A DNA stretch of 64,000 nt, taken from positions 7,784,412-7,848,411 of the forward strand of contig JBNZDD010013714.1 in assembly GCA_050575255.1 (NCBI GenBank). The letters run 5' to 3'. Position 1 is the stretch's first letter; each line of letters begins with the position of its first letter. The DNA is from Harriotta raleighana (lineage: Eukaryota). The position numbers and the translations under genes are program-made. Shown piece by piece: positions 1 to 64,000 of this stretch. The notes under the pieces are model-generated. The model was not told where the DNA came from, searched no databases, and was given only the letters and a program-made list of their open reading frames with translations.

Positions 1-270
1 ACAAGTGAGAGACCTGCGTTCGATTCCCGGCAGGTGAAACATTGGTCAAGTTGCCTTACTCCACAAGCCTAATAATAATCCCTCAAAAAAACCCAATAAT
101 AATTTGGACACTCAGTCCACACTGTTTGTGGGACATCCCTGTGCGCAATTGACTGCTGCATTTTGCCCACAAATAGACAGTCAATTCACTTTACAGTAAA
201 TTCTGGGAAGTGCTTTGAGACGTCTAGAAAACGTGAAAAGTACTCTATGAAACTGAAGGATTATCATTAT
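1..270 (+). mobile_element. tRNA-derived Deu-domain SINE (family A), head cut by window edge
   Basis: B-box-like GTTCGATTCC, Deu core ctgtttgtgggaca...gtgcgcaattg, L2-like tail ending ggattatcattat. Confidence 0.9.
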
Positions 271-1501
271 ATGCGCACACATACGTACACACCACCATCA
301 ATGGTGTATCCATATGCACATCAATCGCACTGAGAAATTTTGGTACCTCCAATGATGATAATGCTCTTTGCAATAGACATAAGCATGCCTGTACATGCAT
401 ACATTTATTTTAATAGTAATAATAATCCTTCAATTTGATATAGGACTTCACACTGCACTTCGAAAGAAAGGATTCAGGTTCTAAAGGATACAATGAAAGG
501 AGACAAGTGGAAATTCTGTACAAGGATCTGTTCACTCGCTGGACTCCTGACTTGAAAGAGATTACGAGTCTTTTCTTCAACAAACAATCGGAAAAATTAG
601 AATGCAACCCTGCTTTGGGAGTTATGAAGAGAGAAGCATTTGAAAGCATTGAATTGGGGACATTTCCCTGTAGTCCATTACTATCTTCTTGCCAGTTTAC
701 TCACTTCCAGAAGCCAGTGTGCTCGTGCACTTAGCTCCTGCTCCAGTGCAGAAGAATTAAATGATCAGTTCAGGAAGGAGCCAAATATTTTTTTAAATGT
801 CTGCATAAAGGCATTTTCCCTATCATAATTGCGAAAATTGAGACAATAATGTTATGTTAAGCTACCCAGACATCGATAAACTAAAATGTATCAGGAACTT
901 TCCCCTCTCTTTCTACAAATATTGGTGCCTTAAACAAGTGTTGTAGAAGCAGAAGATTGAAAATATTGAACCTCTTATTTTAATTAAAGATATTAAAGAT
1001 GGTGCATAATTTTCTGTTCTACTTGTCTGTAACTGCAAAGCAATTGAAAGTTTTGAAGCTGCTTCCCTTGATGGGGAAAGCATATATCATTTAGCATTGT
1101 TTTTATTGCACTGCTCTTGATGAAGTATAAAACCGAACAACCTAGTAAGCAGCCTTCAGTTAGATTGGACCTAAATGAGGCAGCGTATTTCTTCATATAC
1201 CTCAAGCATCATAAATCCATCCAGGACCAGTGACAAAATAAGTGGTTTGATAAGAAAATAGATTATAGTTTGAGTATGCATCTTGGGGAGATTTCTCAGA
1301 AACGTCTGCTTTTATTATTGGATTCAGATACTCTGCCAATATTATGGCTGCACTCCAGTTCATCTTCCACTGACAGCTCTGATACCACAGGGAATAAGAA
1401 GCAACCAGAACAAGTGGCCAAGCAGAAAAGCAAGTTCTTGTGCTGATGAACTGGTTGTTTATTCTGGATTTTTGCATACTTCAGGGATCCACACAAACTG
1501 T

Positions 1502-1945
1502 GAGGTCCTGTACCTCAGGGGTTAGAGCACTCACTTTACAAGTGAGAGACCTGGGTTCAATTCCAGGCAGGGTGAAACCTTGGGCAAGTTTCCTTACTCC
1601 ACACACCTGATAATAATCCTAAAAAAACCCAATAATGAATTGGTCATTTAAATCCACGACTGTTTGTGGGACACTGCTGTGTGCAATNCCCAATAATGAA
1701 TTGGTCATTTAAATCCACGACTGTTTGTGTGACACTGCTGTGTGCAATTAACTGCCACATTTCGCCCATATATATACACAGTTATTCACTTTACAGTATA
1801 TTCTGTGAAGCGCTTTGNACTGCCACATTTCGCCCATATATATATACACAGTTATTCACTTTACAGTATATTCTGTGAAGCGCTTTGAAACGTGTAGCAG
1901 ATGTGAAAAATGCTATATCAAATGGAAAGATCATTATTGTTATTA
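1502..1945 (+). mobile_element. SINE family A, full length (internal duplications at N gaps)
   Basis: tRNA head gtcctgtacctcaggggttagagc...ggttcaattcc, Deu core, (TTA)n tail. Confidence 0.9.
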
Positions 1946-2650
1946 TGCTCCAAAAGTGTTTTTTGTTCAGGAGAGATGCCAGACTGCACTGGAATCCATT
2001 AAAGAATAATGCAATGCGGTATGTAAATGTAATAGAACAAAAAAAGTCATTGGATCAGCAAACAAATGTGCAGAAGACAGAATGAAAGCACAATGCTGCA
2101 GTTCGCATATATAATTGATCAGAATTCCTCTATATTTATTTAAATACATTAGATGATGATGAATTGCAAGACTCCAGGTTGCACATTTTAAATGAAATAA
2201 TCTCATTTGCTTGAAGAAGTGGGGTTTAAATAATGTAAAGAAAGCTAACCATATAATATTTATACATACAAATGGGGTGAAAAAGGTTTCATAACCTAGC
2301 CAGATATGTGAATTCAAGTTATTTGACATGGCATAGTGGGGTAGTGTTACTTTGTTTCAATCAAATTAATTTTATGATGAAATATGACAGTGATTTATCA
2401 TTTTTAGCACACTCCATACATATGTTGTGACATTATGCCGTAGCAGCTTAAATAATGAAAGCATTTCATTCAAATCCAAAGCTCCTGTGCAACCTCATCA
2501 TAATTTGTCAGAAGCCAGAGCTTTATGGTTACTTTCGAGATCACAAAGTTATATTGTAATTATGCAGTTCATAGATCGACCTAAATAAGTAGTTACAGAA
2601 TATCTTTACAATCATTAATTTCAGGTGCAATCTTCTAGCAGTTGCATATA

Positions 2651-2855
2651 GTAATAATAATCCTTACATTTGATGTAGCGTTTTTTACGGCTTCCAGACA
2701 TCTCAAAGAACTTCACAGAAAATACGGTAAAGTCAATTGTGGGCGAAACCTGGCAGCTAATTGCTAAACCTGGCAGCTTTTTGTCCCACAAAGAGTTTGT
2801 TGATTGAAGTGACCAATTTATTATAGTCTTTTTTCTTGAGGGATTATTATAGGGC
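2651..2855 (-). mobile_element. SINE family A, 5'-truncated
   Basis: Reverse complement of tail and Deu core. Confidence 0.85.
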
Positions 2856-3849
2856 ATAATGTCAGTACATTGCAATAGTTCCTTATTACAAATTGTTCAT
2901 ATGTTGGATTTGAAAATCTTCTATCTTCACAATTATCTTAAGATCTGCAGTGTGTACACTAGTACACAACTATACCACTGCATCACATAATTAATATATT
3001 AAGGTCTGAAATGAAATATTTAGCTCTTTCACTCATCTTTTTCCTCCACACCGGCTGTCATCCTCCAGCGTGAGTGCCTGGACAGTATTGTTAGGCATTT
3101 TGGGATGTCCTCTCAATGTGAAAGCACTATATACATGTACATTTATATCACTATATTGTAAAGAAAAGGCTTTCGGGAAAAATGGCTGCTCGAGTGTTTT
3201 ACTCTCCAGCCTTTTTTGAGACTTTACTGGCTTGGGATTCAGGTTTCACTATTGGCCAATCTTGCAATCGGATATTCACAAAATGCAAGTCATGGTTAAC
3301 GCAACAGATCTGACTTCTCACCTGGCATTGGACATATTGAAACCCAAAAGTGATTGCGAAGCGTTGCTCGTAAAGACTACATATCTCTCTTTTGTAGAAA
3401 ACTGAATTTGGTGTAACAAGATACGTATAAGTGGCATTTTAATGAAAAACTTGAAAAACGCTGTTAAGTTTAAATCGAATAAAAATTGCTGCATCAGAGA
3501 ATCAAGGAAAGTGCAATGGTATTTAGGAAAACAAATCCTTTTTGTGTACATGATGATAAATATGAACATGATGCAAAGTTACTGAGGGGCATCCTACACT
3601 GAACTAAAGTACACCTCTATTTGGATCATGTCTTCATATTATTGAAAATTAGATCTGATGTTAAATTCAGTTCATTGGAATAAGACAAAGATTTTGTTTT
3701 TTAAAATAACACCAACTGAGTTGAGAATTTCCCCAATATCCCCTATGCAGCCCAAAGCACAATCTACAAAGCTTCACTTTCCCTTTCGTGGCAAAGTATT
3801 ATTTAATTTCCATTCCAGCCACTGGCGAACATCAATAGTTATTCTTAAT

Positions 3850-4219
3850 GGACTCCTGTAGCTTAGTGGTTAGAGCACTCACCTCGTAAGCACTCGCCTG
3901 GACAGGGAAAAACGTTATGAATTTTTCTAAGTTTCCTTAGTAAAGTAAGTTTCCTTACTCCACGTGCTCTGTTTACCTTGAAGTAAGTAGGAATCTGATT
4001 GTACGTCGATTGGCAGATAATTTTCTGGGGGGGATAATCACTTTTAAAAAATGATTAGTATTATTTGGCCATTCAATGCATGATTGTTTGTGGGATACTG
4101 CTGTGTGCAATTGGTTGCTGCATTTCGCCCACAAAAAGATACAGTATATTCTGTGAAGTGCTTTGAGACGTCTCGATGAAATGATAAGGCACTACACCAA
4201 ATGCAAGGATTATTATTAT
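3850..4219 (+). mobile_element. SINE family A variant, full length with extra internal segment
   Basis: A-box head ggactcctgtagcttagtggttagagc, extra ~70 nt after ccttactccac, Deu core, tail atgcaaggattattatta. Confidence 0.85.
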
Positions 4220-4429
4220 TTGAAACTTTTCTCATGTTGCAATAGAATACCTATATCTTTTAATCTCACACTTTATGTGTGTCATGTTTATCAATGTCAG
4301 TGTTATACAAACACTATCCGATAAGCTTACTGTAGGATCATTTCCAGCTAAGATTATTGCTCCATATAAAAACATTCTTCCAGTTCGGGCTTGGGATACA
4401 GGGTTAACAGGAGCTGAGTGGGAAGAATC

Positions 4430-4620
4430 TCTACTCCTCTGCCTTACCCCCTCTTGTCCCCTTTCCAAATCCTGCCTGAAAATCTTCCTCTTCAATTGTG
4501 CTTATGGCCATCTCCCCTCAAACCCTCTTGGCTTGGTTTGAGGCTCCACCACTATTAAGTGCTTTGAGATGCCACCAGGTGTGGAGGCTGTTGAATAAAT
4601 TCAAATTATTGTTATTGTTG
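4430..4620 (+). mobile_element. L2-type LINE 3' end fragment
   Basis: ttccaaatcctgcctgaaaatcttcctcttc (FKSxLKxxLF-like) followed by stem-loop tail and (TTG)n. Homologous to 8905-9190. Confidence 0.65.
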
Positions 4621-6348
4621 CTCCCTGTGCCTGAGAGCTGCTCAATTGAGAGCTGTATGATTTTAAGTTTAAGGGAATAATAAGTTTATGGTGCATCACA
4701 TAGAATCAGCAATACAGTGTCCCGGCTCACTTCCCTCTAGCAGATGTAGTTTTGCTAGAAATTGTCACTGGAATCAATTGAAATGTGTCCATGTTTCCTA
4801 CACTATAATTTATTTTGTAGTATTTTTACTTCTGCATATAGCAAAGCAAATTCCATTCTCATCTAATATTGCATTTACTTTACATGGACAATCTGAAAAA
4901 CTCATTGCTCTCCCGTTCTGCTTCTCAGCAACCAAAAGAGATAAGGCAGCCCCTAAATTGAAGTGCCCTTTTGGGCACACTTGACGCAAGTGAGTCATCT
5001 GGTGCTTAAACCTCGGAAGTATCAATATTATCAAAATGAGTGTAATCTAAAGAAATGCATCTTGATGTCTGCTTTTAAAGTGGCGTAAAAGCCTAAAGAA
5101 GAGGCCTCAGAGCTCCTTTCACCAACACTGATACTAATCTATGGAATCTTTGTCATGTAGCTGCTGCCATCTCCACACTGCTCCTTCATTAGGTTGCTGT
5201 CTCTGAAAATAGTGATTACAGTGAAAAGATGGCACCTGTCAGAATCTATCTGTTTTCATTTCCTGGACCTATTCCTAGGGCTGTTGTATTAATGTATTTT
5301 GTCAGAAAGATTTTCTCCTATTTTAAGCTTCGGAACTTGGGGGCAAACCAAATGCCGATTAACCCCTTTTCGACTAAGATTCGGTACCACATGCAACACT
5401 TAAGTCCCCTTTGCGTGAGTTTTACACAGTCGTACAGGACAATTTTAAATTTGGGGACTAAATGAATCTACGGGTTGAAAGTGGGGATAGAATTTCAGGC
5501 TTCAAATTATTAAACATCTGTTTTTCGAAAAATTAAAAGGCATGGGCATCATAATTTCCAATAGCTAAGAGCATTCATGTCCCCACATGCATTCAACAAT
5601 CTTTATCTGTAATTTTCCTTATGGTTCTTAATCCTGTTCCTCATTTTTTTTTTACAGGTGTTAATCAACACAGCATCCCCTGTTTTAGCTGAGAAGTTTA
5701 TTCCACTTTTCCATTATTTAATAGTGGCAGTGGAGAAAACCATGTTATCTCAACTCTTGCTCGAGGCTTACTAATTTTATTTTTGCGCAACTCTCTGTTG
5801 TTTCCTTCACACTCCAACCTGCTTTCCATTTCTATTTTCCATTGCTGTTAGCATTTTACAAGCCTCTCAACATAACTTGCAACCATCATATACTAGAGAT
5901 TGCATTGCCATGTTTCTATGCATCTTCAGTGTTGCATTTTCAGAGGAGAAGAATAGAAGACTGGGGCTGTATCATGTTTGCCAGCTGTGATGATTGTTTT
6001 GCATTGGAATAGTGTGGAAGGATAATCTTTGTCCATTTTAAAAAGATATCTGAAATCAACAGGATAAATTAGAGCAAAGACAGGTTGCCTATCACCACCA
6101 GAAGAGCCTGAAGGTTTATGTGCAGAATACTGCAATAGGGTTTTTGTGCTCTACAACCCTGATTTGAAGTAATATTGAATAGTATGAGTAGTTCAGAAAC
6201 AATTTCATCCCTGGTAGTATAAATACAGCATAAATAAGGTAATCAATATGTACTTTTGCTGCTGTGCTCTTCATAACTGCTTCCTATGCTCTTAACTGCT
6301 TTTAGCAGTATTATGAATGGCAGTTCAGAACCAGTCTGATTATTTCAT

Positions 6349-6459
6349 CCATTTTGCCCAAATATATTCAGTCAATTGACTTTACAATAATTCTGTGAAG
6401 CGCTTTGAGATGTCAAGAAGACATGAAAAGTGCTATATAAAATGCAAGGATTATTATTA
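6349..6459 (+). mobile_element. SINE family A 3' fragment
   Basis: gtgaagcgctttgagatgtc...aaatgcaaggattattattat. Confidence 0.85.
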
Positions 6460-8904
6460 TGAACTAAGGAGACTTAGATGCAATACCAAATCAATCCTTC
6501 TGCCACACGGTTATTCTTCATAATCAATCACTTACAACAACAGGAGTCAAGACAAATCTTCCAGAACAAATCAGGACAGTTGCATGAAATATGGAACAGG
6601 AAAATAATACAGTACTGTATATATGAATACATCCAACTGTAGTTTATTTAAACCAACAAAGCTTTTTGATGATTATGATTGTTAAGCTTAAAAATCTATG
6701 ACTGTGATATAGTACTAAGCTGTAGTACAATAAGATGTACTAAAATGTATAAGGTCCGTCTGGTCTTAATCCCTGCTGACTATGCTGATCTCAGGCAGGA
6801 AATGAGTAGTTGCACTACAGCTAGCTTTATGATCACAAGCTTCAGAGGGAGAAATAAAACAGTGTTCTGCCTTTTCACTGCCTTTTCAGTGATCCTCCCA
6901 GGGGAAAATGCACATGGTGGATACATGGGTAGCATTGGATATGGCTCTAATTCCCTCCCCAACCCCAGCCAACAGCCTGATAGCTCTCTCTGTAGAGACT
7001 CTCACAAGAAGAATAATCATTTGGATAAAGTACTGCAGAGTACCCTTGAAACTAACCCTCTTCATACATCCCTGATTTCAACTGAGAAGCGAAAATGATC
7101 TATAACATGTAATAGTAGATCTGACAAAACAAATGCATTCATGTACCTTTGTCCCGCATGACCCTTTCAGCTAAGATGAAGTATTCCATCCAGAAATTTA
7201 CTTGTGCCTTATCAAAGCCATTGAAACCGTTCCATCATATTGGCTTTCATGTTTTATAATGCGATGCCTGATTCCTTGTAATTAGAAATGCAGTAGTGAG
7301 GGAGAATGATAATCAACATTGAGCGCAGTTCAGTTTGAGACCCAGGTGTATTGCAGAAGGTATGCTGATGCTCAGTTAATAGATTATTCAATGCATTGTT
7401 GTTCGAAAACCACTTAGTGCAGCATGCAGAAAATTAATAAAACAGTGCACTGAGGAGTGCTTAAATATTCATCATAAAATCTGATCTACATAGTTTAAAA
7501 ACATGTTCTCTACCCACAGAATGGTTAACATTTAATTAGGTTCAGGTATTTTAGGATTCTGTGGTGTTTTCATTGGCAGGCTGAATTGATGAAATTGCCT
7601 CCGAGCACATCAGCTACGGATCTAGCCAAAGGAACATAAGTTTATCCTAAACCACCAAAAAGCAAAATAGTTGTATTTGTTGTCATGTTTCCAAGTGAGC
7701 ATGTGATGGGTTAGAAATCTACCAGCTAGTATAGACGTGATAGTGCAATATGAAATGCAAGGATTGGATATACAGTATAGAGATATGTGGAGTAGACAAT
7801 GGTTGTCCAGAAAAGAATGTTAAAAGTTGTAAAAGGATCACACTTTGTAGTCAAAAGCCAAAAGCAGCTATAATCACTAAATAAGTCTGATAGTTGGTAA
7901 ACAAATGGAATGAGAACTAACTAATTGTATGGAATAACTAATGGAAAACAAATCTGTTAATACATCAGTGTAGGAATCTTATAAACATTTCTCAGGGATG
8001 TTAATATTGAGCAAAAGGCATGAAAAAAGATTTGTTTAACATGGCGAAGAACCTTAGGATTTTTCAGAATTTATCGATAGATAAATGAGATATCCAAGAT
8101 GAGACTTTTTAATAAATTATTTTTAGTCTGTGGTTTAGACAGGTTACTCATTTTGGGCTCTACAACATATGCATTGATATTTTCCCCCTACAGAACTGAA
8201 CTAATGTTAGTATTAATAATAAATGAGATCACTGTTAAAGGAAAATAGCAATTTACCAGTTGGTTCTATTTCATTCTTAAATTCGGACATTTTTGTGGTT
8301 GAAACTGGAAGCAAATCTATAACAATCATAAAATCTCATTTGGAATAGCACTTAAGAAAATTGACTATTTAGGGATTACAGTTTCGAATATTGACTTAAG
8401 GCTCTGAGTTTCCATATTCATTGGAATTCTGGTAAATTATAAGGGGAAAAAATACCTCCTTCGATATAATGAGAGAAAAATCTGATCATTTATAAGGAAG
8501 AGAGAGAGAGTGCAAAAATAGTCAGTGCATTAACAACCATGGGTGATTTTGAAAATGGGACATTACAGAATGTACAACACAAAACAGGCACAATATTTGC
8601 ATTCCCCTTGAGAATTGCCAAATACCAATTTTAAATGCATCAATGCCCTGGGCCCCTTGTGGCAGTAACACTTGTCAGCTAATGAGGTGCATTAGTCTCA
8701 ATCAGATTTAACTAGTATGTATGTTTTCTCCAGTTCCTGTATACATTCATTGCTGCTTTACATTTCTCTGGGAGAGGCTGCTATTGTCAGGAAAGAGAAC
8801 CCCGTCAGGACATAGCATTTGTAATTTTAAGTTTTATTCTTACCTTTTTGGAAAGTTATGTGTCAGACCATCTTAACCTTTATGAAATGTAAAGTATGTC
8901 AACA

Positions 8905-9190
8905 AGAACTTGCAAGCATGTAACGCCCTCCACGCAAGGTAGCGTCTCAGAGCAGTGGCCGAGCCTGTCTCCAAATCAGGGATGGGGGAAGCGACCGCAA
9001 AGCGTGGTTGAAAAGGAAGATTTTCAGGCAGTATTTGAAAAAGGGGAAAAGGGGCAAGGCAGAGGGATTGAGGGATTGAGAGGATTCCAGAGTTTTGGGG
9101 CGTAGTTGCTCAAAGCGTGACCTCCAATAGTGGGGTGGAGGGTGCTAGGGACAAGCGACAAGCAGGAGACGGTGCCAGTCGAGCAAAAGT
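8905..9190 (-). mobile_element. L2-type LINE 3' end fragment
   Basis: Reverse complement encodes the degenerate ORF2 end IGGHALSNYAPKLWNPL...FKYCLKIFLF plus 3' UTR. Confidence 0.75.
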
Positions 9191-10359
9191 GCTAGGTGGT
9201 GGATTGGGAGTGAGGATGTCGACAATGTTCATACAAAAATTGTCTTGACCTTTATAATTAAGAGTTTTCTTTTCTTTCAGGCGGTTGTATCTTTTTTCCA
9301 AGAGATATCTGTTGTATCTCTTTTATTTCAAAAAACAAAGAATTACAGAGAACCCACTTGAAAATTTAAGACTGACTTTGAAAATTTGCCAAATTTATTT
9401 TGCTCTGAAATACAAATGAGATAATCATATAGGACTGGTCCAGATGGAACTAGGCCTCCCTGGACTCAGTGGTGAGATGCTGTAGTACATTCTTTGCTGC
9501 TTTACATGTTCACACTTTAATGTTCATCACCAAAACAGATGTGCTAGAACCATGACGGCTTCCTTCTGCTTAATGTCATTTGGCCCACACTTGTTTACCT
9601 GCACAAAGGAGTCTATCTCAGTCTCTCACAAATAAATTAACTCGATTTCAGTTATTCACAGATAGTCATACTAATTAATGTACCTGTTGACTGTAAAGAT
9701 CGATAGGTGCCTATCATTCCGTCCAGCCTACCATAGTGCTAATCTGTAAAAAAAAAAACTCTTGAAACTATTTAATGTGTTGAATATTTATAGTGTTTAC
9801 CAGAGATTAGCTCATTTTCAATGTTTAAAAAATTCACTGGGTAAGATTTCTATCTAAGTCACAATGATGCATTTTATCTCTGCATGGCTGCTGTTATGAC
9901 AGCTGTTTTCTACTTAATTCTAGATAGATGTCCTTTACGTGATTTATTCCATTTTTAAGTATCATTGAAATAGCACTTAAACATACAGTAGTGCAAGTTA
10001 AAGACAGAGTACTTAAACACAGTGTCTGTCAATAATTAATCTGCCAAAATGTCTTGGCTTTTGCAATTGCTTTTGAAAATGTAAGGTTGTTCTTTTTGTC
10101 AGCAAGAAAAGTTGAGGTATAAATTAAATGACAGTCAGATTAAACAACAATTCTATTGATACTGTAGGGTATGTAAATAGCTATTTTGCATGAGCTGTGA
10201 GCTGAGCAGACTTTCACCAAGTGTTTGAGATCTGTTTCAGATCTAATAGCTTGGTGATCCCAAGATGAAGAATGATATCACCTAGTATTATTATTATTAA
10301 TAATAATAATAGTATTATAGCTCCCTCCATGCCTTGCTGGCCAATCGCCCAAAACAAAG

Positions 10360-10543
10360 CAGTAATAATTTGGTAACCTCAATCCATGACTGTTTGTGGG
10401 ACACTGCTGTGCCCAATTGTCTGCCGTGTTTCGGCCACAAGTATACAGTCAATTTACTTTACAGTATATTCTGTGAAGCGCTTTGAGATGTCTAGAGGAT
10501 GTGAAAAACTTTATATCAAATGCAAGGATTATTATTATTATTT
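10360..10543 (+). mobile_element. SINE family A, 5'-truncated
   Basis: Deu core and (TTA)n tail. Confidence 0.9.
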
Positions 10544-10561
10544 TTATTTTTATCATTAGTA

Positions 10562-10614
10562 CAACAACAAAACAACAAAGTTACATTTATAGAGCGCTTT
10601 TCACGTCGGGAGAG
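10562..10614 (-). mobile_element. short L2-type tail (family B) with 8-bp TSD
   Basis: rc ctcccgacgtgaaaagcgctctataaatgtaac(TTG)n. CATTAGTA at 10554-10561 and 10615-10622. Confidence 0.75.
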
Positions 10615-13600
10615 CATTAGTAATGTACAAAGTACAACTACAATCTGCTTTAAATTCAAGGATTAAAATGATCGATTCATAAAACAGCCACACTGCACAC
10701 TCCAATTAGTTTGTAGGACCAATTCTTCATACATTACATGCTGGTGATGGAAATGTGATCCTTAATTAACAAAATGCACATCTGAGAGAGAAAACACACA
10801 TGTAGAGGGAATGTGTATTGGAGATAAAATGCACACGTGTAGATTTATTACGCGTAGGCGAGTATTGCTTCAATGTTGACTGCCATAGACTGCTGTAGAA
10901 ATAGCACAAACTGTTTCTAAAATACTTAAGTAGCTGCAATTACAGTTTATGTTTATGTATATGTTACATCCTTTGTTTCCAATCATAATTTCACTATTCA
11001 TGAAGGAGGAGACTGTTTTCAAAAGGGCAGCTTGCAAAGCCTTGCCAGGTTCAATTTATGGAACCGCATAGAAAAAGCAGGTGTGAGTGAGTGTACAATA
11101 TTTCAAGTGTTGGTAGTTCCTACAGCTCTATTAGGATCACAATAAGAAATATCAAACTCTGGTATCATCTGCTTCACATAAACAGATGGAAATTAATCAG
11201 GAGGAGAGGCTATTCGGTTTCAAAACGTACAACTGCAATAAGGTGTTTACAGGTAACCTACTCTATTAATCTAACTCTAAACAAATATACACTGAAGATT
11301 CTTAAAACATTGGACTTTTCAAAAAAAACTTTTTGATGATTTAATGAGAATGTTAGGGTTGTGTTTTCCTGGAAAACTGAAATGAAATGGGCCAAAGGAT
11401 TTTCTTCATCCAAACCCACCTTGTAATATTGTGTTTATAAAGGCCACACATCATGATTAGAGGGCCCAGATGAGAGTACGTCATGCATGTCAATGCCCTG
11501 CTGTAATTTCTAACTGCCATGTTGCAATATTAAGGTTATCTTACGTGTAAAATAAATCCAATGATACATTCAATGGTGACATATTAAAGTTATCTTAATG
11601 TTTCCACGAGAACAAACAGTTTTAAATTAAAACTTGTCACTGGGCTGATTTTAATGTGCATGATGACAAACTACTGTATTACTATTTTTGAAAAGGAATG
11701 TACATTATTTTGTATTATTAACTTATACAATTTTCATTTTATTCATATATGTTACCACACCAACTATTTCAGTGAAGGCCTCATCTATTATCCGAATTGA
11801 AACTCATCATAAGCATAGTCAATATCAGTAAAGCCCCTAACAAGTACAGTGGCGGTCAGAACTGCCTATTCTGTCTCTGAAGTGGAAGAACCTCTCAACA
11901 CCATTTTTGATTGGAGAGTGTGCATTTAACATTAGGTCAGAATCACAGACCTACTTTGCATATGAGAGATGAAAATAGGTTGTCATGGAAAATGATTATA
12001 TTGTGTTCAATGATTCGTTGGGATTCCAGCGAGCATCTATGTGGCAGTCGCCTCTTTAAATCACGATTATGCATATTCATTAGAAGCTTCAATAATGCAA
12101 ATGGCATGGCAAATACTACAAATGTTCCTATTAAACAAATACCATTAAATGTACTTGTGCTGATCCCAATTAAAAATAGCATGTACTGTAAGTGCCCCAA
12201 GACTGAATGTCATTACCGATCTCCACTACATTTCCTTGGGATAACAAGTGGGTATGAAACCAGTGTATTAATATTAATAATAATAATAATAATTAAGCTC
12301 CTCGGGTAAACTGAAATTGTGCAACAGTCGTAGAAGGTTATAAAAAATCTATTTGAGAAACCATGTAACTATTTTATTTAATCTCTGGACATGTATCGCT
12401 CCCAGTGAAATGTACCACCAAGAAATAAGATATTGTTGCTTTTATTTCACCTATTTGCATCTACTGTTTAATGGATTGAATGCACAACAATAACACAATC
12501 CTAAAAACTCCCACAAACCAGCCACCAATCCCCAACTCCCCACAACTCTCTGCCAACCCATTAGTGTCTAAATGAAAGTGTACTGAAAAGGATGTTTCCA
12601 TCAATTATTAACACATACTTTAATATCTGATTGAGGTGTTGTGGATAATTGAATAAAACCTCCATACAAAAAGAGTAATAAAATATATACTATATCCTTG
12701 AGATACAAGCAATAAGACTAGAACAATGTAAATAGGATAAGTAGAGTTCCTTTTAACTGCAGCCTCAGAACCAGATCCACAGGTAGGAACATAGAGTCAG
12801 GGTGAGCAGCTGGGAAGAATAAGGGACACAAACAAGCAGCACGGATATTAAACTAAACTCAAATGAATTAAAAGCACCAACTGCAGTTCGTGATGCAGGA
12901 TTCATATTCATAGAATTTGAAACTGAAGTACGTGTACATTCATTGTACAGTGTATCTCCTGGGGGCTGAACTGACACCAAGGAGAGACACAGTTAAAAAT
13001 AGATCAGGCATGTGTTCAGCGATCCATGGTATTGTTGATGGTTGCCCAGCTTGTCAGTTTGAACGCTAAGAACTTGGAGACATAGACATCACCTTATCTT
13101 TGTGAATCATAGCCAAAATAAGGTAGTTCTTGTTGGACAATTACTATGACATACGATTGTCAGAATTCAAGGTGAATCATTTCATTGGCATAGGGAGAAT
13201 TTGTCAAAATATTTGAATTCACTTGCACCCTAATTATTTGGAGTGAGTCTAGCAAAGAATAGCAATGACAGGAACAAACTCACTTGCATATTTATACTCA
13301 CTTCAATTACCAAGTAATAAAGGAATTACTGACAGATCTAAGTTATTTTTTATCACGCCTATTGTGTACTTGGGGTGTATTATGCTTTGTAATGACTTCA
13401 GCTATAACCAATCATTGTTAGAGTTAAAGAATGATCGGTTCCCTTAAAATATCAACACTTGAGAAGAAGTGTTCTGTGTGTTATTCTGTTGTACAGAAAT
13501 TCATCTTATAATGCTGCAATTTTATCCACAACCATAGTAACATTTATCACATTCTTCTTTACCTGATGATTTAGCGAAGAATGAAGCTTCCCAGTAAAAA

Positions 13601-15078
13601 TGATCCCTGGCAAGATCTATTTTTCAACCCAGTTTCCTAGTAAAATACAATTCTATGATCTGTTAACAGGAAAATGTCTACAGCAGAGTGTACCCTTGGA
13701 GGGAACAACTATCTTCTCTTGGCTCCTAAATACTCAGATTTATGATGTACTCTGTATCTCTACCAGTGTGCATTCCATAATATTTTAGTAATAACACTTC
13801 ATCCTTAGTAATATCACTTCATCCTTAAACCAGTTCTTTGTGCCAATTGATACATCTAATAGAAAGGGTTGTGGAGTTAACTGTTTTCTTTGCGAATGTA
13901 ATGTGTTTTTTAAATGTCTCTCATTAATGAAATCGAGATTTATCTGTATTTAATTCACTGTGAGGGATATACAAGAATAGTCCCAGTGTACAGGTTTTCC
14001 AACTTTCAACATGATATTTCCTAGTTTTAGAACGCACAAAGAACAATTCATAATATATATCTAGAAAGTTGTACAAATACTTTGTTTCACGTTACAGTTC
14101 TGTGCAATGTTGTTGTCAATCAGTCAGTGGTAAAAGTAACTTATAGTGGAAGTAGATGGATGAAGGAGTGATAGAAAGGAGATAATACAGCCACCAGGGA
14201 TATTGACGACTCCATCACCCATAAGCACTTTTTACCAGGATAATACAAGATCACTGTCCAGTGCTCATACATAGCATATTATAATGAAAAAAAGTGCATT
14301 GGAGCGTGTGTTGATGGTCTCATTCGTTGACATTCCTCGAGGGGACAATTGCAACTTTGAGCATAGGTTACCTTCAAAAGCTCAGACTAGCCACAAAATA
14401 CTGGTCGAGGTGATTCAACATTCAAAAAAGGATGACAAAAAAAATCCTGAGAAACAGGCTGAAGATGAGCAATAAATTAATATTTTAAAATATTAATTGC
14501 AAAGATTTTGTGGGTGATATGTGTTCCATGTTAACCCCACACCTTCACAAAAGAGAGGGAAGTTACCCAAGTATTATTTTTCGAACGGTTATTTTTCTCA
14601 TACAAAACATCAGCTAACGTATAAGACAGACAGAGTCTGAAAAGGACAAAGTCAAGATCATTCAGAATTGGGTCATGATTGTGATTCCAATAGCTAAAGC
14701 ATGAAATGAATCTGTCATGCAAAATTAAAGAAATGTGGGTAACTTAAGGGCACATTCGACCTTCGCAGCTTCTAAATTCTTAATGAGTAGAGGCTGTTTA
14801 CAAAATCAAAGAGTAGCTGTGACTTTCTTTTGTTTTTCTAATGGAACAAAAAGGTTGTCCCGTTCACCGGAGAATTTTCACTTGGGAAAATATTATGTAG
14901 GTCTACATGACTATCAACAAAATCAAGGCAACGGCTTTTCCAAAGGCATGCTTCCACTTTGAAATAGTTTGAGATATTCATAGGAAAATTCTAAACATAT
15001 CTCAAAATGACTTTTGTTCTACATCAGATTATTTCAGTCAGGGCATGGCAGAACTAAGTACTGTAGTATAGCTGTTTT

Positions 15079-15391
15079 AATAATAGTAATAAGAATAATC
15101 CTTGCATTTGGTATAGCACTTTCCACGTCTTCCTGATGTCTCAAAGTGCTTCACAGAATATACTGTAAAGTAAATTGACTGTAAATTTGTAGGAGAAACC
15201 CAGCAGCCAATTGCGTACAACAGTGTCCTACCAACAGTTGTGGATTGAAATGACCTATTTATTATTGGGGGGTTTTCTTGAGGGATTATTATCAGGCATG
15301 TGGAGTAAGGAAACTTGAGAAGGTTTTGTCCTGCCTGGAATAGAACTTTGCTTGTAATGTAAGTGCTCTAACCACTGAGCTACATGATTCC
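15079..15391 (-). mobile_element. SINE family A, full length
   Basis: rc head ggaatcatgtagctcagtggttagagc, Deu core, tail. Confidence 0.9.
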
Positions 15392-16539
15392 ACAATCCTG
15401 GACCGATATTAAAAATCTGGATCCTGGATAAGAACTCTTAGGACTAAAGTGAATTAAATACAGTTCCAGAGGATCTGAAACATAACAAAAATTTCAGTAT
15501 AAATTTAAGTGAAACATGAAATATTTTGAAGGTATACAATTGAAAGTTGGAAAACTGGAACTGTGAAATTAATGTGACACAGCGCATTATTGCACTTCTG
15601 TGTTCTTCCATCAACGTAGCAATGCTTTCAGCTACATGGATGTTTAATGAAGTGACACCAAGCTTTCACGCCTATGTGGACTTTTTGTGTACAGTTTATC
15701 CAGTAGTAGTATTAAATGACAAGATTAATTACATCTAAATATTTGGATCAGAGGGTTATATTTTATATTTCTTCACAAAGTTAGCATGCCTTAACTGAGA
15801 TGAACCTAATAATCTTTTCCTCCTTTTATAAATATTTCATAGCAATTCATTTCACTGGATCCAATAATGAAAACATTATTATTTTTCATTTTTCTAACGC
15901 CACATTCTTTGAATCAGTTGCATTTCAGGAAATCATTAAGGCTGTCCACATCACACAAAATGGTTACAAGCTAAAGTGATGCACCTCAGAAATGTTTAAC
16001 TAAGATATTATTTCCTTCCATTTTTCTTGCGATGATTATGTTGAATCCAACTGAATTGTATTGGCAGTTTAACTAAGTCCAAATGTGTTACAATCTTCCC
16101 TTCAGGAACACAATTCATAACTAAGTCAACTCAATCAATTGGCTACAAAATATACAGTTCTTTGACATGAGAGTAAATTCCTATGAAGCTTTGACGTCCT
16201 CCAGAAATTAAAGATGGTGTATCAAATGCAAAGATTATTATTAGTATTAGGATAATTACATGCCTAAGGCTTTGAAGTTGCAATCAGTCATAGAACTGAA
16301 AAGCGATAGGTTATGGTTATAGCTTTACATTGTTCTGACAGCAATCAGTTGGTATCTTAGTCGTATTGATGAGTATAGATAATGATTTTAAGTTCAAAAG
16401 TTGTGTTGGAGTCAGATGGAGTGAGTCCCGATTGTTACATCACCCTTTGCATTGATTCAGATCAACCACTGATTAGAAAAATGAGTTTAATCATGTGAGG
16501 GTGGCAGGGATCCATAGCTGTGTCATTATTCATTTGTGC

Positions 16540-16745
16540 TGTCTCCGACCATCTTTATCCACATTCACCAAAAAAATAGATCTTTCAGTTGTTCATCTCT
16601 ATGTTGTGTAGGGATACTGCTGGTGGAACTTAGCTGTTGCGTTTGCCTATATTTCAGTCATAGCATTTCAAAGTGAACGACTTGTGTAAAGCACTTTGAG
16701 ATGTTTGGATCTGTTAAGACACCGTATCAAATTTAAAGATTGTAA
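16540..16745 (+). mobile_element. old diverged DeuSINE (SacSINE1-like) body and tail
   Basis: tttatcc...caccaaaaaaatagatc...tgttgtgtagggatactgctg...gctgttgcgtttgcc...gtaaagcactttgagatg. Confidence 0.6.
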
Positions 16746-17502
16746 TTCACAAAAACTCCAGAAGGATTCTCATCATCAATTAAAAAATGTACATCAAACA
16801 TTTATGACAAGCTGCCAAAATAGTTTTCTTCTTTCACTGCGGCCTTATTTTCCTTCCTCCCCACACTCCTCAAATCTTTGAGCCAATGATATGCACTGAT
16901 ATTCCTATCAGGGAAACTCATTGATAGGTGAGTTAAGAGTTCCTGAGCCTGAAAGCGTAAAGAGATGAATTAACAAGAATGGTTAAAATTACATAAACCC
17001 TGAAAGTATCCTCAGTTAATCTACTAAAGTTAATGCAGATCCTATACCGTTTGAAGTCCCATAGATTTGCGAACTAAATCCCCCTGATCATATCATGGGA
17101 GCCAATTTAAAACAAAGGTATTTTAAGGAAATCATCTGTAATCCTCTAAAAATACAAAGGGACATTAATCCTAATTCTATCTAGTTTTGTTTAATGGATC
17201 CTGATGGTGAAACTCTTTCCTTAAAGATGCCAAATTAATTGAGTCAGTAATGGGACAATCGGCCAACCTTGTCGCTCAGCTCTGGACATCCCTTAACCAT
17301 AATGAGAAAAGAGAAGAATTTATCAATGAAGCATGGAATTACTTTTTACTTTGCCTGTGTAATGAGGCAAAGTGCACAAGAAGTAGACAAAAAGTCAGGT
17401 CAGCATTATCAGGTGGCATTGGCCTAAATGGGTCCATGTGATTTAAAAATGTTATCAGTCTTATCTTAACATAACAAGGAAGATAAAATCCTAATGCTAT
17501 TA

Positions 17503-17815
17503 CAGTAAAACCCCGTTTATCCGGCACCCTGGGGAGAGTCGACTAATTGCCGGATAATCGGGCGGCAAGTTGCCGAAAACCCAACATAAAAAATTAACTT
17601 ATTTTAAAACATACCATGTTAATAATAGACTAAATAGTAACAGAATATTGTACTTACCAATAAAGCATTCCAGCACACTCAGTAAAAAAAAAACAAGTTC
17701 GTAAATTTAATACATGCGCAAAGTGAACAAACTGGTGATTGCTAGAATGGAAATTTCCCTGGGAGGGGGTCGAGCAATCCGGTTGATCGGGTCACGGATA
17801 AACAAGGTTTTACTG
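17503..17815. mobile_element. Tc1/mariner (Tigger/pogo-like) MITE, 313 bp
   Basis: 21-bp TIRs CAGTAAAACCCCGTTTATCCG (17503-17523) and rc CAGTAAAACCTTGTTTATCCG (17795-17815). TA at 17501-02 and 17816-17. Confidence 0.85.
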
Positions 17816-17984
17816 TAGTCAGATTTCAGCACCTTGAGACATCCTCCTGACATGAAAGTGTCATTTTGTTGTTGTGACAATTTATGGATTATGCAAATTA
17901 CATGAATTGTAAAGTAATCTATAAACTGGAGCAATACCTTTATGATGTTCAGAGATTAAAATGATTGGCACATTGGGAGTAATG

Positions 17985-18105
17985 CAGTGTATTACAGGTT
18001 GTGTATTGCATATGTATTGTATATATATATTGTATTATATGTGTTATATGTTGTGTGTTTCAGGCTGTGCGTTGCTGGCTGTGTTGCAGGATGTGTTTTA
18101 CAGAT
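17985..18105. repeat. degenerate GTGTRTTRCAGG-type minisatellite / low-complexity tract
   Basis: Recurring gtgtattacaggtt, gtgtttcaggct, gtgttgcaggat units. Confidence 0.5.
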
Positions 18106-20269
18106 TGGCTACTCGCACTAATTGATCTGAAGAATGATTAATCGGTAACAGCTTTTAGCTACATAATTTCATTCCCATTTGTACATTATGATCATCTAGA
18201 TAAATAATTAAATGGCTTACTGGGTGTAATTGTGTAATATTCATTAATACCATAAAACCACTACCTGAACGTTTATGCTGTCAGACAGAGGCTGAGATGT
18301 TGATTAGGGAGATGAAATATCATTTTTAAATTCACAACACATTGTCTGTGTGTTTTCTTCTAGCAATTTCTGAATCACCCTCCCTATTGGTACTCATCAA
18401 GATAGCCACTATTTTATTCAAAGTCAGATCAACTGCAAAACATATACAGTTCCAAATATTTCCACCAGCAAACAGAGAAAGAAAAACTTACCAATGAGGA
18501 AACAATGCACATACGATAAAATACAACATATTACATACAGTCAGAGTATAATGAGTGGAAAACCTGGTCAATTTTAAACCTCGAAATCCATGCTCCATAT
18601 TACAGTTTATAACACAATGGTGCATAGCTTTTATTCTTTCTTCTGTTGTTGTAATGTCATGTCCAATCCCAAGAGATACAAATGAAGAAATTCCTTTAGC
18701 CCATTTGATCTCTTCTTATAGAAGTGTAGTGATTGTTATAAAGGATTCAACACAGTCCTGAAGAATGTGGGTGTATGTTGAGAAAGCATAACACTTTGTT
18801 GTTGTTTTGAAAGCTTCACTGGGGCTCATTCCTAATAAATCTTCCAATGACTAACTGAGAATAAAATGCTAAAAACAAAGAAATATCAGGCAGGCAACTA
18901 AATGCAACAATACAGTTTCAGGATTCAGATAATAATGTCATTACTTGAGAATCAGTTTTACGATTTGTCATTTGTGATGTTAGTTGAAGCTATTTAGATG
19001 GTGTTACCAGCTTGTAACTTTCCTCTCGTCTATTTCACTTCAGTGGAACATCTCAACTGCAACATCCCATTATGTTGTAATAAGAACAAGTTTAATGTTA
19101 TTAGCACTTTCTCATGGGAGCACAAAGGCTAATTGTATTCAACGTGTTTTCCCATAGTTTTAATTAATTTTAAGCTTCTGATTTACTCTAATTTAGGTGG
19201 ATACATTTGGTATGCACAATAAGACAAACTCATGACATTGCTTTACAATCACCTTAGCAGTTTAGTTAAATCCATGTTATGTCCATATTTCACTGTATGT
19301 CTGTATTTATAGCAATCATGTTCAGCAATGTAAACCATCAACCCTCAGCATCAACTGGGACAGAAACATTATTAATGATTTTGTGTTTTTCATTACTTGG
19401 TGTCAATGACACTTGTTATCATTGACTGATCTTCTACTATATCGGATTCCATTTACCTACAGCTCAGATCTCCATGTTCCCAAAATGCACTTCTGAAGGT
19501 TAAAGCATTCATTTAGTCCTGTACAAAACGCATGCCTGTGGTTTGATTAATATTTCATTTGTTTATTAACACACGCCAATGTTGAGATAAATCTTTATTG
19601 GAGAAAGGATAAAAAAAACCATTGAAATTATTTTAATGTGAGTCCACGAGATTGGATCATGCAATATTTCAACAAAATTAATCAAAAGTGCTGAAAAGGA
19701 TTAGATATATCAGGAGCAAGGGTAGTAAAGGATCTGTCATTATTGCAAGATCATCAAATAAAAGTCTATTGAAAATTACTTTTCCGATGTTTAGAAGCAC
19801 TTCTTACAACCAATAAAGATCACGCCTTCGACTTCTCCACAACCTTTAAGATTACATCTACTGTACATTTTTCAAAGATTAATTATACTGTGTATGCAGT
19901 CTCCTCAGAAATGAGCTGGTTCATCCAGTCTCCTCAGAAATGAGCTCCTATCTACCACCTATCTCTAAATCACTGCTATGTTAATCCCACCAGCTCACTG
20001 TGTCTATCCCACAGAACAGAGTGACATTCGCAACCACACTCATTTGTGCAGCTTGGTGTTAATTTGGTTCTTTATGTGCAATTTATTTTACATTTGTTGC
20101 TGTTTTTGGTCCTGTTGCACATTATGATTGTTGAATTGCATAGACAGTACAGCAGCTGAGGAGCCAGTCGGTTTTGGGGCCTTTCACTGTACTGGGCCTG
20201 GTTCCCGCCTTTTTGAATATCGTCCAGGCGGGCGGGCGGCGAGGACAAGGAGCGGTTGCTGGACTGTTA

Positions 20270-20600
20270 TTAATTGTTGTTGCCGTTGCTTTTTTTTTGT
20301 TTATTGTTGTTGATGTTGTTGTTTGTTGCTGTTGATTGGTGCCCCCGCCCCCTGATCTTTCCCCCTCCTTTTCTTCTTCTTCTCTCCCTCCCTTTCCCCC
20401 TTCTTCCCTCTTAACCCCCTCTTCCCTCTTAACCCCTTTCTCCCCATTTCTATCTGATTTTGCCCCCCACCCACCTTTCCCTCCCTCTTCCCCCTTGCCT
20501 GCCTTTCTCCCCCCCTTTTCCTCCCTGATTTTACCCCACCTCGCCTTTCCCTCCATCTCCCCCCTTACCCTCTTTTCCCCCTTTCTCCCCCAGCCCCAAT
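20270..20600. repeat. (TTG)n-like tract followed by ~260-nt polypyrimidine low-complexity tract
   Basis: Direct reading. Includes duplicated cttccctcttaacccc. Confidence 0.85.
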
Positions 20601-20790
20601 TCCGCGACTGTTTGTGGGATACTGCTGTGCGCAATTTGGCTGCCGTGTTTCACCCACAAATATATAGTCAATTTTTTCCTACTTTCCTTCCCCCACTCCG
20701 TTCTGATCCCTACTTAACTATACAGTGCCTTGGGACATCCTCCCAATGTGAAAGGCGCTATATAAATGTAATTTTGATTGATTGATTTGA
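20601..20790 (+). mobile_element. SINE Deu core fused to family-B L2 tail
   Basis: gactgtttgtgggatactgctgtgcgcaatttggctgccg, then cagtgccttgggacatcctcccaatgtgaaaggcgctatataaatgtaattt(GATT)n. Confidence 0.75.
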
Positions 20791-23700
20791 TTTCTAAAAT
20801 GTTACCCGAAGTGAGATGTTATTGAATTTATTGTAAAGCGGACAGCGGGAAAGCAGCACAACATTTATCATATATTTACATTGCTTTGAAGGCTTGGTGT
20901 TTCAGAAACCCATCTGAAGGTTTAACTGAATATGTAATTAATCAAAAGCACATACTCTTCATGCTAATGTTATAATATTGGATTCATCCCTTTTCTGTCA
21001 AGTTCAGCTTAAATAAAGAGGATTTAAATGAGTAGGAAGTTCAATTATTATTTTATTTTTACCTAAGTATTGAATCAAAGAAGAAAACGAGCAGGAAGGA
21101 ATTAAGCCAAATTCCTGACATTATGTGTACGAAAAGTTTGGTTAAAAAGGTCAGATTTTGAGAAGAACTGCTAAAATGTAATGCTCACATAAGATTGCAA
21201 TTTATCCAATAAGAGCCATAATGAATATGCCAAGAATTTCAAGCCTGAATAAGTCTCATTTCCCCCAATCCAGCACAATGGAACATCCATTGTAATCATA
21301 TTAAAACACCAACAATAAATTAAATGAGCTAACCAGACTTTCTACTGTAACACACATTGCTTACCAGGACCAGTGTCTATCATCTAAATAATCCAAACGC
21401 GATAACAACAGGAATCTCCTGATGGTTCATGTAAATGCACAGTGTTTGGAAATCACCAAAATTTTCTTCTCATCACCTTTTCTTGCTGCTTCTTCTATTC
21501 CTACTTCCACCTCCAATACTGTACAGTGTTTGCAACAACCATGCATACAATCAATTAAAAGGATCCCTAGAGCATCATGCAAAACATTACCATAGGATTG
21601 TTTTTATCTTTCACATACAGAAGACTTGTTGTTCACAGTGTGGCATTAAGACTGCCACTGAGACAGAGAGCTGCCAAACAGGTATCTGATTTAGGCGGTG
21701 ACTAATATCATATGCAGCAGTGGATTCTTGCCTGTAGGTAGATGTCAGCTAGGGTATACAGTATAATGAAAATGACATTTAATTTCAAAGCTGATATTTT
21801 AATTAATTCCTTAATTATTAAAATGACAGACACTTTTATTGTTTCCAACACTAAATTACATCTAAAAAGTGTCAGGCGTGAAAACAACGAAAATTGCCAA
21901 GATTTGATGTTTCTGTAGTTTTGTGTATTGTCTAACTTTGGTGAGAAAATTACACTGAATCAACAAGATTATATATGGCAATTCAAGCAAGATAACAAGA
22001 CAGTGCAACTGCCAGTAGTCATAAACTTCCATACACCAGAGATCTAGGTAATGAATATTACACATAACAACTGCATGACAGCTTATCATCTTTGACAGAT
22101 ATCAAGGGTCAAAAGGCAACTCAGTTGAGACAATTTATAACCTCTGCCCCTGATCACAATTCAAAACTCACTTAAATTTGACTCAGTTCTCCTAGAAGAA
22201 ATGACAAGTAAAATCATGCTTTGATACAGCAAAGTGATGCTTCCAAAATGGACTTCTGATTTATCAGATAAGAAAAGAAAGGATGAATGCTGATTCACTC
22301 TGTATTTGGCTGAAAAGCCTCCAGTAATGTAAAGTGTAAGCTGCAAAAGATTCAGGTCTCACTCATAGTCATATTAACCATTCAGAAAAATGTAAGCGTA
22401 AAAGTCTTGAGCTATTACAAAAGTCTTGAGCTGCCTTAAAACCACTGTACAAAGAGGGTGAACAGCGAGGAATAAAGGTGCAGTGTTTCCAAGATTCCAA
22501 GACTCTACTCTGCATGAAGGGCATTGTATATAAATACAAGTTGTTGTCGTTATTCAGTGATACATAATTTGATTCTTCCCCTGAGTTTAGTCCCGGAGTA
22601 TTATCTTGAAAGTTGCTTGCAACTTGCTTACCTATTCAAACAGTAAAAAAGTCTTTAGTAAAATGTCTTTAGTAACCAAATGAAAAGGCATTTCATAATC
22701 TTAAGCACACTTGTTGACATATTATACTTAATAAAGCATTGAAAAACGGTCAAGTGAAAAATAAAGGAATCAAGTACCAGCTGGAATACTCGAATAGTTA
22801 ATTAGTCCCAGATGTGTTGTTCTTGTCAGTGATGTTTCCTGCATTACCCCTTGTTGAGCTGAGCTACACCAACTCCAACAGCTTTACATTTTTCAAAGGA
22901 TGATGTCTAACTCTGTCTCAATCTGTGTTCCAAGCATGGATAGAAGCTTCACAAATCATCGGAAATATGTTTCAAGTGATAAATGAAATTGATGCGAGAA
23001 TTAGTTTTAATTGATCCATGATCAAAGGTACAAAGGATTCAATCTCGATAAATTCATTAAAAAAAACTGCTCCCTAATCATAATGAACAATGAATCACAT
23101 TATTGCCACAACTGCTGACTTTAGATTAAATCACAAACTCTTAATTACCTTTGGTGGTGAGAATGCTCCCATTTACAGCCTGGTGTCGTTCTTACTTTGT
23201 TAGATTAATTTGTGTTGATTTTACCATCCAAACTGTCAATGCATGAACTAACAGAACTGTGCATATGGGTTTAGGTTATCGGCAATGAAAGTTCTGTGCC
23301 TAAGGCAATCAGGCTGCTTCTTTAATGCATACAGAACGAGAAGCACTGTACAGACTATAAACCTCCATCTGTTGTGTGACTGAAAAATGTTTTTTCCATT
23401 GAGACAGCCGTGCACCTTGAGGCAATAATAGACCTTGAACACTTAAGATTTTGGGGGGATAAAATTCTGTTTCACACAAGCAAAGTATCACAAATCTAAT
23501 CAGTCATGAGAATCACCAGTAAAGGCCTTGTGAATCGGACTAGCGTCATTTAATTTTTAAAAAATCCATTATGATTGTATAGGTATAATATTTTAAAAAC
23601 AGTGTATATGTGAATAGATTTTCTGATGTTACAAATAATATAGGCAAAAGCAATCAATTTAACTAGTGTATGAGGTTCTGTGGTAGAATCTTAATCCACT

Positions 23701-24039
23701 CAGTAATTTCTTCAGGTTTATTTGCGGTAGATAAATTAATACCAGATCTCTAATAATATTCTGGGGTGGGGGGAGCGTAAGCAAAATCTCCCCAAGCAGA
23801 GTGAAGTGGCTCAGAGGAGACTGGGCTGGAGTAATTCAAACTGAAATCATAGAGATGTCAGCACAAATAGGTGGTGGTCATTCACGAGGATAACATCTGA
23901 AATCCGGAGGCTGAAACTAATGGTCAGTATTCCACAATGCAACATTGCCTGTGTGAGGCTCTAATGGGATATCTCCATTATATTTGCATGTTGTCAGAAT
24001 CGTGACATGGAATGCCAGCTGGAGTTTAGGTTTTCTGAT

Positions 24040-24200
24040 GGAAAATCTGCCACCAATACTCCAGATAAAATTAGTCATTTACTTCCTGGTAGTTGCCATG
24101 AAGAAATCGGCTGCTGTGTTCACTTGCAAAATACACAATCAGTATGCTTAAAACAAAACCTTGTGATGTGTAACATGAAAGGCTCTATATCAAATGCAAA
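24040..24200 (+). mobile_element. old DeuSINE fragment
   Basis: aaatcggctgctgtgttc...catgaaaggctctatatcaaatgcaa. Confidence 0.5.
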
Positions 24201-25314
24201 AAATATTTTAACACCACAGTAAGAAAATACCTTAGTATAGCATCTTTCATTGGGAGAGCATCCAACGGCGATGGACAGTCAGGATTTGAATGATTAACCA
24301 ATAGGATATGATCCATTCTTCTCTGTATAGTTACACAGGGAATGTCGTATCAAGCAAGATTATGATTAATACTAATAGGATGATTTAGAATTGGCCACTC
24401 TGTTTTTCCTTGCACTTTATGTACTTTATGCTATCTGTCACACTCTGCACTCTGTCACCTCATCACAGAATAAGCACTCAATGAATATATTCCCAAATGT
24501 TTTTCTGCTCCTCATCAGATTTCCTTTCTCAAACCTTTCTAAGGACCTACTTGCATTTTAGGGCACTGAATATTCACATAAGCTCACATAAGATTTGAGA
24601 AATAAAAGCAACAAACCATACTATTGGATATGAAATCATATAAAACAATCCACAGTTGCATTATTGGGTAACATTGCTATTCTGATAGTTGTTTGCTATT
24701 GAAATGGATGAAATCGGATTGCTTACTTCTATGGATGTGTATACTCTATCTGTCTCTTTAATTCTATTTCATCGTGACTTCAATTGATATATTGCAGTGT
24801 CTCTTTACACTGAAGAGTCAGTTACCAATTTTGAGTGGTGCAGTATTCCCCTTAGGTCTTGCAAAACTTGTTTCTGGGTGCTACACGGGTCATCAATTCT
24901 ATGTCTAATGTGCTCTTCAAAAGAAATGCAAAAATCAATATGGCAGGAGGGAAATCATGTGTGTATACTGTATCAGTATTTCCCAGAAGTCTGACTGACA
25001 TCTCACAATGAGCTGTCTGAAAGCAGTGCACTCTGCCTTGACCAGTTCAGTTTAAACCTGTGAACTGTAGACATGACATACATGGAACAAAAACTTATTT
25101 ACCATTCAGAATGGTACTGAATGTTAACAACAAAGTAGAGGTGCCATCGGTTAATAGAGGCTTTGCTTTGTATGGGAAATTTTACTCAGGCACCAATTGA
25201 CTCTCAGTGTATTTAAATCAACATTGACGTCCTTTGTTTCAAATCAGTAATTTGATAAATGAAGCAATTTCAAACACAGGTTAAAATGTACTGTTAGCTT
25301 TTTCTTTAAAAAAA

Positions 25315-25435
25315 GACTGCAAATTGCCTGCCTTGTTCACCTCCAAAATACACAGTCACGACACTTTCCGGTAGATTCTGTGAAGCGCTTTGAAATGGTG
25401 TCCTGATGTGAGAAGGCTATACATGAAAAGCATCA
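25315..25435 (+). mobile_element. old DeuSINE 3' fragment
   Basis: aaattgcctgccttgttc...ttctgtgaagcgctttga...aaggctatac. Confidence 0.55.
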
Positions 25436-26762
25436 TTTTTATTGAATAGCATTCACCTTCTTTTTAATGTGTTCCAATTTCATTCATGGAGTAAAGCTCC
25501 ATCTTGATCTTTCTAAAAACTATTTCAAAATAAACACTGGTACAATATTCTCTTACTGCATAGCTCATAAGTGTTTAAATATATTTGATTTACTGAACAT
25601 ATGGTAAATTAAAATTTTACAGCCAGAATTTTGATGTACTATAAACAAATAAATAACACTATACACAAATAATACGAAAAGTCTGAGTGTTAAATATGAA
25701 TTCCATATTTCAGAAGTAATATTAAAAACAGCAATCTCAAAAACATTTATTTAGTGCTACCAACCTAAAATTATTTTTAGTGGACTGGAAATTCTTATGT
25801 CATTGTGTTCAATATACTGGAAATGCAGAAACAAAGCTCTTACCCGAGCTCTACATGGCAGAGATCTGATTGTAGGAGCTTCTGTGGTTCCAGTTTCTTA
25901 AATAACTTACATGAAATATTCCTTAGTACATAGGGCCTTCAGAGTAATGCATAATTGATGGTTCTTAATTAACGGTTAGCCCGTGTGATTACTTTTTCCA
26001 TGAAACAAGTAAGGCTAAAAGAATACACAATATATTTAATGGAGCAATGTAAAACACAACCACTGGCTTTCTGTAGCCAAGACAATTAGGCAATTAGTCT
26101 GTTGTGTTTGCCTAAAAAATACTTAACTACTGTCTATAGTAAATCTTGTGAAGCATTTTGAGTTGTGTCGACAACATGATAATACCATTATCATATATAA
26201 GGATTATTGTTTTATATCTCATAAAACCTTTTGAGGAGATGAGAAACAATGAGATTACTGTACGTCTAGAAGACTTGAAAGAGCTAGATGACAAAAAATG
26301 CAACAATTATTATTACTGATAAACCAATTTATTTTGTTCTGCATTCAGAAATTTCCAAATGAAAAATTAGAACACTGAAGAAAGAAGAGTGATTTATGTT
26401 GGGGTTTGCAAACACTTCTCAGACTTTTGCATTAAAAGTCATTTTTTTCTGGATTTGAATAATTGTTGACACTTCCATAGCTGACTGAAATTTATCTTTT
26501 TGTTATCATTTTGACTAAAATCTTCCATCACTTGAGAGGATGCATTATATAAATTACAAGTAAATATGATTTTAAACTCGGCTCATTTATTTCATTAAAT
26601 TATGCAAACGGCCATCATTATTCATCTAACAGGTGACAGCAAAGACTCAGAGGAAACACTTTAATATGTTCTGATCATTTGTAGATTCCAGCTCTTTCCC
26701 ACCCAGAAATGTCAGGCCTTTATTCCCTTCAGAACATATAAATATAGAAAATAAAATAAATA

Positions 26763-26978
26763 CACACGCCTAATAATAATCCCTGAAAAAAAACACAATA
26801 ATTAATTGGTCACTTCAATCCATGGTTGTCTGTGGGACACTGCTGTGCATAATTGGCTGCTGCATTTCACCCACAAGTATACAGTCAATTCACTTTACAG
26901 TATATTCTGTGAAGCGCTTTGAGACATCTAGAAGACATGAAAAGCGCTATATCAAATGCAAGGATTATTATTATTATT
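26763..26978 (+). mobile_element. SINE family A, 5'-truncated
   Basis: Near-consensus body and (TTA)n tail. Confidence 0.9.
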
Positions 26979-28032
26979 TAGATGTTATACTGATGATCAC
27001 TGTAATCACTTCAGATGTGAGCAAGAGGACTTGGCAAACTGAAGATAAGAAGGGAGCAAGGAGTATGATTCTGAAAAGAAAATCACCATTGNCGATGATC
27101 ACTTCAGATGTGAGCAAGAGGACTTGGCAAACTAAAGATAAGAAGGGAGCAAGGAGTATGATTCTGAAAAGAAAATCACCATTGAGATCATTTTATTATT
27201 CTGATTCGAACTTTAATAAACTTTCAGCCCTTCTGTGCTGGAGACATTGAGTGAAATCAAATAATTTACTTAAATATCTCCATTAGATTTGACGTTGAAG
27301 TACAAGGATTAATTGTGCAATATTTCTTAATGGATTTCTTGATTAAGAAATGCCTTTATTAAGAAATCCTAGTGGGGACTCCTTCTGGTAACTGAAACTT
27401 CTTAGTGAACATTCCTCAGAGTTCAAGGAACCTTGTTGCAAAAATTTATATTCCAAGAAGTCCACATTACAGATCTAGATTTCTCAAATAAGAAAACCAT
27501 TTAGAAATCCCACAAAATTGACCTAGTATTGTTTTTTTACTTTTGTTACAGGCTACTGTGCAAAAATGTTTTTTTTTAAATTGGTCAGTTAATCCATGAC
27601 TGTTTATACTGTTTTACATTGCCCCATGCACAATCGGTTATCGCGTTTCATCCACAAAATATAGTCAATTTATTTTACAGTATATTATTATATCTGATAT
27701 CCTAGTGGACTCAAAGAACCAATGCAGAAGCAGGGGATTCACAGTTACAGTATTGGGTTATTTAATTCAAGCGCTTTTGTTCATCCACACAGTGCAAATC
27801 ATTTCAGTGAATTGTTCTTTCATGTTGATGTGGTGGCAACAAGGGAATTGATGAGTCTCATCAATAGTTTCTAATGAATAATGCAATGTTAGAATATATC
27901 AATAAGCCCACACAGAGATGAGATAGGGACAGAGAAGGGGACAAAGCAATAAAGCGAGGAGGACTACCGTCAGATCGCTCATACAGTCTTTCAATCCTAG
28001 GTTGACCCTCTTCGATATAATAATAATATTAA

Positions 28033-28110
28033 TGATAATAATAATCCTTGCATTTGATGGAGCTTTTCACATCTTCTAGACATCTCAAAGTGCTTCACAG
28101 AATACACAGT
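28033..28110 (-). mobile_element. SINE family A tail fragment
   Basis: taataatccttgcatttgat...cttttcacatcttctagacatctcaaagtgcttcacag. Confidence 0.8.
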
Positions 28111-28351
28111 AACCCTTTTCATTACCGCCTGACCTAGGATAAGCCACTTTAAAATATATAAATATATTTTACTGGTTTCAAACCGTTTTTGTGGGCTCTA
28201 CATTTAGTTAGTTTGGTATTGCGTTTGTTAAGTGTACTTATATATTAAAAAAAGTGTATTTTTCAGTGAACAAACACTTCAATTTACAGTACATGCTTTG
28301 AGATGTGAAAGCTACTATATCAAACACAAGGAATATTATTGTAGGAACAAT

Positions 28352-28415
28352 ACCAGCATCTTGGGATGTCCTCCCGATGTGAAAGGCATTGTACAAGATA
28401 ATTTTGTTGTTGTTA
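28352..28415 (+). mobile_element. short L2-type tail (family B)
   Basis: cagcatcttgggatgtcctcccgatgtgaaaggc...aattttgttgttgtt. Confidence 0.7.
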
Positions 28416-30484
28416 CAGATAGTAATCCTAAATATTTCCAGCTGTAGCATTTGATTTGACAAAATATAAGATGAAAACAAAAAACATTTTCTACAAAATA
28501 AAGAGAAAATTAGAACTGTGTTTTAGTTGATAGACAGCAGCAACCTGGAGGCAAATAGGATCTGATATTGAAAAGTGTCCAGATATGTTCATCATAACCA
28601 AGAAGAGTGCATTGTTTCCATTGTGGGTTGGTAGCAAGGGTAGGCCCACAGATTCATTATGTTAATAGTGCACTAGAACAACATGCTTTAGATATGAAAG
28701 TACTTCCAGTATTTATTATAGGAAATATAAAGTGCCTCATTGTATGTACCAGTTCAGTGTTCTCAGAGAAATGTTGTTGCCTTTATTAATTTTCAAAAGC
28801 CTTGGTTTTTGTCTGAGCAAAAATATTTTCTTCTACACTCCACAAAACATAGTTATTAGTGTGCAAAATGTACAGAATGCTTTAAAACCAAACATTGGAA
28901 TTTATTGTAATCTCAGTCAATCTGCGTAGCCTTGATTTCTTTCACTTTATTGTATCATTTTGTAAAGTTTTTTTGTGGACTGTGGTCTAAATTCTCTTTA
29001 AGTCTGTAATACAGTAATACCATCTTATTTTGTTTCTCTTTGGATAAAATGTATTTATGGCCTTGAGCTGGCTTTGAGCACACTTTGGGGGGAAATAAGT
29101 GGAAGCAAACAAAAGCATGAGAGTAATGAGTCAGAGAAAGAAAATAAATCTAAAGTAATTTGTCAGGGTAGTACTGTATTTCAGTTGCTTTATGTGACCA
29201 AAATAGGCTGTAAAATCCTATGGGTCAAAGTTGTTGCAGTATTGAATGTTAGTGCAAAAAAAAACAAGAATCTGAATTTGAAGAAAATTCTCCATGATAA
29301 ATGGACCACTGTAAACACCACATTGCTTCTTGTTGTTGCTGCAAAATATATAGCATACCGTAATCTCAGAGCAATGTGCTATTGTGTTGCTACTTTTGCT
29401 TTAAAAGAAAAGTCCATCAATATTTTAAACCAAGAAATCCCATATATCGACTTTAGGGAACAAAGGAGCTTTAATTATTCCGCATTAACCATGTTTTCTT
29501 ACCACTGAGCCTCTGGATTCTGTGCTAGTGTAAAGTAAAATGTATAATTTGATATAAATTGAGTTTATTTGAAACTACCACTCTGAGAGGCAAAAATGGG
29601 GACTTGGCTTGTGAATGTGGGGTATTAGTCTTTGATAGTAAAGGGCGTAAAATAGTGACTAAACAAAATACATCACACAAATTATGTTTTACTGACTCTG
29701 AACTATTTATGTTAGTGAAGCAATATATCAAACTGAAAGGTACATTTCTTACAAGCAACATTACCTTACAGAAAGCTTTGTCAGAGAACTCAAGCAATTA
29801 TAGTGAAATAAATCAATGTGTTTTTCAAAGCTTATGAAATTCTGAGTATTTTAGAAAAACATTCATGGTTTCTTCCCAAACCTTACATTAGGATTCTCAC
29901 CAATACAATAAATAAAAAAGGTATCTGGATACATCAGCCATTGCGGACGATGTTATACTGTCACATTACATATTTCACCACTAAACACTATAAGTATACC
30001 AGAATAGGACATTTACATGGTCAGTGAAATTTCAGCATGCCAGAGATATACTGATTGGAGAGTACCTCATAATATTATGCAATTTACTTGAGAGACATTT
30101 TGCTTCTGTTGTTAAACTGCTTATCAAACTCAGCAACTGTTCACTCTAAAATGTTATCATTCATTCCCTCAAACTCTTTAAAATTCCATTGGTGAAGGCA
30201 ATGAGGACAGCATTAAATTCCACCGTGTCTGATATAGTACTTTGTATGTCCAGACTATGACCCTGTAGGCAATAACTGAGCAATGAGTGCTCAGGAAACC
30301 TGGCAGCTGCAGTATTTTGCCATCAAAGTGTATTAAAAAATAAAATGTGTGTCTAGCAAAATGGCAGCTGAATTACAAAATTGTATTCAAATTCTAAAAA
30401 GCTATTCATTTTCCAATATTAAACTAATGGTCGTAACAGATCAGACAGATTATTTGTTCATTTATGTTTTATTGTTATATTTTC

Positions 30485-30802
30485 AATAATAATAATAATC
30501 CTTGCATTTGATATAGTACTTTACACATCTTATCGACGTCCCAAAGTGCTTCACAGAATATACTGTAAAGTGAATTGATTGTATATTTGTGGGCGGAATG
30601 CGGCAGCCAATTGCACACAGCANTAGCCTACAAACATGGATTGAAATGACCAATTTTATTGTTGTGGTTTTTTTTGGAGGGATTATTATTAAGCAGGTGG
30701 AGTAAAGAAACTTGCCCAAGGTTTCGCCCTGATCTGCCTGGATTCGAACACAGGTCTCATGCTTGAAAGGCAAGTGCTCTAACCACTAAGCCACAGGAGC
30801 TC
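30485..30802 (-). mobile_element. SINE family A, full length
   Basis: rc head gagctcctgtggcttagtggttagagc...gttcgaatcc, Deu core, tail. Confidence 0.9.
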
Positions 30803-32104
30803 AAATGAGAGAAATGGGTAAAAATCCCATCTGAGTCTAGATTTATTCATTTCAGAGCAATAGAGACTTTGGCAAATTGTTAAGTAGACCTTGAGAATCC
30901 GTTTTCCTACATATTTACCTGCCCACCCGTCTAGTTGCAATTATTAATTTCGAAATCATTTTTGACTTGTGAAATAAAAATGACAACTGCAAACTTTTGC
31001 CATTTCTCCAATAAGAATACTGCCATTGTACAGTTTAATCCTGTTAGGTTTGTTCTATATATTGGACTGAGGAACATGCTGGTTGAATGCACAGAGCAGA
31101 TGGTACTCATTGTGGCTGCTCCTCCCACCTCCCCTTAAAGGAACACAAGCAGGTCAACGTATTTCAGTTGCAGCTCAATGAGCAGGGCAATTACCTAATC
31201 CCGATGGACACTGTCGATGCCAAAGAAAAAGTCAAAAGCAGGAAATGGGACAAGAAAACCCAAACTGATCTCACACAACAGTTTCCAGCGACACAGTTCA
31301 CCGAACATTTTGCATGCACGGTGAAGCAGACCTGATGCTATGTATTCAACCAGCAAAGACATAGTGATGCATCTCATTGGGATTCTAGACCAGCACATTC
31401 ACAGCCTTCCTATTCCAAATTCCTTTTGAAATCAGACTGTATTCCGGAGGATGAGATCAATTGGCCCGAAGGGCCTTCTCCATCCAAACCAATCTTTTGC
31501 TCTTGAGAACTTTGGGGTTTCATTTCGATAACACATAAGAGAGATTATCCTGTCATCCATGATTGATTGATTTGTTGTCGTGATATCGCAAACATAACCA
31601 GCAAGTAATGGCCCAGTTCCCTTTCTCTAAAAGAGAAACGCACGTGAGAAAAGCGAATGAGATTATCCTAGAAAATCACAGCAACTAATCATCTGGCCAC
31701 CATGGTATCCCATCCCACTACATGAGAGTCAACAACAACAAACATTTATATAGTTCTCCCCCATGCGGATCAGCATCTTGGAGCACTTTAACGTGGCAAA
31801 GCCTGATGCCGAGCTGGGGATCAAGCTACTTAAGGTCCTTTTCCACCTAATATGCAACAAGGAAGCATTGCCACAAACTTGAACAAATCTGTTGGCATCT
31901 TTATGAAGAAGTTGTGATTAAAGAACTGGGATGTCATTCCCTCACATATCACATTTTTTTCTAACTATGAGAGAAGAAAGCTTACATTCTCAGATGACCA
32001 ATTAAAGATATAGGAAGATAAAAACATCAATGTTTGAGATCCTATGTTTGAGCACTGATTGAAAGAGTGTGTAGCACAGGAAAGAGTGAGATTAGAATTT
32101 GTTT

Positions 32105-32320
32105 CAACAACAACAAATTTCATTGTTATAGCATATTTCACTTTGGGAGGACATCCCATGGCACTGGACAGTTAGTGAGATGGACTGAACAGGAAGTTGG
32201 GATCAGGTAGGGCCAAGGGCAGGGAAGATATGGGTTAGAAGGGCGAAGAAGGCACAGTCGAAGAGGAGGGTCTTGAGGGAGGTAAGGGAGGGAGCAAAAC
32301 AAAGGGACAGTGGGTTAGAG
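32105..32320 (-). mobile_element. L2 LINE 3' end with family-B tail
   Basis: rc cctccctcaagacccctcctcttcgac...cagtgccatgggatgtcctcccaaagtgaaa...(TTG)n. Confidence 0.7.
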
Positions 32321-33243
32321 TTCTAAAGGCTTCAGTACAATATCACTTGACATACCTTCCATCTTCCATTTTCTTTACAGTATTGATACATCTGGTTAAA
32401 AAAATCTCCATATAGTAGACCCCAAAGATTTTAGTACAAATGGGGTCGGGAGATGAGAAATGTTATCAATGACGATAAAAAGGACCAAGTTTAAATGTTG
32501 GAGATTTGAAAATGGCAGAAACATATACTGGCTTCGATTAACTTGCAGTTCAGGGAGGTGCTATCTGGAACTTTTCTCCAGAGATTGAAATGTAGTCTGT
32601 GTTGCAGCAAATAGGATTTCAGTAGACTGGGCTTTGGTGAGCTAACTGTTTTTATTTGTCTTGTGCTTGTGTTATGTTCTTATTGCTGATGCTGCAATAA
32701 TTCAGTGTCTATGGTGGGTTGCAAGCTGATAAAGGAGGTGCTGTCAGACCAGCTATTACAATTTACAGAAAATACTTCAACCTCACACATCCTCAGTACG
32801 TTGGTGGAGCTCCTGAGAATAAAAATGGCAACAAAAAAAAACTCCTAAGGGGACAATGAGATTGGTTACACAAAGTAAATTACATACAGCAACAAAGCTG
32901 ATTTGCCTATACAGAAACGTTACCAGAAATAACAGTGGTTATATTAGAATTGCTCTTACTCTCCTGATGGCTTCACTGCCCGCCCTGTTAGAGCATACCA
33001 GAATAAGGAGAATTAGGGAAATAAGAATCAATGTATAAGAGAGAGGGAGAAGACTGATAATGTGGCCTGAATTTGATTTTAAATGCCTCGCTCTGCACAG
33101 AGAGCCAGGTTAATGCCTGTCAAATATAGGACAGGCATGTTCAATAACACTGGAATGGATATAACAGAGCATGTCTCTTGGGGTGCAGGTGGTCCCACTC
33201 CTCTATTTTGGGAAACTGATAAACCCAAGAAATCAAAGAGTAT

Positions 33244-33278
33244 GTTCTGACGAAGGGTTGTGCACCCGAAACGTTGAC
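33244..33278 (+). ncRNA. minimal type I hammerhead ribozyme motif
   Basis: CUGANGA 33247-33253, stem II 33255-58/33264-67, GAAA 33268-71, palindromic ACGU stem III, predicted cut after U33275, stem I GUU/GAC. Confidence 0.6.
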
Positions 33279-33342
33279 TCACTTTCCTTTCTCCATGGAT
33301 GCTGCCTGACTTGCTAAGTTTTCCCCAGCAACTTCTGTGGTT
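33244..33342 (+). mobile_element. ~99-nt Penelope-type element with minimal hammerhead ribozyme, 14-bp TSD
   Basis: GTT-CTGACGA-A-GGGT(tgtgc)ACCC-GAAACGT-T-GAC core. Perfect direct repeat AAATCAAAGAGTAT at 33230-33243 and 33343-33356. Confidence 0.75.
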
Positions 33343-34883
33343 AAATCAAAGAGTATAGTTGGCATTGATTGTCATGCCTGAGGATACGGGAGCTTCTACA
33401 GTGACACCAATAGTATATGAGGATGTGGCAAGGCTTGGCATTGCCAATTAGTCAACAGCATACAACATTACAGGATTACTGCTAAGCACATACAAAGTAC
33501 TGTACTTTTACTCTTATCAGGTTAACCACACAATGGGTTAGATATATTTGCGAAAAATGTGACAAAACAAAGTGCCCTCATCAACCATATAGTCCCAGGC
33601 ATCAATATAATGCAAATACGACTAAACATGCCCCGAGATCGATGATGGAGTTGAACATTGATGTTTGTTCAAATAACGGTGACAAATTGGTCAATTTCCC
33701 ACCATGTGCCTTAACAATTCCTTAATTCAGTAAAACTGCAGCATACTTCACTCTTTGAAAGGAACTAAGTTCCAGCTAAATCAATACCTTAGTGGTGCCA
33801 TCCAAATCCCTTGCCTCCCAGTATTTCAGTGATGATAGATCAAAACAAAAATCACACCAGCAGTTCGAATGCAGGCAGTAACATCATCTGACCTTATTAT
33901 GAAATAGTAACATGACAAAACCCTTTGCATGTGAAATGCCGCCTACATCAATTAGCTATCCACAGCATGTTTCTTCCCTCAAAATAAGCAAAGGTTCTAT
34001 TCTGCCCTGTTGGAATTTATAAACCACACAAGGTTGATTTAAAAAATGATCCAAACAAGCAGCCAGTAATAAGTTATGTATCTGGAAGCAAGGAAGCTTT
34101 ATTACTTGAAAGTTGTTCATTATGGTTTAGTGTTTTGAGATGTAGGAATGAAAATAGTAGTGTTTCATAACAGGTTCGATAAGATAAATATCACTCTGAA
34201 CATATTTTTAAGAAGTTACTGATTTTACTCTGGTGTCTGGTGTTAAGAGACCAACATTTCTCTTTCACAGTGATTTGATATCATTACAAGACTCACATAT
34301 TTTTTAGGTAGCTCTGAATTATATTTGTTTGATTGCATAACGTTAAAGAGTTTGTAAATATGAAAAGGAAACTAAATGAAGAAATTAAACTCCTGCATTT
34401 AATAAAATTTAATTAATGTTCGAAACATAGAGTAAGCATGAATCTTATCACACATAACAGCAAGTGTAAAAGTCTCTACAGAGTTGGCATTAATTGGATG
34501 ATCCCCACAGAGGGACTAGAGATCAGGACAACAAGACTTTAATTTCAGCAAGTGACTGACAGTTATTCCAAAAGATGTGATCTGAAGTTAATTTAGATTA
34601 ATGTTAAAGCCAATTATTTTGTGACAGTAAAATATTCACGTTTCATTTCACAAATTGTGCTTTTTTTTAAACTTCATACTAACTCCATGTCAGACTAAAC
34701 ATTTAAAATAATTAGCTCGGCATTGTACAATCTGCTTTCGTAAAAAAAGATTTCAAAACAGAACAGCTAGTTGTTGTTTGATTACTCTTTAGAGAAATTA
34801 ATTTCAGGAAGAACTTCCTTATCAATTCACACAAAAGAAACTTTCTAGTGCTTAATTATTTGGGTTTGGAAATATAATACATA

Positions 34884-35062
34884 TAATAATAATCCTTGCA
34901 TTTGATATAGCGCTTTTCACGGCTTCTAGACATCTCAAAGCACTTCACAGAATATATTGTAAATTGAATTGACTGCATACTAGTGGGAAAAACGCAGCAG
35001 CCAATTAGGTACAGCAGTGTCCCACAAACATTCGTGGATTGAAATGAACAATTCATTATTGT
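34884..35062 (-). mobile_element. SINE family A, 5'-truncated
   Basis: Reverse complement of Deu core and tail. Confidence 0.9.
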
Positions 35063-36399
35063 TGTTTGATATAGTCCTTCTCAAAGAGTTAATTGATAAC
35101 AACAAAAATTTGTAATGATGTTGCCCCCTTCACAGGGCTAGCAACTCAGAGAGTGTTTACTGTCAAACAAATTACCCTTTTGTCATCATTTGTATATGCA
35201 GAGAAAAATAACCTATAATTATCTCATTATGCTTTACGCATAAGCTAACATTCTGCGAAATAGCACGTTATCCTCACAATAGTCCTTTGGCTAGAAGATA
35301 AATCAGACATTGAGGGAACAAACATCTATTTCATTTAACATCTATGTCCTAGCCCTGAGGGTACTATTGTTTCTGCCTTTTTTTCAATTTATCAGGGTTT
35401 CTTGTCGTACCACCCTCCACATCTAAAATCCCTCATCTCTAAATGCTCTCCACTCTCCCAACCTGCCTTTAAATGAGTATTTTTGCATCAAACTTCAATA
35501 GAGCTGCACAAGAGGGCTGCAGTTACCATTCTGCCAATTTGTCAAACCATATTAGTGCCGCACTACACTGCCACCATGGTAACCAGTACAATATTACATT
35601 AGAATAACTTTGCACGTGAAACACAAGCAAGAAAATCTATACACGTCAAAGCTGTTATAAATCACAACATCATTGCAACAGTTCCTAAGTATGTATCACA
35701 TATGCAAGCCAGCATCTCATTTAATTAAACACTAGAAGGCAGTCTTGCATACTCCAGCGGGAGAGTTGGATGTAACATCTTTAAGCTACATTAATAATTT
35801 TATGTTGAAGATAATTTTAGAATTATTAATCTTTGTAACTTTTTGCAGTGATTTAACTTTTTCAACGAAAAAGGCACTCCTAAAGTAGCTTATTAATCAA
35901 ATTGCTTTGAGACATTTCAGTGTGATTAAGTGGGTGATTAGGTAATTATTATTTATGATATTTACTACAATTACCAGATCCCAAACCTTCTATAGTAATT
36001 GGGGCATCGGTTGCAGTGGATAGCTAACCTTATCTTTAATCAACGGGTTATATTGCTTGAATGTTTTGTGAAAGTGGCAAATCAGTAGTCCTGCTTAGAA
36101 GTCTCAAGAAGTGGACAATCCATTTTTTAAAATTGTATTGGTTAATTTGTAAGGCATTTATGTGGTCATTTATTTTCTGGTCATAAGTATTTTGGCAGCG
36201 TTGTTTCTATTATTTGCTATGCACCCTTTGCGGTGGTGTGAGATGCAAGAGACATACAGGATGTTTGATATTATTAAATCATCCTTTTGCCATTGTGAAA
36301 CCGAAAGAAACTAAATTATTGTTTTTGCTTTCTCCTGGTTTAAATTGCTATTGTACAACGAAACGGCAAATCAGGAAGCTTCTTCAAATCAGATTTGTA

Positions 36400-36470
36400 A
36401 ATAACAACAACAATAAAATTACATTTGTGTGGTGCCTTTCACATCAGGAGGACGTCTCAAGGCGCTGAAA
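36400..36470 (-). mobile_element. short L2-type tail (family B)
   Basis: rc ttcagcgccttgagacgtcctcctgatgtgaaaggcacc...(TTG)n. Confidence 0.7.
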
Positions 36471-37175
36471 TTTCCGCCATCTTCTGTACCGCATGTCACA
36501 AGGGCTTAATAATGGACTGTAACTTATATTGTGAAGTGGTGACTTCATTTACACCAAATCAAAGAGCTCTGCTTCTCTAAGCCCACTTGCTTTAGCTACA
36601 GCAAAGTCTGGTTTTCATTTTCCTTGATACCAATCCAATTCATCACTTTTTTAATGGATAAGTTAAATAATAAATTTACACATAGGGCAGGGTAAGCCCA
36701 AGAGCATTTCTATGTTTAGAAAGTTGTTGCAATGGGAGGGGGTAAGTTGACCCACATAAGTTCTTGTGGATATTGGATCAATCACATTCCTTTTAAATAC
36801 ATTCACTCACTCTTACAGAAATAACGTTCAATTGCTTGAACTTGTACTGACTTTGGCCACCGCTGTTTCACACTATGTTTAGACCTCTGTTCTGGATGTG
36901 ATTCTTATACCAATACATTTGAATCCCGATGTGTGTGACAACAAAAAAAACATTAACTATCTCATTCTAAAGGGGATTTGTTTGTATTTCAACCAACTAA
37001 CTTTGTAATGGCTCATCAATCTGCCTATGTGTTTTTAAAGATCAGTAGCCATTTTCATGGGGCGCAAAGGAAATTTCCCAATTTCCTATATAGCCAGCTC
37101 ACCCCTGGGTCCAATCATGAATACAGTTTGTCTTATAACCATTTCAGAAATGTTTCATCTAAATCAAGATATATC

Positions 37176-37290
37176 AAAATATACAGTCAATTCACTTTAC
37201 AGTATTTTCTGTGAAACGCTTTGAGATGTTGCAAAGATGTGATAAAGCACTATATTAATTGCCAGGAATATTATTAGGATTATTATTAAG
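37176..37290 (+). mobile_element. SINE family A 3' fragment
   Basis: atacagtcaattcactttacagt...gtgaaacgctttgagatg. Confidence 0.8.
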
Positions 37291-37494
37291 GTTTCAGGTT
37301 ACAAATTAACCTTCAACATCACCTCCAAAATATACTACAGTATATTGTATGTTTAAATTTGTTAACTTATTTGATGAAATTTGAGAAAGATCAGATGTGA
37401 AGCAGGGTTCCTGCTGGGTTTAGCATTGTTACATGCTGGGGAGTCCTCTGATGCTTGATAAATTCAATGTGACAGAGACAGATATGAATGAGCA

Positions 37495-38150
37495 CATAGA
37501 ATCATAGAATTTTACAGCACAAAAGGAGGCCAATCGGCCCCTCATATCTGTGCCGGCTCTTTGAAAAGAGTTATTCAAAGTCAATCCCACTTCCCGTTTG
37601 TCTCTCCATTACCCTGCAAACTTGTCCTCCTCAAATAACTATTCACCTTTTTTTTAAAGTTGTTATCGAATCGGCCTCTACCATCCTTTCAGGTAATGGA
37701 TTCCAGAATCGAACAACTCGCTGCGTGAAAACATTTCTCCTCATCTCCCTTCTGCTTGTTTCAGAAACTATTTTAAACCTGTGACCTTGAGTCACTGACA
37801 CACCCACCAATGGAAACAGTTCTTCCCTGTCTACCCTATCGAATCCCTTCATGATTTTGAATACCTCTATTAGGTCTCCTTGTAACCTTCTCTGCTCCAT
37901 TGAGAATAATCTTAGCCTCTCCAGATTTCCTCATAACCCAAGTCCCTCATTCCTGGTACCATCCTGGTAAATCTCCTCTGCCCCCTTTCCAATGCCTTAA
38001 CACCCTTCCTAAAGTGTGGTGCCCAGAATTGAACATAGTACTCTAGCTGAGGACTAACCAACGTTTTACATAGGTTAATCATAACTTCCTGACTTTTGTA
38101 CTCTATGCCCCTCGTATCCCTTATGCTTTTTTAACAGCCTTAACTACCTG
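37495..38150 (-). mobile_element. CR1 LINE 3' fragment (disrupted ORF2 C-terminus and 3' UTR)
   Basis: RGIEYKSQEVM..LVSPQLEYYVQFWAPH...EQRRLQGDLIEVFKIMKGFD...FTQRVVRFWNPLP. Terminal (ATTCTATG)n octamer seen as catagaatcatagaat at 37495. Confidence 0.92.
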
Positions 38151-38229
38151 TCTATATACTACAGTACCTGTAAATACATATACTAATTGCAGATACAAGC
38201 AAAGGTTGGTTTGACTGTACTTTCTCTGT

Positions 38230-38690
38230 TTGGGCTGCTAACCCCTTGCTGAGACTTGAAATGATGAATAGCACTGATGATGCCTCAATGCCATTCACCT
38301 CTGTTAGTAACAGCTCTCTCCAATGTGTTGGTGGTGATGTTCCAAAGCTGGAGGTCATGTCCTTGAAGTTCAATGCTGACATCTGAGTGATTGTTTCCTT
38401 TGTTTCAACTGGAAGTAGAGCATGTGCTTTGATTAGACAGTCTTCTGGCATCATAGCATTATGGTCAGTGCTGGCTGCCATGCTTTTAAAATCATCACCT
38501 CAATGTTGGTACCCGTTGTTGTGGACAGAACTTCATTATTGGACTCCTACTTTTGCGATTGACTGAATGATCAGGATGGTGTGGAACTTTCATTCCGGGT
38601 CTTGATGTACTGATCGACTGTGTGTTGTCCATGTCTCCAAGCTATAACAAAGTGAGGTCAAGGCATCCATAGCTTCAACTTGATTGCCAA
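38230..38690 (-). mobile_element. degenerate RTE-clade LINE ORF C-terminal fragment
   Basis: Across frameshifts the rc reads LCYSLETWTTH..EKFH..SNNEVLS...NIEVMIL...MPEDCLIK.MLYFQLKQ...NFKD...NRGEW, matching the RTE pattern LLYGxETWT..NxEVL..IExMI..MPxxRLPKxxLYxxL..RFKD..DRxxW. Confidence 0.7.
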
Positions 38691-39444
38691 TTAACTTATT
38701 CTCTAAATTTGCTCTAATTTAGAGAATTAGAGAACTTCTCTAAAGTTAGCTCTCATTTTATTCCATTAACTCTTTTGATGTATTGCTTACAACAAAGAGA
38801 TTTAAACTCGGTTAGTTGTTCAGTTTGGCGAAACCTCTCACCTCCACAAACAGTGTGTGTATTGTGAAGATCATTCTGTGTTTTGGCAGAATCTTTCCTG
38901 ATTGATTTCCATCTCCATACCTAGCATTTAGCACAACTTCTATTTTCCATTCTAGACCAAGTTTAGCCACATTTCTTTTTCTTGTATTTTATTTAGTCTC
39001 ATTTGTAGATAGGAATTGTGAGCATGGCTTAGTTTTAAATCATTTAGTGATATTTTTCCTCGCATGCATTTTCATAGCTCTCTCTGGCTCTCCTGGAAAT
39101 CAGTGCAATAAATCATACTTCCTCTCGTGGTCTGGTGGGTTCTGCATTATTTTCTCATGGAGGTACAATGTGCTCAGAATACTGGGGAATAAAATGTGGT
39201 GTGCAAGGTGCTAATTATTGCATTCTGCAATTTTCACCCCATTATTTCGTTCATTTTTATGGAAAATACGAGTGTCAGGTTTGTAAAGGTTCAACAATTT
39301 TAACTCTGTAAGTACCATTGAAGGGAAAGAACAGGCACTACGATAAAGAATTCAAACAAACTGAATTCAATCTTAAAATTGGCACAAATGATGTGGACGC
39401 ATAGTTGAGGATAGGGGCATAGGATAGGGGATTAGGGGAGGTTG

Positions 39445-39523
39445 GAGTTCTTGCGTGAAGTATAAATCTCAGGCACAGGTTGAATGACTGGTATCTGTGC
39501 TATACACTCTGTGTAATTCTATG
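39445..39523 (+). mobile_element. CR1-type 3' UTR tail fragment
   Basis: gtataaatctcaggcac...gaatgactggtatctgtgctatacactctgtgtaattctatg. Confidence 0.55.
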
Positions 39524-40282
39524 CAGATCAGAATATTTCTACAAAACTCAGTTTTGTAGTTCATTTGTGAATAACTGCATTTTCTCTCAATTGAATCCTG
39601 TCCGATTTGGTTTGACCTGTCCTTTTAAAAAACTGAGCACATGTAACATCTAATAGAAAGCTGAGACAGGACATGAATTATTGAAGTGACTGTGCCAAGT
39701 GCAAATTATATTATGTGAGAAAGAAAAATGGCTGTAATGTAATAAAAGAGGATGAACAGAGAAAGAAAGGAAAAAGCTGCAAATTAGTTTAAGCCACAAG
39801 ATATCAGAAATTCAGAACACTTAAACACCAACTCAACTGTTAACCAGAGATAATCTCAGTGAGTTTTTGAGGCATCTCCTGCACTTTAATACACTGGGGT
39901 GTAATTTAAACTTTACCATATTTTTTCACATTTCGGATTTGACAATTTCCTTTCACTAAAATTGATGTTGACAATAAATCATTCCATGTTCATTATCTAT
40001 TCCTTAGCGATCCTTATTAAACTGTAAAAAGAATGGTGGTGTCTATATAATTAATATTTCTGATACAATTTTCCTTAATAAATTATCACATAGTAATCTA
40101 ATTTAACATTGTAAAGTCTGATTATATTTTATGAATCAAATTTGGAATCCATTATCTATCAAGAGACCTGACTGAAACCTCAGTCCTCCCTTCTCGGGTT
40201 GCTTCTCAGCCTTACATTTCAGGTTCCTTTGGTTTCAAGGTCTGAAATACAAGCCATATATCAGATTGTAAGGAAATTTGTA

Positions 40283-40822
40283 TAATAATAATCCTTGCAT
40301 TTGACATAGCGCTTTTCATGTCTTCTATATGTCTCAAAGTGCTTCGTGGAATATACTGTAAAGTGAATTGACTGCATATTTGTGGGCAAAACACGGCAGC
40401 CAATTGCACATAGTAGTGTCCCACAAACAATCGTGGATTGAAATGATCAATTGTATTATTGTGTTTTTTTAGGGACAATTATTGTGGAGTAAGGAAACTT
40501 GCCCAAGGTTTCACCCTGCCTGGATTTGAACCCAGGTCTCATGCTTGCAAGATAAGTGCTTTTTACGTCTTCCAGATGTCTCAAAGCGCTTCACAGATTA
40601 TACTGTAAAGTGAATTGACTATATATGTGTGGGTGAAACGCCGCAGTCAATTGTGCACAGCTGTATTTCACAAACAGTCTTAGATTGAGTGACCTTTTTT
40701 TAAAGGGATTATTATCAGGCATGTGGAGTAAGGAAATTTACCCAAGGTTTCACCCTACCTGGAATCAATCCCAGATCTCTTGCTTGCAAGGCACGTACTG
40801 TAACCTTTGAGCTACAGGACTC
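40283..40822 (-). mobile_element. head-to-tail SINE family A dimer
   Basis: Two SINE bodies joined at ~40560 (aagtgct|ttttacgtc). A single outer head (40822) and a single outer tail (40283). Confidence 0.85.
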
Positions 40823-43276
40823 CTCGTTTGGCATACAATAGTAAGTAGGATTGAATTAACACCCTGCTCTACAATCAACAAGAAACTTCTCTTAAAAGGA
40901 CAAAGTACAAATATTTTGGGAAAAACTCTTTGGAAAATAGTATTTTTATGATTTAACAAACAAAACTTTGATAATAAAACAAAATCAGATGCAATTAAAC
41001 TGTGAATATCATGTGATGTCCAAGAGCACTGGATGGCAGATAATGATCAGTGTAGGTACAAGCTGATGGTGAACTCGGCCTTTTTTATAGATCAAAGTTC
41101 ATCTCGTGCTGATTTTCTGATTTTAATTTTCCTGATTTTTGTTCAGATTTATTCTTCCTGGTCTCTTTATGATTCATTTTTTCCCCTTGATTTACTCTCA
41201 CAATTCTTTTTTTTTCTTTCCTTTATGGGTGTATCTATCTTATAATTCAAAATATCTCTTCTTTCCAGTAACATTTCCTCTTCTTTTCCCTTCCAGGTCC
41301 CCTATTGCTGTTTGACTAAAGACAGAGAATTTCTCATGCTATAGAGGAATCACTGCCCTTAGGCAACTTGCCAGGCCTTGTAATTGTCTTTATGGCAACC
41401 ATCACTACTTCATGTTACTCCCATTCCCTCCAAGTCAGCACTGGAACCACCCATACCAGACATAATTCTTCCAATTTATTTGATATGCTGACCACTGTCA
41501 TGGATGCCAAAGACTTTTAGCTGCAAACACATCATTTCCATTGGCAAATCCTTGGCAATCCCTGGCCACTAACCATTGCCAGACGGGAAAGAATGTTTCT
41601 CCAAGCCACACAGTCTTTTGGTAATTTAGTGACAGCCGGGCAATCAGATCCCTGAAGCTAAATAGTGCATTAAGCATCTCTTTTTGGCAGCACTTTGGGG
41701 GATACATATCCAATTTCGGATGCTGGAGATGGCAAGGAACACACTGCCATGCTAAAGCATGAGAATCCCATTTATGTTCCCCAATAGCTTAGTCGATGAG
41801 CTTGACTTTTCAGGCTCAGATCTGTAAATGTCAGAATTAATAACATAAGCTTTGGTCCTGACTGTGAACATTGCATTTTATTCTCTGAGAGCCCCTGAGA
41901 TCAGAGATTTCCATACATAAGATTTAAATTATTTTAGGACCTTTATGTTCTTTCAACTTATTTTCTGTTTTGACCTTTTGTCTTCTTTACTTTCCTATTT
42001 CTATCTCTTTTTGATTCCTGGTTTGTTCTGTTGGAAAACAAATCTCCAGACTGTTAGCAGCATGGTTGGTGACTGGGGAATAAGTGAAATATTAAAATAT
42101 GGAGACAAACAGGTAAAGAGGCATTTAGCAGATGAGCATCAGAAACACATGAACAGATAAACAAAAATACCCTAATGTTTTGAGGTACTGTATTGTAGAT
42201 GAAGTACTTTTGTATTAAAGGTATTCTGTACTACACCATCATTTTTATCTAGGTTAGATAAACCATAACCTCATTTACTCCTTATTTAAGCAGATAAAAG
42301 GCAGTAGAAGTGAGTTTTCAGAAGAAACAATGGATGTTCTTTCTCAGAATCCATTTGGTGAAGAACACAACATGAATATGTTGGTTTAGTTCAGTGCCTT
42401 GGTAGGCATTATGCAAATGCAATTTGTTGTTGTCGGTAGTGGTGCTGTGATTTTGGCTGGTTGCAAATTAAAACATACAGAAACTCCATGATAATACCTC
42501 TTCTAAAGAGGTCTTACATCTGTCACCAGGCTGATGCCCATACTATTGAAGACCTGCATCACTAATTCATTTTCTCTATAATGCTGTGCTCTCCCTGGCA
42601 GTAGCACAGTCAATTCCTGCACCGTTCATTAATTTTTTCAATACACTGCACATCATGTTCTTTTGTAACGTTCACAGAATATCTGCCATAATTTACATTA
42701 ATGGTGCAATAGCACTAGTGCAATAACCATGACATTACAGGGAACCTTTGTATTTACTTCCAAACATTCTAGTTGTTATATTGTACATTTGTTCACACAT
42801 GAAATTAGAGACAGAACTAATGAACTGTGTGTAAACAAGATAGTAGTGTGTAAGCTAATGTATTGACTAACAGGAATCATTACAGAACAGTTCACAGATT
42901 TTAAGTTTTAAAAAGCAAAAGATAAAGATTAGCCATAATAAAAATGAACACACATATTACTTCAATGCAAATCTTAAAATTGGCTTCTTTTCATTTTTAA
43001 GTTGTACAGTTTTCAAAATTGTAATTAGACATAATTTCTGACTACATTAGGAAAAGTGTAGTTTTCACATTGTATTTCGTCAATGTCCTGGTGATGGATA
43101 TGGATAGGATGTACCCCAGGGCAGATGTGAATTTTCTGGGAGTCGAAAGAAGTTTGACTTTATAAATTTAGCCAGTCAGCTGTCAGTCACCTCCTCTCCC
43201 AACACGGCTGCCCACCCAAGTTTCATGACCATTACTATGCCATTCAAACCTAAGATAAATATATTAACAACGACGA

Positions 43277-43345
43277 CTGTTCAGCGCCTTGGGAAGTCCT
43301 CCAATGTGAAAGGTGCTCTATAAATTTAATTTTGTCATGGTTGTT
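43277..43345 (+). mobile_element. short L2-type tail (family B)
   Basis: ctgttcagcgccttgggaagtcctccaatgtgaaaggtgctctataaatttaattttg. Confidence 0.75.
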
Positions 43346-43385
43346 ATTAAAGAAATCCTCATCATAATGTCTCTGATCAGCAGCA

Positions 43386-43459
43386 ACAACAACAGCAACA
43401 AAATTACACTTGTAAAGCGCCTTTCACGTCGGGAGGACGTCCCAAAGCGCTGAACAGAA
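43386..43459 (-). mobile_element. short L2-type tail (family B) with 11-bp TSD
   Basis: rc ctgttcagcgctttgggacgtcctcccgacgtgaaaggcgc. GATCAGCAGCA at 43375-43385 and 43460-43470. Confidence 0.85.
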
Positions 43460-44641
43460 GATCAGCAGCATTTTTATCGAGTACCAATTGCATGGCCTTT
43501 AGAAAGGTTTTAACACATTGATCATTTTTGTTTGTGGATAACCATGAGCTGAAATTCTACCTTGTTTTTTTTAGACCTAAGCCATTTGATTAAAATTTCA
43601 GAGCACACAAAACTTGATAATTTTGAATTAATTTTGAGGCTAATTTGTTTAACTGTTTTAAGACCCACAAAAAACACCTTCTATTTCTGTAATGTTAATG
43701 ATGTATGGAATAGTTTGCATCCCCGGTATTAAAAGACCACATTTGCTGATTTAAAACTAGCACGGTTCAAGATACCTGTGGGAGAAGAATCCCTTCTCTG
43801 TACCAAATGAGTATGAAACATTTCCGAGCAACACATGAAAATAATAATAGAATTTTTAAAAAATGGAAGACATGAAAAGCGCTACATCAAATGCAAGGAT
43901 TATTATTAATAATACCAAGTTAATCAAGCGATAACAGTAATATCGAGGCCAATGCATCTAAAGTAATTGTCGCACCTCATTGAACAGATGCTTCCAAAGA
44001 TTCAGATCAGTTTGCTCTAAAAACTATCAAAACTGTATCCTGTTAAAGTTACAATTAAAAACTTTTTTCATCTATGCCAATCAGTTTGGGATAGCACTGC
44101 ACATAAGAGTTTGGCTAACATTATAAACAGCAGTGATAATATTCTGACCTCCATTAATCAGTCTGACAGGATCCAAGACTTCTCTGGCGCTTCCTTGCTT
44201 GGCAAGTTTAGTCACAACGGTTGATTGCAGACTTTAATTAGATACTTTGGCAACTAAACTGGTTCTTGCAGAGGAGAGAAAACGTGTCATGTTTTTAAGT
44301 GACTCCACCACCTGGAGCAAAGTAGAATGTAGCAAATATTCTTTTTAAGAACTGCAAAAACCTNGTGACACCACCTGGAGCAAAGTAGAATGTAGCAAAT
44401 ATTCTTTTTAAGAACTGCAAAAACCTGGCTTTCAAGTTAATACTAAACTTAATTCTACGTGATAATAAATTTGAAGGCAAAATTATCAAACGGGTTAAGA
44501 TGAGGTGAATTTTGAGGTGTTTGAGGTGAGCTGGGTTGTTGCCTTTGTTGTTCCAATTGTTTCCAAGATTCTTGACAGGACTAGATTTTATTCCAAGCTT
44601 CCACTTGGAATTTAAAAAATCAGCCTAACATTATCTTGTCA

Positions 44642-44747
44642 GAAACAAAAACAGAAATCGCTGGGAACACTCAGCAGGTCAGGCAGCATCTATGGAGAAA
44701 GGAGAACTGAGTCAATGTTTCAGGTCCACGACCCTTCATCAGAACCT
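44642..44747 (-). mobile_element. second copy of the hammerhead-bearing ~100-nt element, 14-bp TSD (1 mismatch)
   Basis: Reverse complement AGGTT-CTGATGA-A-GGGTC(gtg)GACCT-GAAACAT-T-GACTC...GATGCTGCCTGACCTGCTGAGT...CCAGC. Flanks ACATTATCTTGTCA 44628-44641 and ACATAATCTTGTCA 44748-44761. Confidence 0.75.
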
Positions 44748-44886
44748 ACATAATCTTGTCACTCGTACTAGTTGCCTCCCCTTGTGTCTTGTTTGTAAGG
44801 TATGTGTATGTGACCTCTTTATTATGCTACTGATCGGATGCAATGATCTTTGTTTGGATCTGATCGTGCTATTGATACAATATATA

Positions 44887-44938
44887 CAACAACAAAATTA
44901 TATTTATAGAGCGGGTTTCACGTCGGGAGGACGTCCTG
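44887..44938 (-). mobile_element. short L2-type tail (family B)
   Basis: caacaacaaaattatatttatagagcgggtttcacgtcgggaggacgtcc. Confidence 0.7.
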
Positions 44939-47299
44939 AAAATATAGCCAGTTTTGCCCACAAAATATGCAGTCTTTGAATCAAACCAAGTGTAGTTATT
45001 TATCACGGGGAGGTTAAAAAATAAACAAAGAACTTTTGCAAATTCTCTTTCACTAACATTTACAAATAGCCTAGAAGTCACATATGTACAGCTGCCTATG
45101 ATTCCAGACTCTCTTGTATGCAATTAACCCCATTCCAATGAGTTTGTTGTGAATATTAACTGATGTCTTCCCTTTTTCAGTATATCCCAGCAACAAAGGC
45201 AAATGAAATCCACATAAACAATTTTTTTTAAGCTTCATTAAGTACAAAACTCCTTCCAATGCTGGAACACATAATTTATTCTGAATCTGAAATTGCAGGT
45301 TAAGATTACTTTCAGACAGGACAAGACAAGGGCTATTGTGTAAGATATAAACTAAAAGCTCAATTTGTATGTAACACTTTACACAACCCTCAAGTTCTGT
45401 CATGTAGATATGGTTGATAATAGCAATATCTATTTATGCACTTTATGTATTGATCACTTTTCCCGGCTAGCGTTTATTACATGCGTGACAAAGCTTAATA
45501 AAATGGAAAGCCAAGGTTGTGAAAATCTAGACTTTGCTATTCAATGAATTTACCGAGAAGATATTCAATGTCAAAGCTCATTACCTAAACATCAGTGGAT
45601 AATGAAAGCATCCTCTGCATTTGTTCTGTACGGATTCACACAACAGTTAGCTTTATATTTACTCTGGGAGGGGAAAAATCAACGATAATTTGTGCTGCTA
45701 AAGGCTATTCAGAGCCTTTTGTTGGAAGGTATGAGAGTATGTAGGTCAACGGAAAGAATCGGGCTTGACTGTCATAGTCCTTGTGGTGAAAGCTTACCAG
45801 CAGTCACAGTCAAGACTCACACATGAATAAATGTACTTGAATGAAAGTCCAGTAGATGGGTTACCAGAAATCCCATGAATAAAGTCCACTTGGATAAGAT
45901 ACCAAGATTCTGTGAAATCATACCTGAACAGTATGAAAAATCTGAATGAAACCACCATCAGAAAAGGAGAATAGTCACACAAAAAAGACCGTTTGGAATA
46001 TAGTAAGAATAGTCTTCTCTCTAGTAATATCATCTTTGTAAGTTTAATGAACCCTCCAAAATACACTTTAGCAACTGTGTGATGAAGAGAAGAAATACAA
46101 GATATAAATATGTTTCTTTTATTAATGAAAACGAATACTAGTTTCATTGTTAGTTAAACACATTATTCGGAATCCTTCAATCATAACGGAATGGGGGACC
46201 TGTCAATCACATTCTTTTTGTAATTTTAATTTAATTAACTGTTAAAAGATGGGAAATGTTAAAAGCATTGTCCAATCTCCAACTTATTTTCTCTTTGCTT
46301 AAGTAAAGTACTTCACAATCTATGAATACAGCACAATCTCCTGAAATTGCATTTTTATAGCAAGAGAGAGAAGAAACTTGAGTCCGTATCCAGAGATGTA
46401 CGAGAGACACATTAGTCATTTATATCATCTGCAGTGCTTTTTCATTCATATATACTGTAGTCCCCATGGTGATAGTCTTTGACCATACTTTAGTATTCAC
46501 AAGAAGTAGTTGATTAGTGCTCTAAACTGCTATTCCCGATGTGTGCACAAGCTTGGAAGCGGATTTAAATATAGCTTTCATATATTAAAAAGGGCAGATC
46601 CACTTTCATGGAAGTAGAGGACAGTGTTTCACCTCATATTTTGCAAGTTACCAATAAAGGTACTCTATAGATGGAGAAGTCTTTCAGCAAACATTGACTG
46701 GTTTTGTAATGAAAAATTTCCTCTCCTGATGCTTGCCTTTGAAGCACAATAATTGCCAAGTTATCTAAGTACTGTAATTCAAAGAAAACTCTAATTTAAT
46801 TACAGCTGTGACTAAACTGGAAGGTCACTTAACATTGTAGTATTGTTTTTCGTTGTCTAATTTAGCAGAACTGCATTTGTAAAAATAGCCCTCGCTCTTT
46901 CTCTAATTGTACTTTTTCTTTTCTTTTAAAACTTTTTTAAAAAATACATGGTAGAACTTCTGAATGTTTGCCATTTCTTTCTTGGACTTTTCTGATTCTG
47001 AATCCATGCCTGAAGACAAAACTAACAGTTCAAAGATCATTAAAAATATTACACTTTAATTTGGTTGCTTGTCACAGTTACTCTCTGGATTTATCCATTT
47101 AAATAGGAATTCTAAAATACTCTGAATGTGGTTACCGTTCTGTTAGTAAATGTCTCATTTGATCAATTAGTATTATTACTAAAATGCAGTGGTATCTAGC
47201 TATAATCAATTTCACTTGGCAACACGCTTTGTAGCTTGGTGATAGTCTCTCCTTTCAGTTACAAATCCCTATTTATGTGATCTGAATTCCTTATTTCAT

Positions 47300-47600
47300 A
47301 AAGGAGCAACCAGACGGACTCAGGAACTATTAAGTGAGAAGAGGTGAACATGTTCTCAGTAGACGACTGAGGAGGTCCATGATCCAAGACTTTAAAATGC
47401 TAAAAGGCATAGATAATATAGATGTCAGTAGTCTATTTAACATATACCATGAAAGCAGGACTTGATAGAATTGGTTTAAATTAAAAAAGCCCCAAGCAAG
47501 ACTAAAGATTTGAGTAGTGGATATGTGGAACAGACTCCAAACAAAGCAGTAATAGCTGTGTGGATGAAATATGACAAGTATCTACTTGACAACAGCGTTG
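47300..47600 (+). mobile_element. old degenerate CR1-like ORF2 C-terminal fragment
   Basis: Degenerate RRLRxxMIxxFKMLKGIDNIDVSSLFNIYHESRT...FKL...VVDMWNRL. Confidence 0.6.
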
Positions 47601-48166
47601 GAGTGTATAGGAATAGGTACAAATTGAATAATCCATGAAACGCTGAATATGTTTTGCTGCTATGGTTAAGAAAAATGGTAAATTAACATTGTTTGTGGAG
47701 GAAAAGAGGCTTGAGTGGTAAATTCACTCTTGTATGCGAAAAATTCCATTGGCTTTGCTTGATTAACTTTGGAGTTTATATAATTAGCTCCCCAGAGATA
47801 CAGTAGGTGGGACGATCATCACGACAAAATTACATTTTGTTCTTATTATTGGGCAATGCAGTGAGTTTGATCACAGCAGTTTCCCTGGCCACACCTCAAT
47901 TTAACTCTAGCATAGATTAAACATTTTACATTAGCAAGGTGGGGGAAGGCTCAATCCTATTCTAATATATTTAAACCCACAACATAAATGTACCATCATT
48001 CAATATTATTAGACATGATACCAGTAGACTCATTCAAAAAAGGCACATAGATGACTGTACTGTGAAAAATAAATGTCGCTGACATAGTAAAGGCTCCTTT
48101 TATAGGTTTTTAGTTAGGGAATGTTTTTGGTCTGGCAAAGAGAAGAATATAATGAAGAGTAATATA

Positions 48167-48422
48167 TAATAATAATCTTTGCATTTGATATAGTGCTTTT
48201 TCACATCTTATCGACGTCTCAAAGCGCTTCATAGAATATACTGGAAAGTGAAATTGACTTATATTTATGGGTGAAACAAAGCAGCCAATTGCGCACAGCA
48301 GTGTCCCACAAATGAACAATTTATTATTATTGTGTTTTTTGGGGGAAGGATTATTATTAGATGTGTGGAGTAAGGGAATTTGCCCAAGGTTTCACCCTGA
48401 TCTGCCTGGATTCGAACACAAG
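48167..48422 (-). mobile_element. SINE family A (partly duplicated again at 48585-48693)
   Basis: Tail, Deu core and B-box region on the reverse strand. Confidence 0.9.
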
Positions 48423-49436
48423 ATAACTACTGTATATATAATGCTTAGAATTACATTGTTGGAAGCAAATATTTTCTTCAGACTTCACATTAATATTATT
48501 TACCTGGAAAAGCTACACTTTAGATGTGAGGAACAAAGAGAATTGGTCCCTTTGAATAGTACATCCAGGACCTTGGTATAGCTNTGAACAATTTATTATT
48601 ATTGTGTTTTTTGGGGGAAGGATTATTATTAGATGTGTGGAGTAAGGGAATTTGCCCAAGGTTTCACCCTGATCTGCCTGGATTCGAACACAAGATAACT
48701 ACTGTATATATAATGCTTAGAATTACATTGTTGGAAGCAAATATTTTCTTCAGACTTCACATTAATATTATTTACCTGGAAAAGCTACACTTTAGATGTG
48801 AGGAGCAAAGAGAATTGGTCCCTTTGAATAGTACATCCAGGACCTTGGTATAGCTTTACTTCATACTATATAATTTGTTCAGTGGAACCGTGTGTATAGG
48901 TAGAAAAAATGTCAAAATAAGTCGAAAAAATGATGTGCACTTTTTTTGAAAACAATAATAGCTATGCAAGGCAAGAGTTCAAGTCATATTTTTTTTAAAC
49001 CACAGAAAGATGGTGAAGCGAATGAACGAGTCTCATTAACAAATCAGCCAGTGGCAAAGTAAGTTGTACATTGTTGTTTCTGATACATAAACAATAATTG
49101 AAAGGAAGGTGATTGGAAGCTTAATGAGACTGCCAGTAAATGGCTTGTTGCATGTTATATAAATGTACTAAAAAGGGCACTTCACAACTATTTTCACAAT
49201 ATTCAGTATGTAAAGGTCATTTGATGAACTAGATGCTTCATAAAAACAGAGTTTCAGAATGCCGTGGATAAACTATGGGGGGCGGGGGGGGGAAGAAAAT
49301 CACAAAGCTTCAAGAGGAATTTGATGCAAGCAAATTTTGAGTTTCCTTTGAAGATTATTCTCTGTTCATACATTGTCATCACTGGTGTTAAATGATTTTG
49401 ATCAGTGTGAGGAAATGGTGAGTTTTCAAAAAGTGA

Positions 49437-49552
49437 GTTTTCCTTACCATTATTTATAACCTGTCCAAAAAGGTTTTCCTAGACATTCCAAATATAAATA
49501 TATGACTAGGAAAAACTTTTTGGACAGGTTACAAATAGTGGCAAGGAAAAAC
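49437..49552. repeat. long inverted repeat (~50-bp arms, 15-nt loop)
   Basis: 49437-49486 versus rc of 49502-49552: 5 mismatches and 1 indel. Confidence 0.9.
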
Positions 49553-49623
49553 CCTGCTCAGTAATTAATGACTGTTAAGTTTGATTATTGTGTATTTGGA
49601 AGTGAACTAAATTTACACTTAGC

Positions 49624-49845
49624 AATAATAATAATAATCATTGCATTTGATATAGCGCTTTTCACGTCTTCGAGACGTCTCAAAGCACTTCACAGAATAT
49701 ACTATGAAGTGAATTCCCTGTATGTTTTGGTGGGTGAAACAGCAGTGAGCCACAAACAGTCATAGATTGAAATTTTTTAGGAGGGGATTATTATTAGGCA
49801 TGTAAATTAAGGAAACTTGCCCAGGAAAGTGCTCTAACCGCTGAA
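49624..49845 (-). mobile_element. SINE family A with internal deletions
   Basis: Tail, partial Deu core, partial head aagtgctctaaccgctga. Confidence 0.85.
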
Positions 49846-52186
49846 ATGATGACACAGAAATTGTTTCATTCTCCCATGAAATGCTGCCTTATCAGTGCAT
49901 ATAGAGGAAGTCAGTTTGGTTTGTGTGATATAAAAATATTATTATTATTTGTGTAATATCAAAAGCAAAACATAATACTGTACTGTTTTATTGAATGTGT
50001 GTGGTTTCATGTGCATGTTTGCCCACAATAAGATATTTCTTCTCTGGTCAAGCAAACATTAACAGCAATACTTACTAAAGGCTTGCACAAGCAATAATTA
50101 ATTCACTTACTCATACCACTGAAGTGCCTTGATGGCCAAGTGCCCAAATATTAAACTGTCACACAGCAGTATGTGTAGTGTAGTAGTACTTCCATTTAGT
50201 GGTTTATTTTGAAACTTCTCAAATCTTTTTACAGTGTTTTTGTAAAGATGTTAAAGAATAATGCAACTAGCTCTGAGTGAAAAGTATTCAGCACTGAAAA
50301 TATAAATATATAAATTTTATGAAATTTTGGGAACAAGCAACTCTATGCTTCTTTTAACAAATCATCATGATGTACAAATTATGCAAAACGGATTGCAATT
50401 AATTGTAAGATCCCAAAGAGATTTTAAATTTCTGTGGACTACAAATTTAGTGACATCTCATAAATTAATCTGTTATTTCAGTGCATTTGTTTACAAACAA
50501 CTGCTCAGTGCACATAAAAACTGCAAATGCTTGCAATTAATTTTGTATTCATAGTTGTTTTCTAGTCAATTTAAATAAAGCTGACAAGAGTACAATGATT
50601 TTACATGTGAAAAAAATGCTGATATATACCATAGTAAAAAAAACAAAGCTTTGCCAGAAACTGTAAATGTTCTAACAATTCAGGTAGTTTGTCAATACAA
50701 TTCATGCTTTTGAGCTAACTTACACACAGATCACTGCAATCTCTCAAGGGTTCTAAGGCAAAAAAAACACTTATTACTAAGCATCAGTCTCTGGAGATTG
50801 CTTGCTTTAGTTTTATTTAACTCCTGTTTAAAGCCAAATTTTTAGTAGTGTGTTTCTGGCACTCTACTCTCAGATATTCACTTTTAAGTATAACCATGCA
50901 TAAAAATGAAATACTCTATTTAATAGCCTTTCTGTAGAGTATAAATATAGTATTTAGCCCTTTCATATTTATTAAGCAAGCTGAGTTCTGAAGTCTTGCT
51001 ATCTAAATTACTTATAATTTGGAAAATATTAGTTGTTTTGCTGAAAATAATTTGTGTACTTCTTAGTACCGTCAGAGAAATAAAAAGAGATTTTGTATGT
51101 GCTGTGAATTTGCTACCTTGAGGAAATCTCTTCACATCCATACAGAAGATCATAAATAACAAACTTGTTGTTTTTGCCAAATCAGCAATTTGTATAAACA
51201 AAAAAATCAATACCAGTAAACATTAATCTTCTAACTGAAGATACTTCTAGTATTTTCTGCACTGCTCTGCAATCACTCACAGAATTTCTTCCAGGTTTCA
51301 GTGAAGTGAAAACTGTGCGGGCACAATTGGCTTTCGTTGTGAGTACGACATTACATTTTATTAGCCTCTGAAGTAGAATTACAGCTCTTCCAAGTACCAT
51401 TGTAGTTTATGTGGATTTTGTCAAATGTTGAACTGACGATTCACTGCACGGTGTATGGCTCTTCAAAATAAGTTTCAACAAGTACAAGTTTAGCTTAATC
51501 AGTGACATAGCACATCATATGAAATGTCCTGTGATGTGACAAACATACTCCCAGTTTGAGCAGTTAATTGTAGCAGCACTATGGAGGCCTGGATGAACAA
51601 GAGGCTAAGGAAGAAGACTGGAGGTGAAAGAGCTACTCAATTACAGTGGAAATTATCATAGGAATTTAAGAACTTTGAAATTAGTGGATCAAAGGAAAAG
51701 GTGATCATGCATGAGCTGTGGAGGGAACAGACTTAATAAGCAGAACAAGATTTCTTGTTCCAGATTTTATTAACTTCTTTTTTATACAGTGGCATTTTTC
51801 AAATCACAGGAAAGATATTATTCATCCTGTGGAGAGAACTGTAGCAGGAAAGTTGTAACAGAAACTTCTCATTGTGAGCAACAGATGACCAGCTCAAATG
51901 TACTGAGCATTTCCACTTTCACATTAACTGAATGCTTAATGAACATATTGGAGTATGGCATTGTTCCGTTTAATCACAAACTTCAACAGTCTTTCTAGAC
52001 AGATGATCTGATACATGTCGAAGTCTGACTCATTCAATTACATTTGCCGAGTTATTGTAGACAAGTTGCCTTATTTTGAATTGAATATACATTTTTTAAA
52101 ATTATAGTTCTATATGCTGTATTTTGCTTTGCAAGCGGTAGTTATTTCTCCAATTAACAATTGTGCACTATTTATGAAGTGTCTTA

Positions 52187-52496
52187 AATAATAATCCTTA
52201 CATTTGATAGAGCTTTTCATGACTTCAACGTCTCAAAGTATTTCACAGAATATACTAGAAAGTGAATAGACTATATATTTGTGTGTGAAATGCGGCAGTC
52301 AATTGCGAACAGCAGTGTCCCACAAAAAAGCCGTGGATTGAAATGTCCAATTTATTACAGGTTTCATTTTTGGATGGATTATTATTAGGCATGTGGAGTA
52401 AGGAAACTTGCCCAAGGTTTTCCCCTGACCTGCCTAGATTCGGACACAGGTCTCATGCTTGTAAGGCAAGTGCTCTAATCACTGAACTACAAGACT
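52187..52496 (-). mobile_element. SINE family A, full length
   Basis: rc head gtcttgtagttcagtgattagagcac, Deu core, tail. Confidence 0.9.
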
Positions 52497-55400
52497 ACTG
52501 TGGTTATATTTTACTCATTCTGTTTCTTTCAAATGCTATAAATGTTTATGGTATGACAAACACAGAACAATACCTGCAGGGGATTTCTGAAGAAAAATAT
52601 CTTTATTGTTTTATCATTGCAGAGTGGATGCCTAAGGTGATGCTTTCACAAGTCTTAAACTTTCAGTAAATGATTGTTCCATGCTCTCACTTGCTAAACA
52701 CTGGTTTCATTTCCCATACAATTCTTGCAAATAGATCCTAGCAAATGCTACAGAAAAATGAATAGAACAAAGTTAAATATTTACAGGTGAACATACATAT
52801 TCTCATCACAATTATGTTTCAAACAATCATATTTGTTATTCAACAAAAATCTAGCATTACAATTTTAAAATATATATATGCTGTGATGTAATCTGAGTGA
52901 CACACTTTTGACCACACAACAGATGGTAATTCAAAATGTGTCTAAAACAATATAAACAACTAGTTAAGGTGTCAAACATCACTTCGGCATCTGTAAAAAG
53001 AGTGTCAAATTGAAGTTCAGGAGTGTGTATTCATAAACAATTAACTATTTCTGATTAGTTTTCTCCAATCTAGGTCCTCATTGGAGGTTTTCTCATCGAT
53101 GTAACACGTAAGATTGCTCCGTTAACACTTCCATTGTGAAGATTATTCCAGTTAGCATTCCAATTTTAGAAATCCCTTCCTGTTTATGCAATTAAAACAT
53201 GTTTTGTCTGTCACCTTTCTGATTGTTTTGAGGAAAAATATCGGCTTGTGTGAGATAATATGGACATCCAATATTTTAACAGAAAGACATCTCAAGCGTG
53301 TATCTGGTGTAGTTGAAAACCTTCCAGTTGCCATTTTTGTTGAGAAGCTCAAAACAAAGTTACAGATACCATAGCAATATTCTAAAAGAAGAGAGTTTCT
53401 CTTGCTGTTCCAGCCAACAATCCATGAGATGGAATTGATCATTCCATGAAAATCAGACACTGGAGGCCACTCAACCTGCTGTGTTTTAATGACTATGTTT
53501 TTTCCACCAATGAAACCATCTATCCTCTCCTATTCACTGCTCCCAATTCATCTTATGCTGTGTTTCTTGATGCAATGGTTAATTATACTTGTTTACCTAC
53601 AAAAAGTCACTACACTTTAGAGAAATTACTTGCAAAGCATTTTCAGACATTTTGACAAAAGGGACTATAAAATATTATTTCTATAGGTGCATCTGAGTAA
53701 TTGGAAGTAGTCAATCCCGATTAAGCAACTACCTCCAATCAGCAACCATACCCATAACCACCTTGGGAACAGCCTGGTCCTCACACACCAATGAACCATT
53801 ACTCAGAGGCCACCTTTATATAAACCACTTTAGCCCAGTTCCGAGGAATTGAAGATACGTTTGACAGTAATTGTTGGATTTGGAACATCTTAATATGAAA
53901 ACACTTTGCATCACTGAAGCCAGCACCTTGGGACATCCTCCTGCACTCTATAAATGTAATTTTGTTGTTGTTGTATAATGTCAATGTTGCAAACATGCAG
54001 TTTAGCACATTGTAACATTTTGCTCTTTAGCAAAATAAAAATTGATCCAGAAATTCTAAACTGGAATATTTTTATCATTTATATTTAGCAGACTCATTAA
54101 AGAACTACACTATTTGTCTTTTTTTATTTACAGCAACCCATTCAAACAGCTCAAAGATCCAGATCATAGAAGAGTTTAGAAGGCAAAATGAAAGATGTAT
54201 ATTTATTGCTAAAATAAATACACAATGGATTTTTAAAATTCCTCTCTCATAACCCACCACTTGAAAAGCCTTGCAGCACTGTTTTGATTTGTGACTCACC
54301 TCAAATTAAATACACTTCATTTCCTAGATATGTGCAGTCATCCAACCACCTGTCAACTTTCGGATGTTAAATAAGTGGAAAACCCGAATATTAACGCCAT
54401 CCTTTTCAACAAGCCATGAGTAAAGAACCCAATCATTTATTTTCTATTTTCAGGGCTTTATTAGTTGATGATGCATTACTTTGTAAAGTCTAGCCAGCAA
54501 GTTATTAGAACCTCAAGTGCCAGAGGCCACCAACAACAAAGCACTCGGCAGTTCTGACACATGTGATAAACTATGCTAGAAATTACTAAAGCTGCTGCAA
54601 GCTAGTGACTTTGGAAATCATTCTTATGTTTTTGTGTTGGAGTCATTCCTTTTTGCTTGTTTAAAAAAATATATATTGCCTTTGGTATATTGCTATGACA
54701 ATGTGGCTTGTTGGGCAGTGACAAGATTAATGCCAGTCCACTTGCTCTGCAAACAAAAAAAATTGATGAACAAGTAAAATTCGAAAAATTATTGTGAAAT
54801 TGCCCCAGGAAACAAAAGGTTTTTAAATAAGTTAATGGTCACATCCTAAGTGTGTATACATTTAGATAACTGTCATCTTGTCCAGTTGTTCAAGGCACCA
54901 GTATCTCAGGATGCAGATAATATCTGCTCAGGCACATCTAAGGAATTTATCAGAAGCTTTCATATTTAGCCAATGATTTCTATTATTTTCCTATATTAAA
55001 TGAGGAAAAGCTTAAAACAATAGATTCCAGTTGCATTCAAGTACATTTAGAAGCATTGTATCCCAGGAGTCTGTTTCAACTCCCAGCATGTGCTGAACTC
55101 TCGACAAAGTCATGATCAGCAAGGAGATCAGGTTAAGATATGGAGGACTTATCTGTATTGTCACAGCATCATCTGGAACCAAATCAATCAGGCAAACTGT
55201 TGTGAAGGATTTTCTGAGTGGCAGAACAGAAAATGTAAAATACAACTGCCTTTTCCAAGAAAATACAAGTCTAAACGATGCAAGTGTATTAGAAGCCTGT
55301 GTTAACTACTGTTTCGCAAATACAAGCATTTAATGTTCTGAATGTTTTATTAATCAAGTATAAAGTTTTAGGTAGTTCTGTGGCTCAGTTGAATGCTCAG

Positions 55401-56152
55401 TGTGCCTTTGGGATATCTTCCCAATGTGAAACATGCTTTATAAATGTATTTCCTTGTATCAGTTTGCCTCCATTAGTAGCATCTTTTGTCTATGAATTCC
55501 ACGCACCAATACATGAGCAAAGGAGGCGAGTGCTGTGTTCTTGAAGATGCTTGTTTTTGAATCAAACAAGATTCTGCACAACTGCTCAAGTGGTTCAGTA
55601 AATATTCTGTGGTTCATTTCAGAAAACCAAAAGTTATTCTAATGTTCTTCCCTCTTTCAAGTCATCCAGCTCATGGCTGCATGTGGGATGCTGCTAACAC
55701 AGATTAGCTGCTATATTAATCCCTATTCTGCAAAATAAATTGTGGAAAATGCTTTGATGTACTACATCAGCTAGAATCATCAAGTTAGGCTTTTATTTCT
55801 GAGAGGTATATATGGTATATATTAGTTAAGGAAGCACAATGTCACTGTTGCATGGTTAATCAGCTTTGTGGTGAATCAGTTTGCAGTTATAAATAGCTTG
55901 AATCCTTTTGCTGTCCAGTTGGTGATAGGTTGGTGGGTATTAAAGTTACAAAATATCTAAATAGGGCCGTTTTAAACATGGATTATGTTGCCCATTAGTT
56001 TTTATATACTGTACAGTTGACAGATTTTTTTTAATACAGATGCCATCCTTTCAACCTGACACAGGCTTATCCAATTTAAAGGTTACAAAAGCAGAAAGGC
56101 GACTGCTTCCAACAGCGTAAAAGCCTGTCTTTATCTCAATTCAAGGGTCAAT

Positions 56153-56158
56153 TTTATT
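56153..56158 (-). terminator. candidate distal polyadenylation signal AATAAA of UQCRFS1
   Basis: tttatt on + strand, ~315 nt after the stop codon. Confidence 0.45.
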
Positions 56159-56322
56159 ACAAGTACCAATGCAATAGTTCCATTGTAAGATGGCAGCCAC
56201 TCCACATTATAGTATTATTTTAAGCTACGCTGGCAGTCATGAAATCAGATAACCCGCAGTTGTAGTCATGCAATATTAAGACATTCCCAGAAATTCAACC
56301 ACAACTATTGAGGCAAGATGCA

Positions 56323-56328
56323 TTTATT
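56323..56328 (-). terminator. candidate proximal polyadenylation signal AATAAA of UQCRFS1
   Basis: tttatt on + strand, ~145 nt after the stop codon. Confidence 0.5.
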
Positions 56329-56470
56329 TAAAGACAAGCTTGGTTTACACCATTAACCCTCCCATTAAACTTGTACACCAATAATTACCTGGTAAAAGTT
56401 ATTCAGTTGACTTAAGTACAAGTGACAAAACCAAAACCGCAAGGTATTCGCACGATCAAGATCCACAGAA

Positions 56471-57081
56471 TTAACCAACAATTACAATATCGTCAGAAGT
56501 GAATTCGTAAGGAGGCACCTCCAGATTAGTTGGTGCTGGGCCTTTCCTGATTCTCCCTGATGCATCATAATGAGATCCATGGCAGGGACAGTAGTAACCC
56601 CCATATTCACCAGCATTCGCTATTGGTACACAGCCCAGGTGAGTGCAGACACCAACGACAATCATCCACTGTGGATTCTTCACTCTGTCAGAATCTAATT
56701 GAGGGTCTCGCAACTCAGCTAAGTTTACTGCCTGTTCTTTCTCAACTTCCTTGGGTGAACGGTGGCGGATAAACAGGGGCTTGCCTCGCCATTTAAACGT
56801 CATGTTCTTGCCTTCTGGTATATCACCCAACTTGACTTCAATTGTGGACATGGCCAGCACATCAGCAGAGGCGCTCATACTTGAGATGAACTGGGTGACA
56901 ACATTCTTTGCAGCGTAGGCTGACACACAGAGTGTTGCTCCAGTTATTACGTAGGAGAACACCCTCCTCGTATCAATGCTGTCCTGTGATGCTTTCTGGG
57001 GGTCCATAACATCTGCCCGCCGGTAGTCAGAGAAGTCTGGAATTTTGACATCACTGTGTGCATAGCGAACACTCGAAGCAA
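56471..57081 (-). CDS. UQCRFS1: UQCRFS1 coding exon 2 (mature Rieske iron-sulfur protein), 611 nt including TAA
   Basis: Acceptor tttttttttatatacAG| at 57082/57081. The spliced frame reads ...[31 protein letters not shown]... and contains the TM segment, [13 protein letters not shown], Rieske boxes CTHLGC and CPCHGS, and GPAP. 211+611=822 nt, giving 273 aa. Confidence 0.98.
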
Positions 57082-58249
57082 CTGTATATAAAAAAAAATT
57101 GTAATTATTTCAGCCACAGGTAACAGATTACATACTTACACAGTTTTGTACAACATTTCCACAAGTTAAACTGTCTCCTCTGTCCTATTAACATTATAGA
57201 CAACCTATGGTCCAAAATATTGTAAATATTTAGTACTGATTTGCTATACTCAAAAACGTGTGAGAAATCTGAGGAGGAACTATTATAACTAGTAAGTTAA
57301 ATGCAGCAAAGTCAGGGAAAGTACTGTCAATGCCTAATGTTGCATCTATTATTACCGAGGATGAGGCTCGGTATGCTATTGGGGGCTAGAAATTATTACT
57401 TCAGTAATGGGTACAAGGAAACGAGTCAGATGTTTATCAAGATACCAATATTTTTAAAAGGATAGCACTGACAAGGGTTTACAGAATAATTCTAAGAACA
57501 TTAAGATTTTGGTGAAGCATTCCCAGCTGTGGAAGGATTATGAGGTTTATGATGATAACTGACATTGTTGGTCATCATGTATCACAACAGTAGAATCTCA
57601 TTTATGAATTGAGTTATAATTAAAACTATTTTAATTGAAAATTTCACCTGCTGGTTTCTGATTTTTTTTATTCCAAGAGACTTTGAAAGTTTTACTCAGC
57701 TGAAATCACAACCAATCACATTTGCATCTGACTATATTATGTTTCTAATACCTGTACTTAGCACATTATATATTTGCAATTCTAAGTTGAATAATTGAAA
57801 TTTACTGTACAAATTTAAGATTGAATAAATTAAATTCAGATAGTTTATAAAGCTTCCCAATACTATATTTAGTCCTTCAGTATGCAGTTTCAAACTAGAT
57901 CAAGTCCCTTTCTCGTACACAACCATTGTAATGAAAATCTTCAAATCTCTGAAGGCTTTGGACACATCCTGGGATACCAAAGCAACATTTGAGCTGTAGC
58001 TGAAAATATAGTTAAGATACAGAGCCTCCAGGAGCATGCTTGGTAGCTGCATTCCCTTCACAAGCCTAGATATACTATTCAACGGTTGAAGGCATTATAG
58101 CTAATCTCTATGTTACTCTTACAATATCTACAAATATGCATTTTCACTTAATAGTTATCTTGAGTGGAAACTTTTCTCCTGCTGTGCCAATTTGTAATCC
58201 TGTATAAATAAAGTCTGCAGCCCCATCAAATGCTTAATTTGTAGTAACA

Positions 58250-58490
58250 CTCCTTGCATTTGATATAATAACGCCCTTCATGGTGCAAGGGTATCGTAAA
58301 GCACTTCGCAGGATATACTTACTGTAAGGCAGAGAGGTCTAACCTTTCGGCTGCCGCAATTCCCTATGCGAGAAAGGTCCGCTGGCTGTCTATTGGAGCA
58401 CACTGCTAAGATGCAATATCTATTTTTCACGTGAATGTGTCAACCAATTTACATACCGCAATGTCCCACAAACAGCCACCAAGTGAATGA
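58250..58490 (-). mobile_element. diverged DeuSINE fragments in UQCRFS1 intron
   Basis: ccttgcatttgatata...aaagcacttcgcagga and caatgtcccacaaacagc. Confidence 0.6.
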
Positions 58491-58531
58491 CACTGGGAGT
58501 GAAATTTGGTGGCAGCAATGACATCAACAAG

Positions 58532-58642
58532 CCTGGCTCAGTCGGTAGTAGTACTCTCACCCGAGTCAGGAGTTTGTGGGTTCAATCCCACGAGATGACC
58601 CTACAGCGTGTAGGGTTGTGCTGCATTGTTCAAGGTGCTGTC
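58532..58642 (+). mobile_element. SacSINE1-like tRNA-derived head
   Basis: A-box tggctcagtcggtag, B-box gggttcaatccc, then gtgctgcattgttcaaggtgctgtc. Confidence 0.6.
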
Positions 58643-58936
58643 ACTACACTTTTACAGAATATCCTGAGCAGCACTTTTTTTTTTGTCGTTGAGTTGTTCG
58701 TCTCGTTGCACTCGATGGAAATGCACGAGATATTTATGGTTCTCATCCAAACTTTCCAGTCACTGTAAGGTCAGAAACAAACCAGCACCTTCTCGAAAGG
58801 CTTGGAGTGGGGGTTGGTGGGTGGGGGAGAGCTAAACCTCAGGAAGTAGGGTGATGTTCAGAGTTGAGCAACTGACCCCAGCGATCAGCTGAGAAAAGTC
58901 AACTTGGACCAAGGGTTTGACAGGGTCATTCCTGCA

Positions 58937-58988
58937 CCCCCTCCCTCCCTCCCCCCCCCCCCCCCCCCCCCCCCCCCCNCAGCCCCCC
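58937..58988. repeat. poly-C tract (poly-G on the UQCRFS1 sense strand) containing an N
   Basis: Direct reading. Confidence 0.9.
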
Positions 58989-59166
58989 ATTAAACGAGAG
59001 GCCTGAGCTGAGCTCTGAAGCCAACCCAGGCCCGGAAGGGCTGAAGCCGGGGGGAGGGGGATGCCCGAGGTCCTCCCTCACCTTGACAGGCCCGAGTGAC
59101 ACAACCCCTGCAGCTCAGGGCCCTTCTTGCTCATTCACGCCGGCGCGCCAGGCCAGCCAAAGCCGG

Positions 59167-59210
59167 TCTCTCTCTCTCTCTCTCTCCTCCCTCCCTCCCT
59201 CCCTCCCCCT
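59167..59210. repeat. (TC)n-(CCCT)n microsatellite just inside the intron donor
   Basis: Direct reading. Confidence 0.9.
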
Positions 59211-59225
59211 CACAGCGCTACTCAC

Positions 59226-59436
59226 CGCTGATGCCGGCGGTGGCAGAGACGCCGCCTCGAGGGGCCCGACCGGCCAACGACTCCCTGCACAGCAGCGGCC
59301 GCTTCAGATCCAGCACCGCCTCCTGGGCCTTGGTGACCCCGTTGGCTGCCAGCGGCTTGAACTGCGACGCCACGGCATAGCTGGTGGCCGAGAGATAAGG
59401 GGCGAAGACGCCCGAACGAGCGGCGAGAGACAGCAT
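59226..59436 (-). CDS. UQCRFS1: UQCRFS1 coding exon 1 (mitochondrial presequence), 211 nt, phase 1
   Basis: ATG at 59436 encodes MLSLAARSGVFAPYLSATSYAVASQFKPL..., an Arg/Ser/Ala-rich sequence typical of the vertebrate UQCRFS1 N-terminus. Ends at the canonical donor AGCG|GTGAGT (59226/59225). Lies in a CpG island. Confidence 0.95.
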
Positions 59437-59530
59437 CCGAGAGCCGGAGCGAGGAGAACAGGCCCGACCGAGGGGCAGCTTCGCAGCGACCTTCAGGCGA
59501 GAGGACGAGCGAGACAGGCCGCGGCACTCA

Positions 59531-59631
59531 ACTGCGCAGACTCGGGAGTCAGCCGCCTGTCACTACTGCGCAGACTCGAACTCACACTCAACCAGCCACC
59601 CACCCTCTGCTTTGTCGTACTGCGCAGACTC
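59531..59631. promoter_or_regulatory. three copies of ACTGCGCAGACTC (NRF1-like sites)
   Basis: Exact 13-mer at 59531-59543, 59565-59577 and 59619-59631. The TGCGCA core resembles the NRF1 consensus YGCGCAYGCGCR. Confidence 0.6.
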
Positions 59632-59714
59632 AGACCTTCAGCACAGATTCTCTCACCTTGTTCAGGCTGTGTCCTTTGTCCCCAGGTCTATATCATCATA
59701 ATATTCATTATATT

Positions 59715-59905
59715 AATAATGATGATAATAGTCCTTGCATTTGATATAGCACTTTTCACAACTTATCAACGTCTCAAAGCGCTTCACAGAGTATACTGTA
59801 AAGTGAATTGGCTGAATATTTTGTGGCCGAAACGCAGCAGCCAATTGCGCACAGCAGCGTCCCCCCACAACCAGTCGCGGAGTGAACTGACCAATTTATT
59901 TATTG
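59715..59905 (-). mobile_element. SINE family A, 5'-truncated, upstream of UQCRFS1 promoter
   Basis: Tail and Deu core on the reverse strand. Confidence 0.9.
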
Positions 59906-59964
59906 ATTGATTTAATTATTACTTATTTTTTAAAATAGTATTGTATTATTGTATGGCCTTGCAG

Positions 59965-60215
59965 TACACCCATTCCTCTCCTCCCAGTTTAGACAATTGT
60001 GCATTTTAGCCGCTAAGCTTGAGAACTCTCTGCCTTTATCCCTCTCCCTCTCCCCCTCCGACCCCTTCACCACCTTTCTTTAAAATCTACCTCTTGGACC
60101 GAGTCTATGGTCGCCCTCCGCTCCTTGCCCTCGCTCAACATCTGACCCCATCACTGTGAAGCACTCTTGAGACATTATCCTACGTGAATCCTAGGTGAAT
60201 GCAAATTGTTATTGT
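59965..60215 (+). mobile_element. old L2 LINE 3' end fragment
   Basis: ctttcttaaaatctacctcttggacc...ctgtgaagcactcttgagacatt...gtgaatgcaaattgttattg. Confidence 0.6.
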
Positions 60216-60225
60216 CATCTCAACA

Positions 60226-60430
60226 CTTTGTCCTTCAGATGAGACATAAACCAAACCATGGCGCTATTTCTCCCAGTGTTCTACCCAACTATTCCCCCCC
60301 AAAAACATTGTTTTGTTCCTATAATCAAAGCTGTTTGTGGGACATTGAAGTGGGCAAACTAACTGCCGCGTTTTGCACATAAAACGCACAGATTCCACTT
60401 TACAGTATATCCTGTGAAAGCTTTGAGTCA
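60226..60430 (+). mobile_element. old SacSINE1-like DeuSINE body
   Basis: gtccttcagatgagacataaacc...gctgtttgtgggacattg...ctgccgcgttt...cactttacagtatatcctgtgaa. Confidence 0.65.
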
Positions 60431-61819
60431 TTTCAACAATGCCTAGACCAAATGAATCCTGACATGATGCTTGAACCAATAACCTTCTGACTCTAAAAGT
60501 CAAGAATGCATCCATTGATCCAGGCATACACATAAGATTTATTTCCTTATTACTGTATATCACATTCTTCACCATCACTGTCACTATTAGATATAACTGC
60601 TACTAATTTATCTGAATGTTGTAATGGCAAGAACATTAATTAAATTTCTTACAATTTTCCATAACTGATCACAGCAATTAAATTCCTGTTCCTGACAATA
60701 TAAGTTAGTTTTTACATATCATCTTTGTTTTTTGTTTTGTTCATATAATCTTGTGTATATATAATGGAAACCCAATTGTTTCTTATGTATTTTTAACAGA
60801 TAATATCATAAGACTGTAAAAGTACTGTGAGCATTCTCATTATTGTATTTGTTTAGTGTTGGTATTCAATCTACAGTTGATACAAAAATAACTACCTTTT
60901 GACCAAATCTTTTGATCCATTCTAACATACTAGCATTTTTTTTTCCTGTCTATAAGCATGTTTTAGTTTAATTTCATTGCCTCTGAATATAGATCAGATA
61001 CAATTATTGGGCTGAATTCAAGGATTCGTATCACAGTAAAAATCCACCATAAAAGGGTTACAACAACAGATCTGTCTGAAAATATATATATATACTGTAC
61101 TGTATTACCCAAAAGCTGCATATCCTAAATTATTAAAAGCTTAAGCATGGTCACTCTAGTTTCTAGCTTAATCCATCTTAATTCTCTTGGATTATGCATT
61201 CTGTAAATCTGCTAGAGCAAAATAAACAGGAATGATGTACGCCTTTAAATATTATTTCCAAAACCAATTCATAACGTTGTAAGATTATAGTAGCAATTTG
61301 ATCCTTAAAAATGTGTAATACAGTTGCAATGTCAGGTGAATTAATCAAATGTAGCAAAGATAGGCTGAAATTTAGTTTTAGTACATTTTTGTAATTACAC
61401 CTTTATAAGAATAGAAGATTAGACTAGGTATCTTTGATTTTTAAGTACATTTATAAAACAATATTTCATTTACTAGCTGGTAAGACAACAAAGTGAGACA
61501 GAGGCAAATGCAATAACGTTAAATACTTTAAGAAATTTACCCTAGCAGTTGTTGAGAACACAAAAACAAGGAAAATTTATGCTTATGTCATCATCTTTTT
61601 GGAGATTAATACAAGCTCCAAACTGCACGGTTCAGCAACTCTTAAGTGCATTTGAACCTTAGCACACAAGCCAGTGAATTTAACATTACAAGACTATCAG
61701 CAAGAATGGTTTTATTTGGCATATTAGATTATGAAACAAGATAGTGCATCCAGTGGATACAGGAATGATGAATAATTTTACTGAATTAGTATAGTTAATA
61801 TTTTATGTTTTCTCTTTTT

Positions 61820-61985
61820 ATAATCCTTGTATTTAATAAAGTACCTTATCAGATCAACACATCTCAAAGTGCTTCACAGAGTTAGCTATGAAGTGATGTC
61901 TTTGTATTTGTAGGCAAACTCAGTAGTTATTCTTTTCACACAGAATTGCCCCATCATCAACCATGGAGTAAATGGCCAATTGCTT
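61820..61985 (-). mobile_element. old DeuSINE fragment
   Basis: taatccttgtattt...catctcaaagtgcttcacag... Confidence 0.55.
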
Positions 61986-64000
61986 TTTAATCTGGTGGAT
62001 TGTTGGCCAGGACTTCAATGTTGCTCATTGTCCAGCCCCAGCTTTATAGCCCGAAATCTTGTCCTATTTCCTACCGTTTGAAACCCTGATTTAACTTTAA
62101 TATAGGAAAGAGCTATAGATGTGAAATGTGATATTGTTAGTGCCTGTGCTGTGATCTACATGTCTGCTGACTCAGAGAATTTTTTTTCTGTTAATAGTAA
62201 ATAATTTCCAGAAGTTAGTACAGAGAACACAAATATATTTGGAAGGTATACATGAATCGACATAGGCAATGACTAGTAGAGTTGGTAGAATCCATTCATC
62301 TCACCAACGTGTATCACCTGCAATCAGACTCAATTCTCTATTCCAGTAAAATTGGCAGATAGCTGCAGTACTAAATAACTGGAATAGAGAATTGAAACAG
62401 CAAGTCTTATCTTTTAGAAGTTGGACATACTCAAGAACAGTGTTAGAACAACTTCAAATAGCAGAATGAAGCGTTTTGACATTAGAATCATAATAAGCCT
62501 TCCCTGAGGGTTTGGAAACCTAGCTTTTCATAAAACCCAAGGAAGACAGACTCCTACACTGACATTTCTGAAAATAATATTGCTCAACTTCATCACAAAT
62601 AATGAAGAGCAACATTACCACAAAAAGCTTCTGAAGTTATGTTATCTCAACCTAGCGGACACCCACCTATCCTGAAAGAAATTTTAAAGATATTGCTAGC
62701 TACTGTATAAAGTTCTTCATTTTGAAGTTGAGCAGCTTATGTAGAGATGTCAGCTGGTGGACTCATCAAGTAATAAATAAGATATCTTCGTCATGTTAAT
62801 TATTAAAAGATATAAACACATCTGCACATTAAGAAACAGTTTCATACTGTAATCAGAAGATGGTAGGAAAGTATTCTGGATTGATGAGATTCAATTGACT
62901 AAAGACCTTCATTTGACTATCTTATGATTTTGGTGTCTTATTTTTATTTGCATGTCCCATGCATCTCTGTACTTTGTGATTAAATAGAAGCAGACCTAGA
63001 CATTGTATAAACTAGTTGATTTAATCAATGTTCTTTACCCAATGCAACTTCAAAATTAATAATTGACTGTTTAAATTTCAAGGTCTAATTGCTGTTTAGA
63101 ATTAATAATTTTCAGCAAAATATTGTATAATTACAGTAGTTGTAAGTCCCCACCGTGTTTTGATAATGACATCTTAAGCTAATCAGCCATCACATTAATA
63201 ATTAAAGATATAAAAACATTTACTCTTTCAGCAGCTCAGTATAAACTGTAGAGACATCTTAGCAGTTTCAAACTTATTTGTGGGGGTATTAAATGATTTA
63301 AGAAATGCTCACATTCATTCTTCTAGAAGGCTTCAATACAAATCCCTTTTAGTCTTCTTGTTGAACAACAAGATGAAACATTTAAAATATCTGAGCTCGT
63401 CAGATTTGTTTCCTTCTGGGTGTTTTTGATGTAATTCTATATGTGCATATAATTGAGAGCGTGCTTTTGACTAGGTATTGATGAAAGGGTATTACAATTA
63501 TGAAAATCTTCTTGAAGTATTATATTAGTACAAGGCAGGCTTCTAAAACTTACTGTGCGGTGACAGATTTTCATGTTATAAAATTCTTTAAAATAAAGTT
63601 TTCCTCCTGTTACCTCTCTATTTCCTCCTAAAATAGAGACTCAATGCCATTGATTTAAATAAAGAGCAAACAAGTATTCGCTGAATAAGTAAAAAATATA
63701 AGAAATTTCCAACAGAGTGCACGAGATGGAATGAACCACGGTTTAATTCACAGCCAACCAATTTTCTTAATGTAATCAAACAGAATAATTCATGGCATTT
63801 TTTTTTATATAGATGAACACTTTTGTTGCATCTGCTTTTATGATTAAAAGTTGTAAAATAAAGTTATTATTAATAAAAATCATTACATTTGATTTTCTTT
63901 GAAGAAAATTAAGATTTTCCATTAGTTCTTTTCTATGTCTATGCTTCCCATTGCATATCATTAGAAACTATAGACCCGTGTAATACTTTCTAAAATTTAT

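Follow-up and report, generated by a model that had tools for sequence, protein, structure and literature searches.

A 99-nt retro-insertion opening with a minimal hammerhead motif is likely the tip of a Penelope-like element

Solo hammerheads of Penelope-like elements (PLEs) have been known since 2014, and the insert described here is one more of them. In the survey by Cervera and De la Pena (2014, PMC4209133) most motifs were single, dispersed and probably related to truncated PLEs, counts of solo minimal hammerheads (min-HHRs) reached about 4,000 for coelacanth and 9,000 for Xenopus, and the published min-HHRs alone showed little or no cleavage. For PAc, a Poseidon from Anolis carolinensis (PMC11167929; Frangieh et al. 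2024), the available text reports that the protein introduces a nick into AT-rich DNA and begins cDNA synthesis at an internal position of the RNA in the absence of target homology; this position is 111-118 nt inside the ORF, within a stem-loop 85-92 nt downstream of the hammerhead cut. The uncleaved RNA is used there, cleavage is unneeded, product length varies with the template's 5' end, and the hammerhead is inactive without its protein (PMC11167929). Non-LTR retrozymes, small non-coding elements with type I hammerheads, are present in one chondrichthyan sampled (bioRxiv 10.64898/2026.07.22.740005).

Within the window analysed here, i.e., the whole 64,000-nt stretch of DNA, a similar hammerhead lies inside a short insertion with the following parts:

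33230..33243, + strand: left copy of the target-site duplication (TSD), 14 bp, exact and not extendable, single copy at the empty site of run X5
33244..33342, + strand: insertion of 99 nt, putatively a terminal PLE piece, with a 113-letter skip in X5 and very high read depth over this stretch only
33343..33356, + strand: right TSD copy, 14 bp, identical to 33230..33243

The two 14-mers, which a sequence-only reading of this DNA had described as a perfect TSD around a 99-nt insert, can be extended by no base on either side and occur only twice in the window. Exact repeat pairs of 12-22 bp, 60-400 nt apart, number 20 in the window (mostly simple or interspersed repeats), and since repeats of this size arise in other ways too, the proof of the duplication is the empty site. 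Of eight sequencing runs that contained the region, contigs of four (X1, X2, X4 and X5) were aligned to positions 32950-33650 at 80% likeness; X5 carries another organism label, and its flanks are ~9% diverged from the window. One X5 contig (3041 nt, depth 46) joins 33229 to 33343, skipping 113 letters, and the 14 letters at the joint fit either side; apart from gaps, its flanks show 25 differences to the window over 280 positions and 27 over 308 (~91% identity). The target is thus single in a ~9%-diverged relative and doubled in the window, and the empty site that the earlier reading had proposed to look for in related species was found. The 99-nt stretch at 33244-33342 is therefore a real retro-insertion with a true 14-bp TSD; precise loss of the insert in the X5 relative, instead of gain in the lineage of the window, is the less simple account. 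A contig of run X1 spans 33330-33650 with one difference and includes 13 letters of the insert, fewer than the 31 of our bridging rule, so that presence of the insert in another sample is weakly shown.

The insert opens with a hammerhead motif, the parts of which are as follows:

33244..33278, + strand: minimal type I hammerhead motif with a predicted cut after U33275, recognised by descriptor and by the PLE min-HHR consensus (PMC4209133 Fig. S3)
33244-46/33276-78, + strand: helix I of the motif, 3 bp, closing pair U-G
33247-53, + strand: core CUGACGA of the motif
33254, + strand: bulged A of the motif
33255-58/33264-67, + strand: helix II of the motif, 4 bp, opening with G-C
33268-70, + strand: GAA of the motif
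33271-74, + strand: palindromic ACGU of the motif
33275, + strand: U17, with the predicted cut directly after it

The sequence-only reading had recognised this hammerhead from its stems, its CUGANGA and GAAA boxes and the ACGU, and we found it to agree at each position with the min-HHR consensus given for metazoan PLEs in PMC4209133, including the bulge after A9, the G10.1-C11.1 pair and the palindromic 15.2-16.2. Further sequence traits of the PLE type are likewise present, i.e., a CUGANGA core, one bulged nucleotide only, a helix II of at least 4 bp, GAAA, a palindromic helix III without loop III, a UH cut site and a helix I of ~3 bp. The cut was expected after U33275, which is where the motif predicts U17 to be. 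A strict min-HHR descriptor matched once in the window (33244-33278) versus not at all in 150 Markov-shuffled windows, and a relaxed one matched twice (both family copies in the window) versus once in the 150 shuffles. Counted by themselves, the two catalytic boxes show no excess over chance in the window (7 found versus 5.64 expected), and the covariance-model check that had been suggested came back negative, as no Rfam hammerhead family matched at gathering score or at E<=10.

Whether this copy cuts is another matter. Folding of the 99-mer is no better than that of shuffled sequences (z -0.46), and the 35-nt hammerhead region folds as one imperfect, weak hairpin (-7.8 kcal/mol, z -0.03). In the best predicted monomer fold, the cut site is base-paired with the catalytic core; the active dimer fold has a predicted energy of -8.5 kcal/mol versus -24.0 for the best dimer fold, so that the active dimer would be disfavoured in naked RNA. 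Catalytic activity of the copy at 33244-33278 appears doubtful from these predictions. The insert and a second copy in the window, the two full copies at hand, differ in the region of helices I and II by CpG decay. One seemingly compensatory pair in their consensus fold is a double CpG decay within an inactive fold and hence was not counted as covariation.

Behind the hammerhead, the tail of the insert may form a structure of its own:

33293..33340, + strand: predicted 3' stem-loop, -14.2 kcal/mol, candidate site of reverse transcriptase (RT) binding and initiation; outer stem common to the second copy (two sequences only)

The statement that this copy keeps its core and its CpGs is right as to the core, which is intact, and only partly so as to the CpGs, three of which are kept while two CpG positions of the second copy read TpG (33259-60) and CpA (33329-30) in the insert. 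Over the whole window the observed/expected ratio of CpG is 0.33. Neither strand of the insert has a Pol III A or B box, and a tRNA, 5S or 7SL head with A and B boxes, as in a Pol III SINE, is not present. The earlier view that this is not an ordinary SINE for lack of Pol III boxes holds.

The second copy lies ~11 kb from the insert in the opposite orientation:

44641..44745, - strand: 105-nt copy of the family (85% identity to the insert across 95 nt), its 5' start the same, its T-rich 3' end longer
44746..44760, - strand: 5' TSD copy of the second copy, degenerate, 15-16 bp, one substitution and one indel versus the other TSD copy
44625..44640, - strand: 3' TSD copy of the second copy, degenerate, paired with 44746..44760

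Its helix II has 5 pairs versus 4 in the insert, and its helix III is no longer palindromic, broken by CpG decay. Both window copies (2/2) are solo and start at the same base on the 5' side, and their 3' ends are different. The description of the insert as unit-length is consequently valid for the 5' edge, shared by 2/2 copies, and not for the 3' end, which varies (the second copy being 105 nt long).

The family is by no means limited to the window. The four runs yielded 2814, 3972, 4509 and 9082 contigs aligned over 32950-33650, nearly all of them on the insert, and the ratios of peak to flank depth, worked by hand, are ~63,000, 68,000, 58,000 and 63,000. Such a ratio is not a copy number and we take it as an order of magnitude, one that agrees with 2 copies in 64 kb; read depth suggests a family of roughly 60,000 copies in both species. 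Given the very high depth in both, the family is abundant in both and older than the insertion at 33244-33342. Copies with the same left edge probably number tens of thousands. A hammerhead-plus-tail pattern had 0 matches in viral, metagenome and prokaryote collections, and a tail-only pattern had 0, 3 and 3, respectively; the three metagenome loci are matches of 21-27 nt, without a hammerhead, inside unrelated coding DNA, and the three prokaryote loci were judged chance from their titles.

The ends of the family were followed in the best-supported 24 of 421 loose-end rows, in which contigs are not copies. The sequence-only reading had named scattered 5' ends as an outcome that would speak against it; in all four runs the best-supported 5' loose ends lie at 33243-45 (142 contigs in X1; 177 and 41 in X2; 201 and 46 in X4; 101, 534 and 165 in X5). 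As the reference insert starts at 33244, every longer copy also breaks there, and for this reason the agreement among the loose letters matters. At only 0.35-0.46, it indicates that most junction contigs have unrelated 5' flanks. A single C-rich 30-mer consensus nevertheless recurs upstream in X1, X2 and X4, with X5 showing part of it (the genome has 36% GC). In a simple simulation, in which a given fraction of contigs had one common upstream sequence at 90% identity, agreement was 0.33-0.35 with no C when none shared it and 0.93 when all did, and the observed values corresponded to a share of ~0.30 (X1, X2, X4) or ~0.15 (X5). Thus, an estimated ~15-30% of junction contigs continue into a common upstream sequence, which points to a longer parent, and most junction contigs (~70-85%, deduced from this simple model) end at or a few bases from helix I. 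The common upstream motif has no match in the window at 3 mismatches. The rows at 33264 and 33283 are alignment breaks, as their loose letters repeat the start of the element. Depth inside the insert was not used to locate truncation points because it follows the divergence of the 33244-33342 copy itself.

On the other side, the loose letters continue as a common T-rich run and beyond, which fades in X4 and X5, so that the 3' ends vary. Part of the copies have 10-30 nt of common sequence there, which may correspond to the optional 3' tail of PLEs (30-40 bp with discrete ends; PMC8557442), and the 3' consensus differs between runs. We disfavour an antisense transposing RNA, in which the 3' end would be the fixed one and the 5' end the ragged one, because the hammerheads of PLEs are sense-strand features close to the 3' end (PMC11167929; PMC8557442). 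Joints among family contigs, collected at a low likeness threshold, comprise six of opposite strands (7 contigs) and a head-to-tail one with a 35-letter spacer (X5), besides a single hammerhead-only duplication (X2). They match the inverted 5' copies and partial tandems expected of PLEs, in which inverted and partial-tandem structures are typical (PMC8557442; PMC3846280). Two of the six opposite-strand joints (33244/33278 and 33239/33283) sit on the symmetry axis of helix I, a position that fits fold-back at the ribozyme equally well.

The 5' edge lies 32 nt upstream of the predicted cut after U33275, and self-cleavage therefore does not make it. This bears directly on a retrozyme origin, according to which the hammerhead would cut a tandem transcript and the unit RNA, or a circle formed from it, would be reverse-transcribed and inserted as a monomer. 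The type I hammerhead with its intact core, the head-to-tail joint and the hammerhead-only duplication all accord with such an origin, as do the dispersed, PLE-related monomers described for retrozymes (bioRxiv 10.64898/2026.07.22.740005). Cleavage would however give 5' ends at 33276, and among the best-supported rows few lie nearby (33274 has 5 contigs versus 142 at the edge in X1 and 12 versus 201 in X4, and the row is absent for X2 and X5). Moreover, the hammerhead is minimal and not canonical (cf. PMC7229834), the predicted folds given above disfavour its active form, and 2/2 window copies are solo. A retrozyme monomer is hence very improbable.

The insert is likely the ribozyme-bearing tip of a PLE: it is probably a short terminal copy, of a PLE family, that behaves like a PLE product. 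A PLE origin of the family as a whole is something we hold with considerable confidence. The earlier alternatives of a tiny non-autonomous retroelement or a solo Penelope piece are decided in part, as the solo terminal piece stands and the self-standing unit-length element no longer leads, given that the 3' ends vary and an estimated 15-30% of junction contigs extend upstream. As to the host, a cartilaginous fish, the window contains UQCRFS1, for which the best 12 of the 120 matches listed comprise 10 named elasmobranchs and 2 unnamed sequences (79-82%); a tree of 26 of these rows, with no chimaera in the set, puts the query on a long branch within the cartilaginous-fish clade (100/99), and no more finely than that. 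A motif scan of the 64-kb window revealed no RT or GIY-YIG ORF, and none was linked to the family by the collection scans, which gave 0 matches or chance bacterial and fungal ones. In shark genomes, we assume, similar hammerhead-tail sequences come after a GIY-YIG ORF and a pyrimidine-rich stretch.

How might such pieces arise? The site of insertion is AT-rich and was duplicated over 14 bp; the event postdates the split from the X5 relative, or else the insertion has been unsorted since then. The family to which it belongs is very abundant, its 5' edge being sharp (at helix I) and its 3' ends ragged. The longer parent, extending upstream, would be an endonuclease-bearing PLE whose terminal-repeat promoter starts transcription at G33244 or one base before, and its uncleaved RNA would consequently begin with the hammerhead. 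By analogy with Anolis PAc, the PLE protein would nick the DNA and prime cDNA at the stem-loop or U-rich region 65-80 nt past the cut; the 3' ends of the two copies are 67 and ~73 nt past it, behind the predicted stem-loop. Copying to the 5' end of the RNA would then yield products 100-130 nt long, the 5' end being fixed, the 3' ends ragged and the target site duplicated, and, lacking the upstream promoter, such a product would be a dead-end copy. Ribozyme cleavage would play no part in setting the ends. A transcript start at helix I combined with an internal, 5'-proximal RT start would give a promoterless product of this length, and we lean slightly towards this run-off reading, in which a PLE RT begins internally, ~100 nt away from the 5' end of the RNA, and by running off leaves a promoterless terminal piece.

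Transcription from within PLE repeats has precedents. In Drosophila virilis, transcription of PLEs begins within the terminal repeat, 46 nt ahead of the intron that occupies 416-491 (PMC2377424), and the hammerhead is at 496 (PMC4209133), which places the start ~125 nt before the hammerhead, or 50 nt after splicing, and the PLE repeats of A. vaga carry TATA and Inr-like motifs (PMC3846280). A TATA-like AT-run is seen 30 nt upstream of the edge; it is also found in a row of mostly random flanks (X5, 33243) and so carries little weight. The junction of upstream consensus and insert presumably fits the initiator YYANWYY, a weak 7-letter pattern, with the A just before G33244. Speaking against initiation in the manner of PAc, the latter starts in an AC-rich loop at two sites, whereas the end region of the insert is U-rich.

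The upstream consensus also invites a quite different explanation of the edge, i.e., that it is a splice acceptor, in which a pyrimidine-rich run ends in CAG (including G33244) and spliced RNA was inserted. Both the pyrimidine-rich consensus and its CAG end are indeed there, and in D. virilis the 5' end of helix I is where an intron stops (PMC4209133). Spliced templates would however share a first exon before the hammerhead, and most junction flanks are unrelated; the one upstream sequence that is common would itself be the intron, and the insert retains the G. We thus regard splicing as hardly credible.

The main rival to run-off, and in itself an unlikely one, is that longer PLE cDNAs underwent 5' truncation of the ordinary kind, for which the structured hammerhead region would be a hot spot: the RT would stall there, or the cDNA end would fold back and anneal to the target. 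It requires no transcription start at 33244. PLE copies are mostly 5'-truncated (PMC4209133; PMC8557442; bioRxiv 10.64898/2026.07.22.740005), the 35-nt region amounts to a single imperfect hairpin, the two joints on the helix I axis suit it, and the bases directly right of the TSD resemble the first bases of the element, a possible microhomology. Yet an RT moving 3' to 5' reaches the hairpin at 33278 and should halt there, not beyond, whereas the best-supported 5' ends are on its far side, and as noted the hairpin is weak.

Alternatively, the family could be a self-propagating non-autonomous mini-element, with 100-nt masters that use outside promoters and are mobilised in trans by PLE proteins. 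This would agree with the unrelated 5' flanks of ~70-85% of junction contigs, with the very high abundance in two species and with the run-to-run differences of the 3' consensus, which hint at subfamilies; terminal repeats of PLEs suffice for trans mobilisation in A. vaga (PMC3846280), and non-autonomous PLE derivatives have been described (PMC8557442; bioRxiv 10.64898/2026.07.22.740005). Set against this are the lack of internal Pol III boxes, the variable 3' ends and the expectation that a master with an outside promoter should pass on its upstream flank, where only one C-rich stretch is common. We consider such an element quite improbable.

Beyond this single locus, the insert is a clean case, with ends proven by an empty site, and its sharp edge away from the cut bears on the role of PLE hammerheads and on PLE integration. 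If the edge is a transcription start, the thousands of copies in each genome would chart where PLE transcription and RT initiation take place in vivo, and the internal-initiation mechanism would be confirmed beyond one lizard element in vitro. More broadly, and with less assurance, we put forward as a tentative proposition, somewhat short of even, that sharks and rays carry hammerhead inserts of 100-130 nt by the tens of thousands and that these are made by PLE RTs which start inside their RNA and copy the 5' leader of their own mRNA to the cap. If true, these inserts would be a genomic record of PLE transcription starts and RT start sites and a third source of SINE-sized repeats, one needing neither Pol III nor a master gene, and they would account for unclassified repeats such as NSRE1 and for most of the solo minimal hammerheads found among animals. 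Copies that are lineage-specific and have an empty site elsewhere are, in addition, presence/absence markers for shark and ray phylogeny.

Our literature search revealed neither a PLE hammerhead family from a chondrichthyan nor a 5' edge fixed at the ribozyme (a weak negative, with Repbase, Dfam and most subscription papers outside the search). The solo min-HHRs of metazoan PLEs are identical in architecture to the insert, column by column (PMC4209133). In Fig. S3 and Table S1 of that paper, as available, no cartilaginous fish is among the species, and its accessible text describes the motifs without boundaries, TSDs or a fixed 5' edge. The abundance of the insert family appears to be, roughly, ~10x the figures given there. 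What we add is an empty site, together with a 5' edge that is fixed and lies at a distance from the ribozyme cut. PAc resembles the insert in having a hammerhead followed within ~100 nt by a stem-loop where copies end, and in its AT-rich targets; it differs in starting in an AC-rich loop at two sites, the 3' region of the insert being U-rich, and genomic mini-inserts with a fixed 5' edge do not figure in the available text (PMC11167929).

Metazoan non-LTR retrozymes (PMC7229834; bioRxiv 10.64898/2026.07.22.740005) are, like the insert, small and non-coding, with a type I hammerhead, TSDs >4 bp, a relation to PLEs and dispersed monomers. They consist of tandem hammerhead units (canonical in PMC7229834) and form circular RNAs, whereas the insert is solo, minimal and, unlike them, not bounded by the cut site; as far as the accessible text of bioRxiv 10.64898/2026.07.22.740005 goes, the insert family may be among the families described there. 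Closer in host is NSRE1 of the nurse shark (2006, PMC1513397), which like the insert is ~100 bp long and dispersed, with 17 copies in a 170-kb BAC. Compared by eye, the same ten consecutive letters, spanning the hammerhead's 3' half, occur in its probe primers and in the insert, as does a GATGCT motif ~25 nt further on; the sequence between these motifs, as compared via the primers, differs. The available text of PMC1513397 describes NSRE1 as unclassified and specific to the nurse shark, gives no link to a ribozyme or a PLE, and reports that its probe did not hybridise to three other elasmobranchs. From the shared motifs, we suggest that NSRE1 is probably a sister repeat of the insert family.

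The 99-nt insertion at 33244-33342, a likely terminal piece of a Penelope-like element (PLE), shares the window with the gene UQCRFS1 and several other repeats.

56474-57076 and about 59221-59559, minus strand: UQCRFS1 (Rieske iron-sulfur protein)
1504-1575, 30734-30796, 40750-40821, 52425-52496 and about 20 more: tRNA-headed SINE-like fragments of an abundant family
30230-30243 and 30509-30522: two identical 14-bp sequences in direct orientation, 279 bases from each other
48313-48855, 44306-44426 and 27005-27184: tandem duplications with almost identical units, the periods being 272, 63 and about 93, respectively

The insert lies ~23 kb from UQCRFS1, on its downstream side. Elasmobranch proteins match the large exon of this gene at 79-82% identity (10 of the best 12 of 120 matches listed), and in the tree the exon forms a long branch inside the cartilaginous-fish clade, the 120 listed matches being free of chimaeras. 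Coverage by the SINE-like family reaches 21-fold when the window is compared with itself. The second copy of the 14-bp repeat sits within a SINE-like repeat, and the pair is possibly a target-site duplication or a repeat fragment. The tandem duplications, at least two of which contain or adjoin N, are possibly assembly artefacts.

Joints were read from contigs of the sequencing runs aligned to 33244-33338. The symmetry axis of hammerhead helix I (33244-33246/33276-33278) is the exact site of two inverted joints. One contig of run X2 holds a natural dimer, the hammerhead being directly repeated behind itself, and one of X5, a run under a different organism label, has a head-to-tail arrangement with a 35-letter spacer.

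The tail from 33305 to 33342, continued by the family extension past the insert, carries a CUGAC branch-point-like motif, a pyrimidine run and, in the extension, CAG; judged against the usual consensus patterns, it resembles an intron end. The 3′ ends of many related copies seem to fall near this CAG. Retention of 5′ UTR introns is a known property of PLEs (PMC2377424).
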